Of a stretch of DNA of 64,000 nt, positions 1 to 64,000 are shown in pieces. The DNA is from an uncultured Gemmatimonadaceae bacterium. Its GTDB lineage: Bacteria > Gemmatimonadota > Gemmatimonadetes > Gemmatimonadales > Gemmatimonadaceae. A model generated the notes under the pieces. That model was not told where the DNA came from and ran no database searches. It saw nothing but the letters and a program-made list of their open reading frames with translations. How positions within the stretch are numbered: position 1 is the first letter of the stretch; every line of letters starts with the position of its first letter. A program made the position numbers and the translations under genes. The stretch is from positions 736,001 through 800,000 of the forward strand of contig CAVUDW010000002.1 in NCBI GenBank assembly GCA_963740355.1, in the 5' to 3' direction.

Positions 1-510
1 GGCCTTTGGTTCACCCTGGCCGATCAGCCTCCAGATTTCATCGAACGGTGCCTCGAGGTGCAGCACGCCATCGTCGATGCCGTAGCGAACCGAATCCGTC
101 TCGACACGCAGCGAGCCGAGGCGCGCGCTGTCGGTGCCCGTCACGCGACCACCGAGGACGGCGACGTCGCCCGTCACCGTGGCGGTTGGTGCGAACTCCA
201 CATCGCCGTTCAGCACCAGCAACGAGCCTTCGATGGTGCCGGAAATCCGCACGGGCCCACCGAGCACCGCCACCGACGTCCGGATCACCGAGTCAGCCAG
301 TAGCGTGAACGGCGCCGTCTCGCGTCGTGTGGCCGGTGCATTGTAGAGTGCCTGTGCCTGCTCACGCTCGCGACGCGTGGTGCCGCGCGTGGCGCACGCC
401 TTGCCGCCGACCGTGTCACCGCAGGTTGACCAGGTGGGTTGTTGCGCACGGACTGCGGTCGCTGTGCACGCCACGCACCCGAAGGCCGCCAGCGCCTGCC
501 GAACCTTCAC
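1..510 (-). CDS. Secreted protein with bactofilin/polymer-forming-like beta-solenoid repeats (5' part only; runs off window)
   Basis: Not in ORF track. Manual translation from GTG at 510 (GTGA overlap with upstream stop): MKVRQALAAFGCVACTATAVRAQQ (signal-peptide-like) then SVAVLGGPVRISGTIEGSLLVLNGDVEF...VTGDVAVLGGRVTG; open to position 1. Confidence 0.65.
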   Translation of the reverse strand, partial: MKVRQALAAFGCVACTATAVRAQQPTWSTCGDTVGGKACATRGTTRREREQAQALYNAPATRRETAPFTLLADSVIRTSVAVLGGPVRISGTIEGSLLVLNGDVEFAPTATVTGDVAVLGGRVTGTDSARLGSLRVETDSVRYGIDDGVLHLEAPFDEIWRLIGQGEPKA

Positions 511-1904
511 GCGTCACCTCGTCCGTCGTGCATGCCACCACCAATGCCGAGTCGTTTCATCCGTCGATAGAGATTCGGTCGATCCGTCTGCAAGCGTCGC
601 GCCGCTTCCGCCACGTTGCCGGTGGAATCGTCGAGGGCGCGCACGATCAACTGCCGTTCATACAAATCGAGCGCGTCGCTGAGTGGCAGCGACGGATCGA
701 TCCGAGCTGCCGACTGCGGCGTCGACCGCTCGCTGCCGCGCGGAGCCGGCAACACATCGTGCACGTCGCCCACCCGCAGTTCGCGCCCCGGGTGCAGGAT
801 CGCCAACCGTTCCACGATGTTGGCCAGCTCGCGCACATTGCCGGGCCAGCGGTGCGCGCGCAGCGCGGCCATCGCTTCCATCGTGAACGTCGGCGTCGCG
901 CGACCGGTGCGCGTGCGATGCAGGGCCGTGAAATGCAACACCAGTTGATCGAGGTCCTCGATGCGGTCGCGCAGCGGAGGCAGCGTCATCGGGATCACGT
1001 TCAACCGGAAGAAGAGGTCCTCGCGGAAGGTGCCGTCGGCAACGGCTGCTTCGAGATTGCGATTGGTCGCCGACACGATGCGCACATCCACCTTGATCGG
1101 CTTGCCGCCGCCCACGCGCTCGATCTCCCGGGCCTCGATCGCACGCAGCAGCTTTGCCTGCGCTTCGCTGCCGAGGTCACCCACTTCATCGAGAAACAGC
1201 GTGCCGCCATGTGCCAGCTCGAAGCGGCCGATGCGGCGCTCGGTGGCTCCAGTGAAGGCGCCGCGTTCATGCCCGAACATCTCGCTCTCGACCAGGTCGC
1301 GCGGAATGGCGGCGCAGTTGGTGCGCACGTAGGCCTTGTCGCGGCGCGGACTACCGGTGTGCAGCGCCCCGGCCACCAGTTCCTTGCCGGTGCCGCTTTC
1401 GCCTGAGATGAGGACGCGTGCATCACTCGGAGCCACGCGCGCGATCAGCTCACGCACCTGCTGCATCGCCGGGCTATCACCCACCAACCCGCCAGCCAGC
1501 CCGAGATCTTCGCGCAGCGTGCGTGCCGCACGGCGCGTCTGTCGCAGTTCCAGCGCCGACCCGAGCGCGAGCAGCGTGCCTTCAGGCGTGAGCGGCTTTT
1601 CGAGAAAGGTGAAGGCGCCGAGTCGCGTGGCCTTGACCGCGTCGCTGAGTCCCGCGCGCCCGCTCATCATGACCACCGGCAACTCGGGGAATCGCTCGCG
1701 GAACTTCGCCAGCGTATCGAGGCCATCGGTGTCGTTCGGCATCATCAGGTCGAGCAGCACCACATCAGGTTCGGCTTCCAGCGCGCGTGCGAAGGCCGAG
1801 TGACCCTCGGGCGCATCGCGGACCTCGTACCCCTCGGCGGCGAGCAGCGCACCCACCATCCGGCGGATATTCGGCTCGTCGTCGACGATCAGGACACTCG
1901 GCAT
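507..1904 (-). CDS. Sigma54-dependent response regulator (NtrC/NtrX family)
   Basis: Receiver domain (VLIVDDE, LLDLMMP, FLEKP), AAA+ Walker A GESGTGKE, GAFTGA loop, LFLDE, WPGNVREL, C-terminal Fis-type HTH. Confidence 0.95.
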   Translation of the reverse strand: MPSVLIVDDEPNIRRMVGALLAAEGYEVRDAPEGHSAFARALEAEPDVVLLDLMMPNDTDGLDTLAKFRERFPELPVVMMSGRAGLSDAVKATRLGAFTFLEKPLTPEGTLLALGSALELRQTRRAARTLREDLGLAGGLVGDSPAMQQVRELIARVAPSDARVLISGESGTGKELVAGALHTGSPRRDKAYVRTNCAAIPRDLVESEMFGHERGAFTGATERRIGRFELAHGGTLFLDEVGDLGSEAQAKLLRAIEAREIERVGGGKPIKVDVRIVSATNRNLEAAVADGTFREDLFFRLNVIPMTLPPLRDRIEDLDQLVLHFTALHRTRTGRATPTFTMEAMAALRAHRWPGNVRELANIVERLAILHPGRELRVGDVHDVLPAPRGSERSTPQSAARIDPSLPLSDALDLYERQLIVRALDDSTGNVAEAARRLQTDRPNLYRRMKRLGIGGGMHDGRGDA

Positions 1905-1914
1905 CGGTGGTCGG

Positions 1915-2445
1915 TCAGCCCGGTGTCGAGCTGCGCTCGGCGAGCACCCTCGTCACGAATCGCTGGCCCTCACTGATCCGCTCCACTTCCACCGACATCG
2001 CTTCGACCGCAGCCTCGATCCGCTGCAATCGATCGGTCGTGTCGCGTGCCGGTGCGGCGATCTGTCGGTTGGCACTGCGGTTGACGAGCGCCTTGAGGAA
2101 CCCGAACACCGGATAGGCGGCCACCATCATGCAGAAGCCGACGATCGCCGTGGTTGCGATCGACTGCACGCCCGGTGGGATGTCGCGCGGAAAGTCTCGC
2201 GGGAATTGGGTGCCGGAACCGCCCTGAAAGACGTCACCACCACCGGTGGCGCCGTCGAGCGTGATCGTCTTGCCATCGCGCTGAATCGTGATGCGACCCG
2301 GCGCGGGGGTCTCGCCGCCCAAGACAATCGCAGGAGCCGCGGGAGCGCTTGGCGCCTGCGGTGCTGCGGTGGGCGGTTGTGCCGGCTGCTGCACGATCGT
2401 TGCGCTCCAACCCGCGCCTCGGATCACGAACACCTGATTAGCCAC
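1915..2445 (-). CDS. Single-pass membrane protein, EVERISEGQRF paralog 4
   Basis: GTG start at 2445 with GGAGGT RBS; one TM segment; C-terminal RLQRIEAAVEAMSVEVERISEGQRFVTRVL. Confidence 0.85.
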   Translation of the reverse strand: MANQVFVIRGAGWSATIVQQPAQPPTAAPQAPSAPAAPAIVLGGETPAPGRITIQRDGKTITLDGATGGGDVFQGGSGTQFPRDFPRDIPPGVQSIATTAIVGFCMMVAAYPVFGFLKALVNRSANRQIAAPARDTTDRLQRIEAAVEAMSVEVERISEGQRFVTRVLAERSSTPG

Positions 2446-3013
2446 GTGGAACCTCCAGGGGAGCACGATCGGATAGCAGGCGCGTGGTGAAGCGCTGCCC
2501 TTCACTGATGCGTTCGACTTCGATGGCGACGGACTCGATGGCCGTCTCCATCCGAGCCATGCGTTGCGTGAGTTCAGCGGGCATCTGCGCCGCACCAACG
2601 TGCCCGCGCGTCTTGCTGCGATACCACATCACGACGGCTGCCAGCACCACGATCGCGGTGGAGACGATGGCCAGCCCCGCCACGACGTACGGCCCGTCGC
2701 TTTCCTGCTGATGATCAGGGAGCGGAATGCCGAGGGCCGTCGCGACCGCTTCCGGCGAGGCACCATCGAGTGTGATCGTCTGGCCGTTCTTCGTGATCGT
2801 GACGACTGCGTCGCGGCCGCCATCGGCCTGACCGGCACGCGCAGCCTCACGGGCAGCGTTTCGCGCCTCGTTGGCCGCGTTGCGCTGGTCCCTCGCCGCT
2901 TCGCGTGCTTGGGTGGCGGCCTCGCGCGCTGCCTCTGCGCTGCTACGAGCTTGCGCGGCCTGCGCGTCGGATTGTCCTGACTGCATCAGCATCCTGAATT
3001 CTCGCATGTTCAC
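2438..3013 (-). CDS. Single-pass membrane protein, EVERISEGQRF paralog 3
   Basis: Ala/Arg-rich N-terminal helix, TM (YVVAGLAIVSTAIVVLAAVVMWY), C-terminal RMARMETAIESVAIEVERISEGQRFTTRLL; overlaps both neighbours. Confidence 0.85.
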   Translation of the reverse strand: MNMREFRMLMQSGQSDAQAAQARSSAEAAREAATQAREAARDQRNAANEARNAAREAARAGQADGGRDAVVTITKNGQTITLDGASPEAVATALGIPLPDHQQESDGPYVVAGLAIVSTAIVVLAAVVMWYRSKTRGHVGAAQMPAELTQRMARMETAIESVAIEVERISEGQRFTTRLLSDRAPLEVPRG

Positions 3014-3639
3014 GCCTCGCCGACACTGCGGTACACGGCATCACCGCGAGCCGGCACTGGCACCGGACCTGCCGCACCTTCGGACAGCATCTTCGAGGTG
3101 TAGCGCTGGCCCTCGCTGATGCGCTCGACTTCGACGGCGATCGACTCGACGGCGTTCTCGATCCGGGCCATCCGGGCGGCCGTTTCCTTGTCGGGTGCCG
3201 CTGCGGCGGCGGAGGGCCGACCGCGGCGCAGGTAGTTGAGCACCATCCAGGTGATGAGGACGATTGCACCGAGTGTCGCGACGGTCAGCGACACGATCAT
3301 CTTCGGATCCGGCTGTGACGGCACACCAATGCCCGCCTGCGCCAATTGCTCTGAGGTCGGATTCTCGAGCACGATGGTCTTGCCGTCGCGTTCGATCACG
3401 ATGCGACCGCCTGCCACTGCAGGCACCGGCGGAAACTGCGCGATGTCGGCGTCGCCCTGGGCTGCACCAGCCGCCTTGCCAGCTGCTGCCGCCTGTTCCA
3501 TGCCGGCCAGCGCAGCCTTCTTCGCCGCCAGCTCGAGCTGCGCATCGATCCGCGCCATTTCGGCGTTGGTGGCGGCGGGGGTGGCGGGCGCCTGCGTGGA
3601 CGGTGCCTGTGCGGATCGAACCTGTGTTGGACTACGCAT
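3010..3639 (-). CDS. Single-pass membrane protein, EVERISEGQRF paralog 2
   Basis: TM (IVSLTVATLGAIVLITWMVL), C-terminal RMARIENAVESIAVEVERISEGQRYTSKML; GAGG upstream of ATG. Confidence 0.85.
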   Translation of the reverse strand: MRSPTQVRSAQAPSTQAPATPAATNAEMARIDAQLELAAKKAALAGMEQAAAAGKAAGAAQGDADIAQFPPVPAVAGGRIVIERDGKTIVLENPTSEQLAQAGIGVPSQPDPKMIVSLTVATLGAIVLITWMVLNYLRRGRPSAAAAAPDKETAARMARIENAVESIAVEVERISEGQRYTSKMLSEGAAGPVPVPARGDAVYRSVGEA

Positions 3640-3951
3640 GTGTCACCTCATTGGACGGGGCCCGGACTGGCGCGGCTTCGCGGGCCTTCTGCACCATCGG
3701 TTGCGCTGCTCCTTCTGACAGCAGACGCGTTGTGAATCGCTGGCCTTCCGACAAGCGCTCGACTTCAACGGCAACGGTTTCGACGATCGATTCGAGTCGA
3801 TCGAGGCGCATCGCCAGTTCCGGCGAGAGCGGCGTGCTGACCGAGATTCGCTCCGATTCGCCTCGTATAAGCGCGCACCAGCGGAATGCCGAGCGGCGAG
3901 AATGATCACCGTGGCAAGAAGCAGTGCCGGGATGACGATGTCTTCATTCAT
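3632..3951 (-). CDS. Single-pass membrane protein, EVERISEGQRF paralog 1 (two apparent +1 frameshifts)
   Basis: Removing two single bases (~3890, ~3855) gives MNEDIVIPALLLATVIILALGIPLVRAYTRRIERISVSTPLSPELAMRLDRLESIVETVAVEVERLSEGQRFTTRLLSE...EVTHA*; span 320 nt = 318+2. Confidence 0.75.
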
Positions 3952-5174
3952 GCTGACTGATCCGGAAGGTGCGACGCGGCTGTCGTTGGCAACGTGAGCG
4001 TAATGGTTGTACCAAGTCCTGCCGCACTGTCCGCGGCGACCGTGCCGCCATGTGCGAGCACCGTCTGGCGCACGATGGCGAGGCCGAGCCCCGTGCCCCC
4101 CGGCTTGGTCGTCACGTACGGCTCCCAGATTCGGCAGAGCGTTTCGGCCGGGATGCCGGGGCCGGTGTCATGCACGCGGATTTCAACCGCCGAAACCGGT
4201 GATGCGATCGCACGGGCCGCGACGGTGATGGTGCCAGCCGGACCGGCGGCATCCGCCGCATTCAACAGGATGTTGCTCACGGCCCGTGCCAGCGGATCGT
4301 GGTGCCCCGACACGAAGGGCAACGACTCCGGCACTTCGAGGGAGACCGTCGTCGTTGGCGACAGCGTGGAGCGGGTGGCGTACCGCAGCAACTCAGCGAT
4401 GTCGACATCGGCCACCGGGCCATCGGGCAGGCGGCCGAACTGTGCAAAACTCTTGGCCAGCGTGTCCAGCCGCTGGGTCTCGATTTCGAGGACGTCGATC
4501 GTGTCCTGCAGCTCCGGCGCAGCGGATTTCCGCAGTCGGGAGACGGCGAATCGGATCGGCGTGAGCGGGTTCTTCAGCTCATGCGCCACGCGGCGCGCGG
4601 TCTCGCGGAATGCGCCCAGCCGGGCCGCCTCGGTCGCGGCCGTCCGTCCCGCATCGAGTTGCATGGCCATGGTTCGCATCCGGGATCGCAGTACCTCGAA
4701 CTCGGGAGCGCCGCGACTCGGCGGCCCCGATGGAAGCACATCCGCTCGCGCGATGCGCTCCGTCCACTCTACCACCTCATCCAGCGGCCGACTGAGCTGC
4801 CGACTGAGGTGCCCTGCCACTCGCCCGGCGACGACCGCCAGGATGGCGAACAACACCAGCACCACCACCAGCACCGGACGGATCACGCGCGGTGCCAGGT
4901 ACTCCAACCGCTTCGCCTGATCCAACGACGCCTGCAACTCCGCCTCGTGCGCATCCAGCGCTGCCTTGACCTCGCCTTTCGGCGCGGACCGTCGGGCCGC
5001 CGCAAGCGCACGGCTCCCCGTCTCAGCGACCCGGCTCCACGCGCCACCGGAAGCCATGAATGGCAGGGCTCGGTTCGCGGCCACCAGTCCCACCGTCGTC
5101 AGCAGGGCAGCTGGCAGGACGGCGAACGCGATGAGCACGAGCAGCAAGCGGGTGCGGAACCCGAGACGGGACAC
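3948..5174 (-). CDS. HAMP-domain sensor histidine kinase (NtrY-like)
   Basis: Two TMs with short loop, HAMP-like segment, H-box VAHELKNPLTPI, N-box NILLNA, G-boxes DTGPGI and GTGLGL. Confidence 0.92.
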   Translation of the reverse strand: MSRLGFRTRLLLVLIAFAVLPAALLTTVGLVAANRALPFMASGGAWSRVAETGSRALAAARRSAPKGEVKAALDAHEAELQASLDQAKRLEYLAPRVIRPVLVVVLVLFAILAVVAGRVAGHLSRQLSRPLDEVVEWTERIARADVLPSGPPSRGAPEFEVLRSRMRTMAMQLDAGRTAATEAARLGAFRETARRVAHELKNPLTPIRFAVSRLRKSAAPELQDTIDVLEIETQRLDTLAKSFAQFGRLPDGPVADVDIAELLRYATRSTLSPTTTVSLEVPESLPFVSGHHDPLARAVSNILLNAADAAGPAGTITVAARAIASPVSAVEIRVHDTGPGIPAETLCRIWEPYVTTKPGGTGLGLAIVRQTVLAHGGTVAADSAAGLGTTITLTLPTTAASHLPDQSA

Positions 5175-5426
5175 TGAGGCGACTACGAGCTGAGGGAGGG
5201 GGATGTTTCGGTCATTCTACCCACGGACACACCGGTCGGTCGGGCCCAGCGGTGCCGTTGCGGCGCAACGTCGTTAGTTTATCTGGTGCACTTCCGCTGT
5301 CGCGGCCTCCGGCCGGCCTTGCCCTTAGCATCTGGGGCGGGGCGCCGGGGAGAGCGACCGCGCAGCCGCCGGCACTTTCGCCGCTGCGGCGCGTGCCATG
5401 ATCGCTTCTTCACATCCCCAGTTTAC

Positions 5427-7359
5427 ATGAACGGACGCACGCCGCGTCCGCACGCACCCCGAGGGCCCATCGCCCCGGTGCATCGCGGACCGCAGGCCAG
5501 CAGCATGAGTGCTGCGGCCTCCCCCAGCTACTCGCAGTACAGCCAGGCGCCCAACGCCGCCCTGCTCATCGACTTCGACAACGTCACGATGGGCATTCGC
5601 TCCGACCTGCAGACGGAGCTCAAGAACCTCCTCTCGTCGGACATCATCAAGGGCAAGGTCGCCGTCCAGCGCGCCTACGCCGACTGGCGCCGCTACCCGC
5701 AGTATGTCGTCCCGCTGGCCGAGTCGTCGATCGACATGATCATGGCGCCGGCGTACGGCAGCTCGAAGAAGAACGCCACCGACATCCGCCTCGCGATCGA
5801 CGCCGTCGAACTGATGTTCACGCGCCCCGAGATCGGCACCTTCATCCTGCTCAGCGGCGATTCCGACTTCTCGAGCATGGTGATGAAGCTCAAGGAGTAC
5901 GGCAAGTACGTGATCGGCGTCGGCATTCGCGAAAGCTCCAGCGACCTGCTGGTGATGAATTGCGACGAATACTACAGCTACAACGCACTCGCCGGCCTCG
6001 TGAAGACGAGCGACGAGGAGACCGTGAAGCGCGATCCGTGGGAGCTGGTCACGGAGTCGCTCGCCCGCATGGTGCGCAATGGCGACGTGATGCGCGCCGA
6101 TCGCCTGAAGCAGGTGATGCAGGACATCGACAATGGCTTCGACGAGAAGGATCTCGGCATGTCGAAGTTCTCGAAGTTCGTGCAGGAGGCGGCGCAGAAA
6201 GGCCTGCTGACACTGACGCGACTCGAGAACGGCCAGTTCGAGATTGCACCACCGGGTGTGAAGGCAACGGGTGCGGCACCGGCCGTGGCCAGTGCCGATG
6301 TCGCCGGTGCACTCGACGAAGCCGCCGAGAAGGAAGAGGGCGAGGAGAAGAGCAGCCGTCGCCGTCGTGGGCGTGGTCGTGGACGCGGTGGCCGTGATCG
6401 CGAGCCGCGCGAACCGCGCGTGCTGACTGATGTCGTGGCCACGGCCGTCGCTGCCAGCGAGCCGGCATCGACCACGAGTCGCCGACGTCGAGGAAGAAGC
6501 GGAAGCCGAGGCCGACGTTGTTGTTGCGGCTCCGGTGGCGCCGACGCCGCGCGTCGACGCGCCGCGGCCGACGCACACACCGCGTGCCGAGACGCCGCGT
6601 GCCGCACAGGGACGCGACTCGATCGGGCTCGGTGGTGAACGCCTCACGCGCAACGAAGCCTTCGATCTCGTGCGCAAGGCCGTCCACGCCACGGTCAAGA
6701 ACGACATCCCAGCGGGCATGCTCGCGGTGCGTGAAAGTGCCGCAGCGTTGCTCGGCCGCGACAGCGAAAGCCTCAGCGAACGCAACTTCACTCGAATCCT
6801 GCAGGACGCGCACGATGCCGATGTGATCGACCTGCGCAAGCGTGGCGATTCGTGGGAAGTGGCGCCGGTGCAGCAGGTTGGCGAAGTGTCGGAGCAGCTG
6901 GCGAAGCACGAAGCGGCGAATGCACCGAAGCCGGTGGCTGGACCGCCGGCACCGCGCGGCATGGGCTCACGTGGTGGCATGCGCGGTGGTCGCCCGTCCG
7001 CACCGCCGCCGGGGCTGTTGATGGTGGGTGTGGTGGATGAGTCGCCGAGCGTCGTTTCGACGCCCGTACCATCTGCCGCTGCGCCGGTCGCCGCCGTGGC
7101 GCCCGCCGCCAAGCCAGCGCCACGCGCGCCGGAATTGGCACTGACACCGGCAACACCAGCGAAGTCGCCGGCGAAGCCGAATGGCCGTCGTCCCGCCGCG
7201 AAGAAGGCTGCACCGGCAAAGCCCGCCGTGAAGGCCGCAGCGCCAGCCAAGGCGCCGGTTGCCAAGGCACCAGTGGCCAAGGCGCCAGCCAAGAAGACGG
7301 CGCCCGCCGCGAAGAAGGCAGCAGCCAAGGCACCGGCAAAGAAGGCCGCCAAGCGGTAG
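5427..7359 (+). CDS. NYN (LabA/DUF88) ribonuclease-domain protein with LOTUS/OST-HTH domain and Ala/Lys/Pro-rich tail (one apparent frameshift ~6477)
   Basis: LLIDFDNV, RAYADW, KNATDIRLAIDA, LLSGDSDF, VIGVG motifs; LOTUS-like FDEKDLGMSKFSKFV; ORFs 5286-6638 and 6430-7359 join on removing one base. Start uncertain (5427 or 5505). Confidence 0.85.
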
Positions 7360-7452
7360 TCGTTTCGCTGGTCGCAGCTGTTCGACCGCCACGCCCGCAT
7401 CACCGAACTCGGTGATGCGGGCGTGGTCGTTTCAGCCCATCATCTTTCCGTC

Positions 7453-8073
7453 ATGCCAGCCGCACTGCCCAGAGCCTTCTACGACCGCGACCCGGCGCTG
7501 GTCGCGCGTGAACTCCTCGGGATGCAGCTCGCGGTGCGCGACGCTGGCGGTGCCACGCTGCTCGCACGCATCGTGGAAACCGAGGCCTACCTCGGTCCAC
7601 ACGATCCGGCCTGCCATGCCGTGGTCGGTCGGACACGTCGCACCGAGCATCTGCATGGTCCGCCGGGTCAGGCGTACGTGTACCTGATCTACGGCATGCA
7701 TTGGTGCCTGAACGCCGTGACGCTTCCCGACGGTATCGGCTCAGCGGTGTTGCTGCGGGCGGTCGAGCCGATCGGCGATCTCGGTCCGTTGCGGCGCCGT
7801 CGACCTGCGGCCCGTCGCGACCGCGACCTGACCAACGGACCGGGCAAGCTCTGCGCGGCGTATGACATCACCGGAGCGCTCGATGGCACGTCGCTGCAGC
7901 GCGGTGCGGTGCGCATCCTGCGCGGTGACGCGGTGCCCGATGCAGCGGTCGCGGTCTCACCGCGCATCGGCATCACTCGTGCGGCGGAGTGGCCGCTGCG
8001 CTTCTTTGTCAGGCACAATCCGTTCGTTTCAGCCACGCCGAAACCGTTCGTCGTCACCCCATACTCGCCATGA
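7453..8073 (+). CDS. mpg: DNA-3-methyladenine glycosylase (MPG/AAG family)
   Basis: RIVETEAYLG, YVYLIYGMHWCLN, AVLLRAVEP, NGPGKLC, PRIGI motifs. Confidence 0.93.
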   Translation: MPAALPRAFYDRDPALVARELLGMQLAVRDAGGATLLARIVETEAYLGPHDPACHAVVGRTRRTEHLHGPPGQAYVYLIYGMHWCLNAVTLPDGIGSAVLLRAVEPIGDLGPLRRRRPAARRDRDLTNGPGKLCAAYDITGALDGTSLQRGAVRILRGDAVPDAAVAVSPRIGITRAAEWPLRFFVRHNPFVSATPKPFVVTPYSP

Positions 8074-9380
8074 CTTTTCTGTCCGGACTGCCGACTGCCT
8101 TGCGTGCCGCACTTTCGCTTGGCCTGGCTGCCGGTGTGTTGCGTGCGCAGCCTCCGGCACCGCGACGTCCCGCCCCGACATCACGTCCGATGGCCGACCA
8201 GCTCGACTCGCTCACCGACGTCTCGCCGCATGCCATGCGCATCTGGCGGGAGGCGATCGTGGTGGATACACACAACGACATGCCGACCAAGGTGGCGGAT
8301 GAGCGGTATGACGCCGACATCCGCAACCCGATCGGATTCGGGCCCGGCAAGGGATCGACGGACTATCCGCGCCTGCTGCAGGCGGGCATCACCGGGCAGT
8401 TCTTCTCGGCCTTCGTCGATGCGCCGTACGCCTTGATGAAGCCGGACAGCTCGTTCGCGCGCGCAATGCTGCTCACCAATCAGGTGAAGGCCTTTGTGCG
8501 TCGCCATCCCGACCGATTGATCTTCGCCACCAATGGCGCTGACCTGCGGCGCGCGAAACGGGAAGGGAAGGTGGCAGTCTTCGTTGGTGTGGAAGGCGGT
8601 CATGCCATTCAGGGTTCGATCGAACGGCTCCGTCGCTTGCACGCTGCCGGCGTGCGGTACATGACACTGACCTGGAATAACGGCAATCTCTGGGCGGGCG
8701 CCGCCGCCGGCACCAACAACACACGGACGGCGGGCCTCACGGCCTACGGCAAGCAGATCGTCCGCGAGATGAATCGGATCGGCATCCTGGTGGACATCTC
8801 GCACGTCTCCGACTCGACGTTCTGGGATGCGATCCGCACCAGCACCAAGCCGGTGATCGCGTCACACTCGAGTGCGCGCGCGCTGAGCGTGCATCGGCGC
8901 AACCTGACCGACAGCATGCTGGTGGCGGTCGCGAAGACCGGCGGGGTGGTGAACGTGAACTTCTTCAGCCAGTTCATCGATTCGACCTACAACACGCGCA
9001 TGTCGGGCATCGAGCGCCGCCTGCGCGCGGAGGATCGCATGCTGCGTGATGGCGGCATGGCCAACGACGCGATTCGCACGCGCGTCGCCGACCTGCGCCA
9101 GCGGCTGCTCGATTCGCTCCCGAACACACCGCTCTCCGTGCTGATCGATCACATCGATCACATCGCCAAGGTGGCCGGCGTCGATCACGTCGGCATCGGC
9201 TCCGACTTCGACGGCGTGACCGCACTGCCCACCGGCATGGAAGACGTCACCATGCTCCCGCGCATCGCCCAGGCCCTCATCGACCGCGGCTACAGCGACG
9301 ACGACATCAAGAAGATCCTCGGCGGCAACATGCTCCGCGTCCTCGAAACCGCCATCGATCCGACCGAGCGCCAGCGATAG
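8070..9380 (+). CDS. Membrane dipeptidase (peptidase M19), secreted
   Basis: Signal-peptide-like N-terminus; VDTHND, GVEGGH, YMTLTWN, VDISH, ASHS, HVGIGSDFDG, ILGGN; ATGA overlap with mpg. Confidence 0.92.
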   Translation: MTFLSGLPTALRAALSLGLAAGVLRAQPPAPRRPAPTSRPMADQLDSLTDVSPHAMRIWREAIVVDTHNDMPTKVADERYDADIRNPIGFGPGKGSTDYPRLLQAGITGQFFSAFVDAPYALMKPDSSFARAMLLTNQVKAFVRRHPDRLIFATNGADLRRAKREGKVAVFVGVEGGHAIQGSIERLRRLHAAGVRYMTLTWNNGNLWAGAAAGTNNTRTAGLTAYGKQIVREMNRIGILVDISHVSDSTFWDAIRTSTKPVIASHSSARALSVHRRNLTDSMLVAVAKTGGVVNVNFFSQFIDSTYNTRMSGIERRLRAEDRMLRDGGMANDAIRTRVADLRQRLLDSLPNTPLSVLIDHIDHIAKVAGVDHVGIGSDFDGVTALPTGMEDVTMLPRIAQALIDRGYSDDDIKKILGGNMLRVLETAIDPTERQR

Positions 9381-9387
9381 ATCGTCG

Positions 9388-9450
9388 ACGGCAAATCGCC
9401 AACGGCAAATCGCCAACGGCAAATCGCAGAGACGCAGAGTACGCGGAGAG
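9388..9450. repeat. Tandem 14-bp repeat followed by CGCAGAG-type repeats
   Basis: ACGGCAAATCGCCA almost 3 times (9388-9427), then CGCAGAGACGCAGAGTACGCGGAGAG. Confidence 0.8.
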
Positions 9451-9484
9451 TCTACTCGCAAGGCGACTTTTGCGTGGCATGACG

Positions 9485-9538
9485 AAAAGATGTGCTGTGG
9501 GAACTGCGCATGCCATGGCAGCTTCCCACAGCCCTTTT
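9485..9538. terminator. Possible bidirectional terminator between convergent peptidase genes
   Basis: GCTGTGGGAA (9494-9503) / TTCCCACAGC (9523-9532) stem flanked by AAAAG and CTTTT. Confidence 0.55.
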
Positions 9539-9595
9539 CAGTTGCAGTCGCGACGCAATCGAAGCGAGTGTTGCTGTATGTGAATTCGTTCTGCG

Positions 9596-12202
9596 TTAGC
9601 TGTTGCCTTCGTTGTTGCCGTTCGTCGTGCGATTCGCTGTCAGGGAATCAGCGGCAGCGGTCTTGGAGCGTTCGCTGGAAGTGAGGATGGCATTGTAGAC
9701 GAGCTTGAACGTGCCCCAGCTCTGGCCGCGATACTGAGGACGGAAGCCGAACATCACCACGCGACCGGCGCCGACGGTGATGTCGACCGCGGCGGCCTTG
9801 CCGGCAATCGCTTCGCCGCCGGCCAGGTAGCCGCTCATGAGGATGTTGCCGACGTCGGTCGGATAGCGCAGCGGCACCTCGACGCGGGCATCCTGGGCCA
9901 CGTCGAAGGCGGTCGAATTGGTGAAGTACACCGGCACCGTGTCGGGCATGCCCATCGTGAGGCGGCCCGGCGAGGCGATCGTGCGCAGGATCGAACCCGG
10001 TGCCACGATGTTGGCGCCTGCCGGTGCGCCGGTGGAATCGTCACGCGCGCGCCCGTCGCGCGCCGGGGCACGGGACTGCGGCGAGATACGTCGAACCGGC
10101 AGGCCCGGCACGGCTTCGAGCGCTACTTCGCTGCCCTTGTCGAACGTCATCAGCACGCCGCCGGCCGCCACGAATTCACCGATCGCCTTCAACCCTTCGG
10201 CGCCAAGCCCACCGGCGTATTCCGCTGGTGCCGACCGCGCGGCGAGGCCGTCCTTCGCCTCGCGCAACGAGATATCGGCGATGATCAGCACGTCGAACGC
10301 GGCGCGCAGGTTGCCCGCCTTGAGCAGGCTGTCGGTCACGTTCTTGTACGGTACGCCCTGCTGGTCGAACAACCACCGCGTCCAGCCTTCATCCATGCTG
10401 GCCGTCCACGGCTTGTAGAGCGCCACACGCGTAGGCTTGAGCTTGGTGCGCTCGCCAGTCGCCGACGGCAGCGTCGCCGCACCGCACCAACCGCCGTCGG
10501 GTGAGAAGCCGCGCGCGAATGAACCCGGTACGGTCACCGACGATGTTTCGCGGCTGCGCGACATGTCGACTCGTACCCCTTTCTGCAGCGCGGCGAAGGC
10601 CGTCGGGAAAGCCCGCGAGTCGCGCAGGTCGAGCGTGACGTTGCCGCTCCCCGAGAGCCCACACTTCGCGGCACCAGGCGCGGCCGCCGTGGCCGGCTGC
10701 GCACTCTTCTCGAGGCGCACCGTGACGCCCATCTGGTAGGGCAGTGTCCATCCTGCAACGTCGTACGGCCGATCACCGGCGCTCGCCGGCCACTTCTGTT
10801 CCTCGAACAGGTCGCGCACGTGAGCCGCGTACGGCTGGTCGAGCGGCACGATCCAGGAGCCACCCGAGACGCGAACCGCTTCGTCATTACCGGTCACTTC
10901 GACACCGCCACGCCGCAGCACCTGCACCAGCGCATAGGCGGCGGCAGGGTCATGCTGCTTCGACTCGATCACGTACTGCTGGCCAACGCCGTTCGCGACC
11001 TGGGTCCGGGCGACCTGCACCATCGATCGCACGATGTCGCCGCGCATCTCGGACGCCATCTGCACCAGTGAAATCGCGGCGATCTGCTCGTAGTCCATGA
11101 TGTCGCGCAGGCGCCAGGTGCCGCCCTTCCATGGACTCGGGTAATTCACACGCGGTTCGTTCTTGAGGCCGCGCGGATTGGCGGTGACCTCCGCCGGCGT
11201 GAGCGTGATCGGCGTCGCGATTCTCACGCTGGCCGCTTCCGTCAACAGGCCGATCATGTTGTGGCGCGTGGGAGTGGAGCGCGCACCACCGTTCCACCAG
11301 AGATCGTAGGTGATGCCATCACCTACGCCGGTCTTGCCCGCCTGCTGCAACGCCCACGACATCCGCTGCCCGACGAGGTTGATCCCGCGAACGATGCGAA
11401 CATCGACGTTCTGGTTGATCGGGTCGATGTGTGGTGGCACCGTCAGGCGCATTCCGTTGCTGCCCTGCTGGTGCACGTCGTAGAACACCTGCGGGAAGTA
11501 CTTCCCGTAGAGCGCCGAGCTGATGTTGCGGCTCTCCTTCTGCGTCACCATGTACCAGTCACGATTGTTGTCGTGACCCACGTACTCGTGGTACAGCCAC
11601 GGCATCGGGCCACCTTCGTACGGCGTGCCGAGTCCCTTCTTGTACCAGTCCACCACCATCTGCATGCCATCGGGGTTTGCCGAGGGCACCAGTGCGATCA
11701 CCACGTTCTTCATCGACCGCTGCAAGCTGTCGGTGGTGGCGAGCGCGTAGGCGAACTCCATCGCCATCTGGCTCGAGCCGATTTCGCTGCTGTGGAGGTT
11801 GCAGTTGATCCAGAGCACCACCGGCTGCGTGGCGACCAGCGAGTCCTCGGCAGCGGCGCTCAGCGTGCGCGGATCGGAGAGGCGGCGTTCCGCGGCGAGG
11901 ATCGCATCGAGTCGCCGAATGTTCTCCGGGGTCGAGATCGCGGCCACGATCATCGGCCGCCCCTGCGTCGTGGTTCCGATCGTGTCGATCTTGACGCTGG
12001 GGGAGCGCTGCGCGAGAGTGCCAAAGTACCGAAGGATCTGCGGCCAGTCGGCCAGCGTGCGATCGGCACCAACCGGGATTCCGAGCACGTCGCTCGGCGT
12101 AGGAATCGCGCCTTGGGCTGTGGCGCGCGAGAGGGGCGCCGCGAGCAGGAGCGCGGGGCAGAGCAGGCGGAGTACGCCGGCGAGCGGGCGACCAGAAGTC
12201 AT
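9596..12202 (-). CDS. Secreted M14-family zinc carboxypeptidase with C-terminal glutamine-amidotransferase-like domain
   Basis: Signal peptide from ATG 12202; zinc motif NLHSSE, NPDG, DNNRD, YDVHQQG; C-terminal SMDEGWTRW and FGFRPQYRGQ. Confidence 0.9.
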   Translation of the reverse strand: MTSGRPLAGVLRLLCPALLLAAPLSRATAQGAIPTPSDVLGIPVGADRTLADWPQILRYFGTLAQRSPSVKIDTIGTTTQGRPMIVAAISTPENIRRLDAILAAERRLSDPRTLSAAAEDSLVATQPVVLWINCNLHSSEIGSSQMAMEFAYALATTDSLQRSMKNVVIALVPSANPDGMQMVVDWYKKGLGTPYEGGPMPWLYHEYVGHDNNRDWYMVTQKESRNISSALYGKYFPQVFYDVHQQGSNGMRLTVPPHIDPINQNVDVRIVRGINLVGQRMSWALQQAGKTGVGDGITYDLWWNGGARSTPTRHNMIGLLTEAASVRIATPITLTPAEVTANPRGLKNEPRVNYPSPWKGGTWRLRDIMDYEQIAAISLVQMASEMRGDIVRSMVQVARTQVANGVGQQYVIESKQHDPAAAYALVQVLRRGGVEVTGNDEAVRVSGGSWIVPLDQPYAAHVRDLFEEQKWPASAGDRPYDVAGWTLPYQMGVTVRLEKSAQPATAAAPGAAKCGLSGSGNVTLDLRDSRAFPTAFAALQKGVRVDMSRSRETSSVTVPGSFARGFSPDGGWCGAATLPSATGERTKLKPTRVALYKPWTASMDEGWTRWLFDQQGVPYKNVTDSLLKAGNLRAAFDVLIIADISLREAKDGLAARSAPAEYAGGLGAEGLKAIGEFVAAGGVLMTFDKGSEVALEAVPGLPVRRISPQSRAPARDGRARDDSTGAPAGANIVAPGSILRTIASPGRLTMGMPDTVPVYFTNSTAFDVAQDARVEVPLRYPTDVGNILMSGYLAGGEAIAGKAAAVDITVGAGRVVMFGFRPQYRGQSWGTFKLVYNAILTSSERSKTAAADSLTANRTTNGNNEGNS

Positions 12203-12272
12203 GGGAGTGCGTGACACGGTGAGAGAAACACGGCCGTCGTGCGACGGTCGAACGCTACCCCGGGAGTCGGTC

Positions 12273-12655
12273 ATGTCACATCCTGCCCGCGACAACAGCC
12301 CGTTGCCGCCACCCATGCCGCCGAAGGAATTACGCCTCCGGACCAACGTCCACGGGACGGTTTTCGCTGCCCGCACGCTGGTGATCGAGCGGCTGCAGGC
12401 GGGGGAGCCGCTGCTGCTGGTGCCCGACCCGCCGCAGCCAGATGAGCCCTATGCAGTGTGGGTCCACGTGGCCGGCGGCGACGTGCTCGGGCCACCTCCC
12501 GGTGCAGATCGCGGCCTGGCTGGCGCCGTGGATGCTCGCTGGGGGACGGTGTCGCGCCACGGTCACGCGACGTCGGCCCAGCGGATGCGCCGAGCTGGAG
12601 CCGCATCGAGATCGAGCTCGAACGCTCGCTGCCGACGCTCGACCGCAGCTCCTGA
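12273..12655 (+). CDS. Stand-alone HIRAN-domain protein (two apparent frameshifts ~12490, ~12568)
   Basis: Joined frames: RTNVHGTVF...LQAGEPLLLVPDP...PYAVWVHVAGGDVLG/HLPVQIAAWLAPWMLAGGRCRATV/...WSRIEIELE; GGGAG RBS; span 383 = 381+2. Confidence 0.65.
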
Positions 12656-12781
12656 CATGAGCGAAGGGCCTCGAAGCGCAGTGCTGCGCTCCAAGGCCCT
12701 CCAGTTTCGTGCAGCACGCATTCGCCTGTTCAGCGCCACGCCAGCGGCCGTTACCCGCCGTGGCAGCCGCCGGCCGTTGCC

Positions 12782-13496
12782 CTACCGACGCGTGGCTGGC
12801 TTCTTGGCGGCTGGTGCGGCCGACTTGGTGGCGCCGCCACCGAGGCCAATGGCGAGACCGGCGCGCACCACCACGTTCTGGCCGGTGCCTGACGTCCCGC
12901 TGAACGTGCCGGCGTCGCTGCCGCCGACCTTCGCTGTCACGTCACCGAAGCGGATCACGCCGACCGTGGCACCGAGGTCGAGGTTCACCCGCGGCGGAGA
13001 GCTTGGTCAGCACACCGCCACCGACGTTCCCCTGAAATCCGCTGGCACTGATCTCGAGGTTCGCGCGCTGTTGCACGGCGAGGGACACGTCCGCGTTGCT
13101 GCGTGCGACACGAGCCTGACCCACTTCGCCGAGGTCGGCCGACTGCCGCAGGTAGGCCAGCCGTGCCGACATGTACGGCGCGAACTTCGCGCTGCCGATG
13201 TCGAACACTCGGCGCGGTTCGAAGAAGACACCGGAGAGTGCGACGTTGAAGCCATTCGCGTCCTTCAGTGCATGTGATGAATACTGGTAGCCAACGCCAT
13301 ACGACCAGAGGCTCGGGGTGACGCGCACCTGCACTTCGCCACCGGCACCGTTGTCGAGACCATCGTACGCGCTGCCGAAGACACCGACATAGAGTCCCGA
13401 CGCCTGGATCGACCAGCGTTGTGCCGACTGGGCAGCGAGTGGCGTGGTGAAACACGCAGCGGCGACGAGAGCCGTGAGTGTGAAGCTGTGACGCAT
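12782..13496 (-). CDS. Outer-membrane beta-barrel protein (one apparent frameshift ~12996)
   Basis: GAGGT RBS, signal peptide ending LAAQ, amphipathic beta-strands (WSYGVGYQY, FAPYMSARLAY); continues as PRVNLDLGATVG...VVVRAGLAIGL after removing one base. Confidence 0.75.
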
Positions 13497-13786
13497 GGGA
13501 AATACCTCGCGGAGGGAAACGGGGCGCCCAGAGTGGCGCGGCGACTCGCGTGGCATGATGCCTCGCATTCCTTCACGCGCAGTTGTCGACCGTTTCGGCT
13601 CATCGATGTGTGGCGAGCGGCAATTCGAGGCGGCGGTGCACGGGCATCGTGATGACCGTTCGCCCCTGCGCCACAAGGATTTTCCGGATGATGAGCCGTT
13701 TTTCCGCGGATCTGCGCGTGAGTGGATGAGCGGGACAGATCGCCCGTTCGAGACGCCCCCCAGCATCCACGCACTCCGAGGTCATC

Positions 13787-15549
13787 ATGGAGAAACTGCT
13801 TCTCCGCCATCTGAAGGGATCCAAGGCCGGCGAGACCGAGACCTTTGCCCTCAGCGCGTATCCCGATCTGCTCATCGGTCGTGATCCTGCGTCCGCCGTC
13901 CGTTTCGATCCCGCGCAGGATGACCTCGTCGGTCGTCAGCATGCCCGCATCACGCGCGACGGTCCTGACGCCACCACGTTCACGCTGTCGGATCTCGATA
14001 GCCGGAACGGCACCTTCCTCAACAAGCAGCGCGTCAGTGGCAAGGTCGTGATCCGCCCTGGCGACATCGTGCAGCTCGGCGCCGGCGGACCGGAGTTCGA
14101 GTTCGATGTCGACCCGCGTCCGGCGCCCGATGTGAAGGCCACGCGCCTCGGCATCGTGCCGTCGGCCAGCAGCGCCGATGCGACGCGCATGTCGGTCGCG
14201 GCCAACGCCACGGCACCATCCAAGGCACCCTCCACCACACCGGCGTCGTCTGGCCCAGTTCCGGGCAGCATCGGCAAGGCGACGGTGGAGCGCATGATCA
14301 CCGAGACGCAGAAGAAGTCGCAGTCGATGAACTACCTGATGGGTGGTGCCGTCGCACTCGTGGCGGTCGCCGGTATCGGCTGGGCGATGACGCGGCCGAA
14401 GCCGATCGATCAGGGGAGCGTCGTCGCCAGCGCCGTTGGCGCGGCGACCGCGGCTGCGGCGAAGGACGACAGTGTGCGTCGTGCTGCGGAAGCTAAGGGT
14501 GCAGCCGTCTCCGCACCCGAGATCGCTGCCAGGTACGGCCCGGCGGTGGTGCAGATCTACTTCAGCTGGAAGCTCGAATACAGCGGGCAGCCGGTGTTCC
14601 ATCGCTACATCGAGAACGCCTACAAGGCCAAGAGCGGGAAGGTGATGCAGATCATCCCTGGTGGGCCGCAGTACATCCCGACGTACATCGCCGTCAACGA
14701 AAACCAGATCGAACCGGCACTCACGCTGGCGCAGGGCCAGGGTCGTCCGATCGGTGTCACTGGCAGTGGTTCAGGCTTCGTGGTGTCGTCCGATGGTTTC
14801 ATCCTCACCAATCGCCACGTCGGCGCGAACTGGATGGCGCCGTATTCCTTCCAGCAGTCCGACATGGGCGTGCTGATCGGAAACCAGGGCGGCATCATGG
14901 TGAAGGATGACGGTACGCCGGCGATCACCGATCCACCGGTGGGCTGGATTCCGTCAGAATCCAAGCAGGCGGGCCCGAAAGGCATCATCGGCTCGTTCGC
15001 CGGTCGCCACGAATACCTGAAGGTCGGCTTCCAGAACAACGTGAACTACATCGATGCCGGCCCGGTCACGACCTCGCCGCGCGCCGATGTGGCGCTGCTC
15101 TCGGTGAAGGTGCCGAAGCCGCTCACGGCCCTGACACTGAACGACAACTACACCTCGGTGCGCCAGGGCGAAGGGGTCACGGTGATGGGGTATCCCGGTG
15201 TCTCGGATGTGACCTACGCGGTGGTGAAGTCGAATGACACGTTCAACCAGGAAAACCAGGCGCGCGTGGTTCCCGAGGTCACGCTGACCACGGGCACGAT
15301 TGCCAAGGTGACCAAGGCCGGCGACGAGAATGCCACCGGCCCGATGAAGTTCTACACGCCGAGTGGTGACCGTTTCCAGCTCAACATCAATACGACGGGG
15401 CCGGCAACAGCGGCGGACCGCTGTTCGATCCGCAGGGTCGCGTGATCGGCATCTTCTTCGCCGGTCGATCGGCCGACGTGTCGGTGTCGTTCGCCGTCCC
15501 GATCAAGTACGGCATGGAACTGATGAACGTCGGCCCAACCGCGCGCTGA
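13787..15549 (+). CDS. FHA domain - TM - trypsin-like serine protease (one apparent base deletion ~15400)
   Basis: FHA motifs IGRD, VGRQHARI, DLDSRNGTFLN; TM; protease GSGFVVSSDGFILTNRHV, ADVALL; restoring one base yields GNSGGPLFD...VIGI...FAVPI to stop at 15549. Confidence 0.88.
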
Positions 15550-15563
15550 CGGAGAGACGGCAC

Positions 15564-17711
15564 ATGTCCACCGGCACCCCGACCAGGACCGCGATCGGTC
15601 CGTACAGAATCACCGGCTTTCTGGGTGCCGGTGGCATGGGCATGGTGTGGCGCGCCAGCCACCGGGACCTCGGTCGCGACGTCGCGATCAAGCGTCTCTC
15701 GGAATCGGCCAGCGAAGGCATCCCGCTGGAGCGCTTCCGCAACGAGGCGCGGCTGCACGGCACGTTGAACCACCCGCGCATCGCACAGCTCTACGACTTC
15801 ATCGAGGATGACGGTGCGCCGTGCATCGTGATGGAGTACGTCGCCGGCCCCACGATCGAGGAGCAGCTGCGCAGCGGGCCGATTCCGCTGCACACTGCCA
15901 TCACGATCCTCGAGATGGTGGCGGACGCCGTCGGGTACCTGCACCAGCGCGGCATCATTCACCGCGACATCAAGCCGTCGAACGTGAAGCTGCGGCCCGA
16001 CGGCTCGCCGGTGCTGCTCGACTTCGGCATCGCGCGCGCCGATGGCGATCCGCGCCTGACACGGACGGGCATGATCATCGGCTCGCCGCACACCATCGCA
16101 CCAGAACAGTTCGAGGGTCGCCCGCTGGACGCACGTGCCGACATCTGGGCCTTGGGCGTACTGTTCTACGAGATGGTCACCGGTCGACCGCCGTTCACCG
16201 GCGAGTCGGTGGCTGCACTCGCGAGTGTCATCCTGCACACGACACCGGTGGCCCCGAGCCATCGGCTGAAGACGCTGCCGCCGCGGGTCGATGCGCTGGT
16301 GGCGCATTGCCTCGAGCGCGACGTCTCGCGTCGCTTCCAGACGACCAGCGAATTGATCGATGCGCTGCGTGAACTGCGGCGCGTGACCCCTCTCACGGGT
16401 GAATCGCCGGCGGTGACCGGCTTCGCAACCGTTTCCAAGGCACGGCGGGCGCTGCTCGGCGCTGCGGGCCTGCTGCTCGTCGCAGTTGGCGCCTACGCGA
16501 TGAATCGCCAGGATGGCGATGTCGTTCTGCCCGCGAACGACACGACGCATGTGGCACCGATCTCACCTGTCGTGCCGCCAGGCCCAGTCGCACCCGTTCC
16601 CGGGATGCTCACCACGCGCATCAGCATCGTCGATGGCACCGCGGATGTGTTGATCGACGGAAAGCAGGTCGGTACGACGCCGTACGTTCACTCCGCGCCG
16701 GCCGGAACCAGCGTCACTCTCACGTTGCGCCGCGCCGGCTTCCACGATGAAACGGTCACCTTCATCGTCAGCGACAACCAACGGGAGTACACCCTCGTGA
16801 TGCAGCGAGACGCATCCGCGCCCGTCAGCCCGGCGCTGCTCGGTTTCTTTGGCTGGTTTCGTCGCCGTCGGCCCCAGCCAACCCCTGTTGCAGCCGCCGC
16901 CGCAGCCGGCGTGACCGGCGAACGTGTCGCCGCCGCGCCGCTGCGTTTCCGTGCCGCAGCGCAGACTGATGTGGGCTGCGTTCGCGATGGCAACGAAGAT
17001 GCCGTGCGCGTTGTCGACCTGCCCGACGGCGCGATCGTCGCCACGCTCTGCGACGGGATGGGCGGGCACGCGGCGGGGGAGGTGGCATCTGACCTGGCCG
17101 TGCGTACGATCATCGAGCACGCGGCTGAACTCGATTCGTCCGAGGCCCTCGTCACCGTCGTCGATGCCGCCAATCGCCGGATCCGGAAAGCCATGGCGCG
17201 TGATCGTGCCTTGCACGGCATGGGTACCACCTGCGTCGTGCTGCGTCTGCATGGGCAGTACGCGCTCTGCGCCCACGTCGGTGACAGCCGTGCGTATCTG
17301 GTTCGGGATGGCGGGATCTATCGGCTCACGGAGGATCATTCCCACGTGCGCGACCTGGTGCGTGACGGCACCCTCGCCGATCAGGATGCGCGTCATCATC
17401 CCGACAAGAATGTGATCCTCCGCGCCTTGGGGCCGGCCGAGCATGTGGAGGCCACGACCTGGACGGCACCGCTTCAGCTCCGGTCAGGGGACCGCTTCCT
17501 GCTTTCGTCCGATGGTCTCCACGATCTCGCCGACGATCAGGATTTCCTGCCGGCGCTCGCGCATGTCGATCCGGAGCGCGCGTGTGCCGACCTGATCGCC
17601 CTCGCCCGTGATCGCGGCGCACCCGACAACGTCACCGTCTGTATCGTTGACGTGCTCCCGACCACCACCGCCAATGTCCCTGAAACACGCGTGATCGAGG
17701 TTCCGGCATGA
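15564..17711 (+). CDS. Ser/Thr protein kinase - TM - PEGA - PP2C phosphatase fusion
   Basis: Kinase LGAGGMGMV, VAIK, HRDIKPSN, DFGIA, APE; TM; PEGA (VLIDGKQVGTTP); PP2C TDVGCVRDGNED, LCDGMGGHAAGEVAS, HVGDSRAY, LTEDHS, LSSDGL, DNVT. Confidence 0.9.
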   Translation: MSTGTPTRTAIGPYRITGFLGAGGMGMVWRASHRDLGRDVAIKRLSESASEGIPLERFRNEARLHGTLNHPRIAQLYDFIEDDGAPCIVMEYVAGPTIEEQLRSGPIPLHTAITILEMVADAVGYLHQRGIIHRDIKPSNVKLRPDGSPVLLDFGIARADGDPRLTRTGMIIGSPHTIAPEQFEGRPLDARADIWALGVLFYEMVTGRPPFTGESVAALASVILHTTPVAPSHRLKTLPPRVDALVAHCLERDVSRRFQTTSELIDALRELRRVTPLTGESPAVTGFATVSKARRALLGAAGLLLVAVGAYAMNRQDGDVVLPANDTTHVAPISPVVPPGPVAPVPGMLTTRISIVDGTADVLIDGKQVGTTPYVHSAPAGTSVTLTLRRAGFHDETVTFIVSDNQREYTLVMQRDASAPVSPALLGFFGWFRRRRPQPTPVAAAAAAGVTGERVAAAPLRFRAAAQTDVGCVRDGNEDAVRVVDLPDGAIVATLCDGMGGHAAGEVASDLAVRTIIEHAAELDSSEALVTVVDAANRRIRKAMARDRALHGMGTTCVVLRLHGQYALCAHVGDSRAYLVRDGGIYRLTEDHSHVRDLVRDGTLADQDARHHPDKNVILRALGPAEHVEATTWTAPLQLRSGDRFLLSSDGLHDLADDQDFLPALAHVDPERACADLIALARDRGAPDNVTVCIVDVLPTTTANVPETRVIEVPA

Positions 17712-19372
17712 TTGGCAGCCAACTCGGCAACTATCGCGTTATCTCGCGGCTCGGTGAAGGCGGCATGGGCACGGTGTATCGTGCCACCGACACCATGCTG
17801 GACCGCGATGTCGCACTGAAGGTGCTGCGTCCCGAACTGGCGCGGCAGGCGGCGCTCGTCGAACGCTTCCGCGCCGAAGCGGTGGCCCTGGCCCGGCTGC
17901 GCCACGAGCACATCGCGGCCTTGTACGGGCTCGACCGGCAGGGCGACGAACTGGTGATGGTGATGGAGTACGTGAGTGGGGAGACGCTCGAATCGCGCCT
18001 TGCTCGCCAGGGCCCGATGAACTGGCACGAGGCGATTCCGATCATGCGCGGTGTATTGGCTGCGCTCGGCCACGCCCACGTGCGCGGCGTGGTGCATCGC
18101 GACATCAAGCCGGCCAACGTGATGATCGACAGCGATGGTACGGTGAAGGTGATGGACTTCGGCATCGCACGCCTGATGGGGGAAAACCGTCAGACGCGTG
18201 CGGGTGTCGCCATCGGTACGCCGAGCTACATGGCGCCGGAACAGCTGCGCGGCGAGGATGTTGACGGCCGTACCGACCTCTACGCCGCCGGCGCGCTGCT
18301 GTTCGAGTTGCTCACCGGCCGGGTCGCGTTCGAAGCCGACAGCGACTACTCGCTGATGATGCAGCAGTTGAACGAGCCACCCGCTGCACCAAGCACCATC
18401 ACGCCCGGGGTGCCGCGCGCGCTGGACGCCGCCGTCTCGCGGGCGATGGCGAAGCGGCCGACGCAGCGCTTTGCCACGGCCACCGATTTTTCCCGCGCGC
18501 TCGACGAGATCACGCCCGACACCTTCTCGGTCGAGCCGATCCGTGACGCCGCAGTTGCGGTGGTCTCGAAGGCGCCGCGCGACTGGCGCGTGTACGTGAT
18601 TGCCGCCTGTGTGATGGTGGCCGCCGGTCTCGGTGTGGCAGCAATGCGCGCTGACCCGACGAATACCACCGGCACGGTCGCCTCCAGCAGCGACTCGGCG
18701 CATGTCGCGGACTCCATTGCTGCGGCTGCGCTGGCGGTGCGGTCGACGCAATCCGGCGAACCGTCGCGCGAGCCTGTCTCGCAGATCGCATCGGCTGGTG
18801 GCGCGGGCCTTCGCGAAGTGGTCGATCCCACTACCGTGGCGCCGTCATCACCCTCCCCATCACGCACGCCGTCCTCGCCGACACCAGCGCCCACACGTCA
18901 ACAGACCCCCGTGCGCACACCAGTGACGACGACACCAGCGTCGCCGTCCTCGCCAGTGCGCACCCCGGAAGTGACGCAACCGGTGGTGACGGCCACGAAG
19001 GAAGCGGAGCCTGTGCGCGAGTCAGACGCCGGCGGCAGTGCGACTCGGCGCGTGCAGGAACTCGCCGAGCGGTGTGCCGCCAGCATTTCGTCGAACAATG
19101 CCAGCGCCGCAGGCAGGCTGCTGCGCGGTGACACCGACGGCCTGATGTCCGCCATTGCCGACGGTCGCATCACGAGTGCCTCGGCGGGAAGCGTGAGTGT
19201 CGATGCGGGTGACGGCCGTGCGGAAGGGCGATTCACTGTGCGCATCGCATTCCGGACCGCGTTCGGCGGCAACAAGACGGCGACAGCCCGGCTGACGGCC
19301 GAGGTGTCGCGCTCCAACGACGGCTGGCATGCCATCGGCTGTCCAGTGGAGAGCAGCGGCGGTGTGAAGTAG
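17708..19372 (+). CDS. Transmembrane Ser/Thr protein kinase with C-terminal extracytoplasmic domain
   Basis: LGEGGMGTV, VALK, HRDIKPAN, DFGIA, GTPSYMAPEQ; TM; Pro/Ser/Thr linker; ATGA overlap with upstream gene. Confidence 0.93.
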   Translation: MIGSQLGNYRVISRLGEGGMGTVYRATDTMLDRDVALKVLRPELARQAALVERFRAEAVALARLRHEHIAALYGLDRQGDELVMVMEYVSGETLESRLARQGPMNWHEAIPIMRGVLAALGHAHVRGVVHRDIKPANVMIDSDGTVKVMDFGIARLMGENRQTRAGVAIGTPSYMAPEQLRGEDVDGRTDLYAAGALLFELLTGRVAFEADSDYSLMMQQLNEPPAAPSTITPGVPRALDAAVSRAMAKRPTQRFATATDFSRALDEITPDTFSVEPIRDAAVAVVSKAPRDWRVYVIAACVMVAAGLGVAAMRADPTNTTGTVASSSDSAHVADSIAAAALAVRSTQSGEPSREPVSQIASAGGAGLREVVDPTTVAPSSPSPSRTPSSPTPAPTRQQTPVRTPVTTTPASPSSPVRTPEVTQPVVTATKEAEPVRESDAGGSATRRVQELAERCAASISSNNASAAGRLLRGDTDGLMSAIADGRITSASAGSVSVDAGDGRAEGRFTVRIAFRTAFGGNKTATARLTAEVSRSNDGWHAIGCPVESSGGVK

Positions 19373-19528
19373 GTGCCAAGTCGGTGTGAATCCCCTTCCT
19401 GACAGGTACGTATATTCAGGACACACCGCGCCACTTGTCGCACTCGCCGGTCCGATTTTTCTTCGGGCAGCGATCCGGGTGGCTCGATCCCGCAGATTTT
19501 CGTCCGACACCGACCAACGATCTCGACC

Positions 19529-20755
19529 ATGTTTTCCCGCGTTGTGTGCTCTGCCGTCGACAGGACGAGGTCCCGTCGCGCCCGCACAGACGCGAATCGG
19601 TTGCTGCTCGCGTCCCTGACATTTCTCGCGGCCGGCCCGCTGGCGGCGCAGGCCCAGACGCGCGCTGCGGCGGCCGCTGCACTCGCGCGCGCCGGTGATG
19701 CAGTCGTCACCATCGTGGCGTATCGCGAGGGCAGCGCGGACGTGGTCAGTGGCACCGGCGTTCGCGTGACTGATGGTCGAGTGATCACCGCGCTCCGGCA
19801 CCTGCGCGGCGCGTCGCGGGTCGAGGTGTTCGGCGCAAACGGCGACCTGCTCGCCACCGCCACCACGCTCGATCAGGCCGAAGTGAAGCTGGACCTGGCC
19901 GTGTTGCCGCCAATCGCGGAGCCCGGCGGTCGCATCACGCTTGCCCGGCGATCAGCCGTTCTTGCACAGAAGGTGAGTCTGCTGGGGCCGAAGAAGGGGA
20001 CCGTCCGCTTCGTGGCACCGCGCACGGTCACCCATGTCGAACCAGACGATGCGGGCCGGCCAGTGCTCCGCCTTGGTGCGCAGATTTCGGGAAGTGCGGT
20101 GGGTTCTCCGGTGGTCAACGTGCGTAGCGAATTGATCGGAATCGCCCTCGGCACGATTCCCGGCAAGGATGATGGCGACGTGGCGGTGGACGTGAGTGCC
20201 ATCCGCGAGCTCCTGGCACGCCCCGTTGCGCGTCTCGGTTTTCCGACCCGTGATGGTACTATCGCCGCCGCACGTGCACCCGTCGATCCCAAGGCGGTCC
20301 CCGGCGCGGCCCGCCCCGCCGAGACGAACGCGCGGCCGCGTGCGAGCATCTTCCCTGAACGCTATGGGGCGCCGATCAGCGCCGACACGGCGGGGCCGTT
20401 TGCCGTAGAACTGTTCGGGTGTGCGCGCCTCGAGTCGCGGCAGAAGGTGTATTGCTACCTCCGTATCACGAACCTGGCCCGGGGTGGGACATTCGAGGTC
20501 AATGGCGGCGATCTCGCGGATAGCACCCGGCGAAAGTCGCGGTCTGCCGAAAACCTGATGCTCGGCGAGACCACCCAGCGCGTGGCCGGATGGCGGACCA
20601 AAGCCGCCGTACCGCTGCGCGAACTGGAGTCGGCGCGGGTGGCGCTGGAGTTCACCCCACCGGAGCGCGACAGTGACGCGGCGCGCCTGATGCTCGACGT
20701 CGCCGGTGAGAGAACCTTGTGGTTTGGACCGTTCGTCCTGCAGAGAGCGCCCTGA
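19529..20755 (+). CDS. Secreted trypsin-like protein, probably catalytically inactive, with C-terminal beta-rich domain
   Basis: Signal-like segment; trypsin scaffold (SGTGV, VITALRHL, DLAVL, GSPVVN..ELIGI) but SAVGS in place of GNSGG. Confidence 0.7.
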   Translation: MFSRVVCSAVDRTRSRRARTDANRLLLASLTFLAAGPLAAQAQTRAAAAAALARAGDAVVTIVAYREGSADVVSGTGVRVTDGRVITALRHLRGASRVEVFGANGDLLATATTLDQAEVKLDLAVLPPIAEPGGRITLARRSAVLAQKVSLLGPKKGTVRFVAPRTVTHVEPDDAGRPVLRLGAQISGSAVGSPVVNVRSELIGIALGTIPGKDDGDVAVDVSAIRELLARPVARLGFPTRDGTIAAARAPVDPKAVPGAARPAETNARPRASIFPERYGAPISADTAGPFAVELFGCARLESRQKVYCYLRITNLARGGTFEVNGGDLADSTRRKSRSAENLMLGETTQRVAGWRTKAAVPLRELESARVALEFTPPERDSDAARLMLDVAGERTLWFGPFVLQRAP

Positions 20756-20850
20756 TCCGCCATATTGGAGGCGGTATCGGGTGCCGCGGCGTTTGGGTCG
20801 CGGGGCGCCGATGAGGATCGAATTCCTGAGCTACGGGGTCTGAGCGTCGC

Positions 20851-22737
20851 ATGATCGGTGAACGCATCGGCCACCTCAGAGTCATCGCGTCCATTGGCGT
20901 CGGTGGCATGGGTGCCGTTTGGCATGCCGTTGACGAATTGCTGGATCGCCACGTCGCGCTCAAGGTCATTCGCCCTGAGCTGATGTCGAGGCCCGGCCTC
21001 GCCGAGCGTTTCCGCTCCGAGGCGATCGTCCTCGCGCGCCTCCAGCATCCGTGCATCGCCGCGCTCTACGGCCTCGAGAAGCGCGGCGACGAATTCGTGA
21101 TGGTGATGGAGTACGTCGACGGCCAGACGTTGGACGCAAAGCTCGCGACGCAGGGCGCTCTGCCCTGGCCTGAGGCCACGCGCATCACGCGCGCCGTGCT
21201 CGATGCGCTCGACCATGCCCACGAAAGCGGCGTCATTCACCGCGACATCAAGCCGGCCAACGTCATGATCACCCGCGCCGGTCGCGTGAAGGTGATGGAC
21301 TTTGGTATCGCACGACTGGTGGGCGCCCAGCGCCAGACGCGCACCGGTGCCGCTGTCGGCACGCCGTCATACATGTCGCCCGAGCAGTTGCTGGGGCAGG
21401 AAGTGGATGGCCGCGCCGACGTGTATGCGGTTGGCACGCTGCTGTACGAGCTCACCACCGGTCACCTCCCGTTTGAAGTCGAGGGTGACTACCTGCGCAT
21501 GATCGCGCAGCTGCAGCAGGTGCCCAGCGCCCCGAGTACGCACAATGCCGAGCTGCCGAGCGGTCTCGACCTGATCGTCGCGCGTGCGCTGCAGAAGGAG
21601 CCAGACGATCGTTTTGCGACATCGGGTGACTTCCGCGACGCGCTCGAGGAATTGGAGCGCGAGCATGGCGTGCTGCGACCATACGGCACGCCGGCGACAG
21701 GTTCTGCGTCGGTGCCCGGTGCCGCGTCGCCGCGCACATCGTCCGGTGCCACCCCCGCCATCTCGTCGCAGCCGACACCCGCATTCAACCCCAACTCCTC
21801 GGCGCTGTTGACGCCTGTGGAGTCGGCGATGAGTGTCACGCCGGTGCCGTTTTCGATTGAGCCTGCGGGCGCAACGCCGATCGACAACGACCTGCCACCG
21901 CTGTTCCCGCCTGCCGCTGCATCGATGCCAGAGCCCGCGCCATCGCGCCCGGGTGCGGTCGCGTCGCCGACGCCTGAGTTCGTGGTTGCGACGCCCGAGC
22001 CCGCGAAGCGCAGCGCGTTGCCGCGTGCAATGATGGCGATAGGTGCCATTGCCGTTGTTGCCGTCGCTGGCGTGCTCCTGACGCGGAGCTTGACGGAGCG
22101 TGAAAATCAGGCAGCCGCGTCGGCAACCGACAGCGCGGCGGCACCGGCTCCGCCTGTCACTGCAGCGCCAGTCGCGCCGGTCGCGCCTCCTCCGCAAGTC
22201 GTCACGGCAGCACCCGTCACGACCGATTCAGTCGATAGCGCGGCGGTGAAGAAGGCATTGGCCGATTCGCTGCGGCTCGTTCGTCGTGCGGCCCGTGATT
22301 CGGCCAAGAGACTCGCCGACTCGATTGCCGCCGCGTCAGGAGCTGCGGTCTTCGCGCTGCCAGGTAGCGGCACGCCGTCGAATGCCGATCTCGATCAGGC
22401 GCGCCGGGCGGGTCGTCAGGCGGCCGAGGAATGTGTCGCGGTGCTTGGCTCGCACGACATGGGTCGGATCTCTGCCCTCTTCGGCGGTGAACAGACGAAG
22501 AACGTCTTCCGCATCGCGAAAGAAGGGAAGCTCGACGTGAATGGCCCGCTCCGCCCGGCGGTCGAGCCGGAGACGGATCGTGCGACCACCCGATTCACGG
22601 CGCTGCTCACCTGGAAGAGCGGCAACAACGAAGATCGAACCGCAAGCGCGACGCTCCGCGCGATCACCGAGCGCAAGGGCACGGCGTGGACCACCAGGAA
22701 ATGCCTGATCGATAACGACGGCGGCGCACGGTTCTAG
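20851..22737 (+). CDS. Transmembrane Ser/Thr protein kinase, paralog of 17708-19372
   Basis: IGVGGMGAV, HRDIKPAN, DFGIA, GTPSYMSPEQ; Pro-rich linker, TM, related C-terminal domain. Confidence 0.93.
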   Translation: MIGERIGHLRVIASIGVGGMGAVWHAVDELLDRHVALKVIRPELMSRPGLAERFRSEAIVLARLQHPCIAALYGLEKRGDEFVMVMEYVDGQTLDAKLATQGALPWPEATRITRAVLDALDHAHESGVIHRDIKPANVMITRAGRVKVMDFGIARLVGAQRQTRTGAAVGTPSYMSPEQLLGQEVDGRADVYAVGTLLYELTTGHLPFEVEGDYLRMIAQLQQVPSAPSTHNAELPSGLDLIVARALQKEPDDRFATSGDFRDALEELEREHGVLRPYGTPATGSASVPGAASPRTSSGATPAISSQPTPAFNPNSSALLTPVESAMSVTPVPFSIEPAGATPIDNDLPPLFPPAAASMPEPAPSRPGAVASPTPEFVVATPEPAKRSALPRAMMAIGAIAVVAVAGVLLTRSLTERENQAAASATDSAAAPAPPVTAAPVAPVAPPPQVVTAAPVTTDSVDSAAVKKALADSLRLVRRAARDSAKRLADSIAAASGAAVFALPGSGTPSNADLDQARRAGRQAAEECVAVLGSHDMGRISALFGGEQTKNVFRIAKEGKLDVNGPLRPAVEPETDRATTRFTALLTWKSGNNEDRTASATLRAITERKGTAWTTRKCLIDNDGGARF

Positions 22738-22789
22738 GACCGTACGCCGCCGTTGATGTCTGCCTGTCGGTTCTTGCGCCGCGGTCTCG

Positions 22790-24001
22790 TCAGGCGCCGC
22801 GGATTCCCAGCTTCTCGCCGACCTTCACGAACGCCCGCACCGCGAATTCCAGATCCTCGCGGGTGTGCGCGGACGATACCTGGCAGCGGACACGCGCCTG
22901 TCCCTGCGGCACCACCGGGAAGCCGAAGCCGGTCACGAAGATCCCTTCCGCCAGCAATGCCTGGCTCATCGCGATGGCGGTCGACGTCTCACCGACGATG
23001 ATCGGCACGATCGGCGTCTCACCCGGGAGCGGCGAAAATCCTGCCTCCGTGATCGCCTTGCGGAACCAGTCGGCATTCTCGTGCAGCCGTGTCACCCGCT
23101 CCGGCTGTGCCTCGATCACACGCACCGCTTCCAGCGCGCTGCAGGCAATCGTGGGGGCCAGCGCGTTCGAGAAGAGCTGCGGGCGGCTCGACTGAATCAG
23201 GGTGTCACAGAGCGCCGCGCTGCCAGCCACGAAGCCACCAGCCGCGCCGCCGAGTGCCTTGCCGAGGGTGCTGGTGATGATGTCCACCTCACCCAGCACA
23301 CCGCAGTGTTCCGCGGTGCCCCGTCCGGTCTTTCCCATCACGCCGGTCGCGTGACTGTCGTCCATGACGAGGATGGAATTCGTGTCGCGCGCAATCTGCA
23401 GGAGCTCCGGGAGCTTGGCCACGCTGCCTTCCATGCTGAACACGCCATCGGTCCAGATCACGCGTCGCCGTGCACCGGCGTTGGCCGCCAGCTTCTCGCG
23501 CAGGTCGTCGAGGTCGCCGTGCTTGTAGACGCCAGTGGTGCACTTCGTGATCGACTTCGCGAGCCGGATGCTGTCGATGATGCTGGCGTGGTTCAGCGCG
23601 TCGCTGACCACGAAATCACCCTCCTTCACGATGCAGTGCGTCAGGCCTTCGTTCGCGGTCCAGGCCGAGACGTAGCTCATGGCGGCCTCGGTGCCGACGA
23701 ATCGCGCCAGCGCCGCTTCCAGCTCGCGGTGGATCGTGAAGGTGCCGCAGATGAAACGGACGGAGCCGGTGCCGGCTCCGAATTGCTTCAACCCGTCGAT
23801 GCCCGCCTGCACCACGCTCGGCTCGTCGCAGAGGCCGAGGTAGTTGTTCGACGACAGAATGAGGACCTCACCGTGGCCCTCCATCTGTACCCGGGCTGAC
23901 TGCGGGCTGCTGAGGTAGTTCAGCGTCTTGTAGACGCGATCCGCCTTAAGCTGATCCAGGTTCGCCTGCAGTTCGGCGGTGAACGCGTGATTGAGAGACA
24001 T
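22790..24001 (-). CDS. kbl: Glycine C-acetyltransferase (2-amino-3-ketobutyrate CoA ligase)
   Basis: SSNNYLGL, SVRFICGT, SDALNHASIID, TDGVFSMEG, DDSHATG, TLGKALGGA, FPVVPQGQARVR; in an operon with tdh. Confidence 0.92.
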   Translation of the reverse strand: MSLNHAFTAELQANLDQLKADRVYKTLNYLSSPQSARVQMEGHGEVLILSSNNYLGLCDEPSVVQAGIDGLKQFGAGTGSVRFICGTFTIHRELEAALARFVGTEAAMSYVSAWTANEGLTHCIVKEGDFVVSDALNHASIIDSIRLAKSITKCTTGVYKHGDLDDLREKLAANAGARRRVIWTDGVFSMEGSVAKLPELLQIARDTNSILVMDDSHATGVMGKTGRGTAEHCGVLGEVDIITSTLGKALGGAAGGFVAGSAALCDTLIQSSRPQLFSNALAPTIACSALEAVRVIEAQPERVTRLHENADWFRKAITEAGFSPLPGETPIVPIIVGETSTAIAMSQALLAEGIFVTGFGFPVVPQGQARVRCQVSSAHTREDLEFAVRAFVKVGEKLGIRGA

Positions 24002-24006
24002 ATATG

Positions 24007-25008
24007 TCAGGGCTCAGGTGGGACGGACGGCCGCTCGCCATCCTCCGTCAGTATCCAGCGCAACATCTCGGCATCCACGTTGCCGCCCGAGACGATGATG
24101 CCGACGCGACCGGTCACGCCGGCCTTGCCGCTCATCATGGCCGCCAGGGCAAGCGCACCTGTCGGCTCGATCACGAGCTTCATGCGGAGCATCGCGAAGC
24201 GCACGGCGGCGACCAGGTCGGCATCCGACACCGTCACCATGCCATCCACGTGCTGCAGCAGCAGCGGGAAGGTGAGCGCACCTGGCGCCATCGTGCGTGC
24301 GCCGTCGGCGATCGTGGCCGGCACGGCGCTCAGCCGTTGCGGCGACTTCGTGAGGAAGCTCCGCGTGATGTCATCGCCGAGTTCCGGCTCGACACCGATG
24401 ACACGGCAGCCCGGTGACATCGCATGGGCGGCCATCGCCGATCCAGTCAACAACCCACCGCCGCCACAACAGACCAGCAGCGCGTCGAGTGGCCCGGTTT
24501 CTTCGAGGAGTTCCGCTGCAGCGGTGCCCTGGCCGGCAATCACATCGAAGTGATCGAACGGCGGAATCAGCGTGGCGCCGGTCTCGGCCACGATCTGCTG
24601 TGCGACGACCTCACGCTTGTCTTCCGCCGGATCGTACCGGACCACTCTCGCACCATATCCCTCGGTGGCATCGAGCTTGGCCTTCGGTGCGTTGGACGGC
24701 ATGACGATCGTTGCAGGCATGCCGAGCATTCGCGCCGACAGCGCGACCGCCTGTGCATGATTGCCGCTCGAGTAGGCCACCACACCGCGTGCCCGGACGT
24801 CGGCGGACATCGCGCTGAGGGCGTTGTAGGCGCCGCGAAACTTGAAGGCGCCCATGCGCTGGAGGTTCTCGCACTTGAGAAACAGCTGGGCGCCAACCAG
24901 CGCGTCGAGGGTGCGAGAGGTCATGACCGGGGTGCGATGCGCCACCCCGGCAATTCGCTGACGGGCGTGCTCGACGTCGGCGAAGGTCGGAAGGAGTGGC
25001 TCAGTCAT
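24007..25008 (-). CDS. PLP-dependent threonine/serine dehydratase-family enzyme (threo-3-hydroxyaspartate ammonia-lyase-like)
   Basis: LKCENLQRMGAFKFRGA, YSSGNHAQ, IPPFDH, GGGGL, TIADGART, IEPTG, SGGN; start at MTEPLLP. Confidence 0.88.
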   Translation of the reverse strand: MTEPLLPTFADVEHARQRIAGVAHRTPVMTSRTLDALVGAQLFLKCENLQRMGAFKFRGAYNALSAMSADVRARGVVAYSSGNHAQAVALSARMLGMPATIVMPSNAPKAKLDATEGYGARVVRYDPAEDKREVVAQQIVAETGATLIPPFDHFDVIAGQGTAAAELLEETGPLDALLVCCGGGGLLTGSAMAAHAMSPGCRVIGVEPELGDDITRSFLTKSPQRLSAVPATIADGARTMAPGALTFPLLLQHVDGMVTVSDADLVAAVRFAMLRMKLVIEPTGALALAAMMSGKAGVTGRVGIIVSGGNVDAEMLRWILTEDGERPSVPPEP

Positions 25009-26029
25009 TGACTTCGAAGACCACCTTGCCGGCGGTGCCGTTCTTGATGACTTCCATTGCAGTGGCGAAGTCTTCCAGTGGGAATCGGTGGGTGATGACC
25101 GGGGTGGGATCGAAGGCACCGGAGCGCAGGAACCGCGACATCTGGTCCCATGTGTCGTACATGCGGCGGCCGACGACACCGTAGACGGTGAGTCCCTTGA
25201 AGATGATCTCCGTCGCGAAGTCGATGTCGATCGGCTTCGACGGGATGCCGAGCATCTGCACGCGACCGGCGGGGCGCGCGAGCGCGAATGCCTGATGCAC
25301 CGCAGATGGGACGCCACTCATCTCGAGCACGACGTCGGCGCCAAGGCCGCTCGTCCAGCCCATCACGGTGGCTTTTGCATCTTGCGGCAGGACCGCTTCA
25401 TGCGCGCCCATCTGCCGCGCGAGGGCCAGTCGCGTGGGGTTCACATCCACTGCGATCACGCGTGATGCACCCGCGGCGCGACAGATCCCGACCGCGAAGA
25501 GGCCGATCGGTCCGCACCCGGTGACCAGCACCACGCTGCCCGGAATATTCGCCGTCAGCGCGGTGTGAAAGGCATTGCCCATCGGGTCCATGATGCCGCC
25601 CACTTCGTAGCTGAGCGTGGCATCGAGCGGCCAGATGTTCGACGCCGGCATCGCGATGTAGTCGGCGAAGCACCCGTCACGGTCGACGCCGATGATGCGC
25701 GTCGAGAGGTCCACGTGTGCATTGCCGGTGCGGCTGAGGACACTCCGCTCATCCACGATGTGCCCTTCGGCGGTGACCCGATCACCCGCTTTCACGTGGT
25801 GTACCAGCGGTCCGGCCTCCACCACATCGCCGGCGAATTCATGCCCCACGACGAATGGCGGTTTGCATCGACCGGCGGCCCACGCGTCCCATTCGTGGAT
25901 GTGCACGTCGGTGCCGCAGACGCCTGCGCGTCGCACCCGGATCAGTACTTCGTCGTCTCGAATCGTCGGAGTCGGCACGTCGTGCAGCTCGAAACCGGGG
26001 CCTGCATGGGTCTTCACGAGTGCTCGCAC
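25001..26029 (-). CDS. tdh: L-threonine 3-dehydrogenase
   Basis: GVCGTDVHI..WD.WA, VGHEFAG, DPMGNAFHTAL, GCGPIG, LEMSG, IIFKGL, GRRMYDTW; GTG start; clustered with kbl. Confidence 0.9.
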   Translation of the reverse strand: MRALVKTHAGPGFELHDVPTPTIRDDEVLIRVRRAGVCGTDVHIHEWDAWAAGRCKPPFVVGHEFAGDVVEAGPLVHHVKAGDRVTAEGHIVDERSVLSRTGNAHVDLSTRIIGVDRDGCFADYIAMPASNIWPLDATLSYEVGGIMDPMGNAFHTALTANIPGSVVLVTGCGPIGLFAVGICRAAGASRVIAVDVNPTRLALARQMGAHEAVLPQDAKATVMGWTSGLGADVVLEMSGVPSAVHQAFALARPAGRVQMLGIPSKPIDIDFATEIIFKGLTVYGVVGRRMYDTWDQMSRFLRSGAFDPTPVITHRFPLEDFATAMEVIKNGTAGKVVFEVND

Positions 26030-26550
26030 GAGCACTGCTCCGTTGCTTGAGGAAGGGAATTTCGCGGCGCGTTCTCCGCGTCGGGTGCACGTCGCGGTGC
26101 ACCGGAGTGCGTGAAAGGTGCCGGACGCGCACCGGTGATGGAAGGTGCCACGCGCCCGCCGATGCCACGGATTTTCGGTCGCGTCGCCGCCGGCACCATC
26201 ACCCGCGCGCGGCGCGCCGTGCCGATCCGTGACCCCGCGGTGCGCCTGCCAGTGCGATGCGCCCCACCACACATGCGCTGACGAAAAACCGCACAGGATG
26301 TGCATTTCGTCGCGTAACGCGGCGCATCTGGTGACCGCTTGCATCGATGTGCGAACCGGATTTTCGGCGCCATTCAAACACGCCGCTGAGCGTCCGATAC
26401 TCTCGCTGCAGCACCGCAATTGGATGAGCCACGCGCGCGATGCCGCACGCACCGCCGGAAATTTTTTCTTCCATATGTCTTGCGCGCTGTTTTTCGGCAC
26501 TTCTATATTCGCGTCAACTTGTCAAGGGCTCTCAGAGCCGAGGGTACTGC

Positions 26551-28203
26551 GTGACATCTTCCCGTCGCGAATTCCTCAAGAGCAGCGCCACCGTCGCCGC
26601 AGTCGGCTTCGCGGCGAATCTCGCGTCCCCGCGCTTCGCGGGTGCCGCAGCGCCCGCATCGCGCTTTGCCGATGACGCCCTGCGCATCGCGCCAACGGTC
26701 GGCGACCCTGCAATTCGCGAACTGGTCCTCTCCGCGATCGATGCCGCCAAGCGCGCCGGCGCCAGCTATGCCGATGCACGCATCAGCCAGAACCGCAGCC
26801 GTCGCCTCGCCACCCGCGAGCGCCGCGTCCAGGGCCTGAGTGATGATGAGACGCTCGGTTGTGGTATCCGCGTCCTGGTGGATGGCACATGGGGATTCGC
26901 CGCCACGCGTGAGCTGACCGCCGATGCAATCGCGCGGACCGCACGCACCGCCGTCGCACAGGCCAAGGCCAACCGCCGCACGCAGGTCGCTCCCGTGCAG
27001 CTCGCGCCCGTCACGCCGACGGCGAATGGCACCTGGAGCAGCCCGATCAAGATCGATCCGTTCACGGTCGCCATCGAGGATCAGGTCGCGTTGCTGCTGC
27101 GTGCCAACGAGGCCGCACTCGGCGTCGCGGGCGTGAAATTCGTCAACTCGGCGATGTTCTTCCTCCGCGAGGAGAAGACCTTCGCCTCGACCGACGGCAC
27201 CGTCACGGTGCAGACCATCTATCGTGCGCAGCCCAGCATGACGGTCACGGCGGTCTCCAGCGACAACTCCGATTTCCAGTCGCGCCAGTCGACCGACATC
27301 CAGCCCCATGGCCTCGGCTACGAACATGTGCTCGACGGCAAGCTGGTCGAGAATGCGCCGCGCTGGGGAGCCGAAGCGGTCGAGAAGCTGAAGGCGAAGG
27401 CCGTCGATGTCGGTCGCTACGACCTCGTGTTGCACCCCTCGCATCTCTGGCTCACGATCCATGAATCGGTGGCCCACCCCACCGAACTCGATCGCGCGCT
27501 CGGCTATGAGGCCAACTACGCCGGCACCAGTTTCGTCTCGCCGCCACGCAACGTGCTCGGGAAGCTGAAGTACGGTCCCGAGATCATGAATGTGCAGGGC
27601 AATCGCACCGAGGCCGGATCGCTCGGGGCCATCGGCTGGGACGATGAAGGCGTGGCGCCGGAGACCTTCGACATCATCAAGAAGGGCGTCGTGGTCGACT
27701 ACCAGACCACCCGTGAACAGGCCGGTGAACTCGCCTGGTGGTACCAGCAGCAGGGAAAGCCGGTGCGCAGCCACGGCAACTCGTATGCGCAGAGCTGGGC
27801 CGACGTGCAGTTCCAGCGGATGCCCAACGTCTCGTTGCTCCCCGGCGAGAAGGATCTCTCCTACGAGGACCTGATCGCCGCCACCGACCGCGGCATCGCC
27901 ATCGTCGGCGACGGATCGTTCTCCATCGACCAGCAGCGCTACAACGCGCAGTTCGGCGGCCAGCTGTTCTACGAAATCCGCGGCGGCAAGATCGTCGGGA
28001 TGCTGAAGGACGTCGCATACCAGATCCGCACACCGGAGTTCTGGAACGCGATGGATATGCTCGGTGGCAAGCGGAGCTATGAACTCGGCGGTGCGTTCGG
28101 CGACGGCAAGGGTCAGCCGGCGCAGTCGAACGCCGTCAGTCATGGCTGCCCGCCGACGCGCCACCGGCAGATCAATGTCATCAACACCGGACGGAAGGCA
28201 TGA
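26551..28203 (+). CDS. tldD: TldD-family metalloprotease with twin-arginine signal
   Basis: N-terminal SRREFLK plus hydrophobic stretch; HESVAH zinc motif, WDDEGV, QRMPN, terminal SHGCP. Confidence 0.9.
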   Translation: MTSSRREFLKSSATVAAVGFAANLASPRFAGAAAPASRFADDALRIAPTVGDPAIRELVLSAIDAAKRAGASYADARISQNRSRRLATRERRVQGLSDDETLGCGIRVLVDGTWGFAATRELTADAIARTARTAVAQAKANRRTQVAPVQLAPVTPTANGTWSSPIKIDPFTVAIEDQVALLLRANEAALGVAGVKFVNSAMFFLREEKTFASTDGTVTVQTIYRAQPSMTVTAVSSDNSDFQSRQSTDIQPHGLGYEHVLDGKLVENAPRWGAEAVEKLKAKAVDVGRYDLVLHPSHLWLTIHESVAHPTELDRALGYEANYAGTSFVSPPRNVLGKLKYGPEIMNVQGNRTEAGSLGAIGWDDEGVAPETFDIIKKGVVVDYQTTREQAGELAWWYQQQGKPVRSHGNSYAQSWADVQFQRMPNVSLLPGEKDLSYEDLIAATDRGIAIVGDGSFSIDQQRYNAQFGGQLFYEIRGGKIVGMLKDVAYQIRTPEFWNAMDMLGGKRSYELGGAFGDGKGQPAQSNAVSHGCPPTRHRQINVINTGRKA

Positions 28204-29594
28204 GTCATCGCCTGCGAGCGGACAGCTCGCCGCGCAGCCTCCTCGAGCCCGCCCGTGTGTTGTCGCAGGCCGAAGCCGAGTCCCTTGCCAAGCGCATCGT
28301 CGGATTCTCGCAGGCCGACAGCTGCCGTGTCTCGATCGGAAGCTCGGCACGCGGCAACACCCGCTTCGCCGTCAACCAGGTCTCGACGTCGGGCGACAAT
28401 GAAGATGTGAGTGTCCGGGTCCGCGTCACGGTCGGCAAGAAAGTCGGTGCCGCCACGACCAATCGTCTCGACGACGAAGCGCTCCGACAGGTGGTGCAGA
28501 TCGCCGAGCGGATCGCGAAACTGCAGCCGGATGATCCGGAGCTGATGCCGGAACTCGGGCCCCAGACGTACACCAGCGTCGACGCCTACCACGCCGCCAC
28601 CGCCGCCGCCGAACCGGCACAGCGCGCGGAAATCGTGCGGAAGGTGACGGAAGCCTCGCGCGCCGCAGGTCTCAGCTCCACCGGCTATCTCGAAATCGTC
28701 ACCTCCGCCAACGCGATCGCGAACTCGGCGGGATTGTTTGCCTACCATCGCAGCACCGATTGCGCCTTCACCACCACCGTGCGCACGACCGATGGCGCAG
28801 GGTCGGGCTGGGCTGGAGCGGCGTCGCGTGACATCGGTGCGATCGACGGCGCGGCACTGGCAGCGACCGCCATCGACAAGGCGAAGCGATCACTGAATGC
28901 CGTGGCGGTCGAACCGGGACGCTACACCGTCGTGCTCGAACCAACCGCCGTCGGCAACCTCGTGCAGCTGATGGCGTTCGCCACCAATGCGCGCCAGGCC
29001 GACGAAGGCCGGAGCTTCTTCTCGAAGCCAGGCGGCGGCACCAAGATCGGCATGAAGGTCGTCGACGAGCGGGTGAACCTGCTCTCCGACCCACAGGATT
29101 CGCTGGCGCCGGGCGTGCCCTTCGATGGGGATGGCCTGCCCACGCGGAAGGTCAACTGGATCGATGCAGGCGTGGTGAAGGAGCTTGGCTACGATCGGTA
29201 CTGGGCGTCGAAGAAGAGCGTGTCGCCCGTCGTGTTGCCGGGATGTTTGCAGATGGGTGGTGGCTCGCAGAGCGTGCAGGACATGATCGCATCCACCGAG
29301 CGCGGGATCCTCGTCACGCGCTTCTGGTACATCCGTCCCGTCGATCCGCGCACCATTCTCTACACCGGCCTGACGCGTGATGGCACGTTCCTGATCGAGC
29401 GCGGCCGTGTGACCAAGGCCATCAAAAATTTACGCTTTAACGAGTCACCCGTCTTCTTGCTGAACAACATCGAGGCGCTCGGGAAACCGCAGCGCGTCAG
29501 TGCCAGTGAAAGCGGATCGGCCGGTGTGCCGATCGTGGTGCCGGCGATCAAGGCGCGCGATTTCACGTTCACCAGCTTGAGCGACGCGGTATAG
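28200..29594 (+). CDS. TldE/PmbA-family partner subunit
   Basis: NTRFAVN, IANSAG, PGRYTVVLEP, PFDGDG, TGLTRDG, NLRFNESP; no HExxxH; ATGA overlap with tldD. Confidence 0.88.
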   Translation: MSHRLRADSSPRSLLEPARVLSQAEAESLAKRIVGFSQADSCRVSIGSSARGNTRFAVNQVSTSGDNEDVSVRVRVTVGKKVGAATTNRLDDEALRQVVQIAERIAKLQPDDPELMPELGPQTYTSVDAYHAATAAAEPAQRAEIVRKVTEASRAAGLSSTGYLEIVTSANAIANSAGLFAYHRSTDCAFTTTVRTTDGAGSGWAGAASRDIGAIDGAALAATAIDKAKRSLNAVAVEPGRYTVVLEPTAVGNLVQLMAFATNARQADEGRSFFSKPGGGTKIGMKVVDERVNLLSDPQDSLAPGVPFDGDGLPTRKVNWIDAGVVKELGYDRYWASKKSVSPVVLPGCLQMGGGSQSVQDMIASTERGILVTRFWYIRPVDPRTILYTGLTRDGTFLIERGRVTKAIKNLRFNESPVFLLNNIEALGKPQRVSASESGSAGVPIVVPAIKARDFTFTSLSDAV

Positions 29595-29753
29595 GGTTAG
29601 CGTGCGACGATAAGGTCGCGCGCGCAGGACGTCGGCTTCTCTCTGGAGGAGTCGGCCGTGGGGGCCTCCCGCCCGGTCGGGCGTGGCCCCTTGGTTCCGG
29701 TCTCCACCGGGGGAGGCACGGGCCGTATCACTCCAGTTCTGGAGGAAGTACCA

Positions 29754-30083
29754 ATGGCTGCAAAGAAGGCTGCTAAGAAGTCTGCGAAGAAGGGCGTCAA
29801 GCGCGCCGCCAAGAAGGGCGCAAAGCGCGCTGCCAAGAAGGGCGCAAAGCGCGCCGCCAAGAAGGGCGCAAAGAAGGGCGCCAAGAAGGCTGCGAAGAAG
29901 GGCGCCAAGAAGGCCGCGAAGAAGGGTGGCCGCAAGGCTGCGAAGAAGGGCGCAAAGAAGGCTGCCAAGAAGGGCGCAAAGAAGGCTGCCAAGAAGGGCG
30001 CAAAGAAGGCTGCCAAGAAGACCAAGAAGCGCGCAGCCAAGAAGGCAAAGGCACCAGCTGCTCCTGCTGCGCCGGCGATGTAA
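29754..30083 (+). CDS. Histone H1-like/Hc2-like Lys/Ala-rich basic protein (109 aa)
   Basis: GGAGG RBS; almost entirely (A/G)AKK/(A/G)AKR repeats, no acidic residues. Confidence 0.85.
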   Translation: MAAKKAAKKSAKKGVKRAAKKGAKRAAKKGAKRAAKKGAKKGAKKAAKKGAKKAAKKGGRKAAKKGAKKAAKKGAKKAAKKGAKKAAKKTKKRAAKKAKAPAAPAAPAM

Positions 30084-30136
30084 TCTCGGCCTTGCCGAGA
30101 TTCAAACGGGGGTGGCGCTTTTGGCGTCACCCCCGT
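30082..30136 (+). terminator. Two tandem hairpins after the basic-protein gene
   Basis: AATCTCGGC-CTT-GCCGAGATT (30082-30102) and ACGGGGGTGGCGC...GCGTCACCCCCGT (30106-30136); no strong U-tract. Confidence 0.5.
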
Positions 30137-30158
30137 CGTCGTTCGTGCCACTGCCGAT

Positions 30159-30263
30159 CCCGATCAAGGGGTCAGATCAAGGGGTCAGAGATCTTGGTCG
30201 GTGAACGAGGAAGGGGTCAGAGATCCAGACTGGTGAACCAGCAAGATCTCTGACCCCTTGATC
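30159..30263. repeat. REP/REPIN-like inverted-repeat cassette (left)
   Basis: GATCAAGGGGTCAGAGATCTTG at 30175-30196, exact reverse complement at 30242-30263, partial copies at 30162-30174 and 30211-30225. Confidence 0.9.
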
Positions 30264-30282
30264 AACCACTTGGTGCGTCAGA

Positions 30283-31470
30283 TCACCGGAGCGGGCAGAT
30301 GCGTCCGTTGATGTCCGTCAACGCTTCGTACGAGTCCTTCAGCGTCGTGTAGGCGCCGTTGGTCCCAGGATACGCCGCGTTGAACTGCGAGATCACCGTG
30401 GCCGGCGACAGCTCGAAGCTGGAGCCAAGCTGCGCACCGTTGAGGAGCGCGCTCACCGTCTGGCGGCCGAGTGCATTCAAGCCGCCGCCGCCCAAGGCGA
30501 GCACCTGCTGCAACGTCTTGCCGGGGAATGCATTGTCGAACACCGCGCTGAATTGCGTGGTCGGGAGGTACGGGGCGGGCCAGACATCATGCGTCTTCCA
30601 GTAGCCCGGTGAGCAGCCCTTGCCGCCAACGACCGCTGGTACGACGGACCAGATGTAGTCGTTGTAGTCCGAGTCGCGGAACTCGGTGTTCTCCGGCAGC
30701 AACTCGAGCTTGTTGTCCTCGGCGCCCACCAGGAACTTCGACTGGTCGTCGTTCGAGAACATCGCGAACTGATTGTACTGTGGCGCAGAGAATCCGCCCT
30801 CAGCGTCGCTGCAATCCGTATCGTCGCCCAGACAACCACCGGTGGTCGGATTGAAGTCGTTCCGGATGAAGAAGCCCCACTTGCGACCGCCTGTCATGCT
30901 CGCGTCGATCGTGATCTGGTGATTGACGGTCCGGTCGGTCCAGAGCGCGACGTCGTGGAACACGTAGCCGGCGCCGTCCTTGGTGAACCATCCGACAGTG
31001 CTCTTCGAGCCAGCGTAGGAGCCGAGTAGCGTCACCGTGTACGAGCGAGTGCCATCGAAGGTGAAGGCCGAAGCGTCGTTTCCGAGCGTGCCATCGCCCC
31101 AGAACTTGGTGTATCCACCCTGATTCGCATTCGATCCGGCAGCCTGATTCTGGCAATCAGTCGCGAGCGTGCCTGACGCGTAAAAGCCGATGTTGCATGC
31201 ACTCGTCGCGGCGTCATCGGCGGATGGGTTGTCCCAGAATTCCGAACTTCCGCGACCGCTGTTGTTTGCGGTGGCGGTGTTGAATGCGCCGGCCGTCGTT
31301 CCAGGAATCACATCCGCAATCGCGAGCGAGACTGGACTGATGTTGACCGCATCCTGACGGGCGTCAACGGTGGTCGGAGTTGAAGTGGTGGTGTCACACG
31401 CGGCCAGCGTGAGCAGGGCGCTCATGCCGATCGCCGTGAGACGGCGTGTCTGAGGATTTCGCAGCGTCAC
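30283..31470 (-). CDS. Hypothetical lipoprotein (DUF4114-like EDx..DxDYND segment; C-terminal GCSPGYWK domain)
   Basis: GGAGA RBS, GTG start, lipobox LTLAAC; VGAEDNK...DSDYNDYIW; GKGCSPGYWKTH...GGGGLNALGRQTVSALLN. Confidence 0.8.
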   Translation of the reverse strand: MTLRNPQTRRLTAIGMSALLTLAACDTTTSTPTTVDARQDAVNISPVSLAIADVIPGTTAGAFNTATANNSGRGSSEFWDNPSADDAATSACNIGFYASGTLATDCQNQAAGSNANQGGYTKFWGDGTLGNDASAFTFDGTRSYTVTLLGSYAGSKSTVGWFTKDGAGYVFHDVALWTDRTVNHQITIDASMTGGRKWGFFIRNDFNPTTGGCLGDDTDCSDAEGGFSAPQYNQFAMFSNDDQSKFLVGAEDNKLELLPENTEFRDSDYNDYIWSVVPAVVGGKGCSPGYWKTHDVWPAPYLPTTQFSAVFDNAFPGKTLQQVLALGGGGLNALGRQTVSALLNGAQLGSSFELSPATVISQFNAAYPGTNGAYTTLKDSYEALTDINGRICPLR

Positions 31471-31518
31471 GAGATCTCCCGGGGGGGTGGGGTGGGTATT
31501 TCGGGAAGTTAATTTTTC

Positions 31519-31534
31519 TGCATGTGCCATACCG
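31519..31534 (-). promoter_or_regulatory. Candidate sigma54 (-24/-12) promoter for the lipoprotein gene
   Basis: Minus strand CGGTATGGCACATGCA = GG-N10-GC, about 50 nt upstream of the start codon. Confidence 0.4.
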
Positions 31535-31633
31535 TGCGGGCTGATAGTACACTCGTGTAATGATTCATGAATTCGTGCCGAGCTGGGCTTTTAATACGAG
31601 CTCGTGTGTATGCGCTGACGCTGTCTAACGCGC

Positions 31634-31803
31634 GATCAAGGGGTCAGAGATCTTGATCTGCGTTGGCGCATCTGTCGCCAAGCAAGGACGCCGACGCCTT
31701 GGTGCCTGTCGAGGACAGACCCGCGGAAACCGGTCACTGCCTCGCGACGAATATCGAGGTCGTGCGCGGAAACGACACCAAGATCTCTGACCCCTTGATC
31801 GGG
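31634..31803. repeat. REP/REPIN-like inverted-repeat cassette (right)
   Basis: Same 22-mer at 31634-31655 and exact reverse complement at 31779-31800. Confidence 0.9.
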
Positions 31804-31825
31804 TGTTCTGCAGCGTTGCAGGCAC

Positions 31826-31862
31826 AAAAAAACGGAGGCGATGCCGTGTGGCACCACCTCCG
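31826..31862 (-). terminator. Intrinsic terminator for the small ORF
   Basis: Minus strand CGGAGGTGGTGCC-loop-GGCATCGCCTCCG followed by T7. Confidence 0.75.
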
Positions 31863-31922
31863 CTTCAGCGCGACCTCAGAGTCGTCGCGCCTGGCCCGCG
31901 CTACGCACGCGAACCGTTTCGT

Positions 31923-32069
31923 TTATGCCGCGACGAGCTCCGGCATCTCTGCGTCCGCTGGACCCCAGACAAAAGCCAACACCGTCGGCGCCATGTCCTG
32001 CTCAGCGCCACGGGAAATCACGATGCCCATCGGCTCATCATTCGGCAGCTGCATCTTCTTCTTCGCCAT
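31923..32069 (-). CDS. Small hypothetical protein (48 aa)
   Basis: GGAGAGAG RBS before ATG; MAKKKMQLPNDEPMGIVISRGAEQDMAPTVLAFVWGPADAEMPELVAA; own promoter and terminator. Confidence 0.7.
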   Translation of the reverse strand: MAKKKMQLPNDEPMGIVISRGAEQDMAPTVLAFVWGPADAEMPELVAA

Positions 32070-32186
32070 ACTCTCTCCGGATCGTCTCCCGGGATCACGA
32101 TCCGCCACACATATGTATGAGTGTGATGCGGCCGGTAATCTGATGCCCGGGGCGCCAGCCTCTGGCGCGTGTCTGACGTGAGAAAG

Positions 32187-32202
32187 TGCATGACCGGTGC
32201 CG
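32187..32202 (-). promoter_or_regulatory. Sigma54 (-24/-12) promoter
   Basis: Minus strand CGGCACCGGTCATGCA, near-match to TGGCAC-N5-TTGCA with exact spacing. Confidence 0.65.
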
Positions 32203-32219
32203 CAAACTGACAATGCGTC

Positions 32220-32244
32220 TAAGTCATTGTTTGGCAATGACTTA
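32220..32244. promoter_or_regulatory. Palindromic double IHF-like site
   Basis: TAAGTCATTG-N5-CAATGACTTA; each arm matches CAAnnnnTTR; about -44 to -68 relative to the sigma54 promoter. Confidence 0.6.
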
Positions 32245-32316
32245 GTGGACTTACGAGGTGCGAAATCAGCCTCGCCGTGTCGCCAAATGACACGGGAATG
32301 TGTCTGGGCTGTGTCG

Positions 32317-33102
32317 TTACGCCACGCGTGGCTTGTGCAGCACGATCACGCCATCGCCGGTGTCTTCCGGCGTCCGCCAGCCGGGGTAGTTGGCGATCAG
32401 GGAGCGAATCGACGCGGTCCCTCGCGATTCGTTCGGAACGCCTTCGATGTAGTGGACTCCACCCGCCGCGGTGGCATCCTGGAGGTGCGCGAGCACCCGT
32501 TTCCGCCGCTCGGGCGACAGGGCGTCGAGCACCTGCGCATGCCAGATCACCGCTCGAACCGGCACCACCGGCAACCACTCATCGAGCCCATCCGCACAAC
32601 CGATCACCTGCCCGGACAAGCCCGCCAGCGCGGCCGCGACCAACACCTTCGTCACCAGCTCCTCGTCGTCGAGCTCACCAATCGCGGTGACATGTGCCCC
32701 GTGTGCTGCCAGATAGAGCGTGCGTTCCTCGACGTGCGGGCCCGCGACCACGACATGCGGATGATCCTGTGGCCGAACTGCATCCACCAGGTGCTGCGTC
32801 GTCGCCATTCCCCAGTGGTCGGCGCGCCGAAACTGCTCGAGCATCTTGAGACGATTTCGCCGCCAGCGGTCATACGGCGGAATCTTCAGGCGACGCATGA
32901 TCAACTCGTTCACGGCATCGCAGAGCACCAGTTCGCTCAACTCGAGCTGGGCGCCAGAACTCATCGCCGCCACTGCGTCATCTGCGAGCTTCAGCAGTGA
33001 ACTGCGTGGGATCGAGTCCTTGTACCGTTCGATCTCGAGATCGACGTAAGTCGCGTATTCGTGCTTGAGCGAGCGTGTCGGCGTCGACAGCAGCATAGGC
33101 AT
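32317..33102 (-). CDS. Hypothetical protein; helical N-terminus plus degenerate SAM-methyltransferase-like C-terminus
   Basis: Protein-like ORF; LYLAAHGAHVTAI and RKRVLAHLQDATAAGGVH resemble class I MTase elements without a clear GxGxG. Confidence 0.6.
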   Translation of the reverse strand: MPMLLSTPTRSLKHEYATYVDLEIERYKDSIPRSSLLKLADDAVAAMSSGAQLELSELVLCDAVNELIMRRLKIPPYDRWRRNRLKMLEQFRRADHWGMATTQHLVDAVRPQDHPHVVVAGPHVEERTLYLAAHGAHVTAIGELDDEELVTKVLVAAALAGLSGQVIGCADGLDEWLPVVPVRAVIWHAQVLDALSPERRKRVLAHLQDATAAGGVHYIEGVPNESRGTASIRSLIANYPGWRTPEDTGDGVIVLHKPRVA

Positions 33103-33215
33103 CCGTGTGGTCAGCGTGCGCGGCAAGGTGCCTTGGCCGGTGCGTGAATGCAAGTGCATCGGGCATTCGTTCCCGGTCGTCGTCACTGGCGCGTCGTGCT
33201 ATTCATTCATGCCTG

Positions 33216-33995
33216 ATGCCAGAACTCCCTGAAGTCGAAGGTGCGGCGCGGTTCCTCAACACGCAGATCGCCGGCCGCACATTGCGATCCGTTGCATGGC
33301 TGCACCCGGCGCTCGAACGACATGTCGATCGACGCATCGACACGCTCGTCGGTCGCTGCGTGACCGATGTCGTTCGCGTGGCCAAGTGGCAGGAAGTCCG
33401 TTTTTCGGATGGCGCGGTGCTGGTGGTGCACTTCCGCATGACGGGCGACTGGGCGGTGTCGTCGCGCCCAGTGCCGCCGACGCACGCGCGCGCTCACTTC
33501 GCGTTCAGTGGTTCGCGCCACATCTGGCTGGTCGATCCGCGGGTGTTGGCGCGACTCGAACTGCGCCAGCCCGGTGATGTCGTGCGCGCCAGCCGCGTCG
33601 GACCGGATGCGCTGGACCCCGCGCTCGATGCCCGGCAATTGCGCGCCAGGATGGCGACGCGTCGAGCACCGATCAAGCAGGTGCTGCTCGACCAATCGGT
33701 GCTCGCCGGCGTCGGCAACATTTACGCGGCGGAGGCACTGTGGCATGCGCGAATCGACCCCGAGACGCCAGCGCGGCAGCTCTCGACGGCACGGGTCGAA
33801 CGTGTCCTCGCCGGCATTCGCTGGACGATGGGCCTCGCGTTCGAGCAGATGGGTCGTCACCAATACGGCGAAGCCACCGATCGATTCAGCGTCTACGATC
33901 GAGCAGGGCACCCATGTCCGCGGTGCACCACCCCGATCACGCGCATCACGCAAGGCCAGCGCTCCACATACCTCTGCAAACGCTGCCAGCGCTGA
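33216..33995 (+). CDS. mutM: Formamidopyrimidine-DNA glycosylase (Fpg/Nei family)
   Basis: MPELPEVE, HFRMTG, IKQVLLDQSVLAGVGNIYA, zinc finger CPRC...RST..CKRCQ. Confidence 0.93.
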   Translation: MPELPEVEGAARFLNTQIAGRTLRSVAWLHPALERHVDRRIDTLVGRCVTDVVRVAKWQEVRFSDGAVLVVHFRMTGDWAVSSRPVPPTHARAHFAFSGSRHIWLVDPRVLARLELRQPGDVVRASRVGPDALDPALDARQLRARMATRRAPIKQVLLDQSVLAGVGNIYAAEALWHARIDPETPARQLSTARVERVLAGIRWTMGLAFEQMGRHQYGEATDRFSVYDRAGHPCPRCTTPITRITQGQRSTYLCKRCQR

Positions 33996-34162
33996 TACTT
34001 ACGCGCAGTGTTCAATGTGATCACCGGCGATCGGGAGCGCGCTGGCAGTTTTGCGGCTGTCGCAGTTCCCCTAGGCAGTTTTGCGTTTAGGCCGTTCAGC
34101 CGTGCAGTTCTCTGCGTCTTTGCGCCCCTGCGATTCGCAGTTCCGTCGTGCGAGGAGTGCCG

Positions 34163-35344
34163 CTATGCCATTGCCTCGAGCAGCGCTCCCTTGAGGTAGC
34201 CAGTCTCGGGAACGGTGAGCAGGATCGGGTGATCGAGTGGCTGGGTGGTGATCTGGCGGATGGCGATGTTGCGTCCGCTTTCGGCGGCGGCGTATTCGAG
34301 CAGCTCGAGGAAGTCGGGGACGTGGACGTGGTGGCTGCAGCTAGCGGTGAACATCAGGCCACCCGGCGTGAGCAGCTGCATGGCGATGCGATTGATGTCG
34401 GCATATCCGCGCATCGCGTGGGAGACCGACGACCGGTTCTTGGCGAAGGCAGGTGGATCGACCACGATCGTGTCGAAACGATCGCCACGTGCCTTCGCTT
34501 CGCGGAGATATTCGAAGGCATCGGCGACAATCGGCGTGATGTTGCTGTAGCCATTGAGTGCGGCGTTTTCCGTGGCGCGATCGAGTGCGGCGGCGGAGGC
34601 GTCCACGGCGGTCACGTGTTCGGCGTTGCGCGCGAGGTGCAGCGCGAAGGAGCCGTGATAGCTGAAGCAGTCGAGTGCACGACCGCGCGCCAGCGATCCG
34701 ATCAGCACACGGTTCTCCCGCTGATCGAGGAAGGCCCCCGTCTTTTGGCCGGTGCGCAAGGCTGCCAGGTACTGGATGCCGTGCTCGTTGATCTTGACCG
34801 TGTCCGGCACCGTCCCGGCCAGCACTTCCACCGTGCGCTCGAGGCCCTCGCGTGTGCGGACGGCGGGGTCGTTGCGCGCGAGCATGCCGCGCGGCGCGAC
34901 GAGCGACTGCAGCGCCGCGATGATGTGCGCGCGCTGCGTCTCGAGTCCGGCGCTGAGGAGCTGCAGTACGAGGATGTCGTCGTAGCGATCGACGACGAGG
35001 CTGGGCAGGCCATCGCCTTCGCCATGTACGAGGCGGCAGGCGGTGGTGTGGGCGGCGAGCGGTGCGCGTCGTGCGATCGCGCGCGCCAGCGCGGCGTGCC
35101 ACCAGGCAGCATCGACGACGACATCGGGATCGGCTTCGAGCCGTCGGATCGTGATCTCGGAGGTCGGGCTGTAGAGCGCGGTGCCGAGCTTTCGGCCACC
35201 CGGGCCGCGGACATCGATCAGGCCGGCGTCGACGCGTGGGGCAGTGGCGATGTCGCTGCGGAAGATCCACGGATGGCCGCGGAGCAGGCGTTCGGCGCCG
35301 CGCGAGCCGAGGGTGGCGATCGGGAGTTTCGATGGTGGAGTCAT
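34163..35344 (-). CDS. RlmI/RlmK-like SAM-dependent rRNA methyltransferase
   Basis: GHPWIFRSD (PUA), HGEGDGLPSLVVDRY, GQKTGAFLDQRENR, LDCFSYHGSF, VVDPPAF, TASCS, DHP..PETGYLK. Confidence 0.9.
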   Translation of the reverse strand: MTPPSKLPIATLGSRGAERLLRGHPWIFRSDIATAPRVDAGLIDVRGPGGRKLGTALYSPTSEITIRRLEADPDVVVDAAWWHAALARAIARRAPLAAHTTACRLVHGEGDGLPSLVVDRYDDILVLQLLSAGLETQRAHIIAALQSLVAPRGMLARNDPAVRTREGLERTVEVLAGTVPDTVKINEHGIQYLAALRTGQKTGAFLDQRENRVLIGSLARGRALDCFSYHGSFALHLARNAEHVTAVDASAAALDRATENAALNGYSNITPIVADAFEYLREAKARGDRFDTIVVDPPAFAKNRSSVSHAMRGYADINRIAMQLLTPGGLMFTASCSHHVHVPDFLELLEYAAAESGRNIAIRQITTQPLDHPILLTVPETGYLKGALLEAMA

Positions 35345-35511
35345 GTCGACCGGAGCCTAGTCACCTCGTCGGTCACATGCGTGCTGCGGTGGGCTGCGGT
35401 GGGCTGTGGTGCCCTACGGTGTGCGGCCGTGTGTGCTCTTGCGAGCGGTGCATGTCGACGGCGCATCTCGGTGCATTTCGCCTGTCTCAGCAATTGATGT
35501 CCTCAGCCCCC

Positions 35512-35539
35512 TTGACCCAAAGTTTGAGTCGACTACTTT
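35512..35539 (+). promoter_or_regulatory. Sigma70-type promoter of the 23S-5S unit
   Basis: TTGACC-N16-TACTTT about 200 nt upstream of 23S; boxA-like GATGTTTGATAA at ~35609-35620. Confidence 0.65.
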
Positions 35540-35743
35540 CTTCAGACTCCCCGGGACAATGACCCGGGACGCTGCACGGAAGGGCGCAAGCACGGAAGCG
35601 CAGCGGACGATGTTTGATAATGGAAAGAGTGTGGAGATCGTGGGAAGTGAATCCCATCGTTGACTGGGCACGGCAACGTGTCTATCGCGATGAAGTGATT
35701 GCAGTGTGCATGAATGCGCATGCACGGCTTGACCGGTTAGGGA

Positions 35744-38689
<2,946 letters not shown>

Positions 38690-38878
38690 CCAATACTGTG
38701 ACCAGCACGCAAAAGCCTGGTCACTTACGCAACTCGGTTGCGTCGCCGTGTATGCAATGCACACCGCGAAGACAGCGACAGCTGTCACCACTACACCATG
38801 ATCTCCACACACTTCCATTGTCATCTTCGCAACGACTGACACCACCGTCGTTGCACGCCATTCCCGATACGCGAACCA

Positions 38879-38907
38879 TTGCGCATCGGTGGGCTGCAGG
38901 ATACTTT
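38879..38907 (+). promoter_or_regulatory. Candidate internal promoter for 5S rRNA
   Basis: TTGCGC-N17-TACTTT, then boxA-like GCAGTTTTTGACAA immediately before 5S. Confidence 0.4.
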
Positions 38908-38933
38908 AGATGTATAGCAGTTTTTGACAATAC

Positions 38934-39050
38934 GCTGGCGACTAGAGCGTCGGGGCCACACTCGTTCCCATTCCGAACACGATCGTTAAGCCCGACAGCG
39001 CCGATGGTACTCCGGCCGCGAGGTCGCGGGAGAGTAGGCCGTCGCCGGCA
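38934..39050 (+). rRNA. rrf: 5S ribosomal RNA
   Basis: CCCATTCCGAACAC, CGCCGATGGTACT, GGGAGAGTAGG; terminal pairing GCTGGCGAC/GTCGCCGGC. Confidence 0.97.
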
Positions 39051-39060
39051 CCTTTTGATG

Positions 39061-39096
39061 AAGCCCCGGATCACTCCACGTGATCCGGGGCTTTGT
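39061..39096 (+). terminator. rRNA unit terminator
   Basis: AAGCCCCGGATCAC-loop-GTGATCCGGGGCTT-TGT. Confidence 0.85.
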
Positions 39097-39168
39097 CGTT
39101 CCTGCATACTCGATCCGGCACAACACAACCACACCGATCGCGCCAACAAAGCCGACACCGCACGACCG

Positions 39169-39771
39169 TCAGCCGAACGCCGCCACCAGTGCCGACGCAG
39201 CCACACCGGGATCCGACGCGCCCAACACGGCCCGGATCACCGCCACACCCGACGCGCCGGCACCACGCAGCGACGCCGCCGACTCGGCATCGATCCCGCC
39301 GATCGCAATCGCGGGCCGGCTGCACGCCACCGCCAGGCGATGGAACCCCTCCACCCCAAGCGACGCGTCGCCAGCACCAAGTACAGGACCGATCGTCACG
39401 TAGTCCGCCAGCTCCGCACTCTCCAGATCCGACGCAATAGACACCGAGCCGCCCACCAGGAATGTCGGCGGTACCTGCGTCCGAACTGCCACGACCGGCA
39501 TGCTCGATGACGTCAGATGCACGCCCGCAGCGCCACACGCCAACGCGACATCGAGGCGTTCACTGACGATCACCGGCACGGTCAATCCGCGAACGAGTGC
39601 GCGACCGACTTCCACCAATGTCACGGCGTCCGCATGTTTCAGGCGCAACAGCACCATCGTGGCGCCGCCTCGCTCTGCCGCCTGCGCACGCAGCACCAAG
39701 CCCTCGGTGCCGTCGCGAAGGTCATCGGTGATCGCGCACAGCCGAAGCCGTGGGTCATCATGGTTGATCAT
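39169..39771 (-). CDS. thiE: Thiamine-phosphate synthase
   Basis: LCAITD, GGATMVLLRLK, RLDVALACGAAGVHL, ADYVTIGPV, IAIGGI, GASGVAVIRA; some canonical residues diverged. Confidence 0.78.
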   Translation of the reverse strand: MINHDDPRLRLCAITDDLRDGTEGLVLRAQAAERGGATMVLLRLKHADAVTLVEVGRALVRGLTVPVIVSERLDVALACGAAGVHLTSSSMPVVAVRTQVPPTFLVGGSVSIASDLESAELADYVTIGPVLGAGDASLGVEGFHRLAVACSRPAIAIGGIDAESAASLRGAGASGVAVIRAVLGASDPGVAASALVAAFG

Positions 39772-39786
39772 GTCACCGAGGTTCGC

Positions 39787-40176
39787 GTGGACGGATTTTC
39801 GCTACCTGCCGGACCATTGGTTCCTGTCCGCCTCGCGACAACCTGTCGCGAAAACAGCGTGTCGGCAATCGACGATGCCGTCCGTGAGATGCTGCAGACC
39901 TTCCTCGATCGCAACACCTGCGAGCGCGGTGAGGTGCAGGCCGTGATCTTCACCGCCACCAGCGACCTGCGTGCGACGAAGCCCGCGACCGCCGCACGCC
40001 GCGCCGGGTGGGAACACGCACAATTTCTCTGCCTGGCGGAAATGCCGACGGATGACGACGTGCCGCTCTGTCTGCGTGCACTCCTGCTGGTCGCACGAAG
40101 CGCCGCGGCCGAGCCGCTGAAGCCCGTCTATCTCCACGGTGCTCGGGCACTCCGTCCCGATCTGGCATCCGAGTAG
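39787..40176 (+). CDS. aroH: Chorismate mutase, AroH class
   Basis: VRLATT..N, IFTATSDL, PATAAR, CLAEM, CLRAL, VYL.GA..LRPDL; GTG start with GAGG RBS (alternative ATG 39760). Confidence 0.85.
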   Translation: MDGFSLPAGPLVPVRLATTCRENSVSAIDDAVREMLQTFLDRNTCERGEVQAVIFTATSDLRATKPATAARRAGWEHAQFLCLAEMPTDDDVPLCLRALLLVARSAAAEPLKPVYLHGARALRPDLASE

Positions 40177-40205
40177 CTCCACCCGCAAGCGATGACGAAG
40201 CGGAC

Positions 40206-41228
40206 CTACTTCGCCGTCCCTGCGTCTCGTGCGAGCCGAGAAGCCTTCACCGCCGCATTGTGTTCGGCCAGCGTGCGCGAGAACTGCGAGTGTCCGTCGG
40301 GGAACGCAACGAAGTAGAGCGCGTCCGTGTCAGCTGGCGCGATCGCGGCCGCCAGACTCTCCGTGCCCGGTGACGCAATCGGGCCCGGGGGCAGGCCAGC
40401 CACGCGATACGTGTTGTACGGTGACTCGGTCCTCAGGTCGGCATACAACACACGCTTGGCCACCAGCCCCATCGCGTACAGCACCGTCGGATCGGCTTGC
40501 AGTCGCATCCCTTTCCGCAGTCGGTTGAGGTACACCGCCGCGATCATCGGCCGATCGCTGCTGCGCCCCGCTTCCTTCTCCACGATCGACGCCAGCGTCA
40601 CCAGCTCCTGGCGACTCCGCCCTTGGCTCTTCAGCGTGCTGTCCCACGCGCTCTTCCATCGGCGGTCGAACGTGAGCAACATCGTGTCGACGACGCCGGC
40701 CGCCGTGACGCTCTCGAAGAACTCGTAGGTCGCGGGGAAGAGGTAGCCCTCGACGTCGGCCGCCGTGGTGGACATACGCGCGCGGCGGGCCGAGTCTTTC
40801 GTTGCCACCAGGATCGACTCCACTGGGATGCGCAACGAATCGTTGACCAGCTTTGCGATCTGGCGGATTCCCCATCCTTCGGGAATCGTGAGACGATGAA
40901 ACCGCCCAGTGCCGGTGCGCAGCTGCAGCAGCACGTCGCGTACGGTGCCGCCCCGGGTGATCAGGTAGCGGCCCGGTACCACCCTGCCTCCGCCGTTCAC
41001 CGCCGCCCAGACGCGAAACAACATCGCCGAGCGAATGACGCGTGCGCTGCGCAGGCTGTCGGCGGCCGATGCAAGCGTGGATGACGCAGGGAGATTGACG
41101 CGCGCCACGCTGCCGGCACGACCCACCCAGGTATTCAGCATGACCGCCGAGACGCAGGCGATCAACACGACGACAACGACAGCAGCAACACCCACGACAC
41201 CCATCCCGCGGTTTCGTCGGCGCGCCAT
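40206..41228 (-). CDS. mltG: Endolytic transglycosylase MltG
   Basis: N-terminal TM, LTIPEG, EGYLFPATY, LASIVEKE, NRLRKGMRLQADPT, SPYNTY..GLPPGPI. Confidence 0.93.
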   Translation of the reverse strand: MARRRNRGMGVVGVAAVVVVVLIACVSAVMLNTWVGRAGSVARVNLPASSTLASAADSLRSARVIRSAMLFRVWAAVNGGGRVVPGRYLITRGGTVRDVLLQLRTGTGRFHRLTIPEGWGIRQIAKLVNDSLRIPVESILVATKDSARRARMSTTAADVEGYLFPATYEFFESVTAAGVVDTMLLTFDRRWKSAWDSTLKSQGRSRQELVTLASIVEKEAGRSSDRPMIAAVYLNRLRKGMRLQADPTVLYAMGLVAKRVLYADLRTESPYNTYRVAGLPPGPIASPGTESLAAAIAPADTDALYFVAFPDGHSQFSRTLAEHNAAVKASRLARDAGTAK

Positions 41229-41230
41229 CG

Positions 41231-41683
41231 TCAGTCCTCGCTCACGACGGCACTGGCGGGCATCACGGCCCCGCCATTGAGCACTGCCTGCAGCAGCATG
41301 GCCGCCGTCATCGCGTCGATGTCATGTCGGTGATCGCCGACCTTTCCGCCGGCTTCGTGTAGCGCGCGGTGCGTTCGCGCCGTCGAGTAGCGCTCGTCGA
41401 CGAACGACACGGGACGACCGCTGCGCTCGGTGATCGCCAGCGCGACAGCGCGCACCTCGGCGCAGCGCGGCGTCTCGTTCCCATCGCCATCGAGCGGCAA
41501 TCCCATCACCACCGCGTCAACCTCGCCAATCTCGTCCATCCGCCGGAGAAGCTCTGCCACCGGCGGTCGCTTGCCCGCGCGCCGCACGATCACACCGGCG
41601 GGCGTGGCGAGCATGCGCAGTTCATCACTGGCCGCCAGGCCGATCCGGCGATCTCCCCAGTCGATTGCGAGCAGGCGTCCCAT
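41231..41683 (-). CDS. ruvX: YqgF/RuvX RNase H-fold nuclease
   Basis: LLAIDWGDRRIGLAASD, VMGLP, FVDERYST, IDAMTAAMLLQ. Confidence 0.92.
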   Translation of the reverse strand: MGRLLAIDWGDRRIGLAASDELRMLATPAGVIVRRAGKRPPVAELLRRMDEIGEVDAVVMGLPLDGDGNETPRCAEVRAVALAITERSGRPVSFVDERYSTARTHRALHEAGGKVGDHRHDIDAMTAAMLLQAVLNGGAVMPASAVVSED

Positions 41684-41688
41684 CCCGG

Positions 41689-42993
41689 TCAGCGCTCCAT
41701 GTCGGCGAAGAATTCGCGATTGTTCGCGCTGCGCTTCAGTCGCTGGATGAGGAACGCCATGGCGTCTTCCTTCTCCATGTCGGCGAGGTAGCTGCGCAAG
41801 AGCATGATGCGATTCTGCTCGACCTGATCGAGCAACATCTCATCGCGGCGCGTGCCGGACTTCCCGATGTCGATGGCTGGGAAGACTCGACTCGCCGCGA
41901 TACCGCGGTCGAGCACGATCTCCATGTTCCCGGTGCCCTTGAACTCCTCGAAGATCACCTCGTCCATGCGTGATCCCGTGTGGATGAGGGCGGTCGCGAT
42001 GATCGTCAACGAGCCGCCGCCGGCAATTCGTCTTGCCGAGCCGAAGAACTTTTTCGGCTTCTGCAGTGCACGAGCGTCGACACCGCCGCTCATGATACGG
42101 CCGTTGTTCGGCAGCACGTTGTTGTGAGCACGACCGAATCGCGTGATGGAGTCCAACAGCAGAACTACGTCCTTGCCCTGCTCGACGAGACGCTTGGCCC
42201 GCTCGATGGCCAGGTCGCCGACGTGTACGTGACGGGTTGGCGGCTCATCGAAGGTCGAACTGATGACCTGCGCGCCGGGCACCGTGGCGCGGAAGTCGGT
42301 GACTTCCTCCGGACGCTCGTCGATCAACAGCACGATCACCGCGATGTCAGGATAGTTTCGGCGAATCGACGTCGCGATCTGGTGCAGCATGATCGTCTTG
42401 CCGGTACGCGGTGGTGCCACGATCAGTCCGCGCTGTCCCTTGCCGATCGGTGAGACCAAGTCGACCACACGCAGCGAGAGTGGGCAGTCGGGGTATTCCA
42501 GCCGAAGTCGCTCATCGGGATACTTGACCGGAAGCGAGTCGAACTCCGCACGTGCCGGCCCGATCTCGGGCTCTGCGCCATTGACCTCTTCGAGGCGCAG
42601 CAGCGCAAGGAACTTCTCCCACTGGCGGGGGGGGCGGATCGACCCGCGCAGCCAATCGCCAGCGCGCAGGTTGAAGCGCCGCACCTGCGCCGACGAGACG
42701 TACACGTCGTCGGGACTTGGCGCAAAGTTCCAGTCCTGATACCGGATGAACCCGTGCCCACCCTTCTCGAGGTCGAGCACCCCTTCGGCCACCAGCTGCT
42801 CGCGGTTACGCAGCATGGCGAGCTCGATGCGATGAATCAGGTCGGGGACACGCAGCCCGGGCTCGTTGGGAACTCCGAGCGCATCGGCACGCACGACCAA
42901 TTGTTCAAAGTGGAGCTTCTTCAGCTCCGACGTTTCGAGAGGCATTCGTTGGGGGCGCGTCGCGTCGGTGGCGTCGCGGGTACCGGCATTCAT
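41689..42993 (-). CDS. rho: Transcription termination factor Rho
   Basis: DDVYVS, PIGKGQRGLIVAPPRTGKT, LLIDERPEEVTD, LLDSITR, TGSRMDEVIFEEFKGTGNME, SGTRRDE. Confidence 0.93.
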   Translation of the reverse strand: MNAGTRDATDATRPQRMPLETSELKKLHFEQLVVRADALGVPNEPGLRVPDLIHRIELAMLRNREQLVAEGVLDLEKGGHGFIRYQDWNFAPSPDDVYVSSAQVRRFNLRAGDWLRGSIRPPRQWEKFLALLRLEEVNGAEPEIGPARAEFDSLPVKYPDERLRLEYPDCPLSLRVVDLVSPIGKGQRGLIVAPPRTGKTIMLHQIATSIRRNYPDIAVIVLLIDERPEEVTDFRATVPGAQVISSTFDEPPTRHVHVGDLAIERAKRLVEQGKDVVLLLDSITRFGRAHNNVLPNNGRIMSGGVDARALQKPKKFFGSARRIAGGGSLTIIATALIHTGSRMDEVIFEEFKGTGNMEIVLDRGIAASRVFPAIDIGKSGTRRDEMLLDQVEQNRIMLLRSYLADMEKEDAMAFLIQRLKRSANNREFFADMER

Positions 42994-43109
42994 GCGTGAG
43001 TGACGCGGCCGGGGAAGAAAACGGTGAGCATCGGCACAGCGGGAGTCGTGGCATCCCGTCGCTGCGTGCTCAGGCGGACAACGAGCTGAACGTGCGAACG
43101 GTGGAGCGA

Positions 43110-43183
43110 TGCGCCTGACAGGATTCGAACCTGTGACCTTCGGCTCCGGAGGCCGACGCTCTATCCAGCTGAGCTACAGACGC
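43110..43183 (-). tRNA. tRNA-Arg(CCG)
   Basis: GCGTCTGTAGCTCAGCTGGATAGAGC...CT-CCG-GA...GGTTCGAATCC...CAGGCGCA; CCA not encoded. Confidence 0.96.
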
Positions 43184-43344
43184 GTTGCCGACGAATCGGC
43201 AGAACTCAAAACATAACCGTCCGGCCGAGCCCGCGAAACCAGAGAGGGCTGTTCGAAAGGCCCGTCGCAGGCTGGAGGCCGGCCGCCCGTGGTGGGGGGA
43301 CGGCGACCAGGCGAGCGACAATCAGCCGACTGACGCCCAGCGGC

Positions 43345-43833
43345 TTAGCGGGGGGCCGACATGTTGGGCGGGGCAAAGTTGCCGCAGGCGATCATCCGGT
43401 CGCTGTTCTCGTTCGAGGCGAAGACGGCCACCATGTAGTCGCCCGTGGTCGGGAAGGCCATGTCTGACGTCATGTCGGCCTTGGCCTTGCCGTCGCTTCC
43501 GACCTTCAAGCGGTTGCCATCGTTCACCCGAACCAGCTCGGCGCCGCTCATTCCGCACTGACCGGCGCGAAGCACCCATGGATGCTCGCCGCCGGGCACC
43601 ATGTTGCCGAGCTCGACATCGATGCGCGTGCGTCGCCCGGCATCCACCGACGTGATCCAGGAACGCCCCTGGGCGGAGATGATGCCCTGCATCGAAGCCG
43701 GCGTCGTCAGGTTCGCATTCCATCGTGTCGCGACGACGTTGTCGACCGGGGTGATCTCAGCCACCGGCTTCCTCGCACACGCGGACATGCCAACCAGTGC
43801 AATCGTTCCAAGCATCTTCAGTGTCGTGTTCAT
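43345..43833 (-). CDS. Hypothetical lipoprotein, Cu/Zn-SOD-like/CHRD-like fold
   Basis: GGAGG RBS, lipobox GMSAC; HPW...GQCG, GSDGKA, YMVAV, IACGN pattern. Confidence 0.7.
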   Translation of the reverse strand: MNTTLKMLGTIALVGMSACARKPVAEITPVDNVVATRWNANLTTPASMQGIISAQGRSWITSVDAGRRTRIDVELGNMVPGGEHPWVLRAGQCGMSGAELVRVNDGNRLKVGSDGKAKADMTSDMAFPTTGDYMVAVFASNENSDRMIACGNFAPPNMSAPR

Positions 43834-43862
43834 ATGGCCTCCAAAGCCGTAACCACAAATGC

Positions 43863-43904
43863 AAAAAAGGCGACTCGGATCCGTGAGGATTCCAGAGTCG
43901 CCTT
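43863..43904 (-). terminator. Intrinsic terminator or attenuator between the AraC gene and the lipoprotein gene
   Basis: Minus strand AAGGCGACTC...GAGTCGCC-TTTTTT. Confidence 0.75.
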
Positions 43905-44036
43905 CGTCTCGCGGATCAATGATCTCCGCGCGATAAGGTGGGGCCCGTCGTGCGCCCTTGAGCTACACCCTGCAGCGTATCGGGTTCATGCGTGCGACAC
44001 AAGGCGCAGCGTGACACTTCACAACCGTATGCGAAT

Positions 44037-45056
44037 TTATGTCGGCAACGTCCTCGCCGCGGACGGCGTCACTCCAGTCCACTGCTTGAAGGCGCGGTGG
44101 AACGCCGCGGCCTCGGAAAAGCCAAGCAGGAAGGCGACCTGACTCACGGAATTCGACTCATCACTGAGATATCGCCGCGCCAACGCGCTCCTGACTTCAC
44201 TCAGCACGTCCTGGTAGGTGCGCCCTTCTGCCTGGAGCGCACGCTGCAGCTGTCGCGCGCTCATCGCCATCTCCGATGCGATCTCGCCGATCGGCGGCAC
44301 TCTCCCGCGGAGCTTTTCAGCAACGATCCGTGACACACGACCCACAATGGTCTGGTGGCCGCCGAGCTCCGAGAGCAGTTGCTCTGCGTGTTGCTCGAAC
44401 ACGGTGAAGAGGGCAGGATTTGCCGATGGGATGGGCCGTGCGAGGTCGGTCTGCGCGAGGACGAAGCGGTATTCCCGCGCGCCGAAGCGCACTGGCGCGC
44501 GGAGCACGCGTCGGTACTCACTGTCATCCGGCACACTGTGACGAAACGCCACCTCGAGCGGAATCACCGCGTCGTTGGTCATCGCTCGCAACTGTCGTGC
44601 GAGCCCCACCCACATGGAGTCGATGGCCTGGCGAGGGTCACGCTCCAGCTGATTGTCGAGGTGTGATGACACGATGTGCACGCGCACCACGGCGCGCGGT
44701 CCATCGTGCGTGAGGTCGACGCGCAGCCCGTCGTTGAGGAGGCCGGCATATCGGACGAGGCATTCCATCACGTCGCCAATCGTGCGGCAGGTCATCACCA
44801 CGTAGCCAAGGATGTCGAGGGCGGCCGGGTGAAAGACCTCTGCCATGTGGAGCCCGATCATCGGGTCGCCCGTGCGGCGTTCTGCGACCGCCCAGAGCCG
44901 CTCCATCTGCGAGCCGCGCAATCGCTCGTCCGGCCGCGACATGATCGCCGGATCAAGGCCGGCGTCACGACAGACCTCGACCATCGGATGACCTGCTCGC
45001 TCGAGATACTGGAGCATGTCGATCGCGAGTGTGGCAGCGACGGTGGTTTCGGGCAT
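44037..45056 (-). CDS. AraC-family transcriptional regulator (OruR/Arabinose_bd_2 type)
   Basis: GDPMIGLH, APVRFGA, C-terminal MSARQLQRAL..EG, VAFLLGFSEAAAFHRAFKQWTGVTP. Confidence 0.92.
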   Translation of the reverse strand: MPETTVAATLAIDMLQYLERAGHPMVEVCRDAGLDPAIMSRPDERLRGSQMERLWAVAERRTGDPMIGLHMAEVFHPAALDILGYVVMTCRTIGDVMECLVRYAGLLNDGLRVDLTHDGPRAVVRVHIVSSHLDNQLERDPRQAIDSMWVGLARQLRAMTNDAVIPLEVAFRHSVPDDSEYRRVLRAPVRFGAREYRFVLAQTDLARPIPSANPALFTVFEQHAEQLLSELGGHQTIVGRVSRIVAEKLRGRVPPIGEIASEMAMSARQLQRALQAEGRTYQDVLSEVRSALARRYLSDESNSVSQVAFLLGFSEAAAFHRAFKQWTGVTPSAARTLPT

Positions 45057-45203
45057 GCAGTCGTCCCGGTGCGAGTTCTGGCGCGTTTGGTCAATGATCT
45101 GGCGCATCCCGTCACCGTCGACCGGGTGGGGGAATCCTAGCCTTGTGGTAAGCCGGCATCCAAGCGGATCCGCGCGATTTCCCACTCCAGCCAGAACCTC
45201 CCG

Positions 45204-45668
45204 ATGCCACTCCGCCACGCCTTCGTCGCCGTACTCGCCCTTGCCCTGACCATCCCCGCTGCCGCCGAGGCGCAGCGTAGCAGTGATCGCGCGATCTATC
45301 TCACGATTTTTCGCAATCCATCCTCTGGCGTCGAACTGCGCTTCGGTCGAGTTGGTGTGCACGCCGGCTTCTATCCCACGATTCTCAAGGCTGACGGCGA
45401 GGCGAAGGGAAAAAACACGAACTTTCTCCGCTTCGGCGCGACGATGTATTCGAGTGCGACCGGCACCGCGGCCTACATCTCCCCCAGCCTCGTGGTGAGC
45501 CTCGACAAGCGATTCAAGAGTGGCTTCCTCACCGATGCCGGAATCCGTGGGCGCATCGCGGGCCCGGTCGCCGGCCGACTGGGTGTTGGGCTTCTCAACA
45601 CGTTTGACGGTGAAGTGCGCGTCAACCCGACCGTTGGGCTCGACGTTCGGCTCGGGAAGGCACGATGA
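45204..45668 (+). CDS. Secreted hypothetical protein, small beta-barrel-like
   Basis: Signal peptide ending AEAQ; alternating beta-strands; first of three overlapping genes. Confidence 0.7.
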   Translation: MPLRHAFVAVLALALTIPAAAEAQRSSDRAIYLTIFRNPSSGVELRFGRVGVHAGFYPTILKADGEAKGKNTNFLRFGATMYSSATGTAAYISPSLVVSLDKRFKSGFLTDAGIRGRIAGPVAGRLGVGLLNTFDGEVRVNPTVGLDVRLGKAR

Positions 45669-46252
45669 TCGCTTCGCCCGAATGGGTGCCGGTGACGAAC
45701 ACGGTCACCGGTGACCGGATGCTGGTGCTGCACCGCGGGCTCGATGCAGAAGGCGAAGTACTCGAGGTGCAATTCGACTTGCCGCCCCAGGCAACTGGCG
45801 GCCCGATGCATCGGCACCGGCGCATACAGGAGCGGTTCGAAGTGCTGGACGGTGCGCTGCGTGTCTGCGTCGATGGCCACTGGCGCACACTCCTCGCGGG
45901 AGACTCGGTCACCGTCGATCCGGGGCAGGCGCACAGCTTTGCGAACGATTCCAGTGCATGGGTCACGATCATCACCGAGTTTCGTCCACCATTGCATTTC
46001 GAGCGATCTCTTCGCACCTGGCACGGGCTTGCCAACACCGGCCGCGCAAGCGCCACGGGTGCACCGAGGAATCTCTTCCATCTCGCGCGCTGCCTGCAGG
46101 ACGCCGACGTCACCTTCACGGCAGCACCGGCGATGCTGCAACGCGCGATCATCTCCGCGCTGGTGTGGCTCGGCAACCTGACCGGAATCAACGCATCACT
46201 GATGGACTTTGACATTGCGCCGCGAACGCCGCGCATGGAGGTGGCATCGTGA
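45665..46252 (+). CDS. Cupin-domain protein
   Basis: NTVTGD, PMHRH..IQERFEVLDG, PGQAHSFAN. Confidence 0.85.
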   Translation: MIASPEWVPVTNTVTGDRMLVLHRGLDAEGEVLEVQFDLPPQATGGPMHRHRRIQERFEVLDGALRVCVDGHWRTLLAGDSVTVDPGQAHSFANDSSAWVTIITEFRPPLHFERSLRTWHGLANTGRASATGAPRNLFHLARCLQDADVTFTAAPAMLQRAIISALVWLGNLTGINASLMDFDIAPRTPRMEVAS

Positions 46253-46947
46253 GTACCGATTCAGATGGCCGGGTCGGAGGCAGGATTGCCGGCGCATCGC
46301 TGATCCTTGCTGCGGTGGCATTCATCGCCGTGTTCTCTGCGCTGGCCGGTTCATTCGACTATCCGGACGTGCTCGACAGGCCGGCGGCGGAGGTCCTGCC
46401 GCGATTGCTGGCACTCGGCGCACAAGGACGCGCAATCTGGGCCGTGTACGCCTGTATTCCGCTCCTGCTGATTCCGGCCGCTGCTGGCGCGGCGTCGTTG
46501 CATGACGATCCGCGATATCGGACCGTGGTGCGCATCGCGGAATGGTGTGCGTCGATCGCCGGTATCAGCATGTTGCTTGGCTTGGTGCGATGGCCGAGCC
46601 TCCAGTGGGAACTCGCGCGTGCGTGGGGAACGGCCACCATCGATCAGCGCGTGGTGCTGACGTCGATCTTCGATGGGGCGAACATGATGTTCGGCCGTTA
46701 CATCGGCGAGTTTCTGGGTGAAGTGTTGCTCAGCATGGCGTTCGTGCTCTTCAGCGCGGTGGCGTGGTGTGATCGCCGGTTGCCGCGCTGGGCGAGTGGG
46801 TTCGGGATCGTGGCCGGCGTGACGGGGTTGCTCGCGATGTGGCGGAACGTGAGCCCGTGGGTGGCGCCGATCGCGGAGGTGAACAATGCGGTACTGCCGT
46901 TGTGGTTGATGGTGTGGGGGGTGGTGTTGCTTCGGCGTTCACGGTGA
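46249..46947 (+). CDS. DUF4386-like multi-pass membrane protein
   Basis: FDYPDVLDRPAAEVL, LGLVRW, IGEFLG; about six TM segments. Confidence 0.75.
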   Translation: MSTDSDGRVGGRIAGASLILAAVAFIAVFSALAGSFDYPDVLDRPAAEVLPRLLALGAQGRAIWAVYACIPLLLIPAAAGAASLHDDPRYRTVVRIAEWCASIAGISMLLGLVRWPSLQWELARAWGTATIDQRVVLTSIFDGANMMFGRYIGEFLGEVLLSMAFVLFSAVAWCDRRLPRWASGFGIVAGVTGLLAMWRNVSPWVAPIAEVNNAVLPLWLMVWGVVLLRRSR

Positions 46948-46952
46948 GCTGC

Positions 46953-49694
46953 TCACCGCCCGTGAAGCAGCGCGCGGCCCCGTGGTTCGCGCTCCAGTAC
47001 CGCAAAATCCCGGAACGCCGACTCCGCCAACCAGGGATAGTGCTCGATGCCATGATCGACCGCACTAGCCAGGAAGGTCAACGCCGACTCGGTCTTGCCG
47101 TTGATCGCAGCGATGCGCGCACAAAAGGCGAGGTGCTCGCCAATCTCGGTTGGGCCGGCGGGACCAAGCCACCGTTCGGCGGCGGCTTGGTCCTTCCGGC
47201 GCGCTGCGACGATCGCTGCCAACCCTCGGTACTCGATTCGGTCTGGGTAGTCTCTCGCCAGCGACTCGAAGTAGGGACGCGCCGCGTCGTAGCGCCCGAG
47301 GTCGTAGTAGACGCTGCCGAGCCAGTAGCGATGTGACCGGTCGTTGGGCGCGGCGATCAGGCGCTCCCTGAGCCATGTGATCGCGCGCGCCGCGTACCGT
47401 CGCCCCGCCGCTTCGTTACCGCGACGCATCAGCTCCTCGGATGCGACCACCAATGCGGCGCCCTGTGACCAGTAGACATCCGGTGGCAGCGATTGCCACG
47501 CCACCAGCGACGAGTCGAGCGCGCGTAGCTCGCCCAACGATGCGAGTGCGCGCGCCTGCAGCACCGTGGCCACGCGTCGATCGGGGAATCGTCGCTGGAG
47601 TTCGCGCGCGTCGGCGAGTTCCGCGAGATGATCGCCAATCAGGTAGTCGACATGCGCGCGCTGCGTCCAGTAGGGGCTCCAGCCCCGCAGTTCACCACGA
47701 TTCGGATCCATGCGCAGCAGTTGATCACGGGCTGCACTCACATACCCAGCGCTCAGGAGCGCCACGGCGTGCTCGAACCCGGCGCGGGAATTCGGTGCCA
47801 GCGCTGCCGCACGCGCAATCGCGGTGCGGGCAGCCGTGCCGTCACCCAGCAGACGCGCTTCGATGTACCGCAGTGAGGCGTCCTGGAAGGCACCAGGCGT
47901 CACGGTGCCGCTCGCGGCCCGCGCACGACGCGCCAGCGCGCCAGCTTGCGGGAGGGAGTCGGTGTTCAGCGCCGCACGAGCGCCCCAGAGCGCCGCCGCG
48001 CCGAACGTCGAGTCACGATCGAAGGCCTCGCGAAATTGTGCGAGTGCAGCCGTGTACTTCTGCGCGAAGAAGGCATCCAGTCCCGCATTGAACGCTTCAT
48101 ACGCCGGATATGACGGCGGATTTCTGGTTTGCCCCGGAATCGATGCCATCGTCTCGTCACGCGCCGACGCCACTGCGCCCATCACGCGATCACGCAACTG
48201 CGACACCGCATCCTCCGGCCGCGAGATCGGCACGACGATCGGAGCGAGCGCGGACACCAGCTCACCGCTCCGTGTGTCCACGAGTTGTGCTTGCAGGTGC
48301 AGTGAGTCGCGCACGCGGTAGTAGCTGCCGGTGACGACTGTGCCGGCCAGCGTTTCGTCCTTCAACGTGGTCACGATCGACGCATCGGTGGCGGCGGCGT
48401 GTTCCGAAGCGAGCAGCGCTCCCGACCAGGGCACAACCTTCGCAACGCCGAGTCGCTGCAGCCCATCGGTCACCCAATCGCCAGCGAAACGACCGAGCAC
48501 GGTGAGTGAGGTGTCACCCGTCTCGTTGCGCAGGACCGAGACGGCGACCGGTTCCGCGAGTGCGACCGGTGGTACTTGTCTCGCGGCGCGCACGGCGAAC
48601 ACGCCTGCGAGAAGGGCAGCGCTGACAGTCGCGCCTGTGAGGAATCGATGCGTGCCTGTTTGCCACGGTGCGGCGCGCGGTCGCGGTGCCGCGCGTTTCG
48701 CGTCCATCCGCTCCAGAACTGAGTGCATGTCGACCGGTCGCGACGCCGGATCCATCGCTAGACAGTCGAGCAGCAGCGCCACCATGTGCGCCGGCAGGCC
48801 TGCGCGCCGTGCCAGCTCGCGTCGCGCGACGGCCTGCGGCTCCCCGGCCGGCAGCGGCGCACCGGTGAGCAACTCAGCACCGAGGACACCCCACGCGAAG
48901 ATATCGGCGCGCGCGTCGACCGCGGCAGCGGAGTACGTCTGTTCCGGCGCCATGTATCGTCGCGTGCCGAGGGCAAAGCCGGGGGCCGTGATGCCGGTCG
49001 ACTCGAAGGAGTCGCTGCCCAGCTTCGCGATGCCGAAGTCGAGCAGGTATGCGTGACCTGAGGCGAGCAACACATTCTCCGGCTTCAAGTCGCGATGGAT
49101 CACGCCTGATCTGTGCGCACAGTCGAGTGCGAGTGCAATGTCGCGCAGAATCCTGGGCGCGGATGCCAGCGACGGACGCTCCACTTGCAACTCATCGCGC
49201 AGGCTGCGTCCCTCCATCCACGGCATCACGTAGTAGAGGAATCCAGCCGCGTCGCCCGAGTCGATCAGCGGGACGATGTTCGGGTGTGCAAGGGTGGCTG
49301 CGATGTGCACTTCGCGCTGAAAGCGCTCCTTCCCGCACAACTGCGCGATGAGCGGATTCAGCACCTTCAGCACGACCTCGCGATCGTGCTTGCGTTCACG
49401 CGCCAGGAAGACGGTTGCCATGCCGCCACGGCCGATTTCACGCAGCACCTCGTACCGTGACTCGAGGGCGGCCGCCATGGCGCGTTCGACGTCCGGCGGT
49501 GTTGCGGCATGCGGCGACTGCTCGAGGATGCCCTGCGCACTCCGTGAGGCGTTCAGCAGCAGCAGTGCTTCGCCTTCGAGCGCATCATCACCGGCGCAGA
49601 ACGCCTCGAGCCATCGCGTGCGATCTTCTTCCGGTTGATCCAGCGCTGCGTCGAAAGCTGCGAGCGCCCGTGCAGAGAGCGACGCATCGTTCAC
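46953..49694 (-). CDS. ECF-associated Ser/Thr protein kinase with TM and helical/TPR-like C-terminus
   Basis: N-terminal FDAALD...R..WL...CAGD cap; IGRGGMATV, HRDLKPEN, DFGIAK, YMAPEQ; TM; VAVSVLRNETGD; GTGA overlap with the ECF gene. Confidence 0.9.
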   Translation of the reverse strand: MNDASLSARALAAFDAALDQPEEDRTRWLEAFCAGDDALEGEALLLLNASRSAQGILEQSPHAATPPDVERAMAAALESRYEVLREIGRGGMATVFLARERKHDREVVLKVLNPLIAQLCGKERFQREVHIAATLAHPNIVPLIDSGDAAGFLYYVMPWMEGRSLRDELQVERPSLASAPRILRDIALALDCAHRSGVIHRDLKPENVLLASGHAYLLDFGIAKLGSDSFESTGITAPGFALGTRRYMAPEQTYSAAAVDARADIFAWGVLGAELLTGAPLPAGEPQAVARRELARRAGLPAHMVALLLDCLAMDPASRPVDMHSVLERMDAKRAAPRPRAAPWQTGTHRFLTGATVSAALLAGVFAVRAARQVPPVALAEPVAVSVLRNETGDTSLTVLGRFAGDWVTDGLQRLGVAKVVPWSGALLASEHAAATDASIVTTLKDETLAGTVVTGSYYRVRDSLHLQAQLVDTRSGELVSALAPIVVPISRPEDAVSQLRDRVMGAVASARDETMASIPGQTRNPPSYPAYEAFNAGLDAFFAQKYTAALAQFREAFDRDSTFGAAALWGARAALNTDSLPQAGALARRARAASGTVTPGAFQDASLRYIEARLLGDGTAARTAIARAAALAPNSRAGFEHAVALLSAGYVSAARDQLLRMDPNRGELRGWSPYWTQRAHVDYLIGDHLAELADARELQRRFPDRRVATVLQARALASLGELRALDSSLVAWQSLPPDVYWSQGAALVVASEELMRRGNEAAGRRYAARAITWLRERLIAAPNDRSHRYWLGSVYYDLGRYDAARPYFESLARDYPDRIEYRGLAAIVAARRKDQAAAERWLGPAGPTEIGEHLAFCARIAAINGKTESALTFLASAVDHGIEHYPWLAESAFRDFAVLEREPRGRALLHGR

Positions 49695-50287
49695 GACGCA
49701 GGCTCCGTGGCGTAGAGTTGACGATACAACCATGCGCGCGCCTTGACCCAGTCGCGCTGCACGGTGCGGGTGGTGACCGCGAGAGCACTGGCGGTTTCTT
49801 CTTCGGTGAATCCGGCCAGGTAGCGGTACTCGACAACCTGACGCAGCCGTGGCTCGAAACTTCCCAGTTTCTCGAGTGCGTCGAACAGTTCGAGCAGATC
49901 CTCCGGGGATGCCGCGCCCGACTCGGCTGACTCGTCGAGTGTCACGCGACGAGCGCCAGCGCCACGCTTGTCGGCCATCCGGCGTCGCGCATGATCGATG
50001 AGGACGAACCGCATCGCGCGGATGGTGAGACCGAGGAAGTGCGCACGATCGGTGGCGGGCAGGGCCTGCGCGCCGTCTGTCGCGTCGAGTCCCAGTCGCA
50101 TCCACGCTTCATGCACGAGGTCGGATGGATTCAGCGTGTGCCCCGCGCGCTCGGACGACAGCATGCGCGCGGCCGCACGTCGCAGTTCCTCGTATACCAG
50201 CGGAAACAGCTGCTCTTCAGCGTGTGAATCGCCGTTGCGCAAGGCGGCAAGGAGCTGGGTGACGTCGGTCGGTTGAGTCTGGTTCAT
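49691..50287 (-). CDS. ECF sigma factor of the kinase-associated type (TIGR02999-like)
   Basis: DVTQLL, LFPLVYEELRRAA, HTLNPSDLVHEAWMRL, LIDHARRR..KRG, TVQRDWVKARAWL. Confidence 0.92.
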   Translation of the reverse strand: MNQTQPTDVTQLLAALRNGDSHAEEQLFPLVYEELRRAAARMLSSERAGHTLNPSDLVHEAWMRLGLDATDGAQALPATDRAHFLGLTIRAMRFVLIDHARRRMADKRGAGARRVTLDESAESGAASPEDLLELFDALEKLGSFEPRLRQVVEYRYLAGFTEEETASALAVTTRTVQRDWVKARAWLYRQLYATEPAS

Positions 50288-50402
50288 GTGTGTGCTGTCG
50301 TAACCCTGACAGGAACTGCGCAGAGGGAGGTACACGTGGTCGTGTGGATCAGTGCCCAAGTGGGACGATGCGCGACCCCAACTCCCTGCAGGCCTCATGC
50401 CC

Positions 50403-51230
50403 ATGCACAGCGCACCATCTCTCACGTCTCTGACGTCACATCTCAGCCCAAGGTTTCTCGCTTCGTTTGCGGTCGAATGTCTGACACTCTTCGCTTCCGG
50501 TTCGATGTTGGTGGCACAGCAGCCCTCGTCAGGCGCTGCACGAGTAGCGATCGTGGCATACAGCGCACCGAGCATCGTCACTGTCCCTCCAGCCCGTCGG
50601 ATCGGACCACGCATCCATCGGGAGATTGGGACGTCCAACGCGCTGGCGAATCGCTTCTTCGACGAAGGCTTATCGCTGCATTACGCCTATCGTCACTCGG
50701 AGGCCGTGGCAGCATTCCGCGAAGCGCAACGCCGTGACCCGCGGTGCGTGATGTGCCTGCTTGGCGAGACGATTGCACTCGGGCCCACGATCGCGGGGCC
50801 GGTGTCGGCTACAGCGGCGGTCGAGGCCCGCGATGCCATTCGGAGAGCAGGGTTACTCGTGCGCGCAGGCGTCGGCAGCGTCAGCGATGCGGCATGGCTG
50901 CGCGCGGTATCTGCACGCCATGAATCCACCGGGATTGCGTCTCGTGCGGCCCTCGACTCGGCGTATGCGCGTGCGATGGGCGCACTGGCCGATGGAAATC
51001 CGATGGATGCCGACGCACAGACGTTGGCAGCTGAAGCGGACATGATCCTCACGCCGTACGACTACTGGTCGCCGTCGGGGGCTGCGCTACCTGCAACGCA
51101 GCGTGTGCTGGTGCGGCTTCGGCAGGCCATGCGCGTGGCGCCTGGGCATCATGGCGCGTGCTTCCTGTTCGTGCACGTGATGGAGTCGGTGCAGCCGGGT
51201 GTGCGGTGCGCTGAGGGCGCTGATCGTTGA
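50403..51230 (+). CDS. TPR-like hypothetical protein, apparently C-terminally truncated
   Basis: RFFDEGL..HYAYRHSEAVAAFREAQRRDPRCVMC...ALGP, DADAQTLAAEA, PGHHGA..FVHVME resemble the N-half of a longer secreted TPR family; start uncertain. Confidence 0.6.
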   Translation: MHSAPSLTSLTSHLSPRFLASFAVECLTLFASGSMLVAQQPSSGAARVAIVAYSAPSIVTVPPARRIGPRIHREIGTSNALANRFFDEGLSLHYAYRHSEAVAAFREAQRRDPRCVMCLLGETIALGPTIAGPVSATAAVEARDAIRRAGLLVRAGVGSVSDAAWLRAVSARHESTGIASRAALDSAYARAMGALADGNPMDADAQTLAAEADMILTPYDYWSPSGAALPATQRVLVRLRQAMRVAPGHHGACFLFVHVMESVQPGVRCAEGADR

Positions 51231-51363
51231 CCCTGACCGCTGACGATGGCGACGCAGGGAGTATGTGGCGCGAGGGCGCCCTCTGGGGGCTGCAAACGAC
51301 AAAGGGGAGCCAATCTGGCTCCCCTTCCTGCATCCGGCACAGCGCATCCAAGCGGTCCAACAA

Positions 51364-51437
<74 letters not shown>

Positions 51438-51473
51438 AAACCAGTAAGCATTTCTGACCTGACTGCGACTGCA

Positions 51474-51547
51474 TGCGCCCGGAGAGACTCGAACTCCCAA
51501 CCTTCTGATCCGTAGTCAGATGCTCTATCCAATTGAGCTACGAGCGC
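51474..51547 (-). tRNA. tRNA-Arg(ACG)
   Basis: GCGCTCGTAGCTCAATTGGATAGAGC...CT-ACG-GA...AGTTCGAGTCT...GGGCGCA. Confidence 0.96.
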
Positions 51548-51575
51548 GTTCTGTCACTTTGGGGACAGGCCGATC

Positions 51576-51604
51576 AAACTAGGCGAGTTCGGCTGGGAGG
51601 TCAA
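51576..51604 (-). promoter_or_regulatory. Sigma70-type promoter for tRNA-Arg/tRNA-Pro
   Basis: Minus strand TTGACC-N17-TAGTTT. Confidence 0.6.
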
Positions 51605-51689
51605 CCCGAACCGCACTGCAGTCTCGAGATCGCGGCGAGCGGCCTTAACGGCGGCTGTTGCGTCGCGGAGCATCGGGAACTGCAATGAG

Positions 51690-51868
51690 GGGGAGGCCAC
51701 GGAGCTCACGGAGTGCGACCGCCGCAGCGCTCCGCGCATCGCGGCGCCTAGACGGCGTGAGGGAGGAGCATGGCGCGCGGCAACCCGAGGCAACGCCACC
51801 CTCTCCTTCAAAGTCGCGCTGCACGGCAGCTGGCTCCTGGAGCACTCCGTGAGCTCCGTGGCCTCCCC
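51690..51868. repeat. Perfect 27-bp inverted repeat (REPIN/MITE-like)
   Basis: GGGGAGGCCACGGAGCTCACGGAGTGC (51690-51716) and exact reverse complement (51842-51868). Confidence 0.88.
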
Positions 51869-51974
51869 TCCATTGCGGTTGCTGTTCGCCGCGCCCGAGG
51901 CAGATGCCGGCAATGTGTGCACTGTCACCGGATTGGCGGGAACGAAAATCGGGCCCCGGTTTCCCAGGGCCCGA

Positions 51975-52048
51975 TGAGCGGTACAAGACTCGAACTTGTG
52001 ACCTCCACGATGTCAACGTGGCGCTCTAACCAACTGAGCTAACCGCCC
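51975..52048 (-). tRNA. tRNA-Val(GAC)
   Basis: GGGCGGTTAGCTCAGTTGGTTAGAGC...TT-GAC-AT...AGTTCGAGTCT...ACCGCTCA. Confidence 0.96.
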
Positions 52049-52088
52049 GACAACAGCGCGTGCTGACCTCACACTGTGTTCCAGCAAG

Positions 52089-52161
52089 AGCGGGAAACGG
52101 GACTCGAACCCGCGACCCCAACCTTGGCAAGGTTGTGCTCTACCAACTGAGCTATTCCCGC
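52089..52161 (-). tRNA. tRNA-Gly(GCC)
   Basis: GCGGGAATAGCTCAGTTGGTAGAGC...TT-GCC-AA...GGTTCGAGTCC...TTCCCGCT. Confidence 0.97.
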
Positions 52162-52217
52162 AACTTTTCCTCATCCTTCCGGCCGGCGAAGCAAGCTCGG
52201 CCGAACCGTCCCGTCAA

Positions 52218-52290
<73 letters not shown>

Positions 52291-52354
52291 GGGACTGCCG
52301 CACGCAGGACTGCCGTACGCCCACGACGTCACAGCAAGTCGTCAGGAACCGCAA

Positions 52355-52383
52355 AGGGTAGCCGGGAGTAGGATGACTGTCAA
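52355..52383 (-). promoter_or_regulatory. Sigma70-type promoter for tRNA-Ala/Gly/Val
   Basis: Minus strand TTGACA-N17-TACCCT. Confidence 0.7.
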
Positions 52384-52440
52384 GGCAAAGCATGAGGAAT
52401 TGCCACAATTCCACTGGCGAAAATCGACATTTCGCATAGA

Positions 52441-52457
52441 TTGCAAGGCTAACGCCA
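52441..52457 (-). promoter_or_regulatory. Candidate sigma54 promoter upstream of the tRNA cluster
   Basis: Minus strand TGGCGTTAGCCTTGCAA = TGGC-N7-TTGCA. Confidence 0.45.
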
Positions 52458-52666
52458 TGCCGTCCGGGTGGCGCAGGGAGTCGCTCCGGCAACCCTCTGG
52501 CCAGACCGTGCGTTGCTGAGAAGCACCGAGGAGCTCACTCCCTGGTGCCTCGCAGAAACGAAGATGCTGCGACTCGGCGCCGTTCCGGCGCTCGTGCACA
52601 TCGGGATCGCTCGCGCCCCCGACTTGCACTTCCAATTCGCGAGTTCCGACTGAGGTTTTTCAATAC

Positions 52667-53554
52667 ATGGCAGACGTGAAGCGCCGGCGCCGCAAGGCGA
52701 CGCCTGCGGGGATCGCCCCGACGGAGCCCGAACGCGACATCCTCGATCAATACCTCTATGAAGTCAGCACCTATCCGCTGCTCAAGGGGACCGAAGAAAT
52801 CGAGCTGGCGCGAAAGATCCGTGCTGGGGACCCTGATGCTCTTCAGGAGTTGGTGAAGCGAAATCTCCGCTTCGTCATCTCTGTTGCCAAGAAGTACCAG
52901 AACCGTGGCCTCCCGCTGATCGACCTGATCGGCGAAGGCAACGTTGGTCTGCTCACGGCCGCCCGAAAGTTCGATCCAGATCAGGGCGTCAAGTTCATCT
53001 CGTACGCCGTCTGGTGGATCCGACAGGCCATCCTCTCGTCCCTCGCTCGTCAGGGACGCACGGTGCGTGTGCCGCTCAACCGCACGGCCGATCTCTCCCG
53101 CATCATCAAGGCCTCGGAAATCCTGCGGCAGAAGCTGCGGCGTGAACCGAGTCCGGAAGAACTCGCGCAGCTCACCGGGCTCTCGGTGGATGTCGTGCAG
53201 TCGCTCGCCGCGCTCAACACCGGCGACGTCCGTCTCGATGCCCCGATGGATCCGGAAGGCGATCGCTCGCTGATCGAACGCTTCGTGGCCGACGAAATGC
53301 CGGACACGGAAGAGGAGGCCATGAACCGCTTCCTCAACGACGAAATCGAGCAGGCACTGAACACGCTGCCGCCGCGCGACGCGAAAGTCCTCCGCCTGTA
53401 CTTCGGGCTCGAAGGCGGACGCGAGCACACGCTCGAGGAAATCGGCTCCATGCTCGGCGTCACCCGCGAACGTGTGCGACAGTTGCGCGACCGCGCACTG
53501 AAGCGCCTGCGCGAAGGTGATGTCGGACGTGCGCTGGGGTCGTTCGCGGCCTGA
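52667..53554 (+). CDS. Sigma70-family factor, short RpoD/SigA type lacking region 1.1
   Basis: NLRFVISVAKKYQNRGL..DLIGEGNVGL, KFISYAVWWIRQAI, RTVRVPLN, TLEEIG..LGVTRERVRQ. Confidence 0.93.
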   Translation: MADVKRRRRKATPAGIAPTEPERDILDQYLYEVSTYPLLKGTEEIELARKIRAGDPDALQELVKRNLRFVISVAKKYQNRGLPLIDLIGEGNVGLLTAARKFDPDQGVKFISYAVWWIRQAILSSLARQGRTVRVPLNRTADLSRIIKASEILRQKLRREPSPEELAQLTGLSVDVVQSLAALNTGDVRLDAPMDPEGDRSLIERFVADEMPDTEEEAMNRFLNDEIEQALNTLPPRDAKVLRLYFGLEGGREHTLEEIGSMLGVTRERVRQLRDRALKRLREGDVGRALGSFAA

Positions 53555-53581
53555 TCGGCGCCGGTTTTCCGAAACACATCA

Positions 53582-53612
53582 GGGGGCAGCCGGTGGTTTG
53601 CGGCTGCCCCTT
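53582..53612 (+). terminator. Hairpin after the sigma factor gene
   Basis: GGGGCAGCCG-loop-CGGCTGCCCC-TTGT. Confidence 0.6.
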
Positions 53613-53692
53613 GTCGTATTCTCACTCCTGACGATGCGGTCTGCACGATCACGCTCCCGCCTCCCCACGCTGCCCCTGAATCACGCGCTCTG

Positions 53693-54436
53693 ATGATCGA
53701 ACTGAAGGACGTCCACAAGGCTTTCGGACCCAAGCGCGTGCTGGCCGGCTTCAACCTCACGGTGAACGAGGGAGAAACCATGGTCATCATCGGCTTCTCC
53801 GGCACCGGCAAGTCGGTGGCGATCAAGCACATGGTCGGCCTGCTGCGCCCCGATTCGGGAAGCGTCAAGGTCGATGGCCTCGAAGTGCCAAAGTTGAACC
53901 GCAAGGAACTGACGGCACTCCGCGCCAAGATCGGCTACGTCTTCCAGTTCGCGGCGCTGTTCGATTCCCTGACCGTCGGCGAGAACGTGGCCATGGGCCT
54001 GCGCAAGCAAGGCCTGCTGTCGAGCGCTGAGATCACTGCACGGGTTGCTGAAGCGCTCGATCTCGTCGACCTGCCAGGCACCGAATCGCGCTTTCCGGCG
54101 GAGCTGTCCGGCGGCATGCGCAAGCGTGTGGGCATTGCCCGGGCCATCGCGCTGCGGCCGAAGTACATCCTTTACGATGAGCCGACCACCGGCCTCGATC
54201 CCGTCACGAGTGCCGTCATCGACGAGTTGATGGTGCGCATGCGCGACCGCCTCGGTGTGACTGGCATCGTCATCACGCATGACATGCGCAGCGCGTATCG
54301 CGTCGGCACCCGCATTGCGATGCTCTATGAAGGCACGGTGCGGCAGGTCGGCACCGTCGACGAAATCCAGCATACCAAGGATCCGGTCGTGCGTCAGTTC
54401 ATCGAAGGGCGCGCGGAAATGGATCCCGCCGCGTAA
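53693..54436 (+). CDS. ABC transporter ATPase, MlaF/Mkl family
   Basis: GFSGTGKS, VFQFAALFDSLTV.ENV, LSGGMRKRV, LYDEPTTGLDP, ITHD, DPVVRQF. Confidence 0.9.
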   Translation: MIELKDVHKAFGPKRVLAGFNLTVNEGETMVIIGFSGTGKSVAIKHMVGLLRPDSGSVKVDGLEVPKLNRKELTALRAKIGYVFQFAALFDSLTVGENVAMGLRKQGLLSSAEITARVAEALDLVDLPGTESRFPAELSGGMRKRVGIARAIALRPKYILYDEPTTGLDPVTSAVIDELMVRMRDRLGVTGIVITHDMRSAYRVGTRIAMLYEGTVRQVGTVDEIQHTKDPVVRQFIEGRAEMDPAA

Positions 54437-54452
54437 GGGTGCGTCCACCGCC

Positions 54453-54998
54453 ATGACCACTCCCGTCGATGCACGTCGTGAAGTCTCCGCCGGTGGCGTG
54501 GTCTACCGCGTGGTGGACGATGTACCCGTGTACCTGCTGATTCGCGACAGCTATCGCAACTGGGGATTTCCCAAGGGGCATCTCGAGTGCGACGAAGAAG
54601 CGCCGGATGCCGCGGTGCGCGAGGTGCAGGAAGAGACGGGCCTGCCGACGGTCACGCTGCGTGCCGAAATCGATACCATCGATTGGTTCTTTCGCTTTCG
54701 GGGCAAGCTCGTACACAAGATCTGTCACTTCTTCCTGATGGAGACGGATTGCTCGGCCACCTTGCCGCAACGCGAGGAAGGCATCACGGCCTGCCGATGG
54801 GCGAAGTACGATGAGGCCCGTTCGCTGCTGGCTTACGAGAATGCGCGCGTCGTGTTGGAGCGTGCGCACGAGATCATCCGCACCAAGGCGATCGCCGCAC
54901 ACGACACACGTGTCGCGCACACGGAAGCGCCGACCTGCGCAACACTGAATGCGGATCAACGCGCACCTGACGACGAGCCGTCGGCCGAGGCGCCCTGA
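54453..54998 (+). CDS. NUDIX hydrolase (Ap4A-hydrolase-like)
   Basis: EVSAGGVV, WGFPKGHLE..E....AAVREVQEETGL Nudix box. Confidence 0.9.
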   Translation: MTTPVDARREVSAGGVVYRVVDDVPVYLLIRDSYRNWGFPKGHLECDEEAPDAAVREVQEETGLPTVTLRAEIDTIDWFFRFRGKLVHKICHFFLMETDCSATLPQREEGITACRWAKYDEARSLLAYENARVVLERAHEIIRTKAIAAHDTRVAHTEAPTCATLNADQRAPDDEPSAEAP

Positions 54999-55069
54999 GC
55001 GTCAGTAGCACCCGCGGGCCGCCGCGTGGGTTCGCCGTTCCGCTGCGTGGTGCTGCGGCCCCCGCCACC

Positions 55070-55900
55070 GTGCTGCTGCTCTGCACCACGCGCGAACGGC
55101 CGCGACAGATGCTCGCCCGTGCGTTCCCGCGCGGACGGGCGCAGATCGTCGTGGTGCGAGACGCCGACGGCATCGACTCGGCACTCCGGACGACGCTGGT
55201 GGATGCGATCGTCGTCGACCTGTTGCCTGGCACGGCGGCGTCGGTTGGGTGGCGCGCCGTGGAACATGCCACGCGACACGCACCCATTCCTGCCGTCGGC
55301 CTGATCGCGCCGCGGGCGCTCGACGCCGCGCTGCTGGCGCGACTGCACGACGCCGGTATCGCCACCATCCTCGTGGATGGGGTGGATGACGCGATGATAC
55401 GCGTGCTGCTCCAGCCCGTGCTGCTGGCCACGCGCTTCACGATCCGCGCCGACATCCTGCTGGATTCGCATGGGGTCGGGCCACTGGCTGGGGCGGTCTG
55501 GCGGACGGGGGTGTCCCACGTTGGCCGCCTCACCTCGGTCGCCACCGTGGCCCGGCTGCTCGGGCTGAGTCGCGAGCACCTTGCCCGCTCGCTGCATGCG
55601 GCAGGCGCCCCGGGGCCCAAACAGCTGCTGGAACTGGTGCGCCTGCTGGTGGTCCAGACCCAGCTGTCGGCCGGGGTGCCCGTGGCCGTCGCGGCTGAAC
55701 GGTTGGGCTACAGCTCGGTTTCGCACCTCGCGCGAGCGGCCCGGACGGCCACGGGCATCACCCCCCGGAACTGGGGGGCGCTGACGGCCGAGGAGCTCAT
55801 CGAGGCGGCCATCGGGCGCAGCCGGCCGGCGCCGGCCGTTGCCGAACGACTTCCTGACAACGCAATCTCGTTACATTCGGCGTCCCCTCCACTTTCCTGA
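55070..55900 (+). CDS. AraC-type HTH regulator with degenerate receiver-like N-terminus
   Basis: VARLLGLSREHLARSL and AAERLGYSSVSHLARAARTATGITP; start uncertain. Confidence 0.7.
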   Translation: MLLLCTTRERPRQMLARAFPRGRAQIVVVRDADGIDSALRTTLVDAIVVDLLPGTAASVGWRAVEHATRHAPIPAVGLIAPRALDAALLARLHDAGIATILVDGVDDAMIRVLLQPVLLATRFTIRADILLDSHGVGPLAGAVWRTGVSHVGRLTSVATVARLLGLSREHLARSLHAAGAPGPKQLLELVRLLVVQTQLSAGVPVAVAAERLGYSSVSHLARAARTATGITPRNWGALTAEELIEAAIGRSRPAPAVAERLPDNAISLHSASPPLS

Positions 55901-56001
55901 CGTCCGGTGGGTTGCCTCTGTCGGGCTTTGTGATAATTTTCACAAGCTAGACCAGAACCGCTTCCGATCGTCTCCCACGACGTTTACCGACTGTCTGCCC
56001 A

Positions 56002-57585
<1,584 letters not shown>

Positions 57586-57614
57586 TTCCGCGCATCACGG
57601 CAGCCTGACGCACC

Positions 57615-58478
57615 ATGGCCAAGGGTCGCGAGCTCAAGGGACGGATCAAGTCCGTCGAGAACACGAAGAAGATCACGCGCACCATGGAAATGGTGGCGAC
57701 GTCGAAGATGAAGCGCGCCGTCGATCGTGTGGCGGCCGCGCGTCCCTACGCGGCGGCGCTGGCTGAAGTCATCGGCGATCTGTACTCGGATGAACTGGCG
57801 GAGCAGTTTCCGCTACTGCGTCAGCCGGCGCAGATGAAGCGTGTTGCACACATCATCCTCACCTCGAACCGCGGCTTGTGCGGTGGCTTCAACGCCAACC
57901 TGGTGAAGGAAGCACGCACGCAGCTGGCCGCGCTCGAACAGCGCGGCTTGCAGGTCGAGCTGCATGTCGTGGGCAAGAAGGGCATCGGCTACTTCAAGTA
58001 CGTCAATCGTGCGATGGCGACGCAGCGCATCGACATCAGTGATCGCCCAACGGCCGCTGATGCGTCGTCACTGGTCGACTCGTTGATGGCCCGCTTCATC
58101 AGCGGCGAGCTCGATGCGGTGTTCGTCACCAGCTCGAAGTTCAACTCCGCCATCTCGACGCCGCCGCAGACCACGCAGGTGTTGCCGGTGAAGCCGCCTT
58201 CGGGCGGTTCCCTGAAGCGCGACTACCTGCTGTCGCCGTCGGCGGAAGCGATCCTCACCGAATTGCTGCCGGCTTATGTCAGCAACTCCGTGTATCGCGC
58301 ATTGGTGGAGACGGTGGCGGCCGAGCAGGGCGCCCGTCGCACCGCGATGAAGAATGCGACCGACAACGCCAGTGACATGTTGAGTACCCTGCGCCGCACG
58401 TACAATCGTGCCCGTCAGGCGCAGATCACGCAGGAAATCGCCGAGATCGTCGGCGGTGCAGCAGCACTGCAAGGCTAG
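57615..58478 (+). CDS. atpG: F1 ATP synthase subunit gamma
   Basis: KITRTMEMVATSK, RGLCGGFN, AMKNATDNA, RQAQITQEIAEIVGGA. Confidence 0.98.
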   Translation: MAKGRELKGRIKSVENTKKITRTMEMVATSKMKRAVDRVAAARPYAAALAEVIGDLYSDELAEQFPLLRQPAQMKRVAHIILTSNRGLCGGFNANLVKEARTQLAALEQRGLQVELHVVGKKGIGYFKYVNRAMATQRIDISDRPTAADASSLVDSLMARFISGELDAVFVTSSKFNSAISTPPQTTQVLPVKPPSGGSLKRDYLLSPSAEAILTELLPAYVSNSVYRALVETVAAEQGARRTAMKNATDNASDMLSTLRRTYNRARQAQITQEIAEIVGGAAALQG

Positions 58479-58491
58479 TACGCACCACTGA

Positions 58492-59960
<1,469 letters not shown>

Positions 59961-59961
<1 letters not shown>

Positions 59962-60215
59962 TGCTGACGGTGTCCGTGATCTCGCCGGAGAAGGTCCTCT
60001 TCGAGGGCTCGGCGACCAGTGTCGTGGCCCCTGGGCATGACGGCGAGCTTGGCATCCTCTCCAACCATGCGCCGTTGATGACGGTGCTGGGGAAGGGCGT
60101 GCTGCGGCTCGAGGGCGCCGAAGGTGGGGACCAGCGATTTCAGGTCGAAGGCGGCTTCCTGCAGGTCGTCGACAATGTGGTGCGGGTCGTCACAGAGTCA
60201 GCCGCGCCGCTCTGA
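59961..60215 (+). CDS. atpC: F1 ATP synthase subunit epsilon (short form)
   Basis: VISPEKVLF, PGHDGELGILSNHAPL, VEGGFLQV; TGATG overlap with atpD. Confidence 0.92.
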
Positions 60216-60280
60216 TTGCAGGTTTGGGCCGAGGTTGTGGCCTGACGAATTCATGAACTGATAGGACTTCGAGTCCGAAT

Positions 60281-60315
60281 GACGGCGAGCCAACGATGGC
60301 TCGCCGTCGTTTTTT
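60281..60315 (+). terminator. Intrinsic terminator of the atp operon
   Basis: GACGGCGAGCCA-ACGA-TGGCTCGCCGTC-GTTTTTT. Confidence 0.88.
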
Positions 60316-60543
60316 ATCGCCTGTCTGTGTAACGAGTTTCCTTGATCACTGGACCATGGCGTCCGTGAACGCGCGCTCATGTTCCGGAGGCTGGATTGCG
60401 TGACGGTGAAGATTGCATGGGGAACTTGTAACGGCCGCCTCATCTTGTATTGTGTCGGTCTGCGGTGCAGTCTCGCCGTTCTGTCACGTGATGGCCCGGG
60501 ATGGTAGTCCGGGCCGTGTCGCGTTCTCACCCGTGGGGGCCCC

Positions 60544-63500
60544 ATGCGATTTGGAAGGTATGCATTCGTCGCGGCGTTGCTGGCACTTGGCGTGCCACTC
60601 GCTGCACAACAGCCTGCAGGTGGTGCGGTCGTCGGTCGAGTGACCGATCGCATCAGCGGTCAGCCGGTCAGTGATGTCCGTGTGCAGATCGTGGGTACGC
60701 AGCGCGGTGGTTTGACGCGCACGAACGGTACGTATCGCATTGCTGGCGTGCCGAATGGCACGTACACGGTGCGCGCATCGCGCATCGGTTACGCGGCGAT
60801 GACGGCCAGCGCCACGGTCAGCGCGAATGGTGAAGCGACGGCGAACTTCGTGCTCGCAGTTGCCGAGAACGTGCTCGACAAGGTGACCGTGTCTGGTGCC
60901 ACGGGTGGTACGGCGCGCGCACGTGAAGTCGGTGCGTCGGTCAGCCGCATCGACACGACGCAGTTCAATGTTGCGGCCGTGACCAACCTCTCGCAGGTGC
61001 TCTCGGCGCGTACGCCGGGTGTCGCCGTGCAGTCGGGTGGCGGCACGATCGGTGTCTCGAACCGCATCCGTCTGCGCGGTCCGACATCGATCAACCTGTC
61101 CAACGATCCGCTGCTCGTGATCGACGGCCTGGTGTCGAACAACAACACCAACAACTTCTCGGTCGGTGTCGGTGGTGCGCAGACCTCGCGTCTCGACGAC
61201 ATCAACCCGCAGGACATCGAAGACATTCAGGTGCTGAAGGGCGCCGCGGCGACCGCGCTGTACGGCACGGGTGCGGCCAACGGCGTGATCCAGATCACCA
61301 CCAAGCGTGGCAAGGCGGGCAAGGCGCGCTGGGGCATCTACACGGAAGCTGGTTCCGATCGCACGCTGGTGCCGGAATCCGATCCGCTGACCACGACGAA
61401 CTATCGCCAGATCGGCTTGCTGGCGACGCCTGGCGCCCGCGGCGTGAACGGCAATTGCGGGATCGAAGCGCAGACGCTCGGCACGTGCGTCCGTCCTGAC
61501 ACGCTGTACCGCACGTCGCCGTTCGCGAATGCTTCGCCGTTCCGCGTCGGTGGCAGCACGCGCATGGGCGTCAACGTCAACGGTGGTAGTGAAGCCGTGC
61601 AGTACTATCTCGGCGGTGAGCTGTTCCGCCAGAACGGTATCGTTGGTCCGAGCGGTGCCCGTCGCACGAACCTTCGCGCGAACATCGGTGCGAACCTGCT
61701 GCCGAACCTCCGCGCTGATGTCACGGTCAGCTACCTGAAGAGCGTGCTGAACCTGCCGATCAACGACAATGCCTTCGCTGGCGTGATCAGCTCGGGCGTG
61801 CTTGGCGGCGCATTCGACTGCACGCCACAGTCGCGTGCCTCGATCTATGAGTGCCGCGTCGGCGGTGACTCGTCCTCGCGTGGTTATGTGAGCGCGAACG
61901 TGCCGGCGTCGCAGTACTTCGCCCAGAACCAGCAGCAGGACATCGATCGCCTGCAGACTGGCGTGACGTTCAACTACACGCCGAAGAGCTGGCTCACCAG
62001 CACGTTGCGCGCTGGTGGCGATTTCCTGTATCAGTACGACCAGTCGCTGGTGCCGCCGAACAAGGTGTTCCTGAACGCCGCGTCGATCGAAGGCAGCCGC
62101 TTCCAGGCGCGCGCCTATCGCCCGACGTACACCGTCACGGCGAACACCAAGGCGACGTATGACCTGACCAGCTCCATCCGCCTGTCGACGCTCGTCGGTG
62201 GCCAGTACACGAACGAAGCGAACCGCTTCACGAGTGCGTTCGGCGCGATCCTGTTGCCGGGTACGTCGTCGCTCAGCGGCACCAACGCGCGCTTCGCCGT
62301 CAATGAAGCGAACTCGCAGGTCGTCACGACGGCCGGCGTGGTGCAGCAGGACTTCGCATTCAACGACCGCCTGTTCCTGACGGTCGCAGCTCGCATGGAC
62401 AACTCGAGCGTGTTCGGTGCCGGCTCGCGCGACTTCGTGTTCTACCCGTCCGTCAGCGGTTCGTACGTGGTCTCGGACGAGAAGTGGTTCCCGAAGGCCA
62501 GCTTCATCGACCAGCTCCGCGTCCGCGGTTCCGTGGGTGAGGCAGGCAACCGCCCGACCTTCCGTCAGTCGGAGACGTTCTTCAACGCCGTGTCGGTGAA
62601 CGCCGCCTCGTCGGATGCCAGCATCCCGGCCGTCACCATCGGTGGCCCGGTGGGCAACGCGCTGCTGAAGCCGGAAATCACGCGCGAAACGGAAGGTGGC
62701 TTCGACTTCTCGTTGCTCGGCAGCCGGATCGACGGTGAGTTCACCGCCTTCAAGAAGGACACCCGTGACCTGCTCGTCGGTCGCATCCTGGCGCCGTCGC
62801 TCGGCGTGGCCGCGAACCAGCTGGTGAACCTGTCCAAGATGACCACCAAGGGTCTCGAGGGCACGGTGAACTTCAAGCTGATCGAAGGCAACAAGTTCAG
62901 CTTCGCACAGCGCTTCACGGCGACGGTCTTCAACAACAAGATCGGTTCACTGGGTCGCGTCGATGGGCAGCCGATCGCCCCGATCATCCAGGGCGTGCAG
63001 CAGTACCGCGCAGGGTATCCGGCCGCTGGTTACTTCCAGCGCAAGATCCTCGGCTTCGAAGACAAGAACAACGACGGCATCATCAGCCGCGTGAATTGCC
63101 CGGCGTACGGCGGCTTGGCGAACCCGATCCTGGTCGGTGGCCCGGCCTGCGAAATCCAGCTCTCCGATTCGCTGGAATACCTCGGCAGCCCGCTGCCGAC
63201 GCGGACCTTCTCGTTCCAGTCGGACATGCGGATCGCGAAGAACCTGCAGTTCAACATCCTCGTCGACTATCGCGGTGGCGCTCGCCTGTACAACCAGACG
63301 CGTGAGTTCCGCAACGACGGTGGCTTCGCGAACGGCCCGGACTTCTGGGATCGCAATGCGCCGCTCGCCGACCAGGCGAAGTCGCGTGCGAAGGCGATGG
63401 GTACCAGCGATGGCTACATCGAGGACGCCAGCTTCGTCCGTCTCTCGGAAGTGTCGATGACGTGGGTCGTGCCTGCGGCAGCGGCCCGTATCCTGAAGAC

Positions 63501-63669
63501 GGGTGGCCTGAGCCTCACGCTGGCCGGACGTAACCTCGGCCTGTGGACGAACTACACCGGTTTCGATCCCGAAGTCCTGACGAACCCGGGCAGCAACTTC
63601 GGCACGGTCGACTTCCTTACGAATCCGCCGTCGCGTTCCTATACGCTGCGCCTGAACTTCAACTTCTGA
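60544..63669 (+). CDS. SusC/RagA-family TonB-dependent outer-membrane transporter
   Basis: Signal peptide, CarboxypepD_reg-like N-domain, plug IRLRG..S...PLLVIDG, DINPQDIEDIQVLKGAAATALYG..AANGVIQITTKRG, LKPE, YTGFDPE, terminal Phe. Confidence 0.95.
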   Translation: MRFGRYAFVAALLALGVPLAAQQPAGGAVVGRVTDRISGQPVSDVRVQIVGTQRGGLTRTNGTYRIAGVPNGTYTVRASRIGYAAMTASATVSANGEATANFVLAVAENVLDKVTVSGATGGTARAREVGASVSRIDTTQFNVAAVTNLSQVLSARTPGVAVQSGGGTIGVSNRIRLRGPTSINLSNDPLLVIDGLVSNNNTNNFSVGVGGAQTSRLDDINPQDIEDIQVLKGAAATALYGTGAANGVIQITTKRGKAGKARWGIYTEAGSDRTLVPESDPLTTTNYRQIGLLATPGARGVNGNCGIEAQTLGTCVRPDTLYRTSPFANASPFRVGGSTRMGVNVNGGSEAVQYYLGGELFRQNGIVGPSGARRTNLRANIGANLLPNLRADVTVSYLKSVLNLPINDNAFAGVISSGVLGGAFDCTPQSRASIYECRVGGDSSSRGYVSANVPASQYFAQNQQQDIDRLQTGVTFNYTPKSWLTSTLRAGGDFLYQYDQSLVPPNKVFLNAASIEGSRFQARAYRPTYTVTANTKATYDLTSSIRLSTLVGGQYTNEANRFTSAFGAILLPGTSSLSGTNARFAVNEANSQVVTTAGVVQQDFAFNDRLFLTVAARMDNSSVFGAGSRDFVFYPSVSGSYVVSDEKWFPKASFIDQLRVRGSVGEAGNRPTFRQSETFFNAVSVNAASSDASIPAVTIGGPVGNALLKPEITRETEGGFDFSLLGSRIDGEFTAFKKDTRDLLVGRILAPSLGVAANQLVNLSKMTTKGLEGTVNFKLIEGNKFSFAQRFTATVFNNKIGSLGRVDGQPIAPIIQGVQQYRAGYPAAGYFQRKILGFEDKNNDGIISRVNCPAYGGLANPILVGGPACEIQLSDSLEYLGSPLPTRTFSFQSDMRIAKNLQFNILVDYRGGARLYNQTREFRNDGGFANGPDFWDRNAPLADQAKSRAKAMGTSDGYIEDASFVRLSEVSMTWVVPAAAARILKTGGLSLTLAGRNLGLWTNYTGFDPEVLTNPGSNFGTVDFLTNPPSRSYTLRLNFNF

Positions 63670-63677
63670 ACATTGCC

Positions 63678-64000
63678 ATGACATTCTCATTCGAGACTTC
63701 GCGGCGATCCCTCGGTCTGCTGCTCACGGGTGCCAGCCTTTCGCTTGCCGGTTGCAACATCGACAAGACGCTGGCCGTGAAGGACCCTGACGTCGCCAAC
63801 CCGTCGTCGCTGAACGACGTGACTGTGTTGCCCACACTGCGCGCCAGCACCATCTCCGACCTCCAGATCTCGTTCTCGGCGAACGGTGAGGACGGTGTTG
63901 TGAACTACGGTGCGTTGCTGGGTGACGAGTTCACGTGGTCGGAAACCTTCCCGACCCGTGGCGAGATGGACCAGCGCAACATCAACCCGATCAACGGCAC
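63678..64000 (+). CDS. SusD/RagB-family lipoprotein (5' part only)
   Basis: Manual translation MTFSFETSRRSLGLLLTGASLSLAGC (lipobox) NIDKTLAVKDPD...GALLGDEF; 8 nt after the SusC-type gene; open to window end. Confidence 0.8.
   Translation, partial: MTFSFETSRRSLGLLLTGASLSLAGCNIDKTLAVKDPDVANPSSLNDVTVLPTLRASTISDLQISFSANGEDGVVNYGALLGDEFTWSETFPTRGEMDQRNINPING

Follow-up and report, generated by a model that had tools for sequence, protein, structure and literature searches.

On the minus strand of the window (the whole 64-kb stretch of DNA that was analysed), an operon encodes, in the 5' to 3' order, a histidine kinase, four small membrane-protein paralogs designated here X4, X3, X2 and X1, a sigma-54-dependent response regulator and an Omp85-like protein (Table 1). 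The adjacent reading frames overlap by 4 nt (kinase/X4), 8 nt (X4/X3), 4 nt (X3/X2) and 8 nt (X2/X1), and again by 4 nt between the stop of the regulator and the start of the Omp85-like gene, the 10-nt gap from X1 to the regulator being the sole non-overlapping junction of the operon. The start of X1 was set at the GTG at 2445 because a GGAGG stands 6 nt upstream; an alternative TTG start at 2598 would mean a 160-nt overlap with X2. The open reading frames, their junctions and the alignment of the products confirm the first-pass annotation, which had placed four overlapping paralogs between a histidine kinase and a sigma-54 regulator.

Table 1. Genes of the operon, with coordinates given as positions in the window.
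Feature	Position	Strand	Description	Basis
Histidine kinase	3948..5174	-	408 aa; TM1, ~63-aa extracytoplasmic helical loop, TM2, HAMP, HisKA, HATPase_c	Pfam and alignment
X4	3632..3951	-	Small form (N-terminal TM and cytoplasmic helix), broken, three frames	ORFs, DNA alignment to orthologs
X3	3010..3639	-	209 aa; N-terminal helix, beta-hairpin motif RIVIERDGKTIVLEN, TM, cytoplasmic helix EVERISEGQRY	ORF, AF2 model
X2	2438..3013	-	191 aa; Ala/Arg/Glu/Gln-rich N-terminus, VTITKNGQTITLDG, TM, EVERISEGQRF helix	ORF, alignment
X1	1915..2445	-	176 aa, GTG start; RITIQRDGKTITLDG, TM, EVERISEGQRF helix	ORF, alignment
NtrC-family sigma-54-dependent response regulator	507..1904	-	465 aa; receiver, AAA+ with GAFTGA, Fis-type HTH	Pfam
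Omp85-like gene	1..510	-	First part of a 578-aa secreted protein, weak Omp85-superfamily match	Ortholog Pfam match

Kinase, Regulator and Downstream Gene

The kinase matches the Pfam models HATPase_c (E = 1.6e-25), HisKA (5.4e-10) and HAMP (0.0035, below the cut-off), and its orthologs in other genera share 48-57% identity. The short extracytoplasmic loop that had been ascribed to it was found, with about 63 residues between two hydrophobic segments (read by eye from the kinase alignment), but the kinase is not of the intramembrane-sensing type. The regulator is matched by Sigma54_activat (4.9e-70), Response_reg (6.5e-26) and HTH_8 (2.7e-9), and GAFTGA was read in the translation of its AAA+ domain. 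With the receiver, the GAFTGA-bearing AAA+ domain, the HTH, the HisKA/HATPase kinase and an rpoN gene found in the genome, the host operon belongs to the NtrC-family sigma-54 two-component systems; no NCBIfam equivalog (NtrC, NtrX, AtoC, ZraR) was assigned to the regulator at cut-off, the best models, NtrC, AtoC and NtrX, all scoring below theirs. In other genera, too, the Omp85-like gene follows the regulator; its ortholog matches Pfam Omp85 with E = 5.6e-4 and 20 bits, short of the 24-bit cut-off.

The sigma-54 promoter consensus is TGGCAC-N5-TTGCW. Its scan over the window gave 30 matches at no more than two mismatches vs 30.6 expected; across 11 loci, neither the sequence preceding the kinase nor that following the regulator showed anything consistent, and there was no match beyond chance around the pspA gene of this genome, and nothing conserved upstream of CesT-pspA among 10 Gemmatimonadaceae.

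The Frameshifted Copy

X4 is spread over three frames (MNEDIVIPALLLATVIIL / LGIPLVRAYTRR / ISVSTPLSPELAMRLDRLE...EVERLSEGQRF in the three-frame translation), and the DNA alignment to its intact orthologs, of about 104-106 aa, shows one inserted nucleotide near 3894-3895 and another near 3853-3855, in agreement with the earlier remark that the fourth copy is hidden by frameshifts. A programmed frameshift was rejected because the two +1 insertions are separate and the orthologs are unshifted. The probability that X4 is a genuine pseudogene of the strain, and not an assembly error, is put somewhat below even: both frameshifts fall within ~40 nt of one 320-nt gene, and kinase, X1-X3, regulator and Omp85-like gene are all intact, which speaks for a pseudogene; however, the neighbouring NYN gene, uninterrupted in three genomes of the same genus, is here split by a third frameshift, so that indels are not rare in this 5-contig assembly. 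Against a pseudogene also stand the position of both X4 insertions, which extend 1-2-base runs (read by eye), and the absence of one of them from a ~95%-identical metagenome contig, which lacks one base at 3855 and comes from a relative, not from this strain. Moreover, the small copy is open-framed in 15 same-genus genomes where listed, and the small form is kept in 13 of 13 single-copy operons.

Shared Motif, Topology and Predicted Structure

Each paralog carries one TM helix followed by a near-invariant cytoplasmic helix (EVERISEGQRF), and the four-way alignment bears out the C-terminal pattern previously described, R..R.E...E....EVER.SEGQR.....L, as invariant in X1-X4. The motif ahead of the TM that had been noticed in three of the four is present in X1 (RITIQRDGKTITLDG), X2 (VTITKNGQTITLDG) and X3 (RIVIERDGKTIVLEN), and is kept in the alignment of X3 orthologs. 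The cytoplasmic part is a helix of about 35 residues in which hydrophobic positions recur in heptads and certain polar residues are invariant; it is putatively of coiled-coil character, and it is near-invariant in both the operon and the scattered paralogs of the family.

The AF2 model of X3 (mean pLDDT 74.8) comprises the helix 21-57, the strands 80-84 and 87-91, a helix at 96-101, a single TM helix at 112-140 and a 36-residue C-terminal helix at 151-186 with pLDDT about 90. Judged by K/R bias, 254 of 261 family proteins have the C-terminus inside and none has the opposite orientation, and a second hydrophobic segment is found in 0 of 184 long forms; the predicted topology is therefore N-terminus outside, C-terminus cytoplasmic. 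An outside N-tail of about 100 residues with no signal peptide, Arg-rich in X2, is unusual, and for this reason the topology of the long forms is uncertain.

Family Size and Database Identity

At E<=1e-3, the database search with X3 gave 161 homologs, and the C-terminal profile collects 3,982 representative clusters (50% identity); because of this conservation, X1-X4 are not chance ORFs, and the reading of them as spurious was rejected. Every family match with a name or taxon label belongs to Gemmatimonadota, with 3-12 matches per genome. Neither Pfam nor NCBIfam nor PDB gave a match to the family: the best hit of the PDB profile search (E = 0.0062 over 22 residues) was judged to be chance, Foldseek of the X3 AF2 model against PDB returned 0 matches at E<=0.001, and ESM Atlas returned unnamed Gemmatimonadota clusters only. 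The statement of the first-pass annotation that no named family fits the motif thus held in all of the Pfam, NCBIfam, PDB profile and Foldseek searches, and the definition of the family as TM + R..R.E...E....EVER.SEGQRF is absent from current databases. No sequencing run contained over 20% of the sampled words, and RNA runs were absent from those listed as sharing them. A tree of 77 C-terminal domains, computed by maximum likelihood over 83 columns, left 40 of its 74 inner branches open and is the basis of no claim here.

Linkage to the Kinase-Regulator Pair

Of 41 Gemmatimonadaceae genomes examined that possess the orthologous kinase-regulator pair, 34 carry one to four copies between its two genes; the sample is biased, as the genomes were chosen by the analyst. 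In 27 of the best 28 loci, each from a different genome outside the genus, one to four X genes have this place, as they have in the genomes G189 and G064 and in five genomes from the same genus as this one; in this sample the family holds the conserved position within a kinase-regulator operon that is expected of a third component. In seven genomes the kinase is directly followed by the regulator, four of these genomes lacking any family member and three having copies elsewhere; therefore, the X proteins are dispensable for the pair. A comparison of kinase columns between the genomes with X (28) and without X (7) revealed one differing column only and no regional trend. All of the 19 scattered copies sampled lie apart from this two-component system, among unrelated neighbours. 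The linkage to the HK/NtrC genes that had been supposed is, accordingly, real across many Gemmatimonadaceae genera, but it extends neither to the sampled scattered copies nor to those seven pairs. To that extent, the outcome that the first-pass annotation had named as speaking against its reading, homologs scattered away from this two-component system, was observed.

Distant Relatives and the PspA Connection

New are distant single-copy relatives in two other contexts: in X-CesT/Tir-PspA operons of the sister family f6 (5/6 genomes), where no pspC was seen, and between bshC and murJ in the family f7 (3/3 genomes). The homology is reciprocal, since in this genome the profile of the f6 relatives matches, at E<=1, the six copies of the family and no other protein. 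PspA is present in 120 of 120 genomes with the family, and among 69 Gemmatimonadaceae sampled besides this one only 3 are without PspA, all of them among the 5 without the family. The pspA gene of this genome lies elsewhere, not adjoining the operon, and near the CesT/Tir-PspA pair of this and 9 other Gemmatimonadaceae no family gene was seen. The X-CesT/Tir-PspA operons and the presence of PspA in all of the family genomes lend independent support to the envelope-stress reading first proposed for the locus.

The possibility that the X proteins are true but very divergent members of PspB is highly improbable. PspB is a small N-terminally anchored membrane protein with an alpha-helical cytoplasmic part, as described in PMC11237479, and the small forms of the family resemble it in form, not descent (91-106 aa, a K/R bias with the C-terminus inside, AF2 helices); the adjacency of the f6 relatives to pspA and a weak TIGR02976 match of X2 (E = 0.044, 14.1 bits) point the same way. 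However, the cut-off of that model is 51.7 bits, the best value genome-wide is 15.1 bits, and matches at that level occur in 13 of 14 control genomes, while Pfam PspB (PF06667) has no match at E<=1 among 12 family proteins. The kinship with PspB, which was to be checked by profile-profile comparison, did not survive it: hhalign against a PspB alignment of only 16 enterobacterial sequences gave a probability of 31.6% over 16 TM columns, leaving the helix unaligned. The PspC (PF04024), LiaI-LiaF-TM and Toastrack models likewise have no Pfam match at E<=1 for X1-X4, nor do the PspC and LiaF/LiaI models for a small ortholog and two scattered copies. At the level of sequence, membership in PspB, PspC and LiaF is rejected, and there is no homology to PspB, PspC, LiaF or LiaI.

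Proposed Role and Alternative Explanations

The X proteins probably help to sense or answer envelope stress, and by analogy they are most likely PspB/LiaI-like in role, not in descent. That they are accessory envelope-stress membrane proteins of this very two-component system, which they would bind and modulate, is given about an even chance. For this reading speak the tight gene order, the place of the X genes between orthologous kinases and regulators, the small form in all single-copy operons, the near-invariant helix, the links to PspA and the continuation of the operon into an Omp85-like outer-membrane gene. Against it weigh the seven pairs with no X between them, the kinase columns that hardly differ, the scattered copies, the CesT/Tir-PspA pairs with no family gene close by, the absence of a sigma-54 promoter consensus ahead of the operon or pspA, and the unusual outside N-tail of the long forms. 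The hetero-oligomeric sensor or scaffold that the first-pass annotation had suggested for the four proteins stays hypothetical. The X genes would be co-transcribed with the kinase and the sigma-54 regulator, translational coupling being probable, and X1-X4 would act as accessory 'third components' in a two-component system directed at the envelope. As the ancestral member of the operon one may regard the small form, to which the long forms would add differing N-terminal ectodomains (helix and beta-hairpin), possibly for different inputs, while the invariant helix would serve as a common output surface binding one shared partner. Candidates for the latter are the membrane-proximal part of the kinase, or PspA/IM30 or its CesT/Tir-like partner; the binding would tune the kinase/phosphatase balance, similarly to what PspB/C or LiaF/LiaI do in their systems. 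When two copies of kinase residues 1-260 were combined with the X3 C-terminal domain, the complex prediction scored 0.00, which speaks neither for nor against binding.

The X proteins could instead be effectors that anchor or stabilise components at the membrane, such as by recruiting PspA/IM30 to the inner membrane, and that are merely co-expressed with the two-component system and give no feedback to the kinase. This explanation, considered rather unlikely, draws on the kinase-free X-CesT/Tir-PspA operons of f6, the bshC-X-murJ context in 3/3 f7 genomes, the many stand-alone copies in genomes with 3-12 matches and the seven pairs with no X between them; the X genes sit, however, between kinase and regulator and not after the regulator with the downstream genes, a place kept across many genera, and genes so placed in known systems are usually signalling accessories. 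More specifically, the accessory role might be that of a phylum-specific adaptor in the place of PspB/PspC or LiaI/LiaF, the helix docking PspA/IM30 or the CesT/Tir-like partner and, in Gemmatimonadaceae, also wiring a membrane-damage signal into the kinase/sigma-54 pair, with up to a dozen paralogs of differing outside domains as parallel sensors on one output surface; this we regard as a speculative and unlikely extension.

Comparison with Known Systems

The likeness to PspB, which in Proteobacteria goes with PspC, PspA and the sigma-54 activator PspF, consists in the form, the link to a sigma-54 enhancer-binding protein and the distant relatives that adjoin pspA. Unlike PspF, which has neither, the regulator of this operon carries a receiver domain and is paired with a cognate kinase, and the X family, without sequence or profile homology to PspB, is expanded within genomes. 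LiaF and LiaI of the LiaFSR-LiaIH system in Firmicutes accompany a two-component system controlling a PspA homolog, one modulating the kinase and one anchoring the PspA homolog; they share with X being membrane proteins encoded with a two-component system, but they have several TMs vs one in X, and the class of regulator differs (a sigma-54 enhancer-binding protein here). Both LiaF and LiaI are named as PSP membrane proteins in PMC11237479.

MgrB and SafA (PhoQ) and MzrA (EnvZ) are likewise short single-pass membrane proteins tuning a sensor kinase. They are encoded away from the operon of their kinase, and conservation in them falls mainly on periplasmic or intramembrane parts, whereas in X a long helix in the cytoplasm is invariant and the genes stand between kinase and regulator. 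MgrB, of 47 aa, inhibits PhoQ (PMC8404706), and SafA and MgrB are antagonistic on PhoQ according to bioRxiv 10.64898/2026.05.06.723403. PlrP of the Bordetella PlrSR system (NtrYX family) is a genetically defined third component, always colocalised with an NtrYX-type pair and proposed to limit the phosphatase activity of the kinase (PMC13001219). It differs in being periplasmic and encoded upstream of the kinase, in having no sequence relation to X and in belonging to a different phylum.

Systems of PspA/IM30 are near-universal, with membrane partners that differ by phylum and are, to our knowledge, known only for a few phyla. In the Gemmatimonadota, a poorly studied phylum of soil and freshwater, an unnamed protein family thus combines a PspB-like form with a sigma-54 two-component operon in one family and pspA operons in another, and is a candidate for the missing PspA/IM30 membrane partner. 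It may also represent a natural case of many paralogous inputs on one invariant output helix.

Organization of the operon and the broken copy X4

The minus strand of the window carries a compact operon consisting of a histidine kinase, four paralogous genes X4, X3, X2 and X1 of single-TM membrane proteins, a sigma-54 regulator and an Omp85-like gene, with junctions overlapping by 4-8 nt save for a 10-nt gap ahead of the regulator; rpoN was found in the source genome. By our reading of the kinase alignment A3, two hydrophobic segments of the kinase flank a ~63-residue loop. The C-terminal motif (R..R.E...E....EVER.SEGQR.....L) and the pre-TM hairpin motif noticed in the first-pass annotation were both upheld by the four-way alignment. 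The 578-aa secreted protein is likely an operon member and hints at an outer-membrane function. Its gene (1-510; L039:6775-8511), whose match to the Omp85 superfamily is weak, overlaps the regulator stop codon, and in other genera a conserved ~220-aa secreted protein follows it.

Genes of the operon and the divergent NYN gene in the window
Feature	Position	Strand	Remarks
Histidine kinase, 408 aa	5174-3948	-	HATPase_c, HisKA, weak HAMP match
X4	3951-3632	-	family gene, readable across three frames only
X3, 209 aa	3639-3010	-	family gene
X2, 191 aa	3013-2438	-	family gene
X1, 176 aa	2445-1915	-	family gene
NtrC-type response regulator, 465 aa	1904-507	-	receiver, sigma-54 AAA+ with GAFTGA, HTH_8
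Secreted protein, 578 aa	1-510 (start of gene)	-	sub-threshold Omp85 match; last operon gene
NYN + OST-HTH gene	5385-7041	+	divergent; split between two frames near 6470-6547

The fourth copy, said to be hidden by frameshifts, is indeed spread over three frames, with two 1-nt insertions revealed by DNA alignment with its orthologs, and one base, at 3855, is absent from a ~95%-identical metagenome contig. In the same genus, X4 orthologs form one uninterrupted ORF of about 104-106 aa, the small copy being open-framed in 15/15 same-genus genomes where it is listed, and all 13 single-copy operons hold the small form. Indels are not rare in this 5-contig assembly, because the NYN gene is likewise split and forms one open frame in three same-genus genomes. 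An assembly error is the somewhat favoured explanation of the X4 frameshifts, a real recent pseudogene having a lesser, though considerable, probability. The NYN break falls in a GC-rich Arg/Gly stretch and is the third frameshift within 3.5 kb, which bears on assembly quality.

Properties of the family

Neither Pfam nor NCBIfam contains a model matching X1-X4, the intact small ortholog or the scattered copies, and the PDB gave no sequence or fold match. The A2 profile, built of 35 C-terminal domains, retrieved 3,982 representative clusters at E<=1e-3 (2,766 at E<=1e-10), in two size classes (about 90-105 and 170-250 aa); the source names among the database hits for X3 were all Gemmatimonadota/Gemmatimonadaceae 'hypothetical protein', and the ESM Atlas look-alikes were unnamed Gemmatimonadota clusters. 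A literature search, in which papers were judged from titles and the opening lines of abstracts, brought up none on the family; new are the array of four copies with its small member broken, the cases of loss, the PspA/MurJ contexts of distant homologs and the PspA co-occurrence.

Lys and Arg are more numerous in the 12 residues after the TM than in the 12 before it in 254/261 family proteins (equal in 7, fewer in 0), and a second hydrophobic segment was seen in 0/184 long forms. Because of this excess and the single hydrophobic segment, an N-out, C-in topology is predicted from sequence, which for the long forms is uncertain, as a ~100-residue N-tail would have to be exported without a signal peptide. 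In the AF2 model computed for X3 from a 56-row alignment (pLDDT 74.8, pTM 0.29), a long N-terminal helix is followed by a beta-hairpin with a short helix, a single TM helix and a C-terminal helix of 36 residues. The hydrophobics of this last helix are spaced as a/d heptad positions, and several of its invariant residues are polar; it would form a coiled coil bearing a surface for a specific partner.

Linkage to the two-component system

Family matches occur in 18/18 other genomes of the genus, mostly as an array of one small and three long copies (flanks checked in three genomes). Among 300 further genomes of the phylum, Gemmatimonadaceae hold the family in 64/69, with 1-12 matches each, and the other families show weak, mostly single matches (f7, 29/47; f6, 14/23; f2, 10/125). 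The best 30 loci include 28 from different non-genus genomes. At 27 of these 28, both kinase and regulator orthologs, sharing 48-57% and 64-79% identity respectively, flank the family genes; in the remaining genome the operon copy is at another locus. One gene lies between the pair at 13 loci, two at 12 and three at 2, four operon copies being seen only in the window's genus. Wider stretches gave the conserved order of divergent NYN gene, kinase, X(n), regulator, ~590-aa Omp85-like gene and ~220-aa secreted protein; the gene calls in all retrieved loci are crude, being based on ORF length and GC3. Genome G178 (locus L062), flagged unpublished, provides one of the 27 loci and one A3 row.

In seven Gemmatimonadaceae genomes no gene lies between the kinase and the regulator; four lack any family member when every candidate is scored, and three have copies elsewhere. 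The occurrence of family genes between the pair in 34/41 genomes is a description, not a frequency, because genomes were picked by best score or by absence.

Distant homologs, PspA and the proposed role

In f6 the homolog is the first gene of an X, CesT/Tir-like (PF22550), PspA/IM30 (PF04012) string in 5/6 genomes of three genera (L109, L126, L127, L128, L130; G109, G301, G123, G262, G082), the string being absent from the sixth, G098 (L129). In f7, another family of the class, the only homolog is placed between bshC and murJ in 3/3 genomes of three genera; it is a ~91-aa protein encoded on the same strand as both genes (L105, L107, L108; G308, G270, G102), of which bshC serves bacillithiol synthesis and murJ encodes the lipid II flippase. 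In the source genome the A7 profile, built from eight of these distant proteins, retrieved precisely the six family copies and no other protein at E<=1. The pairing of CesT/Tir with PspA has been described as a gene neighbourhood (PMC11237479); Gemmatimonadota are not mentioned in the main text and one supplement of that work, whose other supplementary tables might list such loci.

The X proteins may, with about an even chance, act as membrane accessories of a sigma-54 two-component system directed at the envelope. The small form would be ancestral and the long forms would have gained outside domains, the invariant helix being a putative common surface on which the kinase, PspA or the partner of PspA would dock. 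Alternatively, they would be PspA-linked membrane effectors merely co-expressed with the two-component system, which we consider rather unlikely. PspA is present in 275/301 sampled genomes and in 120/120 with the family (G203, G081 and G120 enter this tally only), any such co-occurrence statistic being inflated by the relatedness of genomes; the only three Gemmatimonadaceae genomes without PspA are all among the five without the family, and this co-absence represents at least two independent losses. CesT-PspA in the source genome and nine other Gemmatimonadaceae has no family gene alongside. True PspB homology is very improbable: the scores of 14-15 bits lie below the cut-off of 51.7 and recur in 13/14 control genomes, Pfam gave no PspB match for family proteins, and hhalign aligned 16 columns, of the TM only, at a probability of 31.6%. 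The PspC and LiaF/LiaI-type models also gave no match, so that the X proteins resemble PspB, LiaI and LiaF in form and context, not in descent.

Scattered copies

Two of the six source-genome copies lie outside the operon, one between hemH and an FAD oxidoreductase and the other adjoining M28 peptidase and pseudopilin-like genes (neighbours named by reading translations). In a sample of another 20 copies, a single one belonged to an operon and 19 had no ortholog of the operon kinase or regulator nearby. The neighbours scanned, those of 13 of the 19, are mixed, including RtcB, MFS transporters, citrate synthase, ArgJ, a TonB receptor and a Ser/Thr kinase.

A scattered paralog (L006:1414-2145, minus strand; G000:C2:2116932) has a ~150-residue coiled-coil N-terminus and clusters with 12 other scattered long forms (support 91) in an otherwise unresolved tree, and this group may be a distinct subfamily. 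Two identical 87-aa copies at two places of G042:C2 (L100, L101) lie beside transposase/integrase fragments (HTH_Tnp_1, rve_3), which suggests that one was duplicated along with a mobile element. In two genomes of one genus (L102, G276; L104, G037) a scattered long copy adjoins argJ, a conserved position without relation to the two-component system.

Follow-up and report, generated by a model that had tools for sequence, protein, structure and literature searches.

The five-gene locus and its domains

Five co-oriented open reading frames, g1–g5, were found on the forward strand at positions 13787–22737 of the window, which is the whole 64,000-nucleotide stretch of Gemmatimonadaceae DNA analysed here (Table 1). 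They carry the domains named in the original prediction, with the PEGA match of g2 lying below its cutoff, and the first three are as tightly coupled as had been proposed: with its frame restored, the g1 stop is separated by 14 nt from the g2 ATG at 15564, and the last 4 nt of g2 are shared with g3. Longer gaps precede g4 (156 nt) and g5 (95 nt). A scan of positions 12800–23200 returned no promoter-like sites and three terminator-like sites, all of them on the reverse strand (shuffles gave an expectation of 4.7); the upstream ORF, g0, gave nothing usable from Pfam at E ≤ 10. A single hydrophobic segment follows the FHA domain of g1 and each of the kinase domains in hydropathy plots. The kinases of the window (Pfam 162–180 bits) show their catalytic motifs directly in the sequence, and in alignments the Gly loop, VAIK Lys, HRD, DFG and APE are invariant columns in all kinases, which identifies them as Hanks-type.

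Table 1. Features of the g1–g5 locus, in positions of the window, with the evidence used to place them.
Feature	Positions	Strand	Evidence
g1: FHA – linker – TM – HtrA-like PDZ-less protease, predicted periplasmic	13787..15549	+	Pfam (Trypsin_2 38.2 bits); three-frame translation; intact orthologues; contigs; AF2 + Foldseek
FHA domain of g1, aa 29–98	13871..14080	+	PF00498, 60.8 bits (gathering score 20.7)
Cytoplasmic linker of g1, three conserved Thr islands	14141..14284	+	Candidate phospho-acceptors or FHA ligands
Transmembrane segment of g1, aa 184–202	14336..14392	+	Hydropathy peak 1.81
Frameshift site in g1	15395..15400	+	Frame switch in three-frame translation; contig alignment
g2: Hanks kinase – TM – PEGA-like loop – short hydrophobic segment – PP2C	15564..17711	+	Pfam (Pkinase 162.1, PP2C_2 69.7, PP2C 47.2 bits); AF2
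PEGA-like beta-sandwich of g2, aa about 352–412, predicted periplasmic	16617..16799	+	PF08308 sub-cutoff; AF2
About 15 hydrophobic residues then RRRR in g2, proposed second membrane pass	16818..16865	+	Sequence
g3: receptor Hanks kinase – TM – ectodomain of about 110 aa	17708..19372	+	Pfam (Pkinase 180.2 bits); TM aa 295–313
g4: secreted pseudo-protease, Trypsin_2 fold + C-terminal domain without a family	19529..20755	+	Pfam (Trypsin_2 33.7 bits); hhalign
g5: receptor Hanks kinase paralogous to g3, found together with g4	20851..22737	+	Pfam (Pkinase 175.4 bits)

The FHA domain of g1 scores well above its Pfam gathering threshold, and its residues R32, R50, H52, S72 and N74 are kept in 243–247 of the 247 members of the family. 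At the position of Ser49, the canonical Ser of the SxxH motif, the window's clade has Gly, whereas 90 of 134 representatives have Ser. Among solved structures the domain is closest to GarA, and it also resembles FhaB and OdhI. It is followed by a linker which is variable and of low pLDDT except for three threonines, T119, T133 and T166 in window numbering (T119, T131 and T164 in that of P0001), conserved in 244, 233 and 239 of 247 members, respectively. An AF2 model of a g1 orthologue places a long helix across residues 162–199.

The Trypsin_2 match of g1 covers only profile positions 1–108 of 144, and the protease triad is kept across the family (H342 243/247, D431 246/247, S539 244/247). Foldseek searches with the AF2 model returned AlgW, HtrA1, DegP and DegS as top matches (E about 1e-11), and a profile search of the PDB matched the protease to HtrA1 at 7e-19. 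The family shares the chymotrypsin fold and His-Asp-Ser triad of S1C proteases; no PDZ domain was detected in g1 or the nine orthologues scanned, the protein ends about 40 residues past the catalytic Ser, and the NCBIfam models score below cutoff (degP_htrA_DO 52.9 vs 416.2, HtrA 41.9 vs 470, DegS 25.6 vs 422.95).

The annotated g1 ORF stops at 15445, as it lacks one base near 15396–15400, shortly upstream of the catalytic Ser codon. The GNSGGP motif and the remainder of the protease domain continue in another frame up to a stop at 15547–15549. All seven congeneric orthologues are intact and encode the tail in frame, and each of three metagenome contigs crossing the site has one extra base, placed at 15395, 15396 or 15399 in contigs X4, X1 and X3. 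Programmed −1 frameshifting was rejected because orthologues and contigs simply carry the extra base. The frameshift probably reflects either an error of assembly or a lesion private to the strain, the former being the most likely cause, and the window copy of g1 may be a true pseudogene.

The g2 ORF of 782 aa is overlong; a kinase start at ATG 15564 gives a protein of 715 aa. The metal-binding motifs of PP2C (NED, DGMGG, GDSR, SDG and DN) can be read in its C-terminal part, which belongs to the PP2C family and scores 217.3 with NCBIfam Stp1_PP2C, just under the cutoff of 230. PEGA (PF08308) reaches 18.1 bits in the window copy vs a cutoff of 20.8, and was matched in 12 of 48 orthologues at E ≤ 0.01 (best 3.6e-6). 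The AF2 model of a 77%-identical orthologue contains a beta-sandwich with strands at 352–415 (pLDDT 83–94). The putative PEGA identity is therefore carried at the level of the family together with the predicted fold, and not by the window copy alone. A complex prediction for the periplasmic protease domain and the PEGA loop of the kinase-PP2C fusion, run without controls, gave no answer (score 0.00) and speaks neither for nor against contact. The hydrophobic stretch and RRRR which follow the loop may return PP2C to the cytoplasm; we word this second pass as a proposal because AF2 predicts no helix there and gives a low pLDDT.

Fusion of the kinase-PEGA protein to PP2C was seen only in the five Gemmatimonadota sequences among 48, the two being separate genes elsewhere. 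PP2C–Pkinase fusion proteins have been catalogued, mainly in Pseudomonadota, as possible dual-activity enzymes (PMC12088040). They resemble g2 in having a kinase and PP2C on one polypeptide; the passages of that catalogue that treat them describe architectures only, and mention neither a PEGA loop nor linkage to an FHA-protease gene.

The g3 kinase is translationally coupled to g2. Its ectodomain gave nothing usable from Pfam at E ≤ 10, and an Atlas search returned NTF2-like families (Cds6_C, DUF4440) at only 0.83–0.85, hence we treat an NTF2-like fold as a weak lead.

A conserved three-gene cassette

The FHA-protease family comprises 380 clusters at 50% identity (E ≤ 1e-30). We took 71 family loci, of which 43 had at least 4.3 kb of downstream sequence and 28 were shorter. 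The 43 loci compared for conserved order were drawn from Gemmatimonadota, Acidobacteriota, Bacteroidota and Pseudomonadota. Conservation of gene order, on which the original prediction had been staked beforehand, was found for g1–g3 across phyla: FHA-protease, PP2C and kinase follow one another on the same strand in 42 of the 43 longer loci, and 24 of the 28 shorter ones start in cassette order. A kinase-TM-PEGA gene precedes PP2C in 34 of the 42 ordered loci, with the remaining eight having PP2C and kinase only. The receptor kinase represented here by g3 is the universal third gene; its ectodomain is highly variable while the rest of the cassette is constant. The conserved unit is thus three genes, g1–g3, and not five.

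The flanks of the cassette vary between phyla and consist mostly of housekeeping genes (11 diverse loci, 126 ORFs), with integrase genes near two of the 11 (L034 and L058). An M14 carboxypeptidase gene is among the neighbours of the cassette. Within the genus its distribution is patchy; of the 19 congeners searched only 7 carry it, hence it is dispensable. Among cultured carriers is Gemmatimonas aurantiaca, whose orthologue is 47% identical. We found no description of the FHA-TM-protease architecture in full-text literature searches, in keeping with the original statement that no named system was known to have such a composition. Furthermore, the relevant parts of PMC7159879 and PMC12204202 describe no FHA-protease.

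Threonine motifs and relation to known systems

The motif T-[RK]-[LIVM] is strongly enriched in two segments, the juxtamembrane linker of third-gene kinases and the linker of the protease itself. In third-gene kinases it occurs 52 times per 3622 juxtamembrane residues vs 13 per 18892 elsewhere, and 30 of 41 have at least one copy in the linker, compared to about 0.1 per linker in shuffles. The protease family shows 147 occurrences per 7161 linker residues vs 107 per 70686 elsewhere. No enrichment was seen in the PEGA-kinase linker (4 per 1545). Judging from this pattern, the motif threonines are candidate phospho-sites for the FHA domain. In the window's genus the third-gene kinase has no motif threonine, with EP[IVLM]RD in its place in the window and 7/7 orthologues. 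Given this loss and the Gly at the canonical FHA Ser position of the clade, docking there may work differently, or only via the linker of the protease itself.

Several known systems share parts of the cassette. Like DegS of the E. coli sigma-E envelope stress response and AlgW, the protease has an N-terminal anchor and a periplasmic HtrA-fold domain with a His-Asp-Ser triad. It differs from both in the absence of PDZ, in the cytoplasmic FHA domain and Thr linker before the anchor, in large insertions in the protease domain, and in that no RseA/RseP-type partners lie near the cassette.

The T6SS threonine phosphorylation pathway (PpkA/PppA/Fha1) likewise uses a receptor kinase together with a PP2C and an FHA protein as a post-translational switch. 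We rejected this pathway, as the original prediction had done from the lack of adjacent secretion genes: no secretion-system genes were found among the flanking window genes scanned with Pfam, and no T6SS families among the window neighbours or the 126 ORFs of the 11 diverse loci. In the cassette, moreover, the FHA protein is itself a membrane-spanning effector.

FHA switches such as GarA and OdhI, and the FHA-pThr oligomerisation of the Chk2/Rad53 type, likewise combine on one polypeptide an FHA domain and a conserved phospho-acceptor Thr in a disordered segment; in the cassette, by contrast, these are joined to a protease via a membrane helix. By analogy, the FHA domain of the cassette protease may recognise its own linker.

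The actinobacterial cluster fhaA-fhaB(fipA)-pstP-rodA-pbpA-pknA-pknB similarly groups FHA readers with a single PP2C and two receptor Hanks kinases in one operon, FhaB combining an FHA domain and a membrane anchor. A phosphorylated juxtamembrane domain acts there as an FHA docking site; in M. tuberculosis the FHA reader FhaA binds to that of PknB (PMC12077195). In contrast, the cassette lacks rodA, pbpA and PASTA, and its FHA protein has an extracytoplasmic protease domain. The NCBIfam model for FhaB gives 47.2 vs a cutoff of 125, and PknB_PASTA_kin is below cutoff and matches the kinase domain only.

Proposed phosphorylation-gated proteolysis and its alternatives

We tentatively read g1–g3, with a little less than even confidence, as one copy of a widespread, uncharacterised inner-membrane phospho-threonine cassette in which cytoplasmic phosphorylation gates a PDZ-less, DegS-like protease. 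The minimal cassette consists of a cytoplasmic FHA domain joined by one membrane pass to a periplasmic PDZ-less HtrA/DegS-like protease, a PP2C, and a receptor Hanks kinase with T-R-[LIVM] repeats in its juxtamembrane linker. In most copies there is also a second kinase, with a predicted periplasmic PEGA domain; it is fused to the phosphatase in Gemmatimonadota, where writer and eraser would be joined in one in-out-in membrane protein. Kinases switched through their ectodomains would phosphorylate the T-R-[LIVM] threonines of the third-gene kinase and of the protease linker; FHA binding to these phospho-threonines would dock or oligomerise the protease and so gate periplasmic proteolysis, with PP2C resetting the system. 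Such a cassette would be analogous to DegS with the activating peptide shifted to the cytoplasmic side.

Control would accordingly run from the cytoplasm outward. It is possible, and we put it forward with reserve, that the cassette works as an inside-out device in which receptor kinases write and PP2C erases T-R-[LIVM] phosphorylation, while FHA reads it and switches the periplasmic protease on, the signal passing from FHA to protease via the single membrane helix. The writer-reader-eraser circuit with an extracytoplasmic protease, as originally predicted, holds for g1–g3 in so far as gene order and the catalytic and pThr-binding residues are conserved; it does not extend to g4–g5, and g1 is frameshifted in the assembly.

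The direction of control could also be the reverse, with the periplasmic protease upstream of the kinases, for example trimming or shedding their ectodomains (PEGA and the variable third-gene domain), and FHA-pThr binding a mere feedback tether that holds it near its kinase substrates. Protease and ectodomains do share the periplasm, their genes are co-conserved, and a highly variable third-gene ectodomain in a constant cassette is what would be expected of a sensor or substrate part. We consider this unlikely, since eight of 42 cassettes have no PEGA kinase and the conserved Thr islands in the cytoplasmic linker of the protease point to regulation of the protease itself.

Doubtful, too, is a role for the FHA-protease as simply one kinase substrate or adaptor, like mycobacterial FhaB/FipA, with an HtrA-like domain performing constitutive envelope quality control independently of phosphorylation. 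HtrA proteases are known as general quality-control enzymes, and the likeness of the FHA domain to FhaB, GarA and OdhI is consistent with such a role. However, the fusion of FHA to protease and the operon order are strictly kept across phyla and the PDZ regulatory domain is consistently absent, which suggests that regulation was moved rather than lost.

The original prediction had described all five genes as one module. In such a module the dead g4 might modulate the live g1, with g5 serving as a third kinase for input. That g4 is a dead trypsin-like protein was borne out, the nucleophile Ser being replaced by Val191 in hhalign alignments and by Val or Ala in four orthologues. The g5 kinase is indeed a paralogue of g3 (kinase domains 60% identical, C-terminal domains 24% identical, E = 1e-7), and the order g1–g5 is kept in four congeners (L014, L015, L017 and L019). 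Neither the C-terminal domain of g4 nor the ectodomain of g5 gave anything usable from Pfam at E ≤ 10. A single module is nevertheless highly improbable: g4–g5 occur without g1–g3 in two congeners (G016 and G005) and on a different contig from g1–g3 in a third (G009), g5 adjoins g4 in L100 and L101, both of which lack g1–g3, just 5 of 121 genomes of the family yielded g4, the window's own included, no g4 homologue was detected in the 71 cassette loci of other lineages, and the gaps before g4 and g5 stand against the coupling of g1–g3. An ORF between the kinases of L026 was tried as g4 and rejected as it shows no real similarity, so the additional ORF and kinase of Blastocatellia cassettes are not the g4–g5 pair. 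We conclude that g4–g5 are a separate genus-level pair which adjoins the conserved cassette by chance.

A role in anti-phage defence or conflict, with a protease that a kinase would trigger to kill the cell or arrest it, is barely credible despite the patchiness of the cassette within the genus, the integrase genes near two of 11 loci and the high scores of the kinases against PADLOC PD-T4-6 models (e.g. 326 bits) and MADS6, because the PADLOC matches are limited to the generic kinase domain, all NCBIfam matches are below cutoff (MAD6 139–186 vs 460), the protease lies on the periplasmic side, the flanking genes are mostly housekeeping ones, and neither other defence genes nor PD-T4-6/MADS6 partner genes were seen beside the cassette.

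Phosphorylation-gated proteolysis thus remains our preferred, tentative reading. It can be tested directly, since the T-R-[LIVM] motif is shared by kinase and protease, the linker threonines are conserved and one carrier, Gemmatimonas aurantiaca, is in culture. What is known of Hanks kinases, PP2C phosphatases and FHA readers in bacteria concerns mostly the regulation of cytoplasmic targets or of secretion machines. In the cassette the reader is built into an extracytoplasmic protease, an arrangement kept together in no fewer than four major phyla of bacteria from soil, sediment and wastewater. Should the protease prove to be gated by phosphorylation, this would be a new route by which cytoplasmic or kinase-sensed information reaches the envelope, and a new mode of HtrA regulation.

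Gene layout and the reading frame of g1

An ORF scan of the window (G+C ~66%; genome assembly of 5.45 Mb in 5 contigs) gave five co-oriented ORFs, g1–g5, with the domains tabulated below, and hydropathy placed a single membrane segment behind each kinase domain and behind the g1 FHA domain. The Trypsin_2 match of g1, the HtrA-like protease gene, ends at profile position 108/144 because a frame switch moves the catalytic motif out of the ORF; three-frame translation recovered GNSGGP and the remainder of the domain in another frame, and a single base is lacking near the switch. Programmed frameshifting was rejected, as the g1 orthologues found in 7/19 same-genus genomes (71–81% identity) all align with the tail in the same frame (7/7), and each short-read metagenome contig crossing the site, in three runs (X1 record 2, X3 record 18, X4 record 26), carries one extra base. 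X1 records 1, 4 and 5 are otherwise identical to the window. The frameshift is therefore attributed to an error in the assembly or to a lesion private to the strain, in the window copy probably the former.

Once the frame is corrected, the end of g1 lies 14 nt upstream of the true ATG start of g2 (kinase-PEGA-PP2C fusion), which overlaps g3 (receptor kinase) by 4 nt, in line with the tight coupling described for these three genes, hereafter the cassette. g4 and g5 follow gaps of 156 and 95 nt, respectively. Pfam identified an M19 dipeptidase, an M14 carboxypeptidase, an aminotransferase, a PALP enzyme and a dehydrogenase as window neighbours, together with g0 (no family), and no secretion genes among them. 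The divergent g0, which matched no Pfam or NCBIfam family, is kept upstream of g1 in congeners (56–66% identity), and in three other loci of Gemmatimonadota it is found 3–6 kb upstream. The M14-like gene (~900 aa) lies near the cassette in the window’s genus, and three loci of Bryobacterales (L039, L043, L048) have a 35% identical homologue immediately upstream of the cassette, an association that may be recurrent across two phyla.

Features of the window and of homologous loci, with Pfam scores for g1–g5
Feature	Sequence	Position (strand)	Remark
M14 carboxypeptidase-like gene	window	9596-12376 (-)	
g0	window	12942-13766 (-)	
g1–g5	window	13787-22737 (+)	
g1	window		FHA 60.8 bits; Trypsin_2 38.2 bits
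g1 lacking base	window	near 15396-15400	
g1 ORF stop	window	15445	
g1 stop in other frame	window	15547-15549	
g2	window	ATG 15564	Pkinase 162.1 bits; PP2C_2 69.7 bits
g3	window		Pkinase 180.2 bits
EP[IVLM]RD	window	18530-18560	g3 aa about 275-285; orthologues L013-L019
g4	window		Trypsin_2 33.7 bits
g5	window		Pkinase 175.4 bits
ECF sigma/TPR kinases	L021	4298-9912	Gemmatimonadales
ECF sigma/TPR kinases	L070	2442-5797	Rhodothermales
Integrase	L034	8333-9517	
Integrase	L058	4867-6222	
366-378-aa protein and kinase	L026	15556-18390	Blastocatellia-type
366-378-aa protein and kinase	L032	15469-18249	Blastocatellia-type
g3 remnant	L101	8863-9288	genome G005

The cassette across phyla and the g4–g5 pair

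In a neighbourhood scan limited to one genome per species, 80 of the 403 relatives obtained were kept; 71 of them are genuine members of the family, and nine are distant trypsins that lack the module. The family loci fall in Acidobacteriota (n = 32), Bacteroidota (n = 22), Pseudomonadota (n = 6), Gemmatimonadota (n = 5), Rhodothermales/Rubrivirga (n = 3) and single MAGs labelled Actinomycetota, Clostridia and Chthonomonadaceae (n = 3). Mapping of downstream gene order by tblastn of domains showed a same-strand PP2C then kinase in 42 of the 43 loci for which 4.3 kb or more of downstream sequence is available, with a kinase bearing a PEGA-like tail ahead of the PP2C in 34 of these and the PP2C-kinase pair alone in eight; in the remaining locus (L075) the second kinase was not found. 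Among 28 shorter loci, 24 have the same initial order, three have <300 nt downstream, and L077 showed no domain matches in its 3.7 kb. The core was borne out by Pfam analysis of 126 ORFs in 11 diverse loci, whose flanking genes are unrelated (LeuRS, Paa genes, integrases, ECF sigma with TPR kinases) and include no secretion systems. As the order is kept across phyla, the loss of gene order that would speak against the original prediction was clearly not seen for g1–g3.

In two loci, TPR-containing Ser/Thr kinases and an ECF sigma gene form a pair a short way upstream of the cassette, and two others have phage-type integrase genes within 2–5 kb upstream. Behind the cassette, Blastocatellia-type loci encode a further kinase and an unannotated protein, which was rejected as a g4 counterpart since it is not homologous to g4.

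The original prediction of a five-gene phospho-signalling and proteolysis module stands for its domains, co-orientation and the conservation of g1–g3, but not for its unity. The g1–g5 order is kept in four loci (L014, L015, L017, L019), while genomes G016 and G005 have M14-...-g4-g5-aminotransferase without g1–g3, and in G009 g1–g3 and g4 are on different contigs. g4 was found in 5/121 family genomes, the window’s own included, and in 0/71 cassette loci. g1–g3 thus form a three-gene cassette, and g4–g5 a separate two-gene unit beside it. G005 retains a decayed, out-of-frame remnant of the g3 C-terminus (45% identity) between g4 and M14, which points to a g1–g3 deletion in that species.

With a signal-peptide-like N-terminus and a Trypsin_2 domain, g4 was rightly described as a dead trypsin-like protein, the nucleophile position being Val191 (Val or Ala in four orthologues); its C-terminal half (~150 aa) matched no Pfam or NCBIfam family. 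g5 is paralogous to g3, with 60% identity between the kinase domains and 24% over the last 110 aa (E=1e-7).

The protease family and its linker threonines

Family searches used P0001, a naturally intact g1 orthologue. Of 8000 candidates scored in a word-index search, 1050 were relatives at E<=1e-5. FHA and Trypsin_2 occur together in nearly all of the best 120; the only names given to the matches listed are “serine protease Do” and “trypsin-like peptidase domain-containing protein”, and a Gemmatimonas aurantiaca orthologue (47% identity) is among them. An exhaustive search gave 8026 representatives at E<=1e-3, of which 380 reached E<=1e-30; full-length matches extend to identities as low as 35%. 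The AF2 model (pLDDT 79.8) comprises the FHA domain, a disordered linker (116–161), a long helix running through the membrane segment, and a protease domain predicted with confidence; the model’s top structural matches are AlgW, HtrA1, DegP and DegS (E about 1e-11). A PDB profile search matched HtrA1 (7e-19) for the protease and GarA for the FHA part; every NCBIfam match of the protease was far under cutoff, and Pfam found no PDZ domain in g1 or the scanned orthologues. Across 247 full-length members, conservation is near complete in the triad (H342, 243/247; D431, 246/247; S539, 244/247) and the FHA domain (R32, 247/247; R50, 243/247; H52, 244/247; S72, 246/247; N74, 247/247). The canonical Ser of SxxH is Ser in 90/134 representatives and Gly in 43/134, including the window’s clade. 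Two Candidatus Accumulibacter loci (L079, L080) encode a 705-aa protease with two tandem FHA domains.

The cytoplasmic linker is variable and disordered, yet retains T119 (244/247), T131 (233/247) and T164 (239/247), the first two in T-R-[LIVM] contexts. The same motif, as K/P-x-T-R-L/I/V/M-G/A and often in two or three copies, occurs in the juxtamembrane linker of the third-gene kinase. T[RK][LIVM] was counted 52 times in 3622 residues of this linker against 13 in 18892 elsewhere in the same proteins, and 147 times in 7161 residues of the protease-family linker against 107 in 70686 elsewhere; the PEGA-kinase linker is not enriched (4 in 1545). At least one copy is present in 30/41 third-gene kinases (shuffled expectation ~0.1 per linker). 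The discussion of PMC12077195 cites PknB-FhaA as an established case in which a phosphorylated juxtamembrane domain docks an FHA protein. Given this precedent and the common motif, we propose these threonines as candidate kinase sites and FHA ligands, which the kinases would write and the FHA domain would read. Against simple docking through the kinase motif, EP[IVLM]RD replaces it in the third-gene kinase of the window’s genus, the threonine being gone in the window and 7/7 orthologues, and g5 lacks the T-R motif. This genus-wide substitution resembles a conserved form of the docking motif that cannot be phosphorylated.

The kinase fusion and relation to known systems

Kinase-TM-PEGA and PP2C share a single ORF in 5/48 cases, all Gemmatimonadota (window, L014, L021, L024, L030); elsewhere the kinase stops after the PEGA-like domain and PP2C is a separate ~280–335-aa protein starting with a short aromatic-basic motif. 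PEGA was matched in 12/48 orthologues and scored 18.1 in g2 (cutoff 20.8). AF2 modelled the kinase, membrane helix, beta-sandwich (352–415) and PP2C confidently; the joint, ~15 hydrophobic residues then RRRR or RRK, has low confidence and no helix, and its proposed role in returning PP2C to the cytoplasm, giving an in-out-in topology, is therefore kept as putative.

The cassette shares its STK/PP2C/FHA triad with mycobacterial fhaAB-pstP-pknAB and the T6SS threonine phosphorylation pathway, but lacks the rodA, pbpA and PASTA genes of the former and the T6SS genes of the latter; the absence of T6SS genes from the window flanks and 11 loci agrees with its predicted distinction from PpkA/PppA/Fha. 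DegS and AlgW are likewise membrane-anchored HtrA proteases, whereas the cassette protease has no PDZ domain. With every equivalog score also below cutoff, the cassette belongs to neither group. PADLOC matches to PD-T4-6 were of the generic kinase-domain kind. A full-text search of the main texts of accessible papers turned up neither an FHA-anchored protease nor the cassette operon, and PMC12088040 catalogues PP2C-kinase fusions as architectures only. The cassette is real, conserved and uncharacterised; as to mechanism, we infer that it works like a merger of the STK/PP2C/FHA triad with a membrane-anchored HtrA protease.
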